64,000 nucleotides of DNA, from assembly GCA_002189035.1 (NCBI GenBank), contig NEEC01000004.1, positions 5,146,001 to 5,210,000 of the forward strand, written 5' to 3'. The translations under genes and the position numbers were made by a program. The stretch comes from Utricularia gibba. Its lineage: Eukaryota > Plantae > Magnoliophyta. The notes beneath the pieces are model-generated. The model made no database searches. It was not told where the DNA came from and saw only the letters and a program-made list of their open reading frames with translations. Of this stretch, positions 1 through 64,000 are shown in pieces. Numbering within the stretch: position 1 is the stretch's first letter; the number at the start of each line of letters is the position of its first letter.

Positions 1-1521
1 CTAAACTCAAAACAAAACTGGGGGCAACAACGGAAATAAATCTCATACGATCATAAAAACAGGGCAACAAGGCCACCAACCTTCCAAAATAAAGTGTCTT
101 GATAACGTAGGCGCTAAGCAGTCCAGCCTAAGATAAGAGAAAACAGTCAGGAAGAACCTAAATTGGGCAGCCCTCACAGAAAGACGAGAGAGAAAAGAAC
201 TCACAGCAACCCCAAAACTGTGCTGGTCGCAAACAGGTAGAAAAAATTTCCAACTAGCTTGAAGGCAATTTCGGTATTGATGTGAGAGAGGTCAAAATTA
301 TGGACAGCATTGAAGAGCACCACAGATGTTGCGTCATTTACAACACCTTCTCCGAATACTAGACTGTATAGCAATGGTGTTTCGTCTTGACTGAGAACCT
401 ACAGAATTAAAATCTCAAGTAAAAAATTTAAACGTCAAAATTAAAAGAGATAAAGTTACCTGCAACGTGCAGACTGAATCTGTGGCAGCAAAAATTGTTC
501 CAATGGCTGAAATGAAAAAAGTTCAGGAGATGATATGATGCGTTTCAACTTGAGAGATGTGCGACAGTGAAGTATATCATACCAAGATAGTCTCCAATAG
601 ATAAACCAAGATCCATTTTCCCGAAGATGGCAATGGATCCTAAGAAATGGATTTGAAATTTCAGAAACCAATACTTTGTAGAGATCAAATGAAAGAACAC
701 AAAAACCATGGAACATTATAGTTTCCATACCCAGGGATATCACTATGAAAGATATCAACGTCCCAACTGCACCATAGAGCATTATAGTTGAGAAGTTGCG
801 GAAAAAATGTTTCTTCTTAACCTGGAACCTGATCAAAGATTGACCCAAACAAAAGAAGTTAAATTAACCACAATGTCATGATAGAAGAAAATGCGAACAC
901 TCTAAAACAGTGATATACGATAACTCTGAATGTTGAACAACAAGAATGTGGAAAACGTCTGGGATATTTCCAACTAATTTCAAATGATGAAACGGGATGA
1001 TTTTCAGTGCACATGAAAGAATGTAAGCATGAAATTATATTATAATGGAAGAAGGTAATACAAAGGGAAAACCAAGCAGCTGTATCGTAAAGCATATGCA
1101 GTGTCTGAGCTACGAAAAATTACCCCGCATTAAAAATGATAGGCGGTAGCAAGTAAATGAAGAAAAGGTCCTCGCTGAATACCAAGAGGTGCGAGCTTTT
1201 CCCGCCACTTATCAACAGAATAACAACTCCTGTTCCTACACCCTTTTTGGTAAAAAGCAGTGGTCATTTGTAGTTGGCGAGAAAAATATACTAAAAGATA
1301 CAAGTCTGTGCGTGCACAAAAGCTTGGCAGCATACCACTATGAGAGCTGTTATAGATTCATTTAACCATCGATGTTCTTCAAGTAGATGACCAATGACAA
1401 TACATCCAGAAAGAAGAGTGATAAATAAGGTTATCGACACCACTGAAGCATAATCAGATGTTGACACAGCATTCATCATCTCAAGCATTGATCCCGAGGT
1501 GAACCCCATGCCATCCACCAA
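1..1521 (-). CDS. NHX: Vacuolar Na+(K+)/H+ antiporter, NHX1-4 class; 5' part only, gene continues beyond the left edge
   Basis: Spliced reading from ATG 1521: MVDGMGFTSGSMLEMM...IVIGHLLEEHRWLNESITALIV / GVGTGVVILLISGGKSSHLLVFSEDLFFIYLLPPIIFNAG (amiloride-site motif) / FQVKKKHFFRNFSTIMLYGAVGT / AIGTIFAATDSVCTLQ / VLSQDETPLLYSLVFGEGVVNDATS (205-398) / AGLLSAYVIKTLYFGR (81-127). GT-AG junctions. Confidence 0.96.
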
Positions 1522-2039
1522 CTTAAACAGGAAATTTTGCAGATCTCAGCAGTAAAAGACTCTTCCTGAAAAATACGATAAAATCACCTTAAAAGACAGG
1601 GAATTCAACACCCCCCCTGTTTCAACTCAAACATCCCATACATAGACGCAGTTCCAAAACACACAAAAAAAGCCTTTACCCATTTATATATAGCAACTCA
1701 TATTACATCTATCTCAACTTTCTATAAATGACAAGGAAAATTCATTATATGAAGGGGCGAGTGGTATCATCTTAGATCAGTTTAATTGTTCCATTTCCGT
1801 AAATTCACATGAGCTACCGGTTATCTACCGGATCACGCGTTTACAAAAGGCGAGATTAGAACGCAAGAAAGCTTAAGTTCACATCGCCGAAAACATTGAA
1901 GAACTAAAAAACCTCCAACTCCCAGAATCTCATCTCACCAGCGACCGCAAAACAAACAAGCGAAGGACGTCTGCCCCTTCCACCAACACAATACAAATTC
2001 AACCTGTAAACTTCCCGAGGCAGAAAAAAACGGCCTCCT

Positions 2040-2490
2040 CTATGCACAGATACAACAGAAAAACTTCAAAATCCCGGTTTCTTGTTTTCCGGAGTAAATA
2101 CGGCGGAGACGGCCCCAATCAAGGAATCGGATCACAGTTTTCCTGAAATTAATGTAGCAGCGTGTGACGGAGAAGAAGGTGGCTGGCCCTAAATTTATAA
2201 TACCGTTGTGTTGCGCAAGATTGCCCCCGATCTCCCTGCTAACGAAATGACACGTGGATGGCTGAGATGGAGTTTACTAAACATTTCGTCGTCGCATACG
2301 TATTCCACCTGGATTACTGAGCCCTGGCCCACCAACAGCTTTTTTCCGGCCCAGGATTTTTTTCATATAGGCCCATTAAGGCGGCCCATTATTACAATCA
2401 GACAACTGCCATAAACGAGAAAAATTAGAAATAAACCTTTCAAAACGTTTTTATTATTAACTTTTTTAGTTGTTCTGTAAAAATACATTC
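2040..2490. promoter_or_regulatory. Probable bidirectional promoter between NHX (-) and the zinc-finger gene (+)
   Basis: Four GGCCCA site II elements at about 2326, 2348, 2370 and 2383; TATA-like TTATAAAT on the minus strand near 2193-2200; head-to-head gene arrangement. Confidence 0.5.
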
Positions 2491-3377
2491 GAATGGCGGA
2501 AACTCGTTGTGGGAAGAGATGCAACATGTTGATGGTTTCTCTACGATGAGAATTTCTCCGCGAGCATCGAGTTTGATTTCTATTTTCCCAATGGATTTCC
2601 GTTAAGACAGTGGTGATATCTGGGAAATGTTCTGTGGATCAGGTATTGACGCGGTAATGAGGCCGGAAAATTGTTGGTTCATTGTGTTTATTGATGATGG
2701 TTTAGTCGGTGTTATATATTGGAATCTTGTTAATCGTTCATCAAACTGCGGTTGTTATCCTTGTTTACTTACATTTTGATTCCACTTATGGATATGCTTC
2801 GCTGTAGAGCAACGTGTAGTTCTCAAATCTCAATGCAGTTTAAAAGTGGGGGTTCTTGAATTTTTTTTGTGGAAATTACGGCGTGGTATTTGGTCTTATA
2901 AAACTGGGATCGGCCTTTGTGAGTTTAATGCTAGTGTATGCATTTTCTAAAATGTGGGTTTTTCCAAGTATGTATCTTTCGGGCTTCATTTCGGAGATCT
3001 AGCTTTCAAAAGTATTCGGTGCAAAGGATACATATATGTATAATCGTATGCATTCGCATTATTTCATGTTGAGAAATCATGCATGTAACGGCGACCTGAT
3101 TTTTTCCTTGGCGTATCTTTTGTTGCAATTTCTTGTTTTCTCTCTTCCTATTGTTGCTCTATCCATGATGTTGATTATGTTCATTTTTTTTTGTAGTGAA
3201 CTTGAGATCTACACAACGGCTTCATTTGACTGGTGTGGCTTTTGGCTACGGAGAGATAGCCTCACCCTGTAACAAATGTCCTTTGTCTTTTCACTGAAGA
3301 AGATATATTGGTGATTTGTGGTATGATCGAAGATCTGCTGCTAGAGTTCGAAGAGCTTAAAAGTTTTCAGTTTTTTG

Positions 3378-6065
3378 ATGGTATGTGGTGCTGGAAGAGG
3401 AAAAATGTCAGCCTTGACAAGGCACCTGGATACTAGAAGTGTTTCTCAGGGTTTAACAGGTAAAAGTTTGAGGCCATCTAAGGATTACCTAATGTTTCCT
3501 TGTATCCTATGTTCTCTGATCTCCTCACATGGGGATTCCACCATAATTTTTTACATCAGTGAATTTTTCTCTATGTTATTCTACCGTAGAGGAAGCGGGG
3601 CAGCAGAAGCTAACTGCTCAGGATGTGAGAAGCAAATTACTAGATGCTCATGAAGCGAACTTGCTCGATGAAGAAGGTTTGAGATATAGATGAACTACTG
3701 AAAGACCCTGCTTAATCTTAAGGGGCCATGAAAATATAGCAATCATCTTGAGAAAGCGTCTGTAGCAATCATATAGCATTCATACTGGCTCAGACAATAG
3801 GGAGTGCCATCTATCATTTCAACATAATTAGATTGCTGTGCAAATTCCCCATGTTTTGGCTTGATTGGAACTCTACCTAATTGTTGTTGTCTTCATCTCG
3901 TAGATATGGATATCTTTGGCTTGAGGCCGATGACTGATCCTCTACATTTGGTAAGCTTGTAAATTTTACTATTATTTTATTGAGAGGATATGCCAGAACA
4001 CACTGTTGTATGTCAATGTGTCTTGATATTTTGAGATGTGGTTACAAAAGAAGAAAAAACATCTCATGTAGAACATCTTCGAGAGACTCTCCTCCAAGAT
4101 ACGAAAAATAGTAATAATTATCTTTGTTTTGTAGGTATGCTGTAATGCCTGCAAGAAGCCCATCAAGGCGAGCCAGTATGCTGCACATTCAGGTATCCTT
4201 TTTCTTTCTCTTCTATTTGTTGATTAGATTTGGAGATTCTTAGCTTTATTTTTGTTATTATTGATTTGTTTCCCTATAATTAGAACAAGACTTGTCATTT
4301 TAACGTCTGCTCAATCTCTGTTGCTCGTATTCATCAAAAACACGTTGTATTCTCCTCCTAAAGGGATCCTAAACGCACTTTGCTTCTCCAAACTTTTCAG
4401 ATTTTTGTAAGTCATTAAGCTCTGCAGCAATAATCAGCATGGGAAACGCAGTTGATGGGACACCTCAACGGAAAGAGCGGAAAAAAATATTAAATGCACG
4501 CAGGAGTATCCTTCACCCATTCAGCATTTGATGTGGTTTTTTGGCGTTCCTCAGTTCTTCGAAAATGAAGTTCTGAGTAATATCTTACCGAGTAGCTTCA
4601 GGCATTTGATCTGGGATAGGTGGTTATTCCGCAAAGTTGTGGCATAAAATTCTTAACCTATGAAAGAAAAAGCTTCTTCATCGCGAGAGCCTAGAAAATT
4701 CCATTCTGTGAACTCTGGTGACATGGCTGCTCCACAATGTGGTTTAGATAGGCAGATTCAAATGGCTTGTTCGGCTGAAGAAAAATGTACTCTCTTACTT
4801 ACCTTCACCTCTTATCTTCCTGTTAGTTTTTACAAACTGTAGTTTGTTAATATGCTACTTGCACGTATGAAATTGGCAAGATAGTCGTACTGATATCATC
4901 TTCCGGGATTAAAGTGGTTTATTTGTTATTGTTCATTATTGTGATCTTACCCATTTCTTTCTTATTGCAGTAAAAGTGTGTCACGGTTTAACTCCAAAAT
5001 CAAGTGATCCACCCCAAGGTAGGTGGAGTACGAAAAGTGCAACAGATGCAACAAAACCTTCGGTGAAACCGGTCAATGGGTACTTTTTTATGCATATGCT
5101 TTCTTCTTTGCTTTTCAAAGAGAATATATACTTGTGTCCAATTTTTCTGTATTTGATTTATAGATTTATGCGTGCCTTGATGTTTTTCTGGTGAAGGCTA
5201 TTGAAAGAGTAACAGCTTTGCTGATGTATGTCTGTTAGGATGACTGTTGAGAATTCACAAAACACAGATGCTACAAGCTCTTGCAGGAAAGTCGAGGTTC
5301 TTCCGTGTATGTTTCTTTATCCTATTAGACTAGTGAATAGACTGACATGGACTGACTAGTATTAAGCCTGGAACTTGCTTGATTCTCTCTCCTTTATGCT
5401 TATCTTATCCTATAGAGAGGTTTTCCATTGCTGTTGGCAGGGATAAATTCCGTCATAACATCCAGTTTTTTAAAACAATCAGATACTCTGACTCCGCTGG
5501 CAACGAAAATTTATTATTCCCAAAGGACTCATCATCTCCGTACAGCCATCAGGCACATGTTCTTCGAGAGCTCGAAAAACGAGTCTAGCCCTGGGTTCTC
5601 AAATGTAGATGCATTACAAGTATACGTGGACACCCAGGTCAGTTTGTTGGTAGAGACTGCTTATTTCACCATAAAAAAACATTGCTTTATGGAACTAATC
5701 ATGGATATGCATCAGTTCAACTTGTGTTATGTGGGATTTAAGCATTGGCAGCAATGATGTTTAACGTATTCGAACATCAGTTGTGGCTTTATCATATGCT
5801 TGCTCAGGAACACAGCCAGGCACCTGATCAAATTCTCGCATCAAGCTCAGAGGCACACAAAGGCGAATCATCCGGAGTTGCCCATCAGCCCATGATGACA
5901 ACCAGCTTGCGTCGCACTATCAACGAGGGCGCAGCATCTTGCAACCCAGATCCTTATTCTTTCATTAGCAATTCAGGTAACCAAATCTCAGCATTCGAAA
6001 CCCCCCCTACCCCTCAACTGTTCTCAGCATCATCTGATGCAGGAACCTACCTCTCTAATGGCTGA
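3378..6065 (+). CDS. Uncharacterised multi-exon protein with a C-x2-C-x11-H-x3-C zinc finger resembling the ataxin-7/Sgf73 N-terminal (Sgf11-type) finger
   Basis: In-frame exon chain: 3378-3459 MVCGAGRGKMSALTRHLDTRSVSQGLT; 3590-3676 EEAGQQKLTAQDVRSKLLDAHEANLLDEE; 3904-3950 DMDIFGLRPMTDPLHL; 4135-4192 VCCNACKKPIKASQYAAHS; 4401-4505 DFCKSLSSAA...QRKERKKILNARR; 4667 onward KASSSREPRK...; 4971 onward; about 5440-5637 PLATKIYYSQRTHHLR; last exon ending ...GTYLSNG* at 6065. The middle exon boundaries are less certain. Confidence 0.85.
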
Positions 6066-6720
6066 TGGAGGGAGGGAAGTGTCCCTGCTGTACAAACAAG
6101 ACTCCTCAAGAAGAATTTTGCTTGGTGAAGCTCACTGCTCTGATTTTTTGAAGGCTATGGCTGCCTCCATATTTTAACCCTGACAAAACTAATCAAAGAA
6201 AGTTGCAGTACATATCAGCATAGCATCAGCCAATCTTGTAACCCCCTTTGGACACACATACATGATTAACTGTCATTATATGAAACAGCAGCCTGGGCTG
6301 AAGAATCATTACAAGTTATTTTGTTCGTTACCCGTGTCGGATACTCCTCACCCAGGACACGTTCTTTGCATCTTTTAGTATCACAAAAACCCCACAATTT
6401 TTGAGGTAATTCCCAGTAGTTTTAGACAAGAAACCACCGTGAATAGTCAACCATGTGGGCGGCGATGGTGTCGGTGAGTGGCGCCGAAAAGGACGTCATT
6501 TTAACGGACCATACAGCGTTCCGTTCTCTGGGTTTCATAGTTTCCTGGTTTTCTTATTCCAGGGGCTTGAGCTGTTTTCCTTCGATACCACTCACTCCAT
6601 GCCCCGTGCTTATCCTTTTCCCTGCTCCCATATAAGCAAAACCCACGACCAGATAGAATTCAACAGCAGGTAAATATCCTACCCGAAGCCGAAAGATCAG
6701 ATCTTTATCTATCAATCTCG

Positions 6721-6924
6721 ATGCTGGAATTGTTCTTCGCCGTCGCGTTTTCTGCAGTCCCGCTGACGCTGTACCTTCCCCCGATTAGGAGTTTGAATCT
6801 CTTCTTGGGGACAGTGGAGATGATGTGGAAGGAGAGCAGTGAGAGTACTCGGAGGATGTACCCTCGTTTGAGGTACGCGTGGAGCAGGATCTTCAATTGT
6901 ATGCTGTTGAGCGATGCCGAGTGA
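6721..6924 (+). CDS. Small 67-aa plant protein of unknown function with a hydrophobic N-terminus
   Basis: Single-exon ATG-TGA ORF MLELFFAVAFSAVPLTLYLPPIRSLNLFLGTVE...YPRLRYAWSRIFNCML. Resembles a recalled conserved plant small-protein family (ELFFAVAFSA.PLTLY.PP.RSLNLF). TATA-like CATATAAG near 6629. Confidence 0.75.
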   Translation: MLELFFAVAFSAVPLTLYLPPIRSLNLFLGTVEMMWKESSESTRRMYPRLRYAWSRIFNCMLLSDAE

Positions 6925-7329
6925 GTAGAAGAAGTTAGGCATCTGGGTTTTGTTTGTAAACCACGAACAATGGTGTTTTAGGGATCAATTTTGATCTGGG
7001 CTTTTCGTTGAACTGTAGTTAGAATCTTGTTGGTGGGTTTTGTACATCTTGGATGAGCAGTGTAGTGATCTATCAACCTTCAAGTTCTGTTTTTTAATGC
7101 TTTGGCAAGCTCTGATTTCATCAAATGGCCGCAACTACAGTAAGGCGATGCTTCTTCCCATTTGATAACTAGAACTGTTACATAAATGAGAAATCTTGAT
7201 GCATAAAATCTTCTAACTTTCACAAGGGGCATCATCATCTTCATCAATGGCAGATTTCATACTACGCTATTTACAATGCTAGGAGGTAAACGCAAGTGGA
7301 ACCTCGTTGCACTGTGGAACAATCCATCT

Positions 7330-9045
7330 TCATCTACTTAGCTCCCACCTCGACTCATGCGACTCCGGCGGCTGCGAAAGCGCCCGGACGAACCTCGTGA
7401 AGACCGGGAAATGCTCTGGGGAGAAGAAATAAGCCCCCATTCTTTGATACGTGAACATCTTAACTTCGGCAGACAGCTTCTTCTTCATCTGCTCAAAGCG
7501 GCCTGAGATTGTGGAGTTCTGGCCCGACACTTCTGTTCCATGTTTACTGCAACACGAGATGATCTGTGCAAGAAGCGCCTCAGGGTTCGACCGTGGCTGG
7601 CCTTCATCCGACAAATCGAAACCGGGGACGACAACCGAACATGAGTGCCTTGAAAACATCTCAGCAACGGCGTTGTAGCCATCTCTGCTGTCTGTGTTGT
7701 AGAAGCCGGCGGTGAGCTCCGAAGGGTGGCTCCGGGACTTGTACGTCGAGTGCATGAGAGGGATTCTGCCGGACAATGAGACGCCGGCATCCTTGAAGGT
7801 GGAAGCAGCTAGTGACAGCATCCTATCTCCATGTTGAATCAGCTGGTTTGAATACCAAGAAAGGAAGAATTCACCATATGGTGTCTCCCAGGATCCACCA
7901 TTTTCCGCAAAGAAGCCTCCGTAGAATGGACAGAGGTGATAGGCAGGGGCATCATGGGGACCCCCAAGTCCCCAGAGAGGATTCCCAGTCTTCTCTGCGT
8001 GATGCTTGAGGTTTTCAAGCATGTATTTGTCGTAACACTGGAACTCTCCACCGCCATTACGGTTCTTGCCGTTCACAGATGGGTATTTCAGCTCACCATC
8101 TGGTCCAAGACCAACAGAAACACCCTGCATACACAAGCAGCAAACTACTGATAAGATGCTACTCTCCATTATCCTTCATCTCAGAAGCTATTTGCAAGAT
8201 GCGCAGAAAATACATCTTACCGTGATGGTTGAACCAAAGAACGGTGAGAATGTAGATCTGAAGCTCCCAAAGAATTCTTCATACACCTCAAGTGGAGTCT
8301 TCCCATTCAAGACAGGAAGCTCATCTACTGCAAACGACAGAGAGTCCTTATAATGATGCCCTGCTCGGTCCTTGAAGTAGATATCGGAATTGGAAGCACC
8401 GATCTTGTCAACCCATTGAGGGAGTGGGATTTTAGCTTCCTGTGATCCATGGAAACATAAAGAAATTTGAACCTTGAGTCCCAGCTTTTGCAACAATTCG
8501 ACAATCGCCAGGTATCCTGTCCAATCGTACTTGGACTGAGCCTCGTTTTCGACTACTCCCCACCACAAGGGGAGTTCTACACCATCCACTCCGAGTAATT
8601 TCAAAGCTTTCAGGCCAACAGAGATTGCTCGCTCATGGTTTATCTTGTTGGAGATGGAAACAGTATCCAACGGAAGCCCCACGAACAATTTCACCGATTC
8701 ATTCTGCAAAACAACAGGAAACAAGCAGGGTAAGCAAAATGTTAAAAAAAAAGGGATGCCCTCTTCTTCCAAAGAAACAAGACTCACAGGAAAGGTCTCC
8801 GATATCTTTGATGCCTTTTCAGAAACAAGCGGTTGTGCTTGGGAAGAAGCAGATGCGGATACTCTGAGGGAGAAGCCACAGGCAGATCTCGAAAAGCACA
8901 AATTTACTAGACCACAACCGAAGCCAGATCTCTTCAGTTCATTTGCACCGCCCAAATTCACAAGATTCCTGCTAAAGCTACAAACACCAGAATCATCCCA
9001 CCTCCCAAGAGCCACCTGCGAGCTCCCACAAACAAAAACCTCCAT
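7330..9045 (-). CDS. BAM9: Catalytically inactive beta-amylase, BAM9 type (GH14), 3 exons with plastid transit peptide
   Basis: ATG 9045 (MEVFVCGSSQ); exons 9045-8788, 8703-8221, 8124-7330. Motifs KLFVGLPLD, GVELPLWWGVVE, VGLGPDGELKYPS, QCYDKYML, WGLGGPHDAP, FTYQRMGAYFFSPEHF. The GENAL motif reads SGQNS. Confidence 0.93.
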
Positions 9046-9594
9046 TTCACACAATAACCCGGATGAGAGAAGAACGCGAAGAAACGAGCAGGTGTGTAGA
9101 AGATAGAAATACCAAAAGATCGACCTTTATGGCCTTATCCGAATAGAAAAGGCCAAAAGGTTCAATCTTCCGGGGAAGTAAATGAAATCAGACACAAATT
9201 TTGTTTTGTGCAGCGGCTTACATAAGGATAGAATCACCTAATCCGGGTTATGAGTGAAAAACGGAGTAAAAGAAAATGCAACGGCCATGGCTCCTCCCCG
9301 TAGGAGAAAAAGCGCATAATCCATCATTTTCTTAAACGTCAAATTTTTGAAAAAAGGTTGAGATGTTGAACACTTTATTTCCTCTCACCCAACATCCGTT
9401 TAGTCCTAAACCCACGAAAACAATTTCCATTACAACCTCTGTCTTCTCCGATTAACACAACACCCACAGCCACACACCCGGTTAGATTCATCGGTAGATT
9501 TTTTTCATTTTTTTACTTTTTTACAGATATTTATGGACAAAAAAATCTGGATAAACAGTGGCCACATGACGCCGGTGGCTAATTTGGAACACGA

Positions 9595-9600
9595 CACGTG
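9595..9600. promoter_or_regulatory. G-box (CACGTG, in context GACACGTGTC) upstream of BAM9
   Basis: Palindromic GACACGTGTC about 550 bp upstream of the BAM9 ATG; function inferred only. Confidence 0.3.
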
Positions 9601-11993
9601 TCGACAGCCCACATACCCATGACTTGTTGCTGACTCAGATCCGCACACCGATTTCAAAAATAATTAAATTTAATTAAATGCCCAGGATAACGATTCCCAA
9701 TTTTCGAATTCAGACCACCACCTGCTTGTCGGTTTGTCCGCTCAACGTTTTGGAAAACTCCTGTCCATAAAAAAAATAAAGTTTTTTTTAGACCAGAAAA
9801 AATTAGCCGAAACTGATCAGTTCATTGGGAAGCGCGTCCAGAAGGTTCTAGATATAATGGATATCAATAGGCCCATGGGAGGTATGTATATGAATATTTT
9901 CAAAAGGCCCATTGGGCTGCAAGGCGGAATATATCAGAAAAATTGACTAGGAGGGCCTGGTGGACTGAAGACTGGACCGGGCTGAGCAGCAACAGGCCCA
10001 ATAACAGGCGGCGGAGGAGGTGGCGGCTCCGACGACCCAAAACCTGGCGCGGAAAACCCACGGCGATCAGTGAAGCACTCCTCTACGAGCCAGCAACAGC
10101 TGAAGAGGTAAACACTGGTGGAAAATAGAGAGTCAAGGATCCCATAACGAGGCCGAGTTAAGAGTTACTAACCAGGAACAGATACAGAGTACTCACTCAC
10201 CAGGAAGCTATGGCGGAGCACAAGGTGTGAAGAAAGGCGTTCCCCACGCCGGGTCTTCGCATGGGGGGGGGGCTCCATTCTCCTCGTAGCATGCTTCTTT
10301 CTGATGAATGCCTTGAGATTACCAGAAACCAGAAAGTTCTCAGAAATTAAAACGGGTACATGTTCAGGGTTTCCACCGACGGAGATCTGAGAGATACAAA
10401 AGCACACTGCGGCGGTGGGGTTTGACTTGGAGCAACGCTATCGTTATTCTCTGCATGGCATACGCGTGGATTTACTACTGATCACGTCTTGTTCTTTTTA
10501 CTTTTTTCTTCTTGCTGTTTCCATGAGAAGGGGATTTGAAGCTTTGGGATCACGGGCCTTGGAGGGGCAAGGGGGCTGTGTACGGATGACATTGGGTCGG
10601 ATCTCGGGTTATGGGCTGCAGGATACTGGCCCATGACCCGCTGCTCATCCCTCCTAGTTGATAAAAAGTTTTACGATGAATTAATTTACATAAAAATGAG
10701 AGATTTAAAATATAAAAATTAGAAAATTGATGGGGCACAAATAGGATTTGATTAATCGGTTATTGAAAAAGGGGGCCAAAAGGTGTTCTAGCGTAAGCCG
10801 ACAAATCGATAACTATCAAAGTTTATCAACGGCGATCATTGTGCATAGTTTGAAAAGTTATCGAATTATGGTAAGTATAGAACATGCGGCACTTATTCGA
10901 AAAGCAGGACTGCAGTACGTATAGTAATCGTAGAAAGCACCCGACACCTACAATACTCAAAATTCGATCAAATCAACATTTCTTATAAATACAAGAAACC
11001 CGTAAGAAGAAGAGGTTGGACTTCATGCTCTACATCTTGTATTTCTCCCTCTCCCTTTAATTGAGTGAAATCATTTTTTTCATCGAGCTCCAACAATTTC
11101 GTGGTTTTTCCGTTTTTCGATGGTTTCCACGTAAAAATACATGTCTCCATTATTTTTGTTAACCTAACTATACCAAGCATTACACTTGAACCTTTATCGG
11201 GTACGACTCATGTAGCTATATCCAAAACTCGAAAATCAGTCTTTGTATTAACACCAATTTTTGCACTCAACAAAAATATTATTCAAGAAAAAGTGATTAT
11301 GATATATTTAGTATAAAATCTTATAATTATATATATTAATATGAAAAAGTAAATAAATTTTAAATATGTTAATAATGCATTTTATTAACATAAAGTTGGA
11401 GGACACACGTGTAGCTGCCCGATTGGATACGCTCCGTGACTCGGGATTTATTTGATTTATTATTATTTCTGGGTTCTCTTTTTTTTTTTGGTTACCCGGC
11501 GGCGGGCAGCGCGGGCATTGAGTGATTACTACATGGGGCCCACACGGTGTTGGTGGTACCCTTTGGTGGGCCATTCCTTATCTAGAAGCACGACGCAGCA
11601 GGCATCGGTCCCTGTGGCTTTGGTATTCGTTAGAAATAATTCTAAACTACAATTCCGCCCCACGCATGTTTCGAAATTATACTTTGTTGCCTTAACTTTA
11701 CAAAACTTTTCCTTTGACCACACTGTAGGGGCGAATTTGTAGTTTTTGAAACATACGGGTACTGAATTGTCTCACTAGTCTGACCTATCCATCCGTTTTC
11801 GAAGTGACACGTGGCTGTTCCTAGTTGGGTATCTCTATAATATTTGTAATAATTGTGTCGAATTTTATGTAATAAATAATTAATAGTCCGATATTTAAAC
11901 GCAATTTTTAACATACTAAATACTACAATAAATAAAGATAGTAATGCATCAAAAAGACGAACGGACAGAGTCGGCGTCTACTCAAACATCATC

Positions 11994-12686
11994 CTACATG
12001 CGTGTCTGCCTCGCGAGGTAGTGAATGGTCTGAAAAACAATCGCAATCATCAGAGCCGTCGCGACTATGGAGACGCCGGTGTACGGCTTCAGGTTGCTGT
12101 CCTGCGAGCTGATGTTCGCGAAGTCCACCGTGCCCTGGGAGGGGAAAGGATTGAAGGTCCCCACACTAACCCCAGAATCCACCGCCGATGCTCCAGCTCC
12201 GATCGCCCCCGTCGCAAGAAAAAGCTGCAAAAGAGACCAAAATACGCATAAATTGTGTTCCGATTCTGAGACTGAAAAGTAGAATAGGTATACCAGATCA
12301 AAGACGGCAAGGGCATAAAGTGGAACGAGAGAATTCCCCTTGCGAGCAAGGAGGGAGACGATGAGGGACGCCAGGGTGTACGCAGTGCTGAGTGCCTTCT
12401 CCGTTATCAGAAATCTGCAACAACAAGAACAATTGACTAAACACCTGAGCACTAAACAGAAGGAAATGGCGGCGCCGGAGGAGACGTACATCATAAGAGA
12501 GGAATTGAACTGGATCTCGGAGCCATTGATGCTGACGGTCATCCTCCCTCGAGCGATGGCAAGAATGATTATGTTCACCACACACAGGACGAGCAGGAGA
12601 AGCCTCTGGACGGCGATGCTGCGCTTCTGATACGGCAGCTCCTCGGAGACGCGTGTTCCGTACCCAGCTTCGATGTTGGCCGCCAT
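11994..12686 (-). CDS. Divergent CASP-like (CASPL/MARVEL-type) four-TM membrane protein, 3 exons, about 182 aa
   Basis: ATG 12686; GT-AG introns 12489-12415 and 12293-12225 at CASPL-typical positions (after EL1 and after the TM3 Asp in AVFDL). Four hydrophobic segments; TM1 Arg in QRLLLL. Confidence 0.7.
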   Translation of the reverse strand: MAANIEAGYGTRVSEELPYQKRSIAVQRLLLLVLCVVNIIILAIARGRMTVSINGSEIQFNSSLMMYVSSGAAISFCLVLRCLVNCSCCCRFLITEKALSTAYTLASLIVSLLARKGNSLVPLYALAVFDLVYLFYFSVSESEHNLCVFWSLLQLFLATGAIGAGASAVDSGVSVGTFNPFPSQGTVDFANISSQDSNLKPYTGVSIVATALMIAIVFQTIHYLARQTRM

Positions 12687-13574
12687 AGAACTTGCTTGGT
12701 GAACTACTGCAGGACGATGAGAGGACCACAACTCAGCAAGTGCTTAAATAGATGAAAAGTTTCTCCCTTTCTAGAACCAAAGGAACGCGTAAACCACACT
12801 GGACAAGTTTTCTTTTTTTTTCTGACGGAGTTCTTGATTTATTTATAATATAAAAACCCGATTTAGTAATTTTTAAAATAGAAAAAATTTTACGACAGAG
12901 AATAAGTCTGCCTTTGACTTTTCAAACCGCGTGAGGTGTACTGTGTGATGGGATTGGAGGATGATCTTCTCCGGACGTCATTAAAGTTTCAAAGTCTTCA
13001 CATGACCTTTTGACTTGTAAATACTTTTCTCGTATGTTTGTGATCGCCCGAACCGGGCCGGGTGAACCGGGTCACCCGGTGTCCGGATCTAAACATGGTT
13101 AGGGTTTTTGGTCCTATTATATTTTACAAAAAAACAAATAATGCCCTAATTATCTTCCATTTTTCGTTCTCCTTTCTTCATTGCGGATCGGGTCAACCCC
13201 GTACCCAACCAAAAAACGCATAGGTTCATTTTTCTCCTTGTACCTAGTCGTGTCTCAAAAATCAAAGAATATAGTTGCGCTACTTATTTTTTAATTTATA
13301 ACGTAAAGAATAAGTTAAAATTAATTATTGCACACCATTTCAACTTTTATTTCTTTTAGACTTTTAATTTTAATTCTACTTATTTTCCTAATTATTTCAT
13401 TTTAATTAAAAATCAACTTAAAAATCTATTTATTCAATAAGTATTAAATTTGTTACCTATCAAAATAAGTTACCTACTTAGCCCAAAATTTTCATTTAAT
13501 GCCTCTTACTCTTATTTATTATCAATTATTTAAAAATAATTTTTATTTAAATTATTAGCAATGAATATCACTGC

Positions 13575-13744
13575 TATGACAATCTGTAACATATAAATAA
13601 GGTATAAAATGGATAGATGTCAAGTGGAGGTGATGGTATGAGATATGTATAAATCCATTGTAGAGTGGGATACCAAAATCGATTTTTTCCCGAATGATAT
13701 CAATCAAAAAAACGGAAACGACTTATGACAATCTGTAACATATA
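13575..13744 (+). repeat. 21-bp exact direct repeat TATGACAATCTGTAACATATA (13575-13595 and 13724-13744)
   Basis: Read directly from the sequence; probably a transposon remnant. Confidence 0.6.
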
Positions 13745-13948
13745 GACGGGTCGAAAGGGATAAGAGCAAGATGATAAAGTCCATTTCAATAGAACCTTAA
13801 AAGTAATCAAATTGCAAAAACTTCATAGTAACGGATAGATATGTGTCAACATGATCACTTGTACAACTACTGAATGTTGAAAGTAGTTAACATCTTTAGT
13901 ATTCAATCGAGTTGATCTCTCATATAAATAAGGGAACATTTGTAGGAA

Positions 13949-13961
13949 GGGGGGGGGGGGG
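13949..13961 (+). repeat. G13 homopolymer
   Basis: Direct read. Confidence 0.9.
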
Positions 13962-14684
13962 AGATGGATGCTAGACACATCATTCTTAATCCTTCTTTAC
14001 TTGTATTTAAGTGAAACCATTTCTTCAATGAACTACTCCACCTTTTTAATTTTTTTCATTTTAATGGTTTTCACGTAAAAATCTTTCTTTACTTTTATTG
14101 TTTTCATTCCAACAATGATCCAAAAACCCGAAAACGATAAATCGGATACGCACAAGCCAATTTCATAACCCAAAAATCATGCATCCTCAATAATCCGATT
14201 TTTGACCGCAACACTAATAATTTATACATATAAGTCTAGTATGAGTTACAAAATAATTAGTACAAATTACACCATAAATTTCGAACATAATTATGAGAAT
14301 AGTTTATTTTGAAAAAAAATTTAAAATTTGAAATTTCGTCCAATGGAAGCCCACCGAGCCCAATTTGAAAAAATAGATATATTATTTTTTGGAATTTACT
14401 AAAGGAGAAAAATCAGGAAAAAATCGAAAACGCATCGAAGCATGTCAATATCATGGCGCCTTGCTTTCCCGCACGCACAAGGGTGTCTGCAAATATTCCA
14501 ACGGCTTCACTCTCTCTTCTCATGGCGAGTCGAAAACGACTTCATCAACAGACTCATCTCTCTCACACACGGGGACGCACTCCGTTGAGGCCTATATATG
14601 CATGGGTTAATCCTCGATTGAATACTGATCGCCCCAGTTTTCAGGTTCCCGGGTTCAGATGGGCGATCGGGGGGAGGGCGTCTG

Positions 14685-15420
14685 ATGGGTAGTGAAGAAA
14701 TGGGTTTCGATGATCTGAGGTTTTCGCCGTTGTTGAGTTTCCCTGCGGTCTCGGTGATCCCCATTTCTTCTTGTGGTGGTGATGGTTCGGGTACGGGGAA
14801 GAAGCGGTTAAGGGAACCGAAATTGGTTAAGGAGCGTAAGAGAAGGAATCAAATGAGTCAGAATTACTCTCTTTTGCGATCAATGTTGCCTTCTCTTAGC
14901 ACGCATCACAAGGTTGATTCATTGGGATTTTGGGTTCGTGGGATTTTGTTTGGAGTACAATTTCAGTATCCCCTGTTTTTCTATAGATTTTGGTCTGTTT
15001 TCTTGAACCTGGAACCTGGGTGTTTTGTACTTTGTGCAGATCACCAAGGAGATGATAGTGGAAGAGACGATGAACTACATAAAGTGCCTCGTAGAGGAGG
15101 CCGCGAGACTGGAGCATTTAAGGAATCTGCAAATGGAGCAGCGGACTAGAAGACCATCATCAGCTCTACAAAAATGTTTAAGCACATCTGTTAAAGTTTT
15201 GATCACCAGAAACATCGATTTTTTCGTCATTCAATGCCCCAGCAAACGAGGATTGTTGACTCAAATCCTCAAGGTGTTTGAGAAGCATGATGCTGATGTT
15301 TTGGAGGCGACAATCAGGGTCGATGATCAGAAACTGATGAAGCTTACAGCCACAGTGCTGATTCAGAGTGATCCCAGTAACACAATTGAGAAGATAAGGG
15401 ACCAACTATCCAGGATCTAG
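14685..15420 (+). CDS. bHLH transcription factor with C-terminal ACT-like domain, 2 exons
   Basis: Exon 1 14685-14912 (...KLVKERKRRNQMSQNYSLLRSMLPSLSTHHK) and exon 2 15040-15420 (ITKEMIVEETMNYIKCL...KRGLLTQILKVFEKHDADVLEATI...). GT-AG, phase 0. Confidence 0.85.
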
Positions 15421-15858
15421 GGGTGCTCACTTCATTGTTTTCATTAGAGATTGGTGGTTTACAGGCTTATTTTTGTGTTTTTGATTCACTAACTTGTGAA
15501 GCAGAGCCGAGAATTCTGTAAATCGAGAAGCTTTTTTGCAAACTTGCAACTTTTTGATTCAATGAGAGGCACTTCATCTATTCTGTCTGCTAAAGAAGAC
15601 TTGGTTAACTGTCAAGTACGACCAGATACACTGTCATGGTACACTTTCCGGATCCGTGGACACCATAAGACAAAGACAAAGAATCATGACTCCAGTGAAA
15701 GAGAATCAAATCACTAGATATACATAGCATACACAGCATTGCAAGAAAATCATCCCTGTATATTATCATCACCATGGAGTGAAGAAGAAGTGAGGGAGCG
15801 ACAGAGAGAGCTTGCTGCTTCCTTTGATTCACTGTTCAAAAAATATCATACTCATGAG

Positions 15859-17903
15859 TCATGGATAGCCCTTCTTTCTCTCCCTCCAGTTCTCTCCCCA
15901 CACCCTGGCCTCAGCAACTGCACGTTCGCGGTCAAGGTCCCGATTTTTCAGAGCTTCTCTTCCTCTGCCTGCAGTCACTGGGCTACCACCCTGTTGATAG
16001 CTTGGGCGTTCTGCCTCATCCAAACAGCTTCTCCGACCTGATCCACCACTGAACTCACCATTTTGCAGCTCAATACAAGGCCGGAGAGGGTCTCTCTTTC
16101 TGGAATCTGTTGAAGTCCTGTGAGTCATAGGCGATCCATAGTATGCACCACGACTCAGATCCTCCACGCCATTTACACGATCAGATGCATTTCTGTGGTG
16201 ACTTGGGGTGGAAACGGTGCTGCTGTTTGCAGAATTGGGATCATATGTTTGTGATGCCAAATAGTTTAGAGCTGTCACAACATCACCGATCATGGGTCTT
16301 GTAGCAGCTTGCTCTTGCAAGCACATAGCAGCCACTGCCAGTGCATGATACAGACCTCGCATTGGGTAATGCCCTTGGAGCAATGGGTCAGCCATCTTGG
16401 GAAACTTGCGCTGGTCCTTGAACAAAGGTCTTGCCTGCATCAAAGATCAAATGTCAGGTTGTCAAAAAAGACAAACTTTTTTTTGAAAAATGTTAGGTTT
16501 CATACCCAGGCAACAAGATTCTGTTCTTCCCCTGAACCCTTGGTATTGTCAATAGCCTTGCGACCAGTGATGATCTCAAGTAAAACAACTCCAAAACTAT
16601 AAATATCAGATTTTAAGGTAAGTTGGCCGGTCATGGCATATTCTGGAGCACAATATCCATATGTTCCCATAACTCTTGTTGAGACATGAGTTTTATCGCC
16701 TACAGGGCCCAATTTTGCAAGTCCGAAATCAGATAACTTGGGGAAAAACCCATTATCAAGAAGAATATTGGATGATTTCAAGTCTCTGTATATAACTGGA
16801 GGATTAGCCATGTCATGGAGGTATTCAAGACCATTTGCTGCACCTGCAGCAATTTTCATCCTCGTATTCCAGTCCAGAGGTTCCTTATTTGGTGGAAGAT
16901 CTGCATTGAAATCACAACTTCAAGTTCATTTCTACTAGAAACTAGAAGGAGATTTTCGCATTAGTAACTGACCATGCAGATGATCTTCTAAAGACCCAAG
17001 TGGCATAAATTCATAAACAAGAAGCCGCTGTTCTCCATCAGCACAATATCCTATCAAGTTGACAAGATTTGGATGATGTAGGAGGCTAAGCATGAGAACC
17101 TCTACCAGGAACTCTCGGTTCCCTTGAAGGCCATTGCGATTGAGTTTCTTCACTGCAACCATCTGCAAAAATAACTTATGATAATCAGGGAGATGAGGAT
17201 CAAAAACAATTCAACCACAAAAAGAAAAACAAGATCATGCTAAAATCGACAAGGAATAGATTGCTACCTGTCCTGTGCCTTCAAGACGGCCTTTATAAAC
17301 ACGTCCAAAGCCACCTTCACCAAGCAAGCACTCTGATCTAAAGTTCTGTGTAGCTGCAGCGAGCTCGCGAAGTGTAAATATTTGTGCAGAAATATTTGTT
17401 TCTCTTGGAATTACTTCCTTCTTAGACTCATTAACACTCCAAGTTCTTGCTTTTTCTGGGAAACAAGAGGATAAGTAACTTCTTCAAGAATATAAGATCC
17501 TACCTATGACTCATATGAACGAAAAGCAGGCGAATTGGATCACATCTACCGAAATATTCTATCATACGTGAGATGCTTTCAGTTTTTTGCAAACTACAAT
17601 TTACAAAAGCAAGATTCTCATCTTTTAACTATCCAAATGACTAACTGATAGCTTCCCAAATAGCAGCCGAAAAACAAATTCATTTTAAACACTTCAATCG
17701 CTTAATGAGAATACAAATGGTAAGAATGGATAGAGCCCAGAACATCTTAAACCAAAAATACTTAGCCCACTCAACTAAAACGGCTATCAGTTACCTTGAG
17801 CTACTGAGCCTTCTTTAAAGGACTCCTTGGGCATTTCTTTGGTCCCATTTTTACGATCACTGCTTTCCCCCTCCGACGATCCAAAGCAGGAAAAGCACCC
17901 CAT
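15859..17903 (-). CDS. PBL27: Receptor-like cytoplasmic kinase VII, PBS1/PBL27-like
   Basis: ATG 17903 [10 protein letters not shown] (N-acylation motif); [57 protein letters not shown]; C-terminal [18 protein letters not shown] typical of PBS1/PBL27. Confidence 0.93.
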
Positions 17904-19897
17904 ACCAATTCAAGAGAAAGAAAGCACAATCCACAAAATTCATGCAACCAATACAACGATCCGACTGCGCTTCCCAGAGTAGCCCATCTCATGCAAATCC
18001 AATCTCTGAATACTCCTGATACAGACCTAGAGCAGTAAGCAACTCATCAACAAGCCTAGAGATCAGCGAAGCCATAGACACAGCAGATCAATAAATCGAA
18101 GAAAACCCAATTGCCCAAGTGAAAAAAAAAAAAAAAGAAGCAAAAGTTGAAAATCCATCAGAACAAGTTCTCCTGCAAGTGGGCAATGAAGAAATGGCGA
18201 TGGTAGAAAAAGTCAAAAAGGAAGGACTGCTACTCGTTCTGTTTGTGGGTAAAGTTAAAAAATTTTGTCCACCTTTATGCACAACGCGGGATTCACCGTG
18301 TGTTCTTAACTGCGGTTAAACGTTTGGGCCCGTAGGGGATATTCCGTACACGTAACGAGCTGACATCGACCCATTAAAATGCGCTTTCCAAACCGGCCCG
18401 TTTTATCGATCCGGCCCATCTAACACACAAACCTTTTTATCACTCCTTGTTATCGTTTCTCTTGAATTTGAATTATAAGTATATTATTTTGATATTATTC
18501 ATGTGCCCTATCACAATTGAACACTAGAATCAAACATGTTCAACTTCTTATTATAGCAAACAATTCATATAGAAAAATTAAATTGATGTAGTTAACTATA
18601 TAAGAAAATATGAATTATTAATAATGAGTTCAATTCTAATCTTATCAAATATAATCCATGTTTTTTATAATTAAATATGACTTGCGGTATGATTTGAGTA
18701 GTCAAGACGGGTTTCATGTTAGTTTGAATTTTGATTAAAAATAAAGAAATATGTTAGGTTTAAACAACAAAATTAAATCATCTTATAATTCGAACCATAT
18801 CTAATCATAAAAAAATATTAACCTAATAAAATAAAGCAAACAATTCTGAATCAAAAAATAAAAATAATGTGATCCATGCATAAAGATTGTGAATCAATTG
18901 GATATAAAATTTTTGAATTTATCCATATTTTTTATATATCTAAACATCAAATATATGTTCGTCTGACATATCAAATCTTTAATTTCAACATACCTAATCT
19001 CAGAAAAGACGAATCAATGCAACGCAATCATGGGGCATCCGAATCTCCATTTCAAATGCGTTTACACATGGTTTCAAGTCCATTCCTCGGGCTCGTTGAC
19101 GGTGGCTTGTAGCACACCCCTGGAATCTAATCTTTTCGTCCCATCTGGAGAAATCTAAACCCAATTCTCTTGCTCACAAGATGCACATACCATATGCCTA
19201 TAGTCCTTCTATTGCCTTGGCATGGCTCTTTCTCGAAAACTTTTTTATCACATAATACATGTTCGAAGAACATACAAAAAAACACGAAAACCGAACCCGG
19301 TTCGCTGGTTTTGTAAAATAAAACGAGGGTGGACCGGACCCGATGATTTTGGTGATAGTCAACCCCCAAATGGTTTAAGGCACCAACTTTGATCTTGCAT
19401 TATGAACTATCTATCACACATCCCCAAGGAATATTTGATATTACATTTTAAACCCCTCGTTGGAAGTTGGACTAGTCAAATGATTCCACGACTGCTTTTT
19501 TGCAATACTTATCCTATGTTTTTTTCTACCGACATAAATTCAATAATGTACAGGTTAGTCCTTGTTTTTTTGTTAAATTTTCACTTGGCCCCCAAGATAT
19601 GCCTGAGCTAAAATTTCGATGATGTTGCTTCCATACACAAATTTGATAGCAAAATCATAAGGATTGAGTGCACGAAACATATAATATCGTTTAAGCATAG
19701 CATGAGTTGTTATATTTGGTACTTGGCCAAAATTAAATATGTAACGAATGGTGAAACGAGAGGGTACTTCATAAATCTAACAATATAACCTCTTAAATTT
19801 TACATGAGTTCTTTTTCCCGAAATTAAAAAACATAAATAGTAAGGTTTGAGTTCTCAGAACATACAATATTATGTAAGAATATGTGGACCGTTACAA

Positions 19898-19918
19898 GGG
19901 GGGAGGGGGGGGGGGGGG
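19898..19918 (+). repeat. G6-A-G14 purine tract about 230 bp upstream of the first glutaredoxin ATG
   Basis: Direct read. Confidence 0.85.
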
Positions 19919-20147
19919 TGGTTCTTCGCTTTTTGGATTCCTCATAGGTGAGTTTTGGCCTTACCGTCATTAGCAAATGGAGTTTGCTGCGTTGTCCATT
20001 CCTGTTTTTGGAGTTTAGTCATGGTGCATGGAATCTCAGCAAACCCTAATCCTCTGTGTCTCTACAACACAACACCTCTATATAAACCCTTCAAGCATCC
20101 TCCATTTTCCTCACAATATCGTCCATCTCTCCTACTGCACAACACCA

Positions 20148-20456
20148 ATGGATAGAGTGCTCAAGGTGGTCTCCGAGAAGCCGGTCGTGATCTTCAGCAA
20201 GAGCTCCTGCTGCATGAGTCTCACCATAAGCTCCCTCCTCTCCGGCTTCGGGGTGAAGGTAACCGTCTACGAGCTCGACGACATGGCCAGAGGGCGAGAA
20301 GTGGAGCAAGCCCTAATGAGGCTGGGATGCAACCCCGTTGTGCCGGCGGTCTTCATCGGCGGCAAGTTTGTCGGAGGAGCCAGCGAGGTGATGAGCCTTC
20401 ACATCAACAGATCCCTTAAACCCATGCTCAAAAACGCTGGTGCCCTTTGGGTGTAA
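20148..20456 (+). CDS. ROXY: CC-type glutaredoxin (ROXY class), CCMS active site, ALWV C-terminus
   Basis: Intronless 102 aa [24 protein letters not shown]...[13 protein letters not shown]...GALWV*; TATATAAA at 20079-20086. Confidence 0.96.
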
Positions 20457-21467
20457 TGTAGCAAAGCCTTCGTTTCTTGGATATTCCATTTATAACTGGT
20501 GCACGGTTTACAGTGACGAGAGCTGTGTAAAACATTCTGGTTCTGAGCATTTCCTCAAATAACTGAAATTGATCCATGTTTCATCATACCCAAGGTTCGA
20601 AAAACCCATTCCAGAGACTAATCCTCAGCTGCAAACCTCACAAAAACAAAATACAGCAATCAAAGTGTGATAAAAAGTGAGGATTCAAAGCTCCAGACGT
20701 GATGCTTTTGAGCATGCTTCTTCTTTGTCCGATTCACAATCTTTTATCGGACACCCATTGGCTGACTGCCGCCGTCGTGAGCGTAGACGCCTGCGTCTGG
20801 ATGATGCATGGAATTGATTCAAAACGCCAGAATCGATGGCCACGTCAGGCATTAAAGAGCAAGAAGGGGCCGGTCAAGGGACTTGTGTGATTCGGTTGTG
20901 CTTTGTTCCTTCTGATCCACGCGTTGACGGGTCAATTCTAGGGTTTTAAATTCCGTGTTTTATGGATATCGCCAATATCCAAAAAAATTATTTCAACTTT
21001 GAATGTATTTGATATTTTGATATTAATTATTATATATAAATAATTAATACATATATTACTAAAATATTTAATTATGATAAAATCATGTAGTTGTGTGGGT
21101 GAGTATTATGTTATCTAAAACAGATTCGATAAACTTGTAGAAGAAGAGATTCGTACAATCAAGGTACAAATTCAGATATTTGAGAGTATATATATAGTAT
21201 ATATTCTAAAATAAATATCTATATCCTAAATATATTAACATTAATATATTCTAGATTCATGAAAATTTACATATTTATGGGGGTTCTTCTCTATGTTAGA
21301 GTTTATCATGTATTTTTGAGGCCTTGATACAGATACAAACAAGGTTTTGAGGAAAAGTGTTTGGAGTTGGAAATTTTACGAAAATTCAAAATTTTTAGAA
21401 ATTTCCAAAATATTTCATCCAAATTTAAAACTTTTGTTATGGGTTTTTGACACAAGCCTTTTTGGGA

Positions 21468-21808
21468 TGGGCTTCAATTGCTGTTTCTGTTGGGCTAATG
21501 GGCCGACATAGGAGACCGCTAAGCCCAATAAAACACGTAATGAAGACCTGATTCTTCAAGGGGGCCCATACGGACCAAGAAAGCAATAGTATTGAATGAA
21601 GTCGTCCTCGGTCCTCAATGCATACGCATTTGTGCCATCGTTCTGTTCAAAATCCTTTGGTTTTAATGTGACCTAAGGGCATTACCTCCAGTATCAAACC
21701 CTAAACCACAAAAATGGTTTACCCTAAAATATCAAAACCCTAAACCCTGATTCTATTTCTACGTCCATAGACTTCATATAAGTTCACTCAGAACAAGAAA
21801 AAGGCCCA
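21468..21808. promoter_or_regulatory. Cluster of site II elements and telo-boxes with no evident downstream gene
   Basis: TGGGCY/RGCCCA at about 21468, 21491, 21499, 21522, 21563 and 21803; AAACCCTAA at 21696 and 21735; AAACCCTGA at 21742. Confidence 0.4.
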
Positions 21809-23248
21809 ACAATCTCGTCCCATGATGAAGATCGTCTTTGATTATCTAAAACTAGTGACAAATCAACTTTCATAAATTATTATTGAAAAATCACGATTGA
21901 ACTATTTTTTTATCACGAATCATTCATAATAAATTTTTTTATTAAATTCGATAAAATCATGATTGAAACATAATTAAATTGATTTAAATAATGATTTGAT
22001 TGCTTAAACAATTCATGAAATTTAAAATTTTTTTGATACGGAAATTTTAATAATACTCATATGAAGTAAGAGTTTTGAAAAATATGATTGAACGAATTAT
22101 GCAGATGTAAAAAAATACGTTATACCAAATAAACGTAGTTACAAATACATAGGTATATTTTTATTTAGAAACATTTGTATCAAAACAATGTTAGGATTTG
22201 AGATAAAGTACCCTTTTTATTCCAATTATCAGTTGGGTTTCCATTTGGAAACATTACACAGAGCGGTAGTAGGAATGCTGATTTGTGTAGTCGTCGTCGT
22301 CGTCACCGTAAAATATCGCCGAAACCTTTCGAAACAAACGTCAGACAACAAGACCCATTCGTCTCTTTCGCGGCTCTGGGAAGTGGTGATGCAGCCCAAG
22401 TCCAAAATGTGCAATCGGATAAGAGATGGGTGATACTGAAGCAAGAAGAGTCGTTTTGACTGTGTGCCCTCAGTGATTCCTGATAGGGTGGCCAGTGGAT
22501 TGAATACTTTATCCTGCGCAAGAATCACGTACATGCCCTGGAGATAGATCTCTCATATTTTTTACCCTTTGAGATTCTGTGCACCTGATGTTCGAGAATC
22601 GGCATCAGAGGAAAAAGGAGGAGAATAAAGAGGGTTTCCAGATCCATATCAGGGACGAATGATTCCGAAATCTCAAACAATAATGGAACAGAAACGCTAC
22701 TCAGCTGATGTGTTAGTCGTACATCACCCAACCAAAAACAAGATATCACGGAGGAAAAGTCCCCGAGCAGCCCCCCCTTCTGGTCCGATCCACCCCTGCA
22801 CTCAGTATGCGTACTGAGAAGCACATTTCTTTCCTTTGAACGATGATCGTGGACCCAAATGGCGTACTGATGCTGCTGCTTTCGATCGCCTACCTTGACA
22901 GCATTGCGAAATCAGGGGAGGGAAGTTCAGAAAAATGTATTGAAAAAGATGTGGTATTAGTTACGAATAAAGGGAACTGCAAGTTGCTGAGAATGGAGTA
23001 TCTTCTTATCATTCAATCCCGGCACGGGAGTATGGACACGTCTGTAGTTCCCACCTGAACATCCTGAGCTACTCCTTTATCATTCACGCATAAATTCCCC
23101 ACCACCCAGTAGTGCAGCAACTATCCGTTTTCTAACAAGTAACAACCGTCGTAGTCAATGGCTACGGTGATAGCGCCGGTGCGGTGTATTCAGTTGTTCG
23201 CTATAAAAGCAAGGCACGTCTCCCTGTATTCATCCCATCACAGGCAGG

Positions 23249-23557
23249 ATGGAGAGAGTGAGCAAAATGGTATCCGGGAAGCCGGTAGTGATCTTCAGCA
23301 AGACGACGTGCTGCATTAGCCACACGATCAAGGCCCTGATCAGTGACTTCGGGGTGAACCCAACTGTCTACGAGCTCGACGAGATCAACTGCGGCCGGGA
23401 AATCGAGCAAGCCATCGAGCAGCTGGGGTGCACGCCGCCCGTGCCGGCGGTGTTCATCGGGGAGGAGTTCGTCGGAGGGTCCAATGAGATCATGAGCCTC
23501 CATCTTAGGAGAGATCTCAGGCCCATGCTGAAGAAAGCAGGCGCTATTTGGCTTTGA
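23249..23557 (+). CDS. ROXY: CC-type glutaredoxin (ROXY class), CCIS active site, AIWL C-terminus
   Basis: Intronless 102 aa [25 protein letters not shown]...[13 protein letters not shown]...GAIWL*; TATAAAA at 23202. Confidence 0.95.
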
Positions 23558-23958
23558 AGCTCCTGCAGTACGTGCGGGTACCTCAGATGCCATGGTTGCG
23601 GGCACCGTAGTTTTGTGTGTCCGTGTAGTACTCATGTAATAACTCTCTTACTCCTCAACTGCCGATTGTTCAGTTGTTTTAATTTTTTGCATGAATTATA
23701 AATAATAATTAAATTTCATGATTGTTTAAAAATTAAAATAATATTTGGTACTGTCCTGTAAATCATGTAATTTCTTAAAATATTTACCTGTCTATATTTT
23801 AAAATAGATCCAATAATGTTAGCATCTTCATGCTCTAGCCTCGCAATTGGTATTATAATATGATCATTTTTTTCATGCAATATCTGATACATGACTAAAT
23901 TGTTAATTCATCCTACATTTTTATCCAACTCAGTTGGTATGTTGGACAGTTTTATAAT

Positions 23959-23961
<3 letters not shown>

Positions 23962-24006
<45 letters not shown>
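23962..24006 (+). repeat. (AT)n microsatellite, about 22 units
   Basis: Direct read. Confidence 0.97.
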
Positions 24007-24007
<1 letters not shown>

Positions 24008-24704
24008 TTTTTTAAAAAATCAAAAAATTAAATATATTTAATTATGATTATAAAATTATATATGATAAATATCGTTTAAATTTTGTAGCCATAATTATTT
24101 ATATCTAGTACAAAATATTAATATTTATATTTAGTAATTTAATAATTTTTAAATATTTATAGGATATTTCATTTTTGTGGAATGAGAATTTTCGTAAATT
24201 TTATAAATTTAATATTTTTAAAATTCAAAATTCCGAACAAGGCGAAAAAATTAATGGCGAACCTACCCTCACATCCCTTATAATTACACATTGCACCCGT
24301 TTTTTTACTACGTTTTTTTTAAAAAAAGAGTTCAACTGTACCAATTAAAAAAATACTTTAACTGAAAGCAACCCCACGGGGGACGACTTCATTGTTGTGA
24401 GTACGACGCTCGGCGTATTTTAGCAGTGAGCCGTCCTTAAAGTGTGAAAATATCGTTTAACTTGCGCCGCCCCCTCTGCTCTCCTGCACCTCCTCCTCCT
24501 CTCCCATTTTATCAGCACAAAACGACGGCGTACGCGCGAACTCAAGGTTCAGTCATGGTCAAAACCTTTGACCTTTCTTAAAACCAACGCATGTGGAGTT
24601 CAGAGACTGGTAGTTTTGAAGGCGTCAGTATACCAGCATTACATTTTCAGGAGGGTATGGGTTGCCGTTTTGTTTCTAGGTTGAGGCTTTTGGAGTAGTG
24701 AAAT

Positions 24705-27700
24705 ATGTTCGGGTTTTCGGGAAGAAGAATGAAGCTAGGGAGGTAAATTTACAGGATGTATTTTTTTTTTTTTTTTGGAGTAAAAACGCTTCTGTGATGT
24801 GAGGATGATTGTGTTTGGTTGGTTGCAATGGGTTCAGGAAAAAGGTTCAACTTTCCGATGCTGCATTGGGAACGCGAAGTCCTCTTAGATTCGCTAAAAG
24901 AGTTAGCTACACCCATGTCGGTTTTTGAATATAGTGTATTCTACCGTGCAGTTTGCGTTAACATTGACAATGTTAATAGGCGGAAGGTGCTGCTGCGGCA
25001 AGTAGTGAAAGCGATCATACCAATGGCCAATCGTCGTCTGATTCCTCGGAGTTTACCAACCGTACTTCCGGTAGTTCGGAAAACTGGATGGTCCTTTCAA
25101 TCGGCGGGGAGAAGCCACAACCTCGATTTAATGTAAATTGCTGTCTCTCTGCGGATATGTGTGTCATCCTCTTCTACTCTATGATGGTTGATGCGCGTTT
25201 TTGTTTTCAATACTGTGAGTAGCATGCTGCAGCTGTGGTGGGGAAAAAGATGGTTGTAGTTGGTGGTGAGTCTGCCGATGGGCTATTAGAAGATGTCCAG
25301 GTATTCATGATATTTCTTGCTTCGCAGGTTGATTTGTGATTGTTGATAATTCTCTTGTTTTGCTCTCAATAATGCCTAAGAAATATTAACGAAGTTCATC
25401 AATTCGTTGTATATATTCTTGATTTTCTTTTAGGTGTTACATTTTGATCGATTTTGCTGGACTAAGGCATCATCGAAGGTTTACCTTTCTCCCACAAGTT
25501 TTCCACTCAGAATCCCAGCATGCAAAGGCCACGCATTGGTATAAACTCATTGGTAGATGTCTTAAAAATTTAGAATGTAGGGAACAATTTTAAGCAGTTT
25601 ATACCCTTTGGCAATGGAGGATCAAAGCGCTGGATTAATCTTTCATTTTGAATCCCAGCTCAATCGTTTTCTGTTGTATTAGGTGCCTTGGGGTAAGAAG
25701 GTGCTTCTTCTTGGAGGAAAGAGTGAACCAGCAAGTGATAGAATGTCAAGTAATTTCCCTTCCAGTTGTTTGCATTTTATATGTTGTATACTTCAGATTT
25801 TTAGTATCTAGCATCTCATATAGATGTAATGCAGTATGGGCATTTGATACGGAAACTGAATGCTGGTCACTGGTGGAGGCAAAGGGAGATATTCCGGTAC
25901 TACTCTTAGACATGGCTGGTCTTCCTTCACATGAAAGTGAATATCCATTTTTAAATCGTAGATCGCACGTAGTGGGCACACAGTTGTTAGAGCAAACTCT
26001 GTTCTAATACTTTTTGGTGGTGAAGATGCTAAACGGAGGAAACTCAATGATTTGCACATGTTTGATCTGAAATCTCTGACTTGGCTACCTCTTCATTGCA
26101 CGTAAGAAAGCTCCCAGGAAGAGATGTCTTTGTTTATTATTTTTTTGTCTGATCAAAGATATAGAATATGTTGTGATGTTTTTTTAACATGCAGGGGATC
26201 AAGGCCCTCTGCAAGATCAAATCACATTGCTGCTCTTTATAATGAGAAACTATTGTTTGTGTTTGGAGGGTCATCGAAGTCTAAGACACTGAATGACTTG
26301 TACTCGCTTGACTTTGAAGCGGTTGGTTAATTCTTCTATATTTTTCCTGCATGCCTGGGAGGATGGTTTCATTCCACAACTTACACGGAGATCTTCTTTT
26401 CAGATGGTGTGGACTAGAATCAAAGCAAGAGGATTTCATCCATCACCTAGAGCTGGTTGTTGTGGAGCACTCTGTGGAACAAAGTGGTATATCACGGGTG
26501 GTGGTAGCAAGAAAAGTAGTATGAACCTTTTTTGGTAGCATTTCATGAATTTTTGTGGACATGATGCTCCAGTCCTTTAAAATTTCAACATCGTTCAAAC
26601 CTGAACAAATTCATTATACAGGCCCTGCAGAGACATTGGTATTTGACGTTCTTAAGCTTAACTGGTCGATTGCAGTATCATCCCCACCATCTTCCATTAC
26701 TACCAACAAGGTTTTTTTCAGATAAATATTTTCTGATTATCAATGGAGCATCACAGAGCTAACGTCGTAGAAATTTTCTGTTTCATTTAGTTGTGCATAT
26801 GCACATTCTTTCTCATTTTCAAATACTCATGCTTCTTGATTACGCCCTTTTTTTGTTATTTCTATGATGACATCCTCTTTTTTGGGTTCTACAGGGTTTT
26901 AGTCTTGTCCTCGTGCAACACAACGAAAGGCATTTTCTTCTTGCATTTGGTGGCACTAGGAAAGATCCATCTAACCAGGTTCCCTGAAGTTAAACGTGTT
27001 GCTTGTAATTGAAAGTTCTAAATTTACTGGTTTGAAACATACGTCATTCATTCCTTATAGGTTGAGGTACTTATGATTGAAACAATTGAATCGTCAATGA
27101 TTCGAAGATCAACTTTGAGCAAAGTTGTTGGATCATTGATGTCTGAGAAAGCCTCTTCATCCAGTAGACAGTTCAATGCTTCTCATATTGGACATCTCAA
27201 TACCAGCTCACAACAAAATTTATCATCTGCCATTGAACGTGGGGATTCTGGTAGAAAGTCACTATCGGAGTCCTTGTGTGCTGACCCAAATTCTTCTGGT
27301 AATCTCTCACTACGCAGGCAGTTTTACAATGAAGAGAATACTGATATTGCAGCCAAGAACACATCCGAGGACAAGAATCTGTCCCAGGTAAATAACATTT
27401 TTATTCTTGCTGTGCTGTGGTTAGTGAACCTTTTTTATTCTGCTTTGTTAATGGTCAAGGAACCTTTTTCTAACTATTAACATACAAGAGTGGTTTTTAA
27501 CTTTGGATGGTTTTCAAAGAACAGTTGGAAATATTGGTGGAAGAAAAAGAGTTAAGTCCAAAAAAAAAAAAAAAATGCATGATTCGAAGTATGGATCAAT
27601 TGGTAACCATTATTTTTTACTTTTCGTTCATCAGAATTATGAAGAAAAATTAGCTACCCTAACCAAGAGGAATGAATTTCTGGAGGGACAGTTATTATCT

Positions 27701-28576
27701 GCCATTAATGCACGTGAAACAGCAGAAAAAAACTTATCAGCTGCTCTCAGAAGCAGAGAAGAAATGGAGAAGAAACTGGTGCATGCGTTGAAGGAAATTG
27801 ATTTGCTTAAAGAGAGCCTAGCTGGATTAGAGGTTGCTCAAGAAGAAGCCAACAATATCTCTAACATTGTCCACAATGACAATGTGCGGCTCGAGCACGA
27901 TGTGGCTTTCCTAAAGGCTGTCTTGGATGATACACAGAAGGCAGAGCACAATTCTAATTTTGCAGACCTTTTTTTTACTTCACTTTTTATTTTTCCTTGC
28001 GAACGAATAAAGTAAATTACTTCTGTTGCAGGAGCTTCACTCGACCAGAGGAGTCCTCTCAGAGGAGCGTGCAAGAGCTTTCCAGCTGCAGGTACAGACA
28101 CCTTCTTGTCTAAATTTTAAAAAGGGTCTACTGTTTGCTGGGGAAGGTATCAAATTCATCCCTAAAATTCATGTAAAAAATGCTCTTGAGAAATTGCAAA
28201 GAACTAGTCTTTACTTCGGCCGGGGTTCTGTATAACTTCACAAATAATATTCCCAAAGTGCTGTTCCTCAAAGTGGTGAAAGTCTTGGTCTGTGCAGCTT
28301 TTTAAGGGTATTCAAGTTCAGTAATTGGTGAGAGTTCATGTGTGTTTTTTCTTTGAAGTATGTCGCATTCATCTCCAAATAATAAGTTAGAAATTCCCAT
28401 AAGAAGCTGCAAGCAACCAGGCGAACGTTGAGTTGCTGGTGCCTCGAAATGCTTTTATCTTGTTGTGATAACTATTCTAAGTTTTTTGTTTCCAGGTTGA
28501 AGTTTTTTATCTGAAACAGAGACTTCAGTCCTTGGGGTCACGGGAGCCTACACCTATGAAACAATTCCACGACTAG
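24705..28576 (+). CDS. Kelch-repeat protein with C-terminal coiled coil (related to the ACBP4/5 kelch region; no ACB domain seen)
   Basis: MFGFSGRRMKLGR start; SENWMVLSIGGEKPQPRFN; kelch exons (WAFDTETECWSLVEAKGDIP, GSRPSARSNHIAALY, GFHPSPRAGCCGALCGTKWYITGGG); C-terminal RLEHDVAFLKAVLDDTQK/ELHSTRGVLSEERARAFQLQ/VEVFYLKQRLQSL...FHD*. Confidence 0.9.
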
Positions 28577-31500
28577 AACTTCATCACCAAACCATCATAC
28601 TGTTGTTGTGGATAGCTTTTTTTCTTTTGCAGAAATCGCTGCCACTGTTGATATTTTCTATGCTGGGGGTGTTTTGTTATAGACAAAAACGCTTATGATC
28701 AAGTTGAACATTCCACATTTCTGTTTAGAAGCCTTCAAGAATCATAGTTCAACTTCACTCAAATCTCAATGCGGAGGAACCTGGCCTGTGGAGAACTTAC
28801 AGTAATGCAGTGCGACAAACCTTGGGCATTTGTATTAAAATATGGCAAGTGTTAACTGCTGTAGACTTTCTAGAAGAATACACCTGCAACCAGCGAGGCG
28901 GGTGAAAATGATCTAAGGGGGGAGGTCTGTCACTTCCATTCGGAGTCCGAAATGATCAGAAAATTTGATCTTTTATGCGGGACGTGAAGAAAAACATTCA
29001 GCAGATTACTGATGAAGCAGACGAGCCTCAAATGATCTGGAGAATCGTTGAGAACAATGTACACGGAACAAGGATTTTGAAGACCCATCTGCAAACATAG
29101 CATTTAATTAACAGGGAAAACAAGGCAAGCTTCAGAAGTATCAAAATTGAGAACCAGCAGCCAGAGACTTGCTAAACGAACACGTCTACAGCCAGAGAAT
29201 TGAAGCAGAGTCAACAAATCTGAGGAAAAGATGATATGAAGAACACATCTTTGCAGAACGCACCCAGTTGAACCAAATCAGTCGACCCGACCATTAATCT
29301 CCACTCACATTCTCCGGAAAAGCAGTCGGGATTGCTTCCCGGGCCTCGACCTCCGGTGTCCGGCGATACTATCCTAGTGCATGGAAGTATTCTCCTGTAG
29401 AGTAATGTAAGGTGCATGCATTCACTTTGCATATCGGGTTTCAGTCCTTTGTTATGCAAGAATGGTGCAGAATAGCATGAAGACGATAAATTTATACGAT
29501 CGTGAATGCACGTCTTTCCGGGAAGATGCGCTGTGGAGGCGAAAAAACCGATCTTTTTGATCGGAGAAGTTAGGCATACCGTAAAATTATGTGATTTAGA
29601 TCTGGGTTAGCCGGAAAGGAAGAAACGAACTTTGGTTGCGAGAGTTAGCTTATTGTACCCCCTCAAATTAAAAATGACAATTGGCAGTGGGAGTCAGTTT
29701 GACAGGCATATTGCCTTCTAGGCTGTGGACAGCTGAAAAAGACATTTACTGTATCTGTGTCAAGCACGCCTAAATTGTTGAAATCAAGGCCTGGATTTCT
29801 GATTTGGAGAAGAAATGCAAACTGTACGACTGACTGCAGATTTTGGTGATGCATCCGGTACCTCTCTCCCTTGTCCACATATTAATGCATTCATTCAGTC
29901 AGACAGTGAATACCCTCATTATATGTTCCTTTGATCTATAATTTCCTGATTATTGCAAGCGTATCTTTTGATTTGCTTTTCTCCATACTCTGTCAGGAAA
30001 ACTGTGAAGCCTACAATGCAGAACTGCTAGAGATGAAGTTTTTATGTCAATTTTCAAACTCGCATGATGTTAGGGGAGTTATGTTTGGAAGATTCACCTT
30101 CCACTATTCTCACGAGTGGGGACTGGGGGATGATAAAAGGTAGGAAATTTTACGCTGGGCGAGGACCACCTTGTTACCCCTTCTGTCGTAGTACAATGTA
30201 CAAATCAGGGATGCAGAAAGAATTAACTTCTTTTTAAAGCTTTGCGTAAAAGGAGAAGGTTTGAAGTTGGTATTCAGAGATTTGAGGTGTGTAATAAAAA
30301 CTAAATTGTGTAATGTTGCATTAAAACTGAGATCTCCAAACACTTTGGATGTGTATTAAAGAGGAAACATTCCCTTGTTAGGTCCTCAAATGAAGTCACG
30401 TCCAGTGCACTAACTCTTGCTGCCAAGTTGAGGGACAGCAGATCTGATAGCCTCTTACCGTCTCATACTCTGGCAAAGACTCATTTCTTTTTCTACTTTT
30501 TACTTTTTAATGTCTAATGATGTTTGTGTGTATTTATTGCAGAGCAATGTGGTGGGTAACATTTTTTCGAACTATCAAGTTAAAATGATTATCTTAACTT
30601 GGTTTTCACATGGCTTCACTCTATATTTGACATGTATCCTCTTCTCATCTCCAGCGACGATTTTCAAAAGCTGAAAAGAGGATCCAGCACCAAGTTTCTG
30701 GGTAAAAACAGACTGCTTGGTTTGCAGGAGATGAGTAATATTCTGTAGATAAAAGCAAACGATGAAGAGAATCTGAAAACTTGCACGGATTGCTGCAGTG
30801 ATCGCTTTCTTGCCTCAGCTGTCACCTTCTCTTTAGAAGAACTGTCTCATCCTATTCATTAAAAATGCAAGTGGCTCTGTTTTTTGACGGAACACTAGCA
30901 AGAAAAGGAAGTTATGAGATGAATGGTACAAGAAGTTAAAAGAAAAAGGCAGAAATCGGAAGTGGGGAACCGCGTTCTGATAAAACAAGTTAAGTCCGTG
31001 GATTTTGTATTGTAATCATGTTCAAAATTGTCTGAACAGTATGACGCAGAGTGAATATTTTCAAAATTGTTGCAAAACGCTTACTCTCATAGTCCCTAGA
31101 AGTGATAAATTCTGGTGGCTTCCTTTTCAATATCATGGATAAAATTTTCTGGAAAATGCAGAAATCTTCAACAATTACGAAGTCCAGGAATGCCTTAGTT
31201 TTCCTGTGGTGAAACAATATGAGTTTCGCATTGCTACAAATATGTTTTTTAACCTTTTTTATGCTAAAGGAAGAGCATTAATGGCAAGGATTCTGAGTTT
31301 TTTCATTCGTCTTGATTGAATTTCTTGGAAAGGACAGTTGCAGGTTGGGATACAGTGGCAAATTTGTGAGTTGTGCGGCATTATAAATTGTAGTACTGCT
31401 CTTCGCTTCTGTTTCAACTTCTCAATTTTGTGCTCTTTTATTCTTTTTTTTTTTTTGTTGAGTGAAGCTTTTACAAAAAGGAGGATATTAAAAGTGTCCC

Positions 31501-31622
31501 TCCTATCAAGAAGGCAACTTGATCAACAGTCTTAGTGTTGAAGATACTGTTTCTACTGAAAAGAAGAGCATTTTTCATTCTTCTTCTGTAGATTAAAGTC
31601 TTCATATCTGTTCAAAACAACA

Positions 31623-33293
31623 ATGGCTGCTGCATTTGCAGTTATAGTGGGAGCTGGAGGTGCGCTCTTGGTGTTCGGACTAACCACCCTTTTAGTATGG
31701 TTTTTCAGGTTCAGACACAGAAACCTCTCATCGGAAACAGGCTCTTCAGACCCATCTGCAGCAGTCGGTAAAGCTAATCACCTTTTTGTCAGTTTGTTTC
31801 CCATTGATATTGTTCTTGATATTTCTCTAGATTTTTAATGTTCAATTGTCGTAGTGGAGATGACCAGTGGCAGAGGTGATGGCCCTTACACAAGTTCACC
31901 TGTTACTATTTCTAGTTCACCAGAAGCGAGAAAATTCAGAATGCAGGAACTGGAGCAAGCAACAAGATACTTCCATGAGAGCAACCTTATAGGCCATGGA
32001 ACTTTTGGTCAAGTTTTTAAGGGGTTGCTCTCTGATGGAACCATTGTAGCCATCAAGAGACGTAGTGGACCACCTCAACCAGAATTCGGTAAAGAGGTAA
32101 GGAACCAGATCGTCATGTTATTAGCTACCCTTTTCTTAGTTACTCCAGTTTTGGACATATATGGACTAGTAAAATGGTTTACTGGGATGTAAGTTTGTCA
32201 TACATAAAAGCAACTGTCCCTCGCTCTCAGAGTGAGTTGCTGGTTCAGGTAGCTCGTCTGTCAAGAATCCGGCATCGCAATTTGGTTAAACTTATTGGTT
32301 ACTGTCAAGAAGGTGGATTCCTAATGCTTGTTTTCGAGTACATGCCCAATGGCAGCATCAGAAGTCATTTGCATGGTATAATGAATGTTTGGGTTGTGCT
32401 CAATTGTTTTCTTGCTGATGTTTCTTCTGTTCGCTTTGTTGAAAATGGAAAGATCCTATGGCAAAGCTTGACTTCAAGCAAAGGCTCTCCATTGCTGTCT
32501 GGTCTGCTAGAGGTAACACTCAAGTTCTCCTTGAAGGTGAGGAATGATGAAGGATTCTGGACTTTTGCTTTTTTTTTTCTGTAGCAGGTTTATGCCACTT
32601 GCATTCTCTGCTTCCTCCATTACCTCATGGGAACTTCCGGACAGCAAATGTCTTGGTAGATGAAACATTAGTTGCAAAAGTGTCGGATACAGGATTATCT
32701 TGGCTCATTGCTCTAGTCAGTGGTGTGCCAGATACATGTGCCTCAAGCTCCTTCAATGCCTTCAGGGACCCAGAGTAAGTAAGTGCATATGTGAAAGTGT
32801 GGCAAGATTACTTGTTAAATCCTTGATTCTTGAATGCAGGTTGGGCCCTCAAGACACGCCCCGGGAGGCAAACGATGTGTACAGCTTTGGTATGTTACTC
32901 CTCGAGCTCATTTCTGGAAAAGAGTTAACAGATGAAGATGCATTTCAATCAAATAGCAGCAGTTTTCATTGGGTACAACCATCAAAACCTCTCTCTCTGC
33001 TCTCTTCATGTTTTTAAACTACATATGATGTGTGAAAAAAACAGATGCAAGAACAGCTTCGAGCAAATGATTTAATAGACAGTCGCCTGGAGGGTAGCTT
33101 CACTGAAGAAGGAATGAAGAACATGATCAGGTTAATGCAGAAATGCACAAGGTTCCCAGGGACAGAGAGACCAAGGATGGGGAATGTAGTGATGGAGCTG
33201 GAACAGTTACTAGAGAATGAGATGAAACGAACAACGGTTATGGGAGAAGGCATTGCAAGCATCACTCTTGGTAGCCAGCTCTTCACAAACTAA
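31623..33293 (+). CDS. Membrane-anchored receptor-like kinase lacking an ectodomain; predicted pseudokinase
   Basis: N-terminal TM (AVIVGAGGALLVFGLTTLLVWFF) followed by RFRHR; IGHGTFGQVFKG; VAIKRR; HRNLVKLIGYC; catalytic loop reads PHGNFRTANVLVD and DFG reads DTG; DVYSFGMLLLELISG; RPRMGNVVMELE. Confidence 0.87.
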
Positions 33294-33956
33294 GGCTGTG
33301 TAAGGTTCCCCCTTCAATGAAATGAAAGACATATGTGTAGGCTTTGGGCTCATTTTCACTCTGTTTTTCCTATCCTACTGGGAACTGGAGGAAAGGAAAC
33401 CAAGAGTGGAATATTGAATACCAGTAATCCAGCATGTGTTCTATCAGATTGCTTCTTTTAAGAACCTCGCAGGTTAAAGTAAATGAACCTCATGGTTCTT
33501 CTCAGGAACTCAGTAGTAAAAGCAGTGTTTCCATTTGAGGTTCAGATTGTGATGTTTGAACGGATGATTTTTATATGATGGCAAGCTAAAAAGAAAAGTG
33601 TTCAATGATTCAAAAACGAGTGAACGAGGAACAGATACAATGTATTCAAATTAAATAAGGTGGAAAACGACAAGGAGAAGCCGTTGCATTAGATATTCTC
33701 TACAAACTAGAGCCTTTGAGGTTGCGGACAAAAGACCACCTTGTTCTCCTGCCACAAAGCTATGGTCTTTCGTCCCGGAACCAGCATGATTGCTGGGGAT
33801 ACCTCTTTAACAAGTTTAGAAAAATCGAAACCCAAAGATTTCATGGCCACCAAACAACAGTAGTAATGTAAATAGTTTGTCATACCGTGCAACAGAAACA
33901 AGAACACAGTCATTAATACACAGCAGCACAGTGAAGCAACATTCTAATCTCAGAGC

Positions 33957-35063
33957 CTATGAGCTATAGCTGAAATCCAATCCCTTGAGATTATTTTCAT
34001 TCCCATTACTTGTCTTGGGTTCCTTGAAAACTTCCCAGCTATGCGGTACAGATGCTAAAAGGGAACTTGTATCTTCCAAGTTAAGTAAACTTTCAGGGGA
34101 GACAAGACAGCTTGCCAAATCCATGGAGTTTCCATTTACCAACTGTGGTAGAGGAGAAAAGCCAAGTTGAACCTCATTGAATGACACAAAATCTGTGTCC
34201 ACCATCGGGTTCCTGCAAAACAACTCTTCCTGACCAGTAAAGCTGTCAGAATTTTCCTTTGCTCGAATGGGCTGTAGCTGATCAACATGGGTGAAGTTCC
34301 CAAAATATCTGTCGCATTCTGGTGGCAAAAGGTAGGGCAGTTGAGTGTACTTCCAAACACATTCTTGACTCTGCTGCTGTTGTTGCCTCCTCTGCCTTCC
34401 GAGAAGCTTCTTCCGCAGCCTTGTATTCCAGTAGTTCTTTATATCATTATCTGTTCTTCCAGGTAACTGTGCAGCAATGATAGACCATCTGGGCAATCAA
34501 ACTAAATTAAATGAGCCAAGACTTGTGTACCCCTCTGTTATTCTTGCATATTAAAAAAAATGAAACTCAAATAAAATTCAAGCAACTCCCTGTCAGGCTG
34601 ACTGATTATCTTCTTGTGCAACTCATGTTTTACTCTGGCTTATATTTCTGAAAATCACGAACTTTAAAAAACATTTTAAAATCTGATGCATAGTGAAACT
34701 CGTACCTGCTTCCAATGGCGATGTAGAGGTTGCAGATCAAGTTATCCTCCTCTTCCGTAAAGTCACCATGCTTGATGTTTGGTCTGAGATAATTCAACCA
34801 TCTAAGCCTGCAACTCTTCCCACATCTCTTCAGACCTGATCATATCGTTTTGAAGCAGAACAGATCCATTTCTTAGAACTATCAACTAAGAGAAATATGT
34901 GAAAGAAAAACTGAAAACTTGTCTTACCAACTTTCTGAGGTAAAGCAATCCAGTTTCCTCCAGTTCCATGCTTCTCAATGTAACATTTGAGTTTATGATC
35001 CTCTTCAGGAGACCATGGACCTCTCTTCACATTACCTTTGTCACAGCAAGGAGCTCTCCCCAT
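33957..35063 (-). CDS. R2R3-MYB transcription factor, subgroup 14 (RAX/MYB36-like), 3 exons
   Basis: [22 protein letters not shown]...[13 protein letters not shown]; middle exon with [27 protein letters not shown]; [25 protein letters not shown]. Confidence 0.93.
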
Positions 35064-35568
35064 GGATCTTTACAGAACCTTGTTGCTGCTTATATTTTTT
35101 TTTCTCTCATTGAGTCATCATTATATGATCAAAAAGTGGCGTGGCAACAGATGGATTTATCTATTTGTATATTAAACTATGGAAAGAAGCACTTTGAAGG
35201 ACAGTACACGTCATGCGTAAACCAAGCCTTTTCTCATTGTCCTCTAACTCTAACTCCAGAATCTCACAGCTTACAATAATAACCCACCTTATCTTACTGT
35301 TTTTTCACATTTCAATCAAATGTGAACAGTGAAATCTACAACATTCCATCATGGTAACATATGGATATGGCAGAGGGGAACGGCTCAAGTGAATCATGGA
35401 AAAATAAAAATAAATGATCGACGGTACTCCATTTTCTTCAAGGGAAAAAACTTTGTAAATAGATTGTTCATAGGTTTCTATAAACAGCTGAAAGTACCAG
35501 TTATTTGGATGGTGTTCCTACATCATCCACCACAGTCAATATCCATAAAGTAGTAGTGAATGTTGATG

Positions 35569-37532
35569 TTACATGGGCTTGAACAGTTCCCCAGAACTGG
35601 AGCAAGACGAACTTGCAGATGGCTCAAGCTCCAAGATTTCTTTTACTACCTGAGCTTTGTCTGCCTGGAAATTTTCATCTTCTGCATTGGATTCAAGGAA
35701 GACTCTCATGTTTACATACAAGAATGATCAAGAACGAAGATACGAATTAGTCAGCAACATCACACACCTCTGTCAGTGTTGAAACCATTCAAAAACCACA
35801 CTAATTTGCTTCTATTGGCGCAAAGAATGTTGATGATGTCTTGTGGTTTGTTCTGATTTGCCACAAAAAGCTGTAACAAGAAAAAATTAGATATGAGATA
35901 TGCTTACTTACAACTACCATCCAGACTGTGAGTGGATTTCTTGCGAGGCAAACAAAAACCTTGAATACATGGAATGCATCAAGCTGGATGCTCTTATGTG
36001 ATTCCTGCACCAGACAGAGAGCATGGTATTGTAACCGGTGACCAGGTGTTCATATTGAATCTTAACTTGGCTTACCCTGAGAAGATTCATAAGAACTTTT
36101 ATATTGTGTCTTGAACTGACATAATTTATCATCACAGCAGCATTGGTTCGATCGAGTAAAATCTCTCCAAGAAGCTTCGTAGCATGTCTTCTCGTCATGT
36201 AGTTGGAGGATTCCAGCAGTTTTGAGTTGAATTCAGCAAAGAACTATGAATCAAAGCAAACAACAGAGTGAAAAACAAGAGAAAAAAAATTCCTTCAACA
36301 TTATGAAACACAAGCACTGACCCAGTCTTGGTTTTCTACCAAAAATCCTGCCACTGTGGACTTGTGTCTTGTCATAAGCTCCTAACACATTTGCATGGCA
36401 AGATTGAGGAAACCATGATTTTGAAAAAGGCTTGGAATCTAAAGGTAAACCTTGAAGGTAATAGCTGCATCTGATGCAACATCGAAATTCGGAAGTTGAA
36501 TGTAGTCAAAAAACTTCTTCACGAGCTCAGACTTCAATACATAACTATTGAGAAGAACCACACATCAGTAGGTACAGATGAGTATAGCATATACATCAAC
36601 ACATGCTGTTCTTATGCATATCTTCCTCTTACCTTGCAACAACCTGGTGCCTGATGGATTCCCTTAACATTCCACCTAAATGCAAAGCAAGAACAGGGTG
36701 CTCATAACTGCATGGAGAACATAACAAATCAGTCATCTAGCTATTCCATCAGCAACTAAAAGAATACTTCACATTTGAAGCTCACCCAATAACCAACTGA
36801 TCAATGAGATCAAGATTGGATTCAAGGTACTCTGAAGCAATCAATCGTGAATCAACAGGTTGCCGTTGCAAATTAGCCACAACTTGGGTAGCATCTTTGC
36901 GAGCCTACTCAGCAGAATAAGTAATACAGATAGGACCAATGACTAAAAATAACTTCAGCCAATTGATGCTTACTTCTAAGTTCAATTTGGGGAGGCAGAG
37001 AATGAGGAGGCGCATGGTGTCATACTTGAAGAACTCTTGAGTGATCTGAGCGCATGAATCTACAAGTGGCTCTGATTCATTGATGCCGTAAAGAATGCAC
37101 TTCAGTTCCCTTAAATCATTGTCTAATTGCTCCAACTGAAATCCCAAAAGGTATTTCTGTTATCAGAATTCCATATTACAATGTAAATGTTAATCAGCCA
37201 AACATATCCCATAAATCATCATCATTTTGCAAGAAAATGTGATGGTGATGAGAGCAGTATTACGCCATAAGCCTAACAGAAAATGCCTTGTAAAAAGTGA
37301 GAACCTTTTCAGAAGACTTGTGATTTCCATCTTGAGGCCTGGAATTGATGTACAAGAGCAAGTCCCTGGTCTCACGGACGACGTCAGCAGGGGGACGAGG
37401 CTTGTTGGATTTGAAGAGACTTTTCATAGAATTTGTCCGCAATACTTTGGGCACAAGCTTTTTCAGCATGGAAGACGATTTTGATTTAACCAACCCATTA
37501 TCTTCTTGCTCCATCTTCACCAGGACTGGCAT
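35569..37532 (-). CDS. MO25: MO25/CAB39-like scaffold protein, multi-exon
   Basis: [24 protein letters not shown] (ATG 37427, with in-frame upstream ATGs to 37532); [22 protein letters not shown]; [26 protein letters not shown]; [22 protein letters not shown]; [13 protein letters not shown]; [14 protein letters not shown]; stop at 35569. Confidence 0.92.
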
Positions 37533-38049
37533 CTTGTTTTCTGAAGAACACCCGGGGGATCGAGATCCCACCGGAGTATCCAATGGATTAGCACTCCGAC
37601 GGTTGATGCTTCTTTTTGTTCTTTTCTCGTGTGTCGAGAACAGGGGAGCCGTGGAGATGGGAATGGAAAATTTTTGTCATGAAAACGGGAGGTAGGCAAT
37701 GTGAGAAGCAAGAACTCCATATAGTATTCCGCCATTGACGGGGTAACAAGGAGTTGCAGAGATTGGGATCACTCTTTTTTCGGTACCCTATTGACCTGCG
37801 GTTTCCGCCATTGACGGAGAACAAGTCTCAAATGGATTAAAGCTTTTGTAGCATATCAAAATTCCACATTGAAAACTATGGAATGCCATAGCCTCAACAG
37901 CGGAGAAAACCTTATCTCACATCGAACCTAGTAACCCAACTATCATCTTCAACCACATAACTCCTCAGCCCACGCTGAAAGTACGGCATTTGAACAACAA
38001 CTTGTGGGAGTCATTGAAATGGAGAGAGAATTCGGTCGGGGAATCGACC

Positions 38050-38599
38050 TGCTCAAGCTAGTAATTTTCGTCGTTCACCTGCTTATCGGAGACGGCTGGT
38101 TCAGTCGCCGTCGAAGAATGCATCGGTGTGTTGAATATTTCCGGTATAAGGTGCTGATCAGACGGCTGATTATACAAAATCATTCTCCAATCGGCGTATG
38201 GATTTACCCCACTTCAAGCCGCGCCATCTCTCCGGAAAGTAGCGTCCATGATCTGTTCCGCGTTGTACCGGGAGGAATCGAAGTTTTTGGCAGCGCGAAC
38301 TCCTCGTAAGTCGATATCAGCGACGTCGTCTGCCTCAGCTGCTTCCTCTGGAGTGCCTGAAATTGAAATTCAGTACTTATTCAATGCAGAATCAAAGGGG
38401 TTTCTCTTTTGATGGGATGCAAGATTCTGACTGAAAGTTCCGAGATAAAGATCTTTGTTACCAGCAAACTTTCGGATTTCAGCTTGCCACCGCCTTCCAT
38501 TTTGACGATATCTTCAGGTAACTGTGATTTCAGCAACAAATATCAGACCTTGTGGCGCCTCTGTAGATTGAAGCTCCCCTTGAGAACCCTCTGCCTTTC
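38050..38599 (-). pseudogene. ANT: AINTEGUMENTA-like AP2 gene remnant (linker plus second AP2 repeat), frameshifted
   Basis: Three exon remnants: 38599-38549 (R)KGRGFSRGASIYRGATR; about 38511-38432 YRQNGRRWQAEIRKFAGNKDLYLGTF; from 38356 STPEEAAEADDVADIDLRGVRAAKNFDSSRYNAEQIM, then frameshift to TLLSGEMAR. No first AP2 repeat found; one intron is only about 37 nt. Confidence 0.8.
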
Positions 38600-39704
38600 C
38601 TGCAAATTTCGCCTGTCATTCAAATGGGAGTTACAAGGTTGAAAGATAATATAACTTCAGCCTTCTTTTTAAGCTTCAAAGATAAAAGACGAATCTTTAC
38701 AGGTAACTAAAGCAAGGTGAAATCTGCATCAAACCTGGTGGCAGTGCTGTCTTCACTGCACACACTGTGCCATCAGATTTGAGAATCAAACAAGGGTACG
38801 AGCATCATCAGCTCCACAGCAAGTTTCAGGAAAAAGGGCAACCAGAGAAGCTACAGAGCTTGAAAAATGGTGAGAACTCCATGTTAGAAGCAGAAAAGGA
38901 GAAGCCTGACAAGTTGTTACTCCTGGAATAAAGCTCTTGTTCTCCATTACCGAACCAGAAGGCAAATTGCCCCCATCAAAGTTCCAAGGATATCAATAGA
39001 ACTAACAACAGGGCAGCTTCGGAGATGGTGATCAAATCAAGCCCATCTTTTCTTCCTTGAAATCGGAAAGCTTACCTTGTTCATGTTGCAGACACAATGA
39101 CATCAAATTTCAAACAAAATCCAGACCACAGAAAACTCCTCAAACTTCTTACTTTTCCACAGTTTAAATATGGTCTATTTAATTATAAAAAATTACATTG
39201 AGTTAGTTCAATTTTAGTATATTTTTTATTTTAAATATAAATTTTAAAAAAAATTAAATTTACGATTAAATCGTTTTAAACCATTAATTATTCATAATAA
39301 AAATCATATTAAAATTGATAGAATTGTGATTGAATTAAAATTGAATCAATTTTCATCGTACATGGTTTTCACAAACGGTTTCTCTTTTGTTTAAGGTTTT
39401 AAAATTCATTTATATTTTTTTGTATTTTACATTTTTGTAAATAATGCGACGCGAACTTTTCTTTATATAGAAAGAAAGGTCAAATAAAGGCGAATACGAT
39501 GACGCGGGCCGTGTCGCAACCCGCAGTCGCGACTCGTGCGGTATTTGATTTATTTAATTTAATAATTCTTGCATTTTGTTTTTTTTTTTTGTGTAAAACC
39601 ATATGAAGGCAAGGTGACACGAAAAAACGTCGACACGTGACACACCTTTGCCTACCTCGTTTGCCTTCTAATCCTTCTCCTCCGACGTCCCGCTGCGTCT
39701 TGTC

Positions 39705-39996
39705 ATGGAGGTGCCGACGATAACACCCCCCGGACGGCACCTCTCCGGCTGCCGATCGCGCGGCGGAGCTGCGGGGGGTCAGGAGGCCCGGGGAGATCGG
39801 ATTGGCGAAGAACAACAAGGAGCTGGTTGCGCGGCGGATGCCTCACGGCGGCGTGAGATGCTGCTTGGATGGTTGTACCTTGACGGCGGCGATGAGGGCG
39901 GCGCAGCCCTATCATATGATGCATCGCGGTAGTACGTTTGTGGTAGTTTTGTCCAGTGAAATCATCGACACACCCCACCTGTCCTCCATCCTCGAG
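39705..39996 (+). other. NAGS: Duplicated, candidate alternative first exon (exon 1a) of NAGS
   Basis: Encodes ...[48 protein letters not shown] followed by a GTAATT donor in phase 0, paralogous to the end of exon 1b. ATG 39705 is one base out of frame; first in-frame ATG is 39838. Confidence 0.75.
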
Positions 39997-40503
39997 GTAA
40001 TTTCCGCCATTTCTTTATTTATTTACATATTTGAAATACTTTAATTTTACTCATTAACAATTTTGCATTAAAAAAGGTAATTAAAATGGATTGAAATAAA
40101 TATGTTGCGTGTTTTATAAATAAAGAATTTTCATTTTATTCCATTTTTGGGATAATATAATTTAATAAGAAAATCCCAAGTCATCAAATAGATATTCCCT
40201 GTCCATTCGTTGTTTTTACAAGAAACGTCCCAGGGACATTTTGGGAAACTATTGATGCGGTGTGCATTTGTAATTAAGTAAAAAGTAGGGGCCTAAAGGC
40301 AATATTCGAAATTATAGTTCAAAAATATCGGGCGGTGCAACACATGTCGGATACTGTGGCCTGCGACAAATGTTGACCAGGAAACAACTTCCCGGTCCAA
40401 AATATACGCGCCTCCTTCCACCGGTCTGCCGCCGGGGCGGATACCTGAATTGGGGTATATATAGCTTTCATCAGGAAGCCGCCTTTTCTCGGGTGCGGAA
40501 CCA

Positions 40504-43481
40504 ATGGCCGCGGTTTTCTCTTACTTTTTTGCACCAACCCACAACAATCTCTACCATAACCCACTATTATTTTCTACTGCCTGTACTGGGAGATCGAGTT
40601 TTGGAAAATTGGGTTTAAAAGGGGGGAGGAAGTGTGTGAAAATTTTCTGTGCTTTGAATGGCAATGGCTCCCGGAAGGAAGTTCGTGTTTTGGGTGACGG
40701 AGGAGGGCGAGTTGAGGAGAGAATTGTTGATAAATATGAGATGTTCGTCGATTTCTTCCGTGAGGCGTGTCCTTATTTCATGGCGCACAGGGGAAGTACC
40801 TTCGTGGTTTTAATATCAGGAGATATTGCTGACAGCCCGCATTTGGAAAATATTCTCATGGCAAGACTTACATTTGGATTTCACTATAGTATAGGCCGAT
40901 TTGAGTGCTTTCGTTGGACACTAGATGGTGGACGCATGATTTCATTTTTAGGATTTTTGGTGCATTATGGAAGTTGATAATTTATTTTTCTGTCGTCTCG
41001 CAGGATATTTCCCTTCTTCATGGACATGGAATCAGGTTTGTCATCGTCCCTGGGACTCACGCGCAAATCGATAGAGCTTTGGCTGAAAAAGGTGAGATTA
41101 ATGGCTTGCTGTTTGATTGATTGTCTCTGGAAAAATGTGCACTCTTGGTTGGATTAAAGCTTCACTACATGATTCATGCGGAATCATTTTTGTATTTGAC
41201 CACGATTTGCATGCAAACATCTATGGCACAGCCGCATTTGTTAATGCATATGTCTTCTAGCATGCATCATATCCGTATCACCTTGTTTGTTCATTCGGCT
41301 TGTATCCTGAATGAACAGGTTGTGAACCGAAGTATGCAGGGAGCTACAGAATTACAGATGCTGAATCTCATAAAGCTGCAGTTGCTGCTGCTGGGTTGAA
41401 TCACTTCATTATCCAGTCCAAGCTTTCTCCTGGGCCTTCTCTAAATGGAACTCGTCGACATGGGAACAATGACCGATGGCATAATGGTGTCAGTGTTGCC
41501 AGCGGAAACTTTCTGGGTGCTAAGGTTGAAAGGCCCCTGCTTTGGTGTATATGCTTACTAACTATGTTTTCTCGTCATTCTAAATCAGATTCTGATCCTC
41601 ATTTTCAGAGAAGAGGGGTAGTGAACGGTGTTGATTATGGATCTACGGGTGAAGTTAAGAAAATAGATGTTCAGCGAATTCGAGAGAACCTTGATCAAGA
41701 TTGCATTGTTCTGCTAAGCAATCTGGGGTACTCAAGTTCCGGAGAATTATTGAATTGCAAGTATGGTATATGACTTTTCATACGTATTTTTGTTGCCACA
41801 TGGAGGGTGGATGTTTACATGGTTATGTCTTTGATCACTCAGATAGTTTGAGGGGGGCGTTTCGTGTAATTAACCTTTTTTTCTTTTGTGGACTCGTCTC
41901 TGATCTTTTCATGCTTCATGACACACTTCCCCTTGCTTGAGTTTATGAATGACGTTTTTCTGTTTCTTGATTTTACAGCACTTACGAAGTTGCTACAGCA
42001 TGTGCCATGGCTCTTGGTGCAGAAAAGCTCATATGCATAATTGATGGGCCAATTCTTGACGAAGATGGCAGGCTTATTCGGTTTTTAACTCTCCAGGATG
42101 CGGACAAACTAATTCGCACAAGAGCCAAGCAAAGCACAGCTGCTGCTAAATATGTGAAAGCTGTTGCTACAGAAGATCTTCCTCATCATGTTTGTGATGA
42201 ATCAAATGGATCAGTCCCATATGCAAAAGAAAATCCTTATACTTGGGCTCCAAGATTTCACAACGGTGTTGGATTTGACAATGGGAATGGATTATGGACA
42301 AGCAAACAAGGATTCGCCATTGGTGGTCAAGAGAGGCTCAGCCGATTAAACGGATACATCTCTGAACTTGCTGCTGCAACGTTCGTCTGCAAGGTTAGCC
42401 TCCACGCATATTGTTTTTACACGTCCTTTTCCATGCAATGGCATGTTGGCCATCTTCTCATCTTCCAGGATGGATCAGTTTTGCTTCTCTGATGCATATT
42501 CTCATTTTTTACTTCCCAAAGTTCTTTACTTATTTGAAAGTATCCCCATGTTCTTATCTTCCTCCAGAGTGGTGTTCAAAGAGTGCATCTGCTGGATGGC
42601 AGCATCAGCGGAGTTCTATTCAAGGAACTCTTTCAGCGAGACGGCGTCGGTACCATGGTGGCAAGGTACGTCTCCTGCTTACCGCCGATCATCCCCAACA
42701 AGCATATCGAAGTTGCAGACATGATGATCTTTACCATCTGTTTCTCAGTGATCTTTACGAAGGCATGCGAATGGCAAGGACCTCCGATGTCGAAGCCATC
42801 AAACAGCTTTTACTACCATTGGAGGAAGCTGGCACACTGATAAGAAGGACTCATGAAGAGGTTTCTTCAGGACACCTGTTAATTGTTTATCTTACAGTTT
42901 CTTGCAAGCGACCACCAATTCTATCCCTGTTTTTGCTGCAGCTCCTTCAAGCCTCAGATTCGTTCATGGTGATGGAGCGAGAAGGCCACGTTATAGCCTG
43001 TGCAGCTCTCTTCCCCTTCTTCTCTGCCAAGTGCGGAGAAGTGGCTGCCATCGCCGTGTCTCCCGAGTGTCGCGGGCAGGGACAGGGAGATAAGTTACTC
43101 GGTATGATACAACACCCCATCATCTGTTTCCTCGGAAAAATGCTTTGGGATCCACCGGCTGACTCTGCCGTTGCCCACTTACAGAATACGTGGAGAAGAA
43201 GGCTTCATCCCTCGGTCTAGAAACGCTGTTCCTTCTAACCACTCGCACCGCCGACTGGTAAGTTTCCGGCATGAGTTTTGGTGCAAGTTTGTGGCGTAAG
43301 CAGCTGATACCATCTTCATATTTTCAGGTTCGTGAGGCGCGGCTTCTCGGAATGTTCCATCGAATCCATACCCGAAGAAAGGCGGAAAAAGATAGACATT
43401 TCCAGGAGATCGAAGTACTATACAAAGAGGCTCTTACCAGACAAGAGCGGAATCCGGCTGGGCTCCGCCGAGGACTACTGA
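40504..43481 (+). CDS. NAGS: N-acetylglutamate synthase (amino-acid acetyltransferase), plastid-targeted
   Basis: Transit-like N-terminus; [26 protein letters not shown]; GC donor at 40861; [19 protein letters not shown]; ASGNFLGAK; [13 protein letters not shown]; RVHLLDG; GNAT domain [21 protein letters not shown]; [10 protein letters not shown]; end ...[26 protein letters not shown]. Confidence 0.95.
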
Positions 43482-44048
43482 CACGCTCCGGCGCCCCCCG
43501 TCTTTTCCTTATGCGGTCAAGTGTAAGAATTATTTCAATATCAATGTTTTTTAATCTTATTTTAATAATATTTTGATCTTAATAAATATCCCCAATTTTG
43601 TAATTTTTTTTATTTTAATCCAAATTTTGGTTTTTTAGTTTAATAATTTCGTAAAGTTTCATTAAATTATTTTTTACAATCTAAAATGAATTAGAAGATA
43701 ATTTATTCAGTAACAATTTTTTATATCAATATAATTTTTACCATTTATATTCATGAATATTAGGATTTTGAATTCAGGATAAAATAATTGTTTTATTAAT
43801 TAGTACCATAAAAATTATAGATAAAAAAATATTATACTAACAATCTTTTAAAAATTAAGGATAATATCAAATGTAATTAAATCCTCCATCGTAATATTTA
43901 AAACAATGACTTGTCTTTCCAACAAAAAAAAAAAACATTTGCAAGACACGGACACGTTTCTCCAGTTGTGGTTGCTTTGGCTGCATGACGGCTTACCGGA
44001 GGCTGACGGGACAAGTCTACCCGGCGGCGGCTAATCTTCAGGGTGGCC

Positions 44049-44709
44049 CTAACCCTGTCATGATTATAAAATTTGATTTTCGTAATCCCATCCCGTCGTT
44101 CAGCATTGCATACGGACAGTGTTCGTACCTTAGATCCGAAGGTGTAGGTGGAATGAAGCAAGTCCTCGACTTGCCAAGTCTTCTCCGTCACGAACTCAGG
44201 AGTAGAGACACCGGAATCTGGGTAATGGTTAGTGAATGAAGAAGCTGGAGAACAGGTAGCAGTTTCTTCACATTTCTCTGCGCCTGTAACCGAAAGCTCA
44301 ATCTTCGTTACGAGGAACCTGCTGTGCTTCTTCGTGTGTCTGTTGGTCTTGTGCATTTCCAAATCGCAGCCTCTGCAGACCACTGCTCGATGCTCCCGAC
44401 AAAACAGTAACCCTCGGTTTTCCTGCAATACAAAAAACCTTCAGAAACGTGTCTGGATCCGAAGTTCTTAAAGGGTTCCATGATGAACAAATGGAGACTA
44501 GTGTATGTTTCTTGTCTTAAAACCTTGCAAGTATCGCAGGGTGGCGATTGTCTGTGAGGAGATTCCACGAGCCAACTGCGGGTGTGCTGACTGGCAAGCT
44601 TGTTGGCTGCGTGAACTCTATAGTCACACAGAACGCACAGTGCGGCCTCATCTGCAGGGCAGAAGAGCGAGGCCTCTTCTTCACAGCAAACATCACACTG
44701 AATCTTCAT
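44049..44709 (-). CDS. Double B-box zinc-finger protein (structural group IV, BBX20/21-like); C-terminus uncertain
   Basis: MKIQCDVCCEEEASLFCPADEAALCVLCDYRVHAANKLASQHTR; intron 44523-44423; CDTCK/ENRGLLFCREHRAVVCRGCDLEMH...HSRFLV; WQVEDLL motif; donor at 44128. Confidence 0.88.
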
Positions 44710-45218
44710 TCTTGACACGTTTGCTGTGAAGAAGGCGTTTGAAAATGGAAGATGATAGAAGCTGGAGGAGGCATTTATGGAGGCATGCTGTGACAGACAC
44801 AGCTAATCCAATCATCAATACCCCTCCCTCCTTCGACTTGATATGTTTTTTTAATTGCAGGCATTGCCGACTTCCAACATGGACTTGGAAGTTCGTTTGT
44901 CTGTCTGTGTATTATATGAACTGGGCCTGTGAACACCCTTTCAAGGTGACAGTTTGATCGAGCAGATCCTAATTGAAATAGATTTGGAATCACTGGTTGA
45001 TATTTGATAGTGAATTTTCGAAACGAGAAACACCCATATCAAAGATTGAAGCTTTTTTGTTTGCAAGTAAAAACAACCTTGTTGTGGTGGGGTTTGGGGT
45101 AGACATGATATGAAAAGAGCGGCGGGTGGCTGCTTGGTTTTGTAAATTTATTACAAGACAGAGCCCATGTTAACAGGTACAGAAACATTTCGAAGGCTCC
45201 AAAACCGAAATCTTACAT

Positions 45219-46560
45219 TCAAGAGGATGCTTCTGTAGGAGGCCCCTTCCATTTGAAGTTGTCTGCATAGGACTTGACCTGCAGCAAGTAGTAGAAAAGA
45301 AATGGGGTGACAAGTTAGAATATATTTGGTTCAAATCGAGTGCTCTGGATAGAATGGATCTAACCTTCAACAAGGGTGTGTGGCGTTTCTTGACCTGTAA
45401 GTACAACATTCATAAGCATATCGGAACTTCAATTTTCAAACAAAGGGATAATAATCAGATGAACATTAAGGATCCAAGTTTCTTTTGAACGGGACCAGAG
45501 ATTGATATGATTTATCCTCGTGTGTTTACACACATCAGTGAACCTAGTCGAGTTTGGATTATGGTGATTGCAGATGTTACATAGTGTGCTCCTTATTAGT
45601 CACCAAAATGAAGGCAATCAATGCAGGTAGTATAAGATATACCATGTATTCCCAACCATGGCGTTTGGCAAACGATACTGCCGCTTCTTCACTGTCAAAG
45701 CCTAATGCAGAATCACCAACGTGTGAATAAGGGTCTCCAGTGGAGGTCCAACCCATGAGCGGATTCTCCCATCTATGCATTCCCAATCCGATTCATATGG
45801 ATAACCAAACGAAATGAAAAAGATCATGAGTGAAAGATAGGGGGGAAAAACGTACTTCTGAGTGGACATAAAATTGATTTTCCACTTCCCAACCTTCCCA
45901 GATCCTTGTTGAGAAGCAGTCCTTGCAGGGGAGTAAATCAGGACCTGATTAAGAACCAAGATCATAACCCTAAATTCGTTCCAAACAAGTTTCATGTGGC
46001 AGGAATTCATACTCAAAGAACCCAATAAACAAGCTCATACAACTTTATGATCAGCTATCCACAACGAGACAAGAAAGAAAAACCCCATCTTTAAGAGCCC
46101 TGAATGTATAACCCTAAATTTGGTTTCAACACAAATTTCATATGGCAAGAATTCATAATGGAAGATTCCAATAAGCAAGATTAGGCTACATTTCATCAGA
46201 AATAGAAACAGAAACAACAGCCCTAACTTCTACGAATCATCGCAATACCCCATCTTAAGGATCCGTAAAAGAAAATGTAAAAGTCATGCTCAACCTAACC
46301 AATCTCGGCCAATCAATTTCACAAATTTCAGTATCAAATTGATGAAATTCATCAATTATTCAGCCCAGTAATCTCATTCTCGGAATTATTACCCGCCGCT
46401 GCAGCTGTTCCTTGGGGATGCCGGAGACCATTCCGATCTCCCCAGGCTTGATTTCAACCAGGGAATCCTCTGCAGACGAGAAAGCTCTCGTGAATGGGCT
46501 CAGAGAAGATCGAAAAAACTGCCGCGAATTCCCTGCCAACCGTTGCACAGAGCTCGCCAT
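45219..46560 (-). CDS. NDUFS4: Mitochondrial complex I 18-kDa subunit NDUFS4 (FRO1), 5 exons
   Basis: [10 protein letters not shown] presequence; [16 protein letters not shown] / [25 protein letters not shown] / [15 protein letters not shown]...AKRHGWEY / [10 protein letters not shown] / [14 protein letters not shown]. Confidence 0.96.
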
Positions 46561-46631
46561 CTCCGCGATTCAACCAACTCGTAGCCGACGAGCGTTGGCG
46601 TCTGGCTGACGTAAATTAGAATGTCATATCA

Positions 46632-46656
46632 GGCCCATATATGCGGAGTAGGCCCA
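46632..46656. promoter_or_regulatory. Two site II elements (GGCCCA) upstream of NDUFS4
   Basis: GGCCCA at 46632 and 46651; site II elements are typical of nuclear respiratory-chain gene promoters. Confidence 0.55.
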
Positions 46657-46718
46657 AAACTTATAATGGACCTGAGCCTCAGACACATGAGAAAATCTGA
46701 GACGTTTGCGCAAGGACG

Positions 46719-46919
46719 ATGAAGTCCAGGTTGTTAGCGGCACCTACAAGGGCCGCCGGTACCACCGTCAATGTGGGCATTCATCTCTCCAACGTTGTCA
46801 TCACCAAAGTACGCATCGATAAGGATCGGAAATCGCTGCTTGATCGCAAGCGGAAGGGAAGGGGTGAAGCTGAGAAGGGCAAGGGGGCGGAGTTAGATGT
46901 TACGCAGACGATAGATTAA
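46719..46919 (+). pseudogene. RPL26: C-terminal fragment of 60S ribosomal protein L26 (uL24)
   Basis: [35 protein letters not shown]...TID* matches the RPL26 C-terminal half; the N-terminal half is absent. Confidence 0.85.
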
Positions 46920-47651
46920 TCGATCAATTCTCGGTTTGTTCTACTACTCCCCTTGGTCTGTCCCTTTGAGCATCTCCATCGCTGGGCGCCCAAATCCCAT
47001 GTGGCACACAAACTTTATCTGTCATTATTATTGGTCCGATCACCAATGTGATACAATAAATGTCCAAAAAAAAGAAGTCTTCATATATTTTATTTCCGCG
47101 TACAAAATCTAATGTTGTTCTAAACCTAATTTATTTTATCTATCTTTCGTTTGTCTTTCGTCAAATTTCTTCCAAGGTAACAAATAGGTTTTTGAATTTC
47201 ATAAAATCTTACCCATAAGTACTTTGAAGATGTGGGTATAGTTAATTTCTTTATTAATGATTATTTTGGAATCATAAGTTATATATTTATTTTTTTAAAA
47301 CCTTAAATTTAATAAAATTGATTATATTTGTCTAATTTGTGTTTGTGAAGTAGTTCTATTAATATTTAAAAATCATTTATATTTTTTTACACTACTAGAA
47401 TTATTTGAAAAACTAAACATGATGTATAATTATTTTTTAGAAATCAAACAATGCATTTTATTTAATTTTTTTCATTTATCATTATTTTCATGCCAAAACT
47501 CCTCAAATTTTATGAATGTTCGTTAATTGATCTGAATTTGCTTACATGAAATTAAGTTGATTTATTTATGTGTTAGTTTGGGATATTTGATGACATTGTT
47601 TATGTATTTATATTGTTTATATATATTTTGCATTTTTTTTATGTAGGTACA

Positions 47652-48668
47652 ATGAGTTTCATGGCAAGATGGACTGATGAATAAATTAACATTTTAGTTT
47701 CAGCTTGGTTAAACACTTCTGTTAATCCAATTTCTGGCAACTCTAAAAAATCAGAATCTTTTTGGAAAGCTATAGCTTCCTTCTACTGTGATGCAATAAA
47801 GACCAACACCATCAATGCAAAGTTTCGAGATTCTGAAGCATTAAGGAAGAAATGAGGAAAGTTAAATGCAGATGTGCAGCATTTTTCCGGCATATATGAT
47901 GGTATTGAATGTAGGCATCCTAGCGGTCACAATAACAATGATTTCATTGGCATGGCTTTGAAGCAATACAAAGAGGTACTTCGCAAACCTTTCATGTATT
48001 TGGAAGCTTGGAAGATATTGTGTGATCAATCAAAGTGGAGAACGGTAAAGTTTTTTTCTTGTATTATATCTAACCATTAATTCTAGTAACCTATTGTTTG
48101 ACACTCTATACATGATATAGATAATATAAGAAATAAGAAAAAGAAAATAAACACAACATCAGATTCCTCATTAGAACAATCTTCTATGGCTCCAAACATG
48201 GAAGAAAGATAGGATTCAGAGACTCCAACTTTGGAGCGTCCCATTGGTCAAAAGAGTGCTAAAAAACGTCTACTTCGAGGAAGTCCTTCAAGAGGTATTT
48301 CTGAAGAGAAAATAGGTGCAGTGGAACTTTTGACTGACAAGTTAGATGGATATAGATTGAAGATGGCAAGACACAATGACCTATTTCAACAACATATATC
48401 TGTTAACAATGCACAGGTTTTAGTCAACTCCGCACATGAGTTGAGACTATTGATCGATATGGATATGTCAAAGATGAATGACTTCCAGAAGAAGTTGTAC
48501 ACTGAGGCATGTAGCCGTGCATTATTTGGTATGACTGCTTCAGGTTCTATTCCTGATAAGCCTTCATCAAACACTGAGACTGAACCTGCAAATCAGCCTA
48601 GATTGACATCACAGGACAACTTCCAAGAGCCACTTGTTGATTTTAGTGATGATTTAGATCTTTTGTGA
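47652..48668 (+). pseudogene. Harbinger ORF1 (Myb/SANT-like DNA-binding protein), disrupted
   Basis: RWTDE*INILVSAWLNTS...SESFWKAI...EAWKILCDQSKW...ERPIGQKSAKK; in-frame stops at 47682, 47853 and 48210. Confidence 0.82.
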
Positions 48669-48873
48669 TTTCTCGGATTTTTAATTATTGTTGTTTATGA
48701 CTTTTATAACTTTAATAGTATTGTAGTGGGATTTTGATTGTGAACTACTATTTGTAATCATTTATATGTTTTTTAGGAGTGATACAAATAAGATTACCAT
48801 AGCATATAACCTAAAAGACTTCTACCTACCATGTTTACCAAATCTATCAAAGTAACACACTAACTAAAATACT

Positions 48874-49020
48874 TCTACCTACCAAAGTAATGCACCAAAC
48901 GAAAGTTCTCTAACTACCATACCTACCAAATTAGTGCACCAACCGAAAGTACTTTATCTACCACACCTACTGAAGTAGTACACCAATCGAAAGTCCTCTA
49001 CCAACCACACCTACCACAAT
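48874..49020 (+). repeat. About 44-bp diverged tandem repeat (3-4 copies) between Harbinger ORF1 and the transposase
   Basis: Recurring unit of the form CTACCAYACCTACCAAA-TAGTGCACCAA-CGAAAGT. Confidence 0.75.
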
Positions 49021-49074
49021 ATTTTTAATCTGTATTAACTTATATATATACCATAGCACAAAAGTTCTTTCACA

Positions 49075-50376
49075 ATGGATCCTCACAACTCCGACAATAT
49101 TCCATTCCCAAATTTTCATTTCGATCCGAATGATATTCCATTCTTTATGCCTAGCCATAGTGATGTTATCATTGATGCTGTTGAAGTTGTTGTTGATTTA
49201 TTAGAAGATGAACCAAATACGTCTCGAAAGCAAAGAGGAAAGCGTGCATATATTGATCGTGATCGTGAGATGGACAATACTCGTTTGGTAGCAGATTATT
49301 TCTCTATTAATGCTACATACACTGATCAAATGTTTCATCGTCGTTTCAGAATGCGTCGTAGTTTGTTTGAGCGTATTATGTGCAGTGTTCGGGAAGTAGA
49401 TCCATATTTACAAGAAAGCATTGATGCAACAGGTCGTGTCTCATTAACTACAATGCAAAAGTGCACTGCTGCTATGCGAATGATGGCTTATGGATATGGT
49501 GCTGATGCTTGTGATGAATATCTTCGAATTGGTGAGTCTACTGCCCTCAAATGCTTAAGATCTTTTGTATCTGCAATTCGTATTGTATTCGAGACAGAAT
49601 ATATGAGGTGTCCCAATTCAAGTGATATTCAAAAATTGCTTTTATGGGGAGAGGAAAGAGGATTCCCAGGCATGCTCGGAAGTATAGATTGCATGTATTG
49701 GGAGTGGAAGAATTGTGCAATGGCTTGGAAAGGTCAATATAGTCGTGGACATGGTTCGTCTACTGTTATCCTAGAGGCTGTAGCTTCAAAGGATACTTGG
49801 ATATGTCATTCTTTCTTTGGAGCTCCTAGTTCTAATAATGATCTTAATGTGTTGTCTCATTCACCTTTATTCGATGATTTGCATCGAGGTATTGCCCCTC
49901 CGGTCGAATACTTTGGGAAGAAATATGACATGGGATATTATTTAGCTGATGGTATTTATCCTGAATGGTCTGTTTTCATGAAGACTATCACTCTTCCACA
50001 AAATCCGAAAACAAGGTTATTTGCTAGTACTCAAGAAAGTGCAAGGAAGGATGTAGAAAGAGCATTTAGAGTGCTTCAAGCAAGATTTGGGATCATTTAC
50101 TTACCAGCTCGAGTATGGGATCATCAAACGCTTATCAATATTATGTATGCGGCAATAATTTTACACAATATGATAGTAGAAGATGAATGTGATGAGAATC
50201 AGCCAAGCCCTGAAGATTATGATCGATTTAATGTTGGACAACTGCCCAATCTTCTAAGACAAAATATTTAAGCTTTTGAAGACTATCTTGATAGAGTTAT
50301 AAAATCCAGAGAAAAAACGTTGCACAAACAACTCAAGGCAGACTTGATCGATCACATTTGGGCTAAATTTGGTTAA
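49075..50376 (+). CDS. Harbinger transposase (DDE nuclease) with a premature stop near the C-terminus
   Basis: FHRRFRMRRSLF; GMLGSIDCMYWEWKNC; YYLADGIYP; RKDVERAF (D, D and E intact). TAA at 50269-50271 is followed in frame by AFEDYL...HKQLKADLIDHIWAKFG*. Confidence 0.88.
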
Positions 50377-50797
50377 TTTAAAGTATCTAATATTAAGTTG
50401 TTTTTCATATTATGTTGTATGGTTGTTGTATTTTTAAGTAATAAATAATAAATTTAAATAATATAAAAATGGATAATGTTAATTATTCAATAATCAAATG
50501 TCCGGACACCAATCTGAAAAAAAATGTAAAGATGATGTGTAATTTTATATATTAAATTTTAATTAAAATAAATGTGATGTGGAAGATGGAGAATATGATA
50601 TTTAAAAAAAAATTAATTGCTTTGGACGATGTGGATGCTATTAGATTTCGATTGTGATCACTGTTCATGAAATGGTAGAACGAAGGCAATTCCACATGTT
50701 AGTTCTGCTGAGTATCCAATTTTGCTTCTTTTGAACAATTGTGATCAACAAAAATCACGTCTTTTCGTCAATGTGTACAGGTAATGAGAAAAGGTAA

Positions 50798-51939
50798 TCA
50801 TGATCTCCCGAATCCTAGAGCTTTCTTCCTTCTCCGTGCATCAATTCTCTCAGGGCTCGGCATTCCTGTTCTCATTTCATATTTCTTCTCCAGGGCCTGC
50901 AACTCATCGCGTATAGTGTCGAGAACCTGTTCGCTCATTCTCTCGAAGAACAGAACGCCCTGCCAACAACTTGGATTCAAAATCCTGGATAACAAGCAGC
51001 AAGAGATGTTGATTTTACAGACAAGCACCTGAAGATGATCATATTCATGCTGGAAAACCCTGGCAGGGAGCCCACTGAGGTTGATCTCAAACCTCGCCCC
51101 TGTGACATCCTGAGCATCAACCTTCAACGAATCCGGCCTCTGTATGTAACAAAGCCCAGAAATGTATCATGTCCAGTGTCACTGGCCTTGGCCTTAAAGG
51201 TAAACAGTGACAAGCAGATTGTTATGGAAACAGGGAAAGTGCCCCCTTAGAGTATTGTACCATAACATCAGCATAAATCCCAGGAAAAGACAAGCAGCCC
51301 TCGTTGAAAGGCACAATCTTTCTGGAGAACTGATTTATGCGCGGATTTATCAGAACGAAGTCGTTCCCTTCACCGGGTTCACCGGAGGGATTAAAGACCA
51401 TAAGTTGAAGATTGATCCCCACCTGGGGCGCCGACAGCCCAATGCCATCAGTTCTGGGAATTTTATCCACTAAACGATCAGAAAAGCACCAACTTCAACA
51501 ACGAGGCCAATTGAGAAAGAACTCACCTGTACATTACATCGAACATCTCGTCTACAAGCCTCTGTAATGACTCGTCAAAAGTATTGATTCGCTTGTTTTT
51601 CGCTCGCAGAACCGGGTCTGGGTACTCCACGACTTTCAGTGGAGGCTCGAATTCGAAATCAGCCGCTATCCTCGCAATTTACAAAAATGAAAATGAGACA
51701 AAAAGATTCCAACTTTGGTGAGCATCCGCCTCAAGCATCTGTGTTATAAACAAGGGCTTACGAGAGGCTAATAGTTGTTCCTCCTTAGACGTTGAAGTGG
51801 AGCTCCGCCGTGCCTGAGCCAAAACCGGCCGCCGGAGGGTGGCCAATAAAGAAGGCAACGTAGAAGAGGTTCGTCGCCGGAAAAACGGGGTGAATTCGCC
51901 GCGGAGAGTGGGGTACCGGAGAAAAATCCCAGCTGCCAT
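50798..51939 (-). CDS. PDF1B: Peptide deformylase 1B, organellar
   Basis: Transit peptide MAAGIFLRYP...; GIGLSAPQVG, EGCLSFP and FQHEYDHL motifs; basic C-terminus RRRKKALGFGRS*. Confidence 0.95.
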
Positions 51940-52670
51940 TCTCCGATAACCACACAACCCTTCTCGCCCAGTAATTGCACTGAGATGATACGATAATCAG
52001 CGACAGCACCCTGGCCGACCATCGGCCCATTCCGGAGTAAAACTGGACTCGCTTTGGGCTCTGAATAATTTCCTCAGCCCACTGAGTTAGATTCCGATCG
52101 CAAAGACCTGGGCACGTGTCCGGAGGAGATGGCGTGCAGATGTCCCTCCGCTGCAGCTTCCAGCTCCATAGCCCTTCCCCTGCCGTCGACTTGTACTTAT
52201 CAAATCCGTTGAATTCAAAGGGAATCGGTGGGCATCTATGATGCGGTGGTCGCAGGTTCATGCAACTGCACGTGGGTCGCTGGTAATTCGCCAGAGGGAT
52301 AGGGAAGCTTGTCAGATGGATGGGGAGGAGGAGGGAATCATGAAGGAGATTGATGATGATGACTTTGTGCAGCAAAGTTTACATGGGCATCACCAACAAC
52401 TGTTCCAATTGTACTTACTGCACATCATCCTGGAACACCGATAACCATCGGGGCGACAACCGCCGTATCCCACTCTTTCTTTCTTTCTACTTCCGCATCA
52501 AGTTCAGTTTCGCCTCATTCTGCCATGTTTCACACTGAAAGTTTTCTTCTTTTCCCATCTTAACAATGAAAACCAGGTAATTTAATGGTCGATTAAGGTT
52601 AATGGTGAGAAAATTGAGAGGGTAATACTCGCTGACTCAAAAGATCAAACATTTTAGGCATCTACACTTG

Positions 52671-54245
52671 TCAAACCTCTCTCGGATCAACAAAAATGGG
52701 GTCACCACCGGGAGATTTTATCCAGTCAAAACAAGGGTTGGCTACTCTTAGCCGTTTGATGCACCACAGGTCTTCATCGCAGGAGAAGCGTTTCCAATGT
52801 GGGATCCCGTGGCGGAGAGGGTCATCACCGGAGACTTCGGTGGCCACCACCGCGCAGCCGTGGTCCGCGGCAAGGTTATGGGCGAACCCGGTTAAGGATT
52901 TCATCATCCCCGCTGCGTCGGGACCCTCGCCGCCGAGTCCGTATAGAAAATGAAACCCGAACGGGCGGAAAAAGTCTGGAACCGACGGCAGTCGGAGGAA
53001 CGGCAGAGCTCTGTCCACCACGCGCGTCATCCCCGACAACGCTTTCCTCAATCTTGACGCGCCGCGCACCTCCAGATTAAAAACCTCTTTCCCATTCCAC
53101 ACGCTGAGAACCGCCCACGACTCCGGTGGCCGGACGAGGAACTTGTGGGCTCCAGGCCACGTGTCGGCAGTGTAGGACCCTGTCGGTACGGCGACAAAAG
53201 TGCCGATATTAAGTCTGTTGTTCAGAACGGCGTCGATATCCCCGGGGAAAAACTCCCTCGACGAAAACCGCCGCCTGTAGAAAGTCTCCGCGTCGAGAGG
53301 GCTCAGGCGAATGATGGCCACACGCCGGGGAACACGAACATGGTGCGCAAACACCGGCTGCACCAAAACCGCCGGCGTACGGAATTTCTTATACCCACAT
53401 TTTCTCGTGAAGAGGTTCAGCGACGCCAAGTTATCCTTCTCGGTAGCCATGTACGAGTACTCCGCGCCGCTCTCGACGAACCACTTCTCCATTTTCCGCA
53501 CCAAGTTCTCCCCAATCCCCATCCTCCTGTAAAAGAAAGACATTGCATTTCCCCCATATTACATAAACGCCATTCTAAACATGGAAAATTTACACAAAGA
53601 GATCGACAGAATCCACAGCATGCACAAACAGCAAAGCCTAGAGGAGCATATTGGGGTTTCTTTTCTCAAGTATCGCTATCACAAAAGCGTTGAAAGCCAC
53701 CATATGGTCGACCTAGTGACGTGTCCGAGTCCGTGTCCGGGTCCATGGAAAAGCATGAGGGGCTTACCGATGAGAAGGAGAAACCCGAAGGCCTAAAATG
53801 TAGGCGGCTTTGGTGTAAATAGGAGACGGTTGAGTGGAGCAGTTAGTATCTCCATTCTTGATGGTTCCACAGGTAACGGTCTTGATGCATCCCCTGATCA
53901 CACCCACTATCTCCCGTCGCTCCTTCTCCCTCCCGTCGGCGCCGCCCACTAGCACCAGCTCCGCCACCTGAGTACAGACACGGGGGGAACCGGGAATTAA
54001 ATAGAGCTTGCGATGCAGGAATCTATAGGGGGACAAACCAGCATGAGATGCGACGGGGTGTGGCGAACCCGGCACATGGGGTCACCCAGATGGTCGGTGT
54101 AGAGGCAGAGTTTCCCGGCGGGGCCAGACTCGCAGCGCCGCTCCACCGCCTCCACGGCTCGGCAGTCCTTCTTAGCGTCGTACTCACGAACCACAACCAC
54201 CGCCACCATGGTCTGTGCTTGTTCTCCGGACACTGTATCCGCCAT
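52671..54245 (-). CDS. HLS1: HOOKLESS1-like GNAT N-acetyltransferase, 3 exons
   Basis: VVREYDAKKDCRAVEAVERRCESGP...GDPMCRVRHTPSHLML / VAE...EIVGVIRGCIKTVTCG...AYILGLRVSPSHR / RMGIGENLV...YMATEKDNLASLNLFT...SCDEDLWCIKRL...IFVDPREV*. ATG at 54245 or 54209. Confidence 0.93.
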
Positions 54246-57200
54246 TAAGCTCCACCTCCGCTCACCCTCCTATGTTACCATTTATACTGGGAGGCTCAAG
54301 GGAAGAAGAAGAGACAAAAATCAGCCGCAGCTTTTATGGCGAAGGCTGCGAATTTATAGGGTCTACAGAAAAATCGTAGCAGAAGCAAGAAATAGGACTC
54401 GGTGGATCTGGATCCTAGGCCTGGATTCGGAACAGTATCGAAACTATTTATTTTTAATAATAAAATAATCCGCCGCCTAAAAAAAAGATGCCGAAAGTTA
54501 TGACATGATGATGCGCAATTAAAACCTAACTTCCAAAATCACTCCAATTATACATTATTTAAAATTTTCCCAAACTTTCCTGATATTTTGGGATTTTCTT
54601 TTTTTTCCAAAATAAAATAATACAAAAATTAGCTCCAAATTTGATTTTTGAATCAAAAATTGCATGAACTTTGATGTTCTCGTTGATGATGACATGTACA
54701 TTTAAGGAGTATTTCAATCGACATGAGGGGGCAGCAAGGGGCCGGGACCCCCTCCACACCCCCTCTTTTTTTGCCTTTAGATTACGTGCTATTTCATATA
54801 TTTAATCTGCACTTGACCTCCATTTTTAACAAAATTAATCACTTGTTGCATGCATGTGATTAATAAATCAAAGTAGCAAAGGAAACGCATGATGATGCAA
54901 ACATCATATCTGATGTAGTATTTAGAAAAAAATTTACAACCTATTTTTATTCTTTTTAATAGTGTTGCAATATGAACAAAATCACTAAAAAATAATACGC
55001 ATTATACAATGCTTGATTATACCTATTAAAAAATAAAAAATTTGATAGACGCACACGTGAAACCTAAATATATAATAAATATATATTATAATAAAAAAAG
55101 ATAAAACTCAATCAATTTTAATTAATTATATAATTGAATATTTCATTTTAATTTTCTATAATTATTTATTTTAATACTTATCCTCAAGTCGAAATACGAC
55201 ACCTATCCAAAAACCATGACCCAAATGTTAATTGATTGTGGATGTAATTTTTAAGAGAACAGCAAATAGTACTTCAAAAGTTTACAATTACCTACTTTTG
55301 ATTTAACAAGTGCAAAAATAATACCTTCTGATTCCAAACAAAGTTTTTTTTTTTTTTTTTTTTTGGGTTCACTTGTACTTTTGTTTTTATTTTTGGCAGG
55401 TTTTTTAGAAGCTTCGTTTCTATTTCGGTAGAGACGTGTCGGATCCGCGGTATGGGAAGAAGCTAAGTTGTTCTTCTACTGCGAGGCATGGATCTTGAAT
55501 TCAATGGAATGATCAATAGAATAGAGTAGGAGATTTTACGCGGGAAAGACACGCAGTGGGCAAGTTGTAGAGACTTTTACGTGGGTGGCCGTGATAGGAT
55601 CTTGCGACATTTTTGTAAGATTAAGGTACACTTGTCGCCCTTTTCTTTTCGCTTTTTAATGTTAGAATTTCGAAAGATATTGACTGTGTTTTATGGGAGG
55701 GAATTCATGTTCCAAATGAAGAAGATCCAAGGAAAATCTAACCCTCTTTTGACATTTCCGGTGCGCAAATAATTTGTGGGCGATGATTCTTTTGAAAATT
55801 CCTAGGCGTCGTAGACCATCGGAGCCGCCGCCGCGATCCCGGTCATCACATAAATAACTCACAACACACAAAACAAAACACACAACTCATATTTGTTATA
55901 TTATGATGTCTTATAAGGAATTGATTTACAAAAATTAGAAACTAGAAACGCTTTTAAAGTTATTGTAACAAAAATCGATCGTATTTGTTAAAAACTAGAA
56001 ACGCTTCCAAACATATATTTATTCTCTTCTATTGTTTTGACGATCTTTTTCTTATATAAGTGGGAAATATAATAATGATAAGTGATGAAATTGATCAAAG
56101 CATAGTATAAGTAACTCAGCAATATACAAAAATAGTTTGGACATCATTATATTTAATTAATTTATATGATTCAAAGTGGTCTGGTCGTGTTTTTTAAACT
56201 TATCTAAAAGTGCGAAGATTATGTATATAATTTCATCAAAGAAACCTACTGCATGCCAACCCCACTTGATCCAAATTCCACAACCTTGACCGCGTGAATG
56301 ATTTCATCCTTACCGGAAAACAGTGGAAACCAACCCATGGAGATATCACCTTTTGCACTCTGAAATCTCATACCCTATCGAATAATCAGTTGCAAATTAG
56401 GTTAATGGGGGAGTGAATGGAGGATGGGTGGAAGATTTAGTGATGTAGCAAACAATCAAATATCGTAAAATTAAAGTGATATAATCAAATATATAATAAA
56501 TTATAGATCAAATTCAATCTAATATTCATGAATTTGTTTTATATTTTTGTGTATTTGGGGCTTATATTTCGATTATCGAATCTTTGAGTTAAACATTAGG
56601 CTCCACGAAGTAGAGATTAAAGAAAAAAGAAAAGGGTTCGGAGGGGTCAAAGTTAGGATGATACGGTTTTTATTGTTGAATCTTGGTTCCACAGTCGATG
56701 TTTTAAAACTACCCATGGAAAAAAAAGCTTCCTCTTTTGACAATTCCATCCATGGGGTTTACTTCCAAACCCAAACCTTGGCGTCTCTTGTTTCCACAGT
56801 ATACCCTTCTGCTGCATGCCGACGGGGTGTGGGGAAGAAGAGGAAGAGGTCCATTCCGTCGGGCCCATACGGTGGGCCTGAAATTTGGGCCTCCGGGGAC
56901 TCGACTCTACTCCGTGCCCATCCCAGACAGGGGCCCAATGTACGGATGGTTCAGAGATGGAGTGTAATTACTTAACTACCCCTACGGCCGGCGTGGGCCC
57001 CAGAGGTGGGGGATAAGGACGCCACGTTCGCGGAGGTCTTCCGGGAGGGAAAACGACGTCGCATTGTGCTGTCGTTTTGCAGCATTTTCCGGGGAACAGG
57101 GGTTGCAGTGTATCTCTTTCTCCGGGTCAGAGATCTTTGCTTTTGCTGATCGGAAGACCCCAACTTGATCGACGGATGCACAAGCATAGGAAAAGACAAT

Positions 57201-57300
57201 ATTACCCTTTCCATCAACGAACGGCTATTATTAATCTATTTTGTTCCGAATTAGAATTTATAAATTATTTATAATTCTGCGTAAATAAATATGATGCGCG

Positions 57301-57308
57301 TGACGTCA
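57301..57308. promoter_or_regulatory. TGACGTCA palindrome (bZIP/TGA site) upstream of the LBD gene
   Basis: Exact octamer about 430 bp upstream of the ATG; TATA-like TTATATA at 57601. Confidence 0.35.
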
Positions 57309-57732
57309 TTTTCCAATCTTCTTGTCTGGCAGCAAATCCCCAAAAAGGACGACGAGATAATAACGCAGAGGAAAAGGGAAGGGGAGGGTACGTACAGTGT
57401 AGTGGTCCAGGAACACCGCAACTTGCACCGTCCAATCAGAACCCGGAATCTGTATCCGACGGTCCAGAATCGCTCCACCGCGAAAACTTGCAGCCGCTAT
57501 CTGCCCATGCCCAGCACTTGGGAATCTAACCCGACCACTAACCAGGGTGTGGTTAATCGTAACCCTGGATGCGCACACCCGTTTCCATTTCTATTCCTCT
57601 TTATATACGCCTCCCCGTTCCACTTTCCCAGGTCTCTTTGTCTGAATTCTTGCATTCAAGTCTCGGATTTTTAAAATTCTTCGCTGGCATTCTCAGTCGG
57701 ATCCCCTCTGTTTTGCTTTGTGTGTTTGCATC

Positions 57733-58480
57733 ATGAGTTGTAATGGATGCAGAGTTTTGCGAAAAGGGTGCAGTGAAAGCTGTGTTTTGCGGCCTTGCTT
57801 GCAGTGGATCCAAGGCGCTGAAGCTCAGGGGCACGCCACCGTCTTCGTCGCCAAGTTCTTCGGCCGTGCCGGCCTCATGGGCTTCATCTCAGCCGTGCCG
57901 GAAAATCAACGTCCCTGTATGTCCATGTATTTTTTTGTTTGCCCCATTTTAGTATATTCTCATTTTCCTTGGGCATTCTTGGAATACATTGAATTTTTGG
58001 ATTGATCGGAATTCCTATTTCTTTTGTCAAAATGCACACTTTTCAAACCACGATGCATATGGTTGGTGTGCAGCGGTTTTTCGATCGCTTTTGTTTGAGG
58101 CTGTGGGAAGAACAGTGAACCCGGTGAATGGAGCAGTGGGGCTTATGTGGACGGGGAACTGGCACGTTTGCCAGGCGGCGGTGGAGACCGTCCTCCGCGG
58201 CGGCGCCCTGAAGCCGATACGCGATACTCTGGGACCCGTCCCAGGTCTGGACGATGGCTCCGACTGCACGGACATTTTCAGGGTAGAGGTTTCGATGGAG
58301 AAGCTGTACGTGGGCATTGGCGAGCCTAAAGACCTTGATCTCTGCCTCTCACCGGGCGGATCCCAGCCGCTACCCCGCCATAGCGGAAGCCCGTCGATGA
58401 ATTCCGAGGATTCCGTGATCACCACCTGTGGCGGCGACCACACCCCAAATGGAGTGAAGCTACTCAACTTGTTCAACTAA
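57733..58480 (+). CDS. Class II LOB-domain protein, LBD37/38/39-like, 2 exons
   Basis: [26 protein letters not shown]...[15 protein letters not shown] (exon 1 to 57916); exon 2 from 58074 [42 protein letters not shown]...LDLCL...KLLNLFN*. Confidence 0.95.
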
Positions 58481-60697
58481 CCCAATAATAAACAAGAACG
58501 GCATGGACACCCGGTTCTTCCTTCGCCATCGCAGAGTGACTGACCCCTGGTTTTGTTTCCTGTATTCTCGAGAGATGAATTCAATGCGCGATCTGCATTC
58601 GGTGTTCCTTCCCTTCACCACGAACCACACGGGTATCGATCGGGTCGACCCGGAACTGGGATTCAAGAAGCTAGTAATATCAGTGTACTTGCCCAAAGAA
58701 AATGTTGCGAGATTTGCCTTTTATTGTCGTGTTCTTTGACGGGGTGCCGACAACGACAAAGAAAGTGGATTGCTGCGAATCTGAATCCGTGCTTATCTGA
58801 TAGATCAACGCCAAGTCTCAGAAAAATGAACGGGTCACCCGCCCACCCACTCAGCCCGGGTCTGGGTCTGGGTCTAGGGGGCCCCGTTTTGTCGTCTTCC
58901 TGGAGTCTCACATAAATGCCCTCACAGTCTCGCCTGCCTCTTTCGTCTTATTTATTTTCTTTTATTACTATATTATTAATTAAAAATAGAAAACATTGTT
59001 TTTTTTAGCAAGAGCCTCACCCCTCTGTCCCTCTGTCTGACACCGCCAAGTCGGTTGGAATGAACCCGGTTCGGCTCTGCTTCCAATGTAACCTTCTATT
59101 TTACTAAAAATCATATTGTTAATTCCAATATCTAATTTTTACTATTTTATGTTTTGTTTACGAAAAAACACTTCATACAAGATTAATGACCTATTTATCA
59201 CATTTGTAGTTGATCCAATATTTTCTTGCACGATATTATTTTAAAATGATTTTGCTTAAATAATAAATTAATTAAAAAATTTAAACCCATAAATTTTAAA
59301 ATGGGGTATCAAATAATTCTAATATATACTCCGAACGTGTCATATTCTAGATCCACAAATTCCATTTAAAAACATTCAAGTAAACCGATTTGTAGAAACC
59401 CACGGACCGGAAAACCGGCTGTCGCTGATATAAATAAATAAAGAACCGGCTGTCCGGAACCGGACGTGACTCATAAATGAGCGGGGGGTCTGGCCGGCTG
59501 CGCGCCTCATCACACCCCGAAAGGTTTTTCTATTTTTTAATCCTATTTAATAAATTATTTTATTGTTTTTTTTATCGAGGAGCAAAATAAAATAATGACA
59601 AAAGGATAAGGACGAGCAGGAGCCTGTGAGCGGACTTCACCATCGCCCATGTTCCTTTTCATCATCCGTCACAAACTTCCGAGCTTATTGGTGCACATGG
59701 GATCCAGTTCCGATGGTGCTCTTCAGTTGCATTTCCCGGTCGGTCGGCGTCGTCCTTCCGACGAGCAGCAGCCGCTGTCGGGAGATGTGGTCCAGAAAAC
59801 GGAATGCAAGACACGTATATGATCTTCTGGGCTTACTTTATAGAAACATGCAGATTCATATCTTCAGAAAGTAATATTTTTTTATATTAATGTCATTTTC
59901 GGTTTAAATTCATATAACTCTTATCATCCATATAATATTCTTAAAGTTGTATGGGTTTAAATTATTAGAACCAAAAATAATAAATCATTATTTGAAAATG
60001 AAATAATAAAAAAGATATGAAATTAAAGATTACTAATAATTGATTGGTTGTAATCTGTTTTTAATATAATAACTTCATAAGTATTTGTCTGACTCATTAC
60101 ATCCTTAATTTTAACATTACTATAATAGACTTGTAATCAATTTTGTAATTTTGATATTAATTATTAAAGTCGATTCTAATTCTATAACGCTATTAATAGC
60201 TGAAAGTTAACACAATTACTTTACTAATTAAAATTCAAGAAAATGATTTGTTATTAGTAATGATGTTATTAATACCATGTTTGATAGAACGTGAAATCTT
60301 AATTTGTGTTAAATAAAAATTATAATATATATATATGATAAAAATCGATATTTAACGAATATATTTAGAATTATATTGAAATAAAATTTATTTCATTTCC
60401 ATATCTAATAATCCCACACATATCTAATCTCGATTAAATTAACATATTATACCTACTACTTAAGGACTACTTAAGATTGAACCCCTCCACCCAATGCTTG
60501 ACTTTTGACATATAATATTGTAATTATTGCAAAGAAGTCTATGCTTTTCCACCATGATTAACATAATGTAAGTTAATTATGATTAATATTCATTATTTGA
60601 TATCTCAATGAAATTATAGAAATACATGTGTAACGTCACGTAGCGTGTAACATAATCTTAAAAGAATGAAAGTGATCATCGACCGGGACCAAATCTC

Positions 60698-61912
60698 TTA
60701 GTTGAACCTTGAGCAATCAAACCGGATGTTCCCATTTGCCCCGTTCTTGACTCCGACCCGGCCCAATTTTGTAATAGCCTGAACGAACGCCATATTGAAG
60801 CCAATCGGGTCGGAGGCCCACTGCTCAACCAAGCCCCTGGATCTCGGGTCGGTGTATAGAACTTGATCCGAACTCAACAGGCCCCTACCCGCAACGAGAT
60901 TCTGGAAGTAGAGATTATCGAACGCCCTCGGCGTCGTCGGGTCCAGCTCCGCCACCACCCTCGAGTCCGGGTTCAGGGGACACGTGTTCTGAAGTTGCAG
61001 AGCGTACTGTTGATCCAAGGTCGGGTCGACTGGGCTGTCAGCCGTGAAGTTGTAGATCCGGCTGGAGAACCGGTTGCAGTGCGCGAATCCCACCGTGTGC
61101 GCTCCTGCAGCAATGATCGGAGATTATCGCCGGCGTAGTTGGGTGGTAGGAGGTTGTGTGTTTGGTACCTGAAAGGGCGATCATATCAGCTTGAGAGAGG
61201 CCCCTGTCGGCGAACATGGCGTTGAGCTGATCCAGGTTGAAGGAAGGCTCCGGCAAATTTCCGTCAACGCTGGAAGCAGTTGAACTGAGGGCATCAAGTC
61301 GCCCCAACTCCACAGGGTACCATGGACCACCGCCCTATATTTTCCCGGAGTTAACAGTATTGATGATAATAGTAGTATCCATGCATCGCTTTTGCCTTTT
61401 GGGACCAAGAAAGGGACAAAAACCAACCAGAAAAACGGCGTCTCGAGCTGCCAAGGCGAGAATATCCGCACAGGACACCCTGTTTCTGCACCCAGGGACG
61501 CTGTCCACGGCCTCCTTCGCTTTGAGGACGGTATCGAATCCATCTCCAGCGAGCGAGAGGTTATCTGGGTGGTCCTTCTCCGCCGTGTTCCCCGCCGCCG
61601 AAGCGATCAGCACCGACCCATCGCACCCCTGTCCACAGAACACCATCACCGCTAAAAACACACTGCGCACTTCTCCTAAAAAACCAAAAGTTGACAAATG
61701 CGCACGTTAACAATGCAATCATGGAAAAACAGTCGAATCACGGCAGGGACGGTGATCGCAGTCTGTGAGAACTTCTCGAACACAGCACTCCGGACAACGT
61801 TTTCGACGTCGGGGCAGATCCCGGCGTAGTAGTTGAGGCGGAGCTGGCCGGCGATCAACTCCGGGAAGACGAGAGAAAGTAGGACTAAAAGCTTTGCCAC
61901 CGTACCTGCCAT
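60698..61912 (-). CDS. Class III secretory peroxidase, 4 exons
   Basis: Signal peptide; [12 protein letters not shown]; RLFFHDC; GCDGSV; [13 protein letters not shown]; VELGRLD; [15 protein letters not shown]; FDNLYFQNL; LLSSDQVL; KLGRVGVK...IRFDCSRFN*. Confidence 0.96.
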
Positions 61913-64000
61913 CTTTAGTTAGCTCAAGTTAAGTAAAGATTAAGACCACTTCTCTACCCATATATAGTAATACTGAAACTCCAAAAATAATTCTATTAAT
62001 GCGGAAATCGCGCCCTTCTCCCAGAAGTCACGAGCCATGCCTAACACTTAGACTTCAACCGAGGTCCCTTTTAGGCGCGCGGATGCACGGTTGTATCTAG
62101 GTTAGGGATGACCAAACATCACCGTCGTATATCATATTTCTGTATAGTTCTGAACATAGGTATATTAAAAATATAATACACGTATTTTAAATATTTTTTA
62201 ATTTTTAAAACAATTAATAATGATTTAGATCACATTTTCTAAAATTATAGCACATGACTTATATTATATATCACGACCCACACTCTTCATATTCAATATT
62301 TTTCAATTTAGGTATTCAATCATCATAATTTACTTTCTTAATTTTTAAGAAAAATACTTCATACAATATCAAATTTATCTTTTTATTTAAGTACGTATAT
62401 TCTTCTATCTATAATATAGTACATTCTATCCAAATTTTTGTTCTTATATTCTTCTCTATTTAGACATTTAGTACCCTTTCTAAGTGACTCTTGTACTAGC
62501 ATTGACAAGATACGGGTTTTATTCTAATAACAAATGTCACCATTTATATTTTACTTGTACAATATTGTTCGTTTTGATCAATAAAATCTCATAGTTTTAT
62601 TTTCTATTTTTTCAAGAAAAATGCCTTATAAAAAATTATGAGAATCTATATATTTAACCACATATTATCTTACATACGTAAATAATATGGGATATCATTT
62701 ACAGTTTTGAATTTATATATATAAAAGTATACTTATTTTAATGTCTTAATTAAAAATAAATAAATTTAAGATCTAGATCATAAAAATAGAAAACTTTGGT
62801 TTACAAAATTATATACTATAAATTATTTCTTAAATTTTATAATTAATTTATTAACTATCAGATTTTAAAAATATAATATAATTAATATTAATCAACGCCT
62901 ACTTGATTTGAAACTCGGATTCCGGATATTTTTGCAATATTATTTACTATTTTAAGGTTTGGGTTTGCAATAATTGTGAGTACCGCTTTTAGTTTTTATA
63001 ATCAAGGATGACGTTGACATGATGTGGGTCCCTTCACGTTGACGGAAAGAGAAGGAGTGGTTCACCCACTGCGTGGCGATCGGCTCCAAAGCCAGCTACT
63101 GAGCCGGAATTATTGTCCTCCTTTTAGTGCTAACTAGAATGTCTATTATTGGAATTATTTTCTTTATTTTATTATAAAGTAAACTAAAATGGCAACTTCT
63201 TTCTTTCCTCCTTATATATTATTTATTTATTTTCTCTAAAATTTCCATCAATGAAATTAAATAAAGTGTTTTTTCTTCAAATAAAACAACTAGTACTTTA
63301 GGTCTATCAAAATTATAATTTTGATGAAAAATTTGTTAAAATAAACCAAGCATGTGATGATGCACGCTAAAACCTTATAAATTGCAATTTCTTGGTCACA
63401 TTAATTGGTCATATGTGAGAGTTAATGAGTGGTTTGATGAGATTTTGACCTTTTTCATCATTCAATTTTAGGCTGTATTTTGTTAATGAAAATGGGAAAA
63501 AAATTTAGTCAGGTTTAAATTAATGTGACATATATATGGATTTGTTTTTTAAGGTTACAAGTGAGATTAAATAAAATAAGGTAAGGGGAGTGTGGTTTTA
63601 AATGAATATATTTATGTTGAATTAAAAAAAACTATGTGATCATGAATTTATTTAAATCTATGAAAGAAATATCTTATAATTTATAGTTTTATTTTTAAAT
63701 TTAATTAATACTATCAATCAAACGCTATCTTATTTGAAGAAGCCTTTTATTATGGACCTGGAATTTGTATTGGGCTGCCACCTCAAAAGGCCTGTAAATA
63801 CCTTCGGGTGTTATGATAAAGCATCGTGGGCCCGGAATCATTTAATTTTTTATAATAATAAAATATTAAACGTGGGCTTTTTCAATTCATTGAAGGGACA
63901 TGATTAAAATATTTAAAAAAGGAGAATTGCACAATAATTGAATAATTAGTTGGAATTTAATAAACGGAAGCGCACATTCCTAGGAAGTGGTTATTGGTTT

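What the first reader, a model, noticed from the sequence alone, without database searches (positions are those of the whole stretch)
3378..6065. Candidate plant ataxin-7/Sgf73: a possible missing SAGA deubiquitination-module subunit
Seen: splicing four small exons gives LLDEEDMDIFGLRPMTDPLHLVCCNACKKPIKASQYAAHSDFC, a C-x2-C-x11-H-x3-C finger that no single ORF in the track shows. Recalled, not searched: human ATXN7 reads roughly [38 protein letters not shown], so the shared pattern EDMxIFGxxPxxDxxxLVxCNxC...K...H extends well upstream of the cysteines. Established: this N-terminal finger region of Sgf73/ATXN7 activates the Ubp8/USP22 module, and Arabidopsis has been reported to have UBP22, SGF11 and ENY2 but no SGF73. 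Inference: this gene may encode a plant ATXN7-like subunit. No SCA7 domain is visible, so it could build a DUB module not tethered to SAGA.
Basis: partly seen in the sequence, partly recalled or inferred. Interest (0 to 1): 0.85.

Follow-up and report, generated by a model that had tools for sequence, protein, structure and literature searches.

The report
Plant ataxin-7 orthologue lacking SCA7
This expressed gene of a Lamiales plant descends from ataxin-7/Sgf73: it keeps the zinc-finger part that in yeast and humans switches on the histone H2B deubiquitinase but has lost the SCA7 domain, which may be why plant papers list this SAGA subunit as missing.

Summary
RNA contigs from three studies carry every predicted junction. 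The spliced product has a C-x2-C-x11-H-x3-C finger split over two exons.

The gene belongs to a seed-plant family of about 340-470 aa whose gene tree follows the species tree. Gymnosperm and ANA-grade members carry an intact Pfam SCA7 domain as well as the N-terminal finger. Their profile hits only ataxin-7/Sgf73 chains in the PDB: human ATXN7 at E 1.6e-10 through two collinear blocks, plus three fungal Sgf73. It hits neither Sgf11 nor the ATXN7L3 SCA7 domain, and both are in the library. The window protein matches that profile at E 4.7e-43.

In mesangiosperms the SCA7 domain decays. In Lamiales, including this gene, the exon for its second half is gone.

The literature searched reports SGF73 as not detected in Arabidopsis, rice, Vitis, monocots and eudicots. 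Databases name relatives inconsistently (SGF11, SCA7 protein, SGF73). No Brassicales member appeared in three hit lists.

Membership of the UBP22-SGF11-ENY2 module is inferred, not shown. This copy is fast-evolving and has lost the conserved C-terminal motif to a stop codon.

The parts
2481..2642 (+). Non-coding first exon (5' leader). The start is approximate.
   Evidence: The 162-nt loose end of an RNA contig of run X5 maps at 2611-2640. A GT donor follows at 2643.
3197..3459 (+). Second exon. The CDS starts at ATG 3378 (MVCG...). A 37-codon upstream ORF at 3323-3436 overlaps the start codon in another frame.
   Evidence: RNA contigs cover 3195-3457. There is an in-frame stop at 3342. Relatives start M-V-C-S.
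3590..3676 (+). Coding exon 2: a predicted helix ending in ...EANLLDEE.
   Evidence: Junctions; translation; helix in the AlphaFold2 model of a relative.
3904..3950 (+). Coding exon 3: D-M-D-I-F-G-L-R-P-M-T-D-P-L-H-L, the ATXN7-like motif upstream of the finger.
   Evidence: Junctions; aligned to ATXN7 131-146.
4135..4192 (+). Coding exon 4: the finger core with ligands Cys 4141, Cys 4150 and His 4186.
   Evidence: This is the only region with pLDDT around 90 in the model of a relative.
4401..4505 (+). Coding exon 5: the fourth ligand Cys 4406-4408, then the basic patch R-K-E-R-K-K (4469-4486), which looks like a nuclear localisation signal. The following intron (4506-4666) starts GTATCCTT, the U12-type consensus.
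   Evidence: The K-x-P-x-K...K-K patch is near-invariant in the family. The U12-type donor is conserved in Amborella and Handroanthus.
4667..4786 (+). Coding exon 6: variable, predicted disordered.
4971..5079 (+). Coding exon 7: variable, predicted disordered.
5239..5306 (+). Coding exon 8. Its end (Cys 5282-5284, ...C-R-K-V-E-V-L-P) is the decayed remnant of the first half of the SCA7 domain.
   Evidence: It aligns with C-G-V-T-T-E... of the gymnosperm and ANA-grade SCA7 domains, and with Amborella exon 10022-10120 of L001.
5307..5482 (+). Intron at the position where Amborella has an extra exon encoding the second half of the SCA7 domain (the His ligand and the R-x-V-x-G-R...Y-D helix). That exon is absent here.
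   Evidence: Exon maps of L001 and L002. There is no C-x9-C-x5-C-x2-H pattern and no hit of the SCA7 model in the window protein.
5483..5637 (+). Coding exon 9 (alternative acceptor 5441 adds 14 aa). It holds conserved block III, P-L-A-T-K-I-Y-Y-S-Q-R-T-H-H-L-R-T-A-I-R-H-M-F-F, at 5494-5565.
   Evidence: Both acceptors are in RNA. The 5483 form gives L-P-Y|T-L-T-P-L-A-T-K, as in Lamiales relatives. The block is invariant at P, P-L-A and K from Ginkgo to eudicots.
5808..5976 (+). Coding exon 10. The next intron (5977-6042, 66 nt, in frame) is retained in some contigs.
6043..6313 (+). Last exon. The stop TGA at 6063-6065 sits where relatives have Q-Q. In-frame G-S-V-P-A-V follows the stop, so the conserved C-terminal motif is cut off. 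The rest, to about 6313, is 3' UTR.
   Evidence: RNA contigs reach 6310-6313 with no difference at the stop codon.

Best explanation
Shown: the gene at 2481-6313 (CDS 3378-6065, 11 coding exons, + strand) is transcribed and spliced. It is the Lamiales orthologue of a vertically inherited seed-plant family that is the plant counterpart of ataxin-7/Sgf73. Early-branching members (Ginkgo, conifers, Amborella, water lily) have both hallmark parts in the ATXN7/Sgf73 order: the N-terminal finger block, then an ATXN7-type SCA7 domain. In mesangiosperms the SCA7 domain lost its zinc ligands. In Lamiales, and in this gene, the exon for its second half is gone. What is kept under strong conservation is the N-terminal helix plus finger block, a basic patch and block III (P-L-A-T-K-x-Y-Y...L-R).

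Inferred: in yeast and human the N-terminal finger region of Sgf73/ATXN7 inserts between the two lobes of Ubp8/USP22 and, with Sgf11 and Sus1/ENY2, holds the enzyme in its active form. By analogy, the plant protein most likely docks its residues 40-100 on UBP22-SGF11-ENY2 as a fourth subunit that modulates H2B deubiquitination. The rest of the protein is disordered. Block III is the candidate contact for SAGA or another partner. In this species the protein is fast-evolving and has lost its last ten or so residues.
For: All junctions are in RNA. The window peptide hits human ATXN7 128-169 at E 5.5e-4, against yeast Sgf11 at E 0.21. The N-terminal profile of 30 eudicots hits only ATXN7 (7.8e-5), 9ynu_Q 'SCA7 domain-containing protein' (0.047) and Pichia Sgf73 (0.049). 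Gymnosperm and ANA-grade orthologues score PF08313 SCA7 at E 5e-7 to 3e-14, above the cut-off, plus PF08209. Their profile hits ATXN7 at 1.6e-10 through both the finger (117-173) and SCA7 (342-396). It also hits 9ynu_Q (8.4e-9), the ATXN7 SCA7 domain 2kkr (1.1e-8), Pichia Sgf73 (2.5e-7) and S. cerevisiae Sgf73 (6.6e-6), and nothing else. The ATXN7L3 SCA7 chain 2kkt and two Sgf11 chains are in the same library and were not hit. The window protein scores E 4.7e-43 against that profile, with Z set to 5.8e9. The gene tree follows the species tree and places the window gene inside core Lamiales with 100/98 support. In the protein-language-model search the nearest non-plant cluster is 'Ataxin-7-like protein 1', at 0.90. 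Plants have a separate SGF11 (At5g58575, Os05g28370), which has been shown to bind UBP22 and ENY2 (PMC6128693, PMC11358545).
Against: No interaction data exist for any member of the family. Tandem affinity purification (TAP) of Arabidopsis SGF11 and UBP22 recovered only a trimer, and the trimer is active in Arabidopsis; the soybean authors also tested the three proteins for H2B deubiquitination (PMC6128693, PMC11358545). A fourth subunit is therefore not obligatory. The SCA7 domain, which gives the family its name, is absent here. Pfam's only hit is the Sgf11 finger model. Fold searches were not significant and ranked Sgf73 and Sgf11 chains about equally. Block III has no detectable similarity to ATXN7/Sgf73. 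This copy has a long branch (0.89 against a median of 0.22) and a truncated C-terminus, which may mean relaxed constraint.
Confidence: 0.6

Rival explanations
1. The gene is an ATXN7/Sgf73 orthologue by descent, but in mesangiosperms it no longer works in the DUB module or SAGA. After losing SCA7 it was repurposed, or it is drifting towards loss. The plant DUB module is truly a trimer.
For: Arabidopsis TAP found only UBP22-SGF11-ENY2, and the trimer deubiquitinates H2B (PMC6128693, PMC11358545). The SCA7 ligands are lost in every mesangiosperm member examined. No Brassicales member appears in three hit lists, so the gene seems dispensable in at least one large order. The window copy has a long branch and a premature stop that removes the conserved tail.
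Against: The N-terminal block, which in yeast and human is the part that sits inside the DUB module, is the best conserved part of the protein: 77% mean column identity over 130 residues in 30 eudicots, with all four ligands invariant. The family persists in nearly all sampled seed-plant orders, and its tree follows the species tree. The gene is expressed and correctly spliced. Loss in Brassicales would itself explain the Arabidopsis trimer.
Confidence: 0.28
2. It is a second SGF11/ATXN7L3-type protein, as UniProt's automatic name 'SAGA-associated factor 11' implies: an N-terminal helix, an Sgf11 finger and, in early plants, an SCA7 domain, which is the domain order of human ATXN7L3.
For: PF08209 (Sgf11) is the only Pfam hit: 25 bits in the window peptide, all 30 eudicot members at E down to 6.6e-7, and 27-32 bits in gymnosperms. 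ATXN7L3 also combines this finger with an SCA7 domain. Foldseek on Swiss-Prot models listed insect SGF11 and ATXN7L3, but on a low-confidence model.
Against: Family profiles hit only ATXN7/Sgf73 chains, although Sgf11 (S. cerevisiae, Pichia) and the ATXN7L3 SCA7 domain are in the library. The plant SCA7 carries the K-R-x-V-x-G-R-x-x-x-Y-D-x-L-L helix that aligns with ATXN7 and Sgf73, whereas ATXN7L3 aligns with ATXN7 over the first 31 residues only. There is no Sgf11_N or ATXN7L3B hit. Plants already have a characterised SGF11.
Confidence: 0.08
3. The resemblance is chance: an unrelated small zinc finger, or a splicing artefact.
For: The finger is short. Weak hits to UBZ, LIM and TRAF-type fingers also appear.
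Against: The junctions are in RNA from three studies. There are two independent collinear blocks in the orthologues at a combined E of 1.6e-10. The family profile scores the window protein at E 4.7e-43.
Confidence: 0.02

Closest known systems
Human ataxin-7 (ATXN7) and yeast Sgf73, the fourth subunit of the SAGA deubiquitination module
   Same: The N-terminal block E-D-M-x-[IV]-F-G-x2-P-x2-D-x3-L-V-x-C-N-x-C-x11-H has the same spacing. Orthologues in gymnosperms and the ANA grade also carry an ATXN7-type SCA7 domain downstream, in the same order. The protein is largely disordered outside the finger.
   Different: The window protein and all sampled Lamiales lack the SCA7 domain. It is much shorter (340-354 aa against 657-892). 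It has no polyQ tract. No similarity to the region that anchors Sgf73/ATXN7 in the SAGA core could be detected. It has plant-specific conserved blocks instead (P-L-A-T-K-x-Y-Y..., and in relatives a C-terminal ...G-S-V-P-V). No biochemical data exist.
'SCA7 domain-containing protein SELMODRAFT_431321' and its gymnosperm and ANA-grade orthologues (Ginkgo Gb_24146, Cryptomeria, Taxus, Amborella, Victoria). These are probably the proteins behind the 'SGF73 detected' entries for liverworts to the ANA grade in PMC7915528.
   Same: It is the same orthologous family: collinear from residue 1, E 4.7e-43 against their profile, a tree that follows the species tree, and shared exon structure including a U12-type intron.
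   Different: Those proteins keep an intact C-x9-C-x5-C-x2-H SCA7 domain encoded by two exons. The window gene keeps only a decayed stub of the first of these exons and has lost the second.
Sgf11 / ATXN7L3 / plant SGF11 (At5g58575)
   Same: The zinc-finger class is the same (PF08209 near its cut-off). The D-[IM]-x-[IVF]-[FN]-G motif lies 12 residues before the first Cys. Both have an N-terminal helix.
   Different: The family profiles do not hit Sgf11 or ATXN7L3 chains. There is no Sgf11_N domain. Plants have a distinct SGF11 gene, which has been shown to bind UBP22 and ENY2.

Membership tests
ATXN7 / Sgf73 | N-terminal Sgf73/ATXN7-type zinc finger block (C-x2-C-x11-H-x3-4-C/H) with the conserved upstream motif | tested here: met
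   The window peptide hits ATXN7 128-169 at E 5.5e-4. The family profile hits ATXN7 at 7.8e-5, and Pichia Sgf73 and a fungal SCA7 protein at about 0.05. The Pfam Sgf73 finger model PF18508 matches only 3 of 30 members, weakly.
ATXN7 / Sgf73 | SCA7 zinc-binding domain (PF08313) | tested here: not met
   It is absent from the window protein and from all Lamiales and most eudicot members. It is present and significant in orthologues of gymnosperms and the ANA grade, so its absence is a secondary loss, with one exon lost.
ATXN7 / Sgf73 | Orthology: descent from the same ancestral gene as ATXN7/Sgf73 | tested here: met
   The profile of the SCA7-bearing orthologues hits only ATXN7/Sgf73 chains, through two collinear blocks. 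The window protein scores E 4.7e-43 against that profile. The gene tree follows the species tree. One limit applies: no tree including animal and fungal ATXN7, ATXN7L3 and SGF11 could be built, because their full sequences were not obtainable with the tools.
ATXN7 / Sgf73 | Physical subunit of the Ubp8/USP22-Sgf11-Sus1/ENY2 module | not testable with these tools
   No multimer prediction is available and no interaction data were found in the papers searched.
ATXN7 / Sgf73 | Segment downstream of SCA7 that anchors the protein in the SAGA core | tested here: inconclusive
   Block III is the only conserved downstream block. Its profiles do not hit ATXN7 or Sgf73 at E up to 10. The language-model neighbours of that stretch are SCA7 proteins, but only at 0.64-0.68, which is a lead only.
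Sgf11 / ATXN7L3 | Sgf11 zinc finger (PF08209) at or above the curated cut-off | tested here: inconclusive
   The window peptide scores 25.0 bits against a cut-off of 26.4. Eudicot full-length proteins score 17-25 bits. Gymnosperms and the ANA grade score 26.6-31.8 bits. The model covers only the 33-residue finger core, which the two families share.
Sgf11 / ATXN7L3 | Sgf11 N-terminal helix domain (Sgf11_N / ATXN7L3B-type) that binds Sus1/ENY2 | tested here: not met
   Eighteen full-length members scanned at E up to 1 gave no such Pfam hit.
Sgf11 / ATXN7L3 | Sequence closer to Sgf11/ATXN7L3 than to ATXN7/Sgf73 | tested here: not met
   The Sgf11 chains 3m99_B and 6tbm_O and the ATXN7L3 SCA7 chain 2kkt_A are in the library, but neither family profile hits them at E up to 10.

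The most novel reading that the evidence does not exclude
Flowering plants never lost SGF73. A SCA7-less orthologue survives in monocots and most eudicots. It still docks on UBP22-SGF11-ENY2 through its finger block and links the module to SAGA, or to another chromatin partner, through the plant-specific block III. Brassicales, and hence Arabidopsis, lost it, so the 'trimeric, SAGA-independent plant DUB module' would be a peculiarity of the model species rather than a rule for plants.
Probability: 0.33. Interest if true: 0.8.

Novelty: new variant of a known kind. Interest (0 to 1): 0.62.

Why it matters
Plant chromatin papers state that Arabidopsis, rice, Vitis, monocots and eudicots have no SGF73/ATXN7, and they ask how the H2B deubiquitination module connects to SAGA. 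This analysis shows that eudicots and at least some monocots do retain the orthologue. It escapes detection in searches that start from yeast SGF73, perhaps because its SCA7 domain has decayed. Its automatic names are inconsistent: SGF11, SCA7 protein, SGF73, ataxin-7-like 1. This gives a concrete candidate to test in tomato, soybean, poplar or a Lamiales species. It also gives a dated series, from intact to decayed to deleted, for the loss of a zinc-binding domain while the neighbouring finger stays nearly invariant. If the gene is truly absent from Brassicales, conclusions drawn from Arabidopsis about the plant DUB module may not generalise.

Tried and rejected
1. Single-sequence phmmer against the PDB, with a full-length relative and with the block III exon, found nothing useful. 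The full-length eudicot profile also lost the ATXN7 hit, probably through composition correction.

2. I recalled a resemblance between block III and the SAGA-core anchor of Sgf73 / 'block III' of ATXN7. Three profiles gave no support; the only hits were adiponectin and ribosomal protein eL30, by chance. It remains speculation.

3. AlphaFold2 of a Lamiales relative with 36 aligned sequences gave mean pLDDT 46, with only the finger confident. Foldseek against the PDB had no hit below E 0.27, and its top ranks mix Sgf73 and Sgf11 chains of the yeast DUB module. The Swiss-Prot model search is unreliable on such a model. Fold therefore does not discriminate between the two families.

4. I asked whether the plant-specific SAGA subunits SCS1/2A/2B could be this family. 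This was rejected: SCS2A is AT2G19390, reported as one of four plant-specific SAGA subunits, and neither paper describes a finger or SCA7 protein.

5. I could not obtain full ATXN7, ATXN7L3 or plant SGF11 sequences as tool objects. So no profile-profile comparison or joint tree of the four families was made.

6. Presence or absence in Brassicales and Poaceae could not be settled. Each search lists only its 120 best hits.

7. Paper searches for SGF73-like, ATXN7-like, SAGA-associated factor 73 and SELMODRAFT_431321 found no study of this plant family.
Full report
THE OBSERVATION

Reading window 2800-6800 shows short + strand coding pieces separated by GT..AG introns. Joining them gives an open frame from ATG 3378 to TGA 6063-6065. 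The finger ligands are Cys 4141, Cys 4150, His 4186 and Cys 4406. The last ligand sits in the next exon, which is why no single ORF shows the finger.

Nine RNA runs of 'organism A' hold 9-38% of the sampled words of 3300-6300. The higher figures are close to the exonic share. Contigs of four of these runs, from three studies, carry every predicted junction. They also show three further features:
- an upstream non-coding exon, mapped to about 2481-2642;
- alternative acceptors at 5441 and 5483;
- an in-frame 66-nt last intron (5977-6042) that is sometimes retained.

The 5483 form reads L-P-Y|T-L-T-P-L-A-T-K, exactly as in Lamiales relatives, so I take it as the main isoform (340 aa).

THE FAMILY

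I could not hand a spliced protein to the large searches by reference. I therefore used the 65-aa block III exon (window 5443-5637) against 1.84 billion cluster representatives. It found 22 plant proteins, among them full-length proteins of 390-443 aa. Searches seeded with these returned 254, 313 and 345 significant proteins.

All members share four features:
- an N-terminus M-V-C-S-x-G-S-G-R-M;
- a helix that ends in E-A-D-E-A-N-L-L-D-E-E-D-M-H-V-F-G-L-K-P-M-T-D-P-L-x-L-V-C-C-N-A-C-K-K-P-I-K-A-S-Q-Y-A-A-H-A-E-L-C;
- a basic patch K-P-P-R-K-E-R-K-K;
- block III (P-x-P-L-A-T-K-x-Y-Y-S-Q-R-N-x-R-L-R) and usually a C-terminal ...S-Y-S-F-A-G-x-x-G-x-x-L-G-T-x-Q-Q-x-x-G-S-V-P-V.

Over the first 130 residues, 30 eudicots have 77% mean column identity, and all four ligands are invariant. 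The window protein is nearest to Lamiales proteins, at 46% identity to Handroanthus.

ATXN7/SGF73 OR SGF11?

Pfam gives only the 33-residue Sgf11 finger model. It scores 25.0 bits against a cut-off of 26.4 for the window peptide, and it is the hit for all 30 members tested. The Sgf73 finger model PF18508 matches 3 of 30 members weakly. That model does recognise Pichia Sgf73. The ATXN7 finger segment matches neither model. Pfam therefore cannot separate the two families.

Yeast Sgf11 scores E 0.21. The 30-sequence N-terminal profile hits only ATXN7 (7.8e-5), 9ynu_Q 'SCA7 domain-containing protein' (0.047) and Pichia Sgf73 (0.049). The nearest non-plant cluster in the language-model search is 'Ataxin-7-like protein 1', at 0.90 with 190 shared features. 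That result is a lead only.

THE DECISIVE EVIDENCE

A search seeded with the Protea member brought in orthologues from Amborella, Victoria, Ginkgo, Taxus and Cryptomeria. They are 44-55% identical over 90-100% of the query. They carry PF08313 (SCA7) at E 5e-7 to 3e-14, above the cut-off, in addition to the finger. RefSeq names several of them after the Selaginella entry 'SCA7 domain-containing protein SELMODRAFT_431321'.

A profile of seven such proteins hits only five distinct PDB sequences:
- human ATXN7 at 1.6e-10, through two collinear stretches (finger 117-173, SCA7 342-396);
- 9ynu_Q at 8.4e-9;
- the ATXN7 SCA7 domain 2kkr at 1.1e-8;
- Pichia Sgf73 at 2.5e-7;
- S. cerevisiae Sgf73 at 6.6e-6.

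Controls show that the library also holds the ATXN7L3 SCA7 domain (2kkt, which ATXN7's own SCA7 hits at 2.9e-5) and two Sgf11 sequences. Neither plant profile hits any of them. The plant SCA7 carries the K-R-x-V-x-G-R-x-x-x-Y-D-x-L-L helix that aligns with ATXN7 and Sgf73.

The window protein scores E 4.7e-43 against this profile, scaled to 5.8 billion sequences, and is collinear from residue 1. A maximum-likelihood tree of 52 members follows the species tree: gymnosperms, ANA grade, magnoliids and monocots, basal eudicots, core eudicots. It places the window gene inside core Lamiales with 100/98 support, on a long branch of 0.89 against a median of 0.22. I conclude that the gene is an orthologue of ATXN7/Sgf73.

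WHAT HAPPENED TO THE SCA7 DOMAIN

The full C-x9-C-x5-C-x2-H ligand set is found only in the six gymnosperm and ANA-grade sequences. A model of their SCA7 domain scores as follows:
- about 10-38 bits in the named magnoliids and basal eudicots (Magnolia, Persea, Tetracentron, Proteaceae, Macleaya, Stephania);
- 7-10 bits in Vitis, Camellia and Actinidia;
- no match in Lamiales or in the window protein.

In Amborella the domain is encoded by two exons (L001 10022-10120 and 10296-10421). In Handroanthus and in the window, the counterpart of the first exon is followed directly by the block III exon. The window keeps only a stub...S-S-C-R-K-V-E-V-L-P, at 5276-5305.

LITERATURE AND DATABASES

Papers list SGF73 as 'not defined' or 'not detected' for Arabidopsis, rice and Vitis (PMC4604261, PMC4532415). 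It was not found by PSI-BLAST or HHpred in green plants (PMC6128693). [quoted passage not shown]

Yet Vitis LOC100855402 is a member of this family, as are oil palm, date palm, Acorus and Anthurium proteins. Automatic names in the hit lists are inconsistent: 'SAGA-associated factor 11' (UniRef), 'SCA7 domain-containing protein' (Actinidia, Prunus), 'Ataxin-7-like protein 1' (Anthurium) and 'SAGA-ASSOCIATED FACTOR 73' (Salix koriyanagi). No paper on the family was found. The link to ATXN7/SGF73 therefore exists in some automatic labels but not in the literature I could search.

BRASSICALES

None of the 360 listed rows is from Brassicales. The N-terminal search with a Malvales query listed Laurales, Solanales, Lamiales and Fabales proteins at 66-71% identity. 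Brassicales members are therefore either absent or unusually divergent. Only the best 120 hits are shown per search, so this is suggestive and not proof. If true, it would explain why Arabidopsis TAP of SGF11 and UBP22 recovered only a trimer (PMC6128693).

MECHANISM

Shown: descent, expression and which parts are conserved.

[quoted passage not shown] This is exactly the part that plants keep nearly invariant. The AlphaFold2 model of a relative is confident only for the finger, with weak helices before it and in block III and the rest disordered. That is typical of a subunit that folds on its partners. I therefore put about 0.6 on an ATXN7/Sgf73 orthologue that still acts with UBP22-SGF11-ENY2, and about 0.28 on an orthologue that has left that role.

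Block III is conserved from Ginkgo to eudicots and must bind something. I could not link it to the Sgf73/ATXN7 core anchor.

PECULIARITIES OF THIS COPY

The stop TGA at 6063-6065 lies where relatives have Q-Q, and the in-frame continuation still reads ...G-S-V-P-A-V. The conserved tail was therefore cut off recently. RNA contigs show no difference at the stop. Together with the long branch, this suggests faster evolution outside the finger block in this lineage.

VERDICT

Function in the DUB module is plausible but untested. I class it as a new variant of a known kind: a SCA7-less ATXN7/Sgf73 orthologue that the plant literature treats as absent.

Noticed in passing
window 4506-4666; L001 about 6131; L002 about 5213: The intron after the basic-patch exon starts with GTATCCTT, the U12-type donor consensus, in the window, in Amborella and in Handroanthus. 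In the window, TTCTTAAC lies about 10 nt before the acceptor. This looks like a U12-type intron conserved across angiosperms.
   Followed up: partly
window 4193-4400: The preceding intron also starts GTATCCTT in the window, but the same intron starts GTTCGG in Amborella and GTTTCA in Handroanthus. Its U12-like donor is therefore not conserved and may be fortuitous.
   Followed up: partly
window 3323-3436 and 2481-2642: A 37-codon upstream ORF overlaps the main ATG (3378) in another frame. The first non-coding exon holds several further ATGs. This points to possible translational control; conservation was not checked.
   Followed up: no
window 5441/5483, 5977-6042, 5018/5239: Alternative splicing is visible in the RNA contigs. 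Two acceptors 42 nt apart differ by 14 aa. The in-frame 66-nt last intron, when retained, adds 22 aa. One contig of run X6 has an alternative donor near 5018 that would shift the frame.
   Followed up: partly
window 6063-6083: The stop codon TGA replaces the first Q of the family's C-terminal Q-Q-x-x-G-S-V-P-V motif, and the motif remnant G-S-V-P-A-V follows in frame. This is a recent truncation, or possibly read-through.
   Followed up: partly
L002 6525-6596 and 7311-7382: In the Handroanthus locus, the exon corresponding to window exon 5239-5306 occurs twice with identical translated sequence about 790 nt apart. This is either a tandem exon duplication or an assembly artefact.
   Followed up: no
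window 1-2200: The region upstream of the gene was read but not analysed. No claim is made about what it holds.
   Followed up: no

Follow-up and report, generated by a model that had tools for sequence, protein, structure and literature searches.

Two homologous first exons of the NAGS gene in Utricularia gibba, a layout common to core eudicots

In Utricularia gibba the gene for N-acetylglutamate synthase (NAGS) very probably has two homologous first exons that are mutually exclusive and arose when exon 1 was duplicated in tandem long ago. The gene was found in a 64,000-nucleotide stretch of DNA, analysed as a whole and called the window here, in which it occupies 40504-43481 on the plus strand, with a second NAGS-like first exon (1a) about 500 bp upstream (508 bp from the 1a donor to the 1b ATG). 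The layout of two first exons is real and old, is common to core eudicots and is not special to the U. gibba genome. NAGS is the first enzyme of arginine synthesis and is regarded as a point of feedback control; to our knowledge, the plant enzyme has been little studied.

In the proposed mechanism each first exon would have its own transcription start. Transcripts from the upstream start would be spliced from the exon 1a GT donor past exon 1b into exon 2, and those from the proximal start from the exon 1b GC donor into the same exon. The spliced products (583 residues for A, 604 for B) would be identical after exon 1 and would differ in the presequence and at the start of the folded AAK domain (its first ~40 residues), namely the N-terminal helix, the first strand and the start of the next helix. 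Choice of start site would set the ratio of the two enzyme forms, which may differ in arginine feedback, hexamer assembly or organelle import. The parts of the gene are as follows.

39622-39704, plus strand: smallest 5' UTR of exon 1a, from RNA contig starts and sequence; contains no ATG.
39705-39996, plus strand: coding part of exon 1a (type A), 98 codons once two RNA-supported bases are inserted.
39997-41003, plus strand: intron of the 1a transcript, 1007 nt, GT..AG; joint 39994/41002 (cut +2) in runs X1, X2 and X3.
40352-40503, plus strand: longest 5' UTR of exon 1b, from RNA contig starts.
40504-40860, plus strand: coding part of exon 1b (type B), 119 codons, from the open reading frame list and RNA.
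40861-41003, plus strand: intron of the 1b transcript, 143 nt, GC..AG with a non-canonical donor; joint 40859/41003 (movable by up to 2) in runs X1, X2, X3 and X5.
41004-41091, plus strand: shared exon 2 (DISLLHGHG...).
41319-43481, plus strand: shared exons 3-10 and their introns, to the stop codon; every junction present in RNA contigs.
41319-41524, 41609-41760, 41979-42393, 42568-42665, 42749-42860, 42942-43101, 43185-43257 and 43328-stop, plus strand: exons 3-10 singly.

NAGS of the window was ~80% identical to Lamiales NAGS, the closest proteins found; over the shared part, identity to the Paulownia and Rehmannia enzymes (both with PF00696) was 80% over 482 residues. Exons 3-10 encode the remaining AAK domain and the GNAT acetyltransferase domain, and the latter was confirmed at 42399-43217 (PF00583, 35.3 bits, cut-off 20.7; PF13508, 31.4 bits, cut-off 27). 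Individual AAK exons of the window, too short singly, did not reach Pfam cut-offs. An A-type relative was aligned to the N. gonorrhoeae NAGS structure 2r8v (E 9e-33). A bacterial promoter and terminator scan was discounted, NAGS here being a plant gene.

The exon ends placed by the first-pass annotation were reproduced. The frame 39724-39996 of exon 1a ends in SSILE and is followed by GTAATT at 39997; exon 1b (40504-40860) ends in ENILM and is followed by GCAAGA at 40861. Both end in phase 0 at the same residue, ahead of a single acceptor (...TCTCGCAG|GAT at 41004) that opens DISLLHGHG. The remainder of the gene is unduplicated, as had also been claimed, with no other NAGS-like piece in the 64-kb window.

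RNA data were used as assembled contigs, not reads, which leave the first exon unphased with the full-length mRNA. The joint 39996>41004 (GT..AG) was present in three runs (X1, X2 and X3, all from a single study) and the joint 40860>41004 (GC..AG) in four (X1, X2, X3 and X5), so that the earlier proposal of alternative N-termini holds. Depths, which are rough for contigs, were 7.9 (X1), 25.7 (X2) and 26.5 (X3) for the joint of 1a to exon 2. First-exon contig depths of 1a and 1b were similar in X1-X3, with 1a at or above 1b in X2 and X3; in X5, exon 1a was covered at a depth of 5.6 without its junction and 1b at 80. By these rough contig depths the 1a share ranged from 0.07 to 0.64 across runs. 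Summed depths of 1a and 1b (26.8, 47.5, 41.7 and 85.7) were close to those of the shared exons (37.5, 54.9, 54.5 and 80.1). First-exon contigs each stopped ~30 nt into exon 2, as is expected from an assembly graph in which two 5' exons share one downstream exon. Among the RNA contigs, which show presence rather than absence, no joint of 1a to 1b was found; exon 1b has no acceptor, so it would not be included after 1a.

Contig starts, which are not true 5' ends, lay at 39622 (X3) and 39641 (X1, X2) for 1a and at 40352 (X5), 40367 (X1, X2) and 40459 (X3) for 1b. RNA contig cover was absent at 39164-39551, upstream of the 1a starts, and at 40134-40327, between the 1a and 1b contigs. Neither of the TATA-like words that had been assigned to the two exons fitted these starts: the word at 40455 falls inside a transcribed stretch, with 1b contigs beginning upstream at 40352-40367, and the word at 39463 lies ~160 bp upstream of the 1a contig starts (39622-39641). 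A G-box word (CACGTG) is present at 39634-39639, inside the exon 1a leader.

In the assembly as it stands, ATG 39705 is out of the NAGS-like frame, and its own frame stops at 39930. RNA contigs had one more C following position 39725 (C run 39726-39731) and one more G following 39772 (G run 39773-39778). Once both are inserted, ATG 39705 reads unbroken to 39996, and an in-frame stop codon precedes it. On the basis of the RNA contigs, the two missing bases are homopolymer errors of the assembly that hid the 1a frame.

The ends of exons 1a and 1b were 62-64% identical in amino acids over 33-34 residues (tblastn within the window, E ~1e-10). After its presequence, exon 1b encodes a helix-strand-helix segment common to exon 1a. 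DNA identity was just 50% over 42 codons, with third codon positions saturated, and blastn of the 1a region against the 1b region returned no DNA-level similarity; the duplication must therefore be an old one, which rules out a recent local copy. A processed copy (retrocopy) was ruled out because the similarity ends exactly at the exon end and is followed by a donor. A tree separated 18 A-type from 27 B-type segments with support 100/98, and type B is the ancestral exon type. The dN/dS of window exon 1a was 0.096 against Paulownia, 0.088 against Rehmannia and 0.151 against a further Lamiales locus (L006), values that point to purifying selection on the A exon (dN/dS ~0.1). At the protein level the A exon changes at about twice the rate of B (dN 0.12-0.35 vs 0.02-0.27).

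Other angiosperm NAGS loci were searched for two first exons, as the first-pass annotation had proposed, and the same pair was found across core eudicots. The genomic order A exon, B exon, exon 2 was present in Paulownia, Rehmannia, tomato, Diospyros, Camellia and Xanthoceras (a rosid). At least seven genomes across rosids and asterids retain the A exon, with a GT donor in all, and the exon 1B donor is conserved as GC in seven other species. Synteny extends to the flanking NDUS4 gene. Exon-end spacing was most compact in the window (864 bp) and 1.1-7.6 kb in the others. Gene models with both exon types were found in Nepenthes, Hibiscus, Acer, Bauhinia and Rhododendron, and A-type isoforms or merged A+B models in Cornus, Rhododendron, Escallonia, Solanaceae, Ipomoea, Nepenthes, Malvaceae, Acer and Bauhinia. 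The A exon was not found in Magnolia, Papaver or Tetracentron, and protein word searches with A-type N-termini gave few candidates (21 and 67), none from Brassicaceae. Lamiales genomes have more than one NAGS locus (L001 and L010 vs L006), and L006 retains the A exon alone, yet its NAGS gene is complete.

Public gene models often miss the A exon or falsely fuse A and B, and the layout described here is of value for annotation. The A exon was missed in the Paulownia annotation, and A and B were wrongly fused into one protein in those of Rehmannia, Rhododendron simsii, Nepenthes, Hibiscus, Acer, Bauhinia and Xanthoceras. The conserved GC donor after exon 1B leads to read-through errors.

Exon 1a was aligned to residues 9-47 of E. 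coli ArgA and, in N. gonorrhoeae NAGS, to the structure from residue 26 onwards. The R...PY signature ahead of the first strand is present: R14 and Y19 (E. coli numbering) do not vary in either type, and P18 is retained in both window exons. Only two columns lack any residue common to A and B, corresponding to ArgA positions 12 and 17, both within the N-terminal helix. The N-terminal helix of NAGS adjoins the arginine site and shifts on arginine binding (PMC4490483), in agreement with the earlier statement that this helix contributes to the site. Feedback-resistant changes of the E. coli enzyme (H15Y, Y19C) also sit in it (PMC4358701, PMC8674398, PMC6345581). For plant NAGS activity and its inhibition by arginine, the literature offers predictions only (PMC4520006). 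The exon 1b presequence is, by its composition, a candidate chloroplast transit peptide. Acidic residues are almost absent from the first 25 positions of B presequences (0.008) and reach 0.043 in A presequences, which are Gly-rich with a Cys/Gly cluster. We infer that the A and B forms may differ in targeting or in arginine feedback.

Three other explanations were weighed against a pair of functional first exons. Exon 1a might be a decaying partial duplicate, its transcripts noise or degraded and the enzyme made from the 1b form alone, as would fit the broken frame from ATG 39705 in the assembly, the faster change of type A and the depths in X5 (5.6 for 1a vs 80 for 1b). This is very unlikely, given the unbroken 98-codon frame restored by RNA, a dN/dS of ~0.1 while silent sites are saturated, retention of the exon with its GT donor in at least seven rosid and asterid genomes, and a depth of 1a at or above that of 1b in X2 and X3; the first-pass annotation had itself considered a dead duplicate, and the conservation and selection found came out in favour of the exon. 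That the junction of 1a to exon 2 belongs to a second NAGS copy elsewhere, or is a product of chimeric assembly, is less credible still, and we give it almost no weight. More than one NAGS locus does occur in Lamiales genomes, and the search for further copies here covered the 64-kb window, but the X1-X3 contigs were free of mismatches over 39622-39994, bar the two homopolymer bases, and ran into the local exon 2, and exon order was identical in seven independent assemblies.

The upstream start might instead be chiefly regulatory, with transcription across the putative 1b promoter or a change of leader setting the amount of enzyme and the protein difference immaterial. The 1a intron encloses the entire exon 1b together with its putative promoter, the 1a share differs among runs, and long 1b leaders contain an upstream ATG (40370) that opens an 82-codon ORF (40370-40618) overlapping the main ATG, with no ATG in the 1a leader. 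A purely regulatory exon would not, however, be expected to keep 40 enzyme codons under purifying selection across core eudicots, nor type-specific residues, for example Q instead of W, and locus L006 holds the A exon alone with a complete gene. We regard this explanation as improbable, and two first exons that both encode enzyme remain the preferred reading.

The pair is retained in rosids, asterids and Caryophyllales, which indicates a need for both forms. What A and B exchange is the arginine-sensing helix, which also keeps the hexamer ring together. A wider proposal is offered tentatively: in core eudicots one gene might yield two NAGS enzymes, whose differing helices could give differing arginine set-points or unmixed hexamers and whose differing presequences could lead to other compartments or plastid types, with promoter choice tuning entry into arginine synthesis. 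If true, this could reconcile the predicted plastid NAGS with the cytosolic activity in soybean cells, for which a report is cited in PMC2671631.

The first-pass annotation had called the arrangement undescribed. A literature search for NAGS first-exon isoforms, with most subscription journals outside its coverage, found no paper describing it; in public annotation the isoforms do stand, as X1/X2 entries or two products of one locus tag. Annotated isoforms (Diospyros lotus NAGS2 X1/X2, tomato N-acetyl-glutamate synthase X1, Cornus florida X2 and Ipomoea nil X2) have, like the window, two exon-1 types with A upstream of B and a phase-0 junction to DISLLHG, and Camellia fascicularis ACSBR2_023036 likewise has two NAGS products under one locus tag; these are automatic annotations, uncommented. 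Alternative first exons or start sites that alter the N-terminus and destination of plant proteins have been surveyed (PMC2174465) and described for maize BAM7/BAM2 (PMC10400034). There, as in NAGS, choice of start gives two N-termini. Unlike the cases in the survey, which mentions neither NAGS nor exon duplication, the two NAGS first exons are duplicates of one another, both encoding part of a folded regulatory domain besides a putative targeting peptide. Mutually exclusive tandem-duplicated exons are similar in being homologues of equal phase that are used singly and swap a piece of a domain, but in NAGS the choice would be set by the transcription start, and internal splice sites do not compete. 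Arabidopsis also has two NAGS forms per plant, NAGS1 and NAGS2 (PMC4520006, PMC2671631), but as separate whole-gene copies. The part exchanged between A and B lines up with the helix of N. gonorrhoeae NAGS and with that changed in feedback-resistant E. coli ArgA (H15Y, Y19C); the bacterial resistance sites are 15 and 19, whereas A/B differences in plants fall at 12, 13 and 17 and not at 15 or 19, with the one exception that position 15 is A in window exon 1a and E in the others.

A complete gene for N-acetylglutamate synthase (NAGS), the first enzyme of arginine synthesis, lies on the + strand of the window. The first-pass annotation had proposed a tandemly duplicated first exon, giving two alternative N-termini joined to a shared acceptor. 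Both first exons were confirmed, with their donors, the acceptor and the NAGS-like exon ends all in place:

39724-39996, + strand, NAGS-like frame of exon 1a (39705-39996), about 500 bp upstream of exon 1b, followed directly by GTAATT
40504-40860, + strand, exon 1b, 3' end ...ENILM, then GCAAGA
41004, + strand, start of exon 2, preceded by ...TCTCGCAG and opening DISLLHGHG
after exon 2 to the stop at 43479-43481, + strand, eight more NAGS exons

The spliced products are 583 (A, from exon 1a) and 604 (B, from exon 1b) residues long. In a whole-window search the end of exon 1a matched the end of exon 1b with 62-64% identity over 33-34 residues (E ~1e-10), and further NAGS-like fragments were not found in the window. 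The exon copy is old, since DNA identity was just 50% over 42 codons, different codons were used at most conserved residues, and blastn of exon 1a against exon 1b gave no match. Third-position GC was 0.78 in exon 1a (39705-39996) versus 0.45 in exon 1b (40504-40860) of the same gene. A processed copy was rejected as the source of exon 1a because the similarity ends exactly at the exon boundary.

Public RNA contigs of the same organism were aligned to 38000-43800. Contigs from three runs of one study (X1, X2, X3) had zero mismatches to the window; a run of another study (X5) was ~3% diverged. The joint 39996>41004 (GT..AG) was assembled at depths of 7.9, 25.7 and 26.5 (X1, X2, X3), and the joint 40860>41004 (GC..AG) at 18.9, 21.8, 15.2 and 80.1 (X1-X3 and X5), which supports the proposed pair of alternative N-termini. 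The exon 1a contig in X1-X3 spans 39622/39641-39994, followed by 31 letters of exon 2. Contigs of both exons break ~30 letters into exon 2, as results from a k-mer assembly graph in which two 5' exons share one downstream exon. X5 covered exon 1a at 39731-39902, and its 1a junction was not assembled. No RNA contig covered 40134-40327. Summed depths of exons 1a and 1b were 26.8, 47.5, 41.7 and 85.7, versus 37.5, 54.9, 54.5 and 80.1 for the shared exons; together the two exons appear to account for most NAGS transcripts. The 1a share varied from ~0.07 (X5) up to 0.64 (X3), which, contig depths being rough, only hints at regulated use of the first exons.

In the assembly, ATG 39705 and the NAGS-like segment lie in different frames. 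An additional C after 39725 (C run 39726-39731) was present in all three X1-X3 contigs, and an additional G after 39772 (G run 39773-39778) in all four runs. Adding both bases yields a clean 98-codon exon 1a from ATG 39705, closely preceded by an in-frame stop; the leader has no ATG. Since both sites are homopolymers and the rest of each X1-X3 contig agrees perfectly with the assembly, the missing bases are most likely two consensus errors of the assembly. Other genes of the same assembly may carry similar homopolymer errors.

Contigs of exon 1b start at 40352-40367, except in X3 (40459), and those of exon 1a ~160 bp downstream of 39463. The TATA-like words that the first-pass annotation had assigned to the two exons (~39463 and 40455) are thus unsupported, most 1b starts lying upstream of the second word, though contig ends do not mark true 5' ends. 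A G-box word, CACGTG, occurs at 39634-39639, the extreme 5' edge of exon 1a transcripts. In the long 1b leaders (contigs from 40352/40367), an upstream ATG opens an 82-codon frame (40370-40618) that overlaps the main ATG at 40504 and could reduce B-form translation from these transcripts.

Full-length plant NAGS proteins were gathered by searching with a shared exon. The shared part in the window is nearest to Lamiales (~80% identity to Paulownia and Rehmannia). Inspection of the N-termini revealed two sharply distinct exon 1 types. Type B, to which exon 1b belongs, carries [F/W]-F-R-E-A-W-P-Y, with a final M in asterids. Type A, to which exon 1a belongs, has aliphatic residues, then R-E-A-Q-[P/S/T]-Y, with E, K or Q as last residue. 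Type A RefSeq isoforms or gene products occur in Cornus florida (X2), Diospyros lotus (X2), Rhododendron vialii, Escallonia, several Solanaceae including tomato (X1), Ipomoea nil (X2), Gossypium and other Malvaceae, and Xanthoceras. Camellia fascicularis has an A and a B product under one locus tag. Over-long models with A then B in one protein were found in six genera (Rehmannia, Rhododendron simsii, Nepenthes, Hibiscus, Acer, Bauhinia); a Xanthoceras gene model also wrongly fuses the A and B exons.

Loci were fetched and exons mapped by tblastn. The order A, B, exon 2 was found in Rehmannia, Diospyros, tomato, Camellia, Paulownia and the rosid Xanthoceras, with A-to-B exon ends 1.1-7.6 kb apart versus 864 bp in the window. 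The Paulownia A exon (L010:9164-9283, upstream of the annotated gene) is 77.5% identical to exon 1a. The open, unannotated A-type first exon of Paulownia fortunei extends over L010:8918-9283. A second NAGS locus in the Lamiales assembly GCA_040286145.1 (L006, 10199-12461) kept only the A-type first exon, with no B exon within 2 kb before exon 2, and would fit a role split between gene copies after duplication. Magnolia, Tetracentron and Papaver have a single exon 1 of the B kind, and an A-like exon was absent from 10 kb upstream and the first intron (one locus each; in Papaver a neighbouring gene ends just 1.4 kb upstream of NAGS). From this distribution, with one locus per outgroup, exon 1 was most likely duplicated on the stem of core eudicots.

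In a tree of the 40-residue segment, 18 A and 27 B sequences split with support of 100/98. The A grouping broadly tracks plant relationships, e.g. exon 1a beside other Lamiales A exons. Over 36 codons, comparing exon 1a with the A exons of Paulownia, Rehmannia and L006 gave dN/dS of 0.096, 0.088 and 0.151, respectively, and B pairs gave 0.016-0.13, silent sites being near or past saturation in most pairs. At the protein level A changes roughly twice as fast as B; despite this, the A exon is clearly constrained. Spliced, under dN/dS of 0.088-0.151 and within a single A clade, exon 1a is favoured as a working exon over the dead partial duplication that the first-pass annotation had considered.

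Every A exon is followed by a GT donor, and every core-eudicot B exon examined (window, Rehmannia, Paulownia, Diospyros, Camellia, tomato, Xanthoceras) by GC. With Tetracentron included, the GC donors are at window 40861 and, in the fetched loci, L001:12594, L002:12071, L003:11900, L004:17949, L010:10370, L011:7718 and L008:10370. Among the outgroups, Tetracentron has GC, and Papaver and Magnolia GT. The Tetracentron donor, behind a single B-kind exon, shows that GC need not depend on the duplication. The GC donor also accounts for several public gene models that continue into the intron. Both donors are present in upstream-started transcripts, where a weak B donor would favour the A donor.

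Alignments of exon 1 with E. coli ArgA and with the structure of N. gonorrhoeae NAGS place its conserved part at the N-terminal helix, the first strand and the beginning of the next helix. R14, Y19, H23 and first-strand T-F-V are invariant in both types. Only positions 12 (aliphatic in A, aromatic in B) and 17 (Q in A, W in B, with C in exon 1b of the window) share no residue between 18 A and 26 B sequences; strong biases occur at positions 13 (F in B versus M or L in A) and 32 (I versus L). Position 15 is A in exon 1a and E in nearly all others. B presequences resemble classical chloroplast transit peptides: they start with MAA, are Ser/Thr-rich and contain few acidic residues (a fraction of 0.008 over the first 25). 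Gly is more frequent in A presequences (0.139 versus 0.064), which have an early acidic fraction of 0.043 and share a Cys/Gly cluster (e.g. V-R-C-C...G-G) ahead of the helix. Both contain a V/L-[R/K]-C word, which we take to resemble a stromal processing site. Different destinations for the two proteins are a hypothesis suggested by these sequences. [quoted passage not shown] The A/B swap thus touches the helix of regulation and assembly, and may change inhibition or assembly.

Local gene order is conserved: downstream of NAGS, the gene at 45229-46570 (- strand) matches the NDUS4-family gene found behind NAGS in Rehmannia and Paulownia. The upstream neighbour (38000-39115, - strand) is spliced, with CT..AC introns at 38356-38460 and 38612-38733; X5 showed a different junction (38599>38695). 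Its 5' end and the start of exon 1a are ~500 bp apart, and the two genes may therefore share a divergent promoter region. GC falls to ~17-18% in the spacers 39150-39450, 43500-43950 and 47100-47550, against 40-60% in genes. The genes lie only a few kb from one another, which makes this a very compact plant genome.

A literature search, in which subscription journals were thinly covered and absence is not proof, returned no description of NAGS alternative first exons, start sites or isoforms, including by Arabidopsis gene codes. NAGS is absent from a survey of plant alternative first exons, and is handled as one product per gene in the tomato SlNAGS1 paper (PMC2671631) and an arginine review (PMC4520006). 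The A and B isoforms are already present in public annotation. Across the compared loci the layout is ancient and shared, not peculiar to this genome, and the NAGS pair is apparently an undescribed case of alternative first exons from tandem exon duplication.
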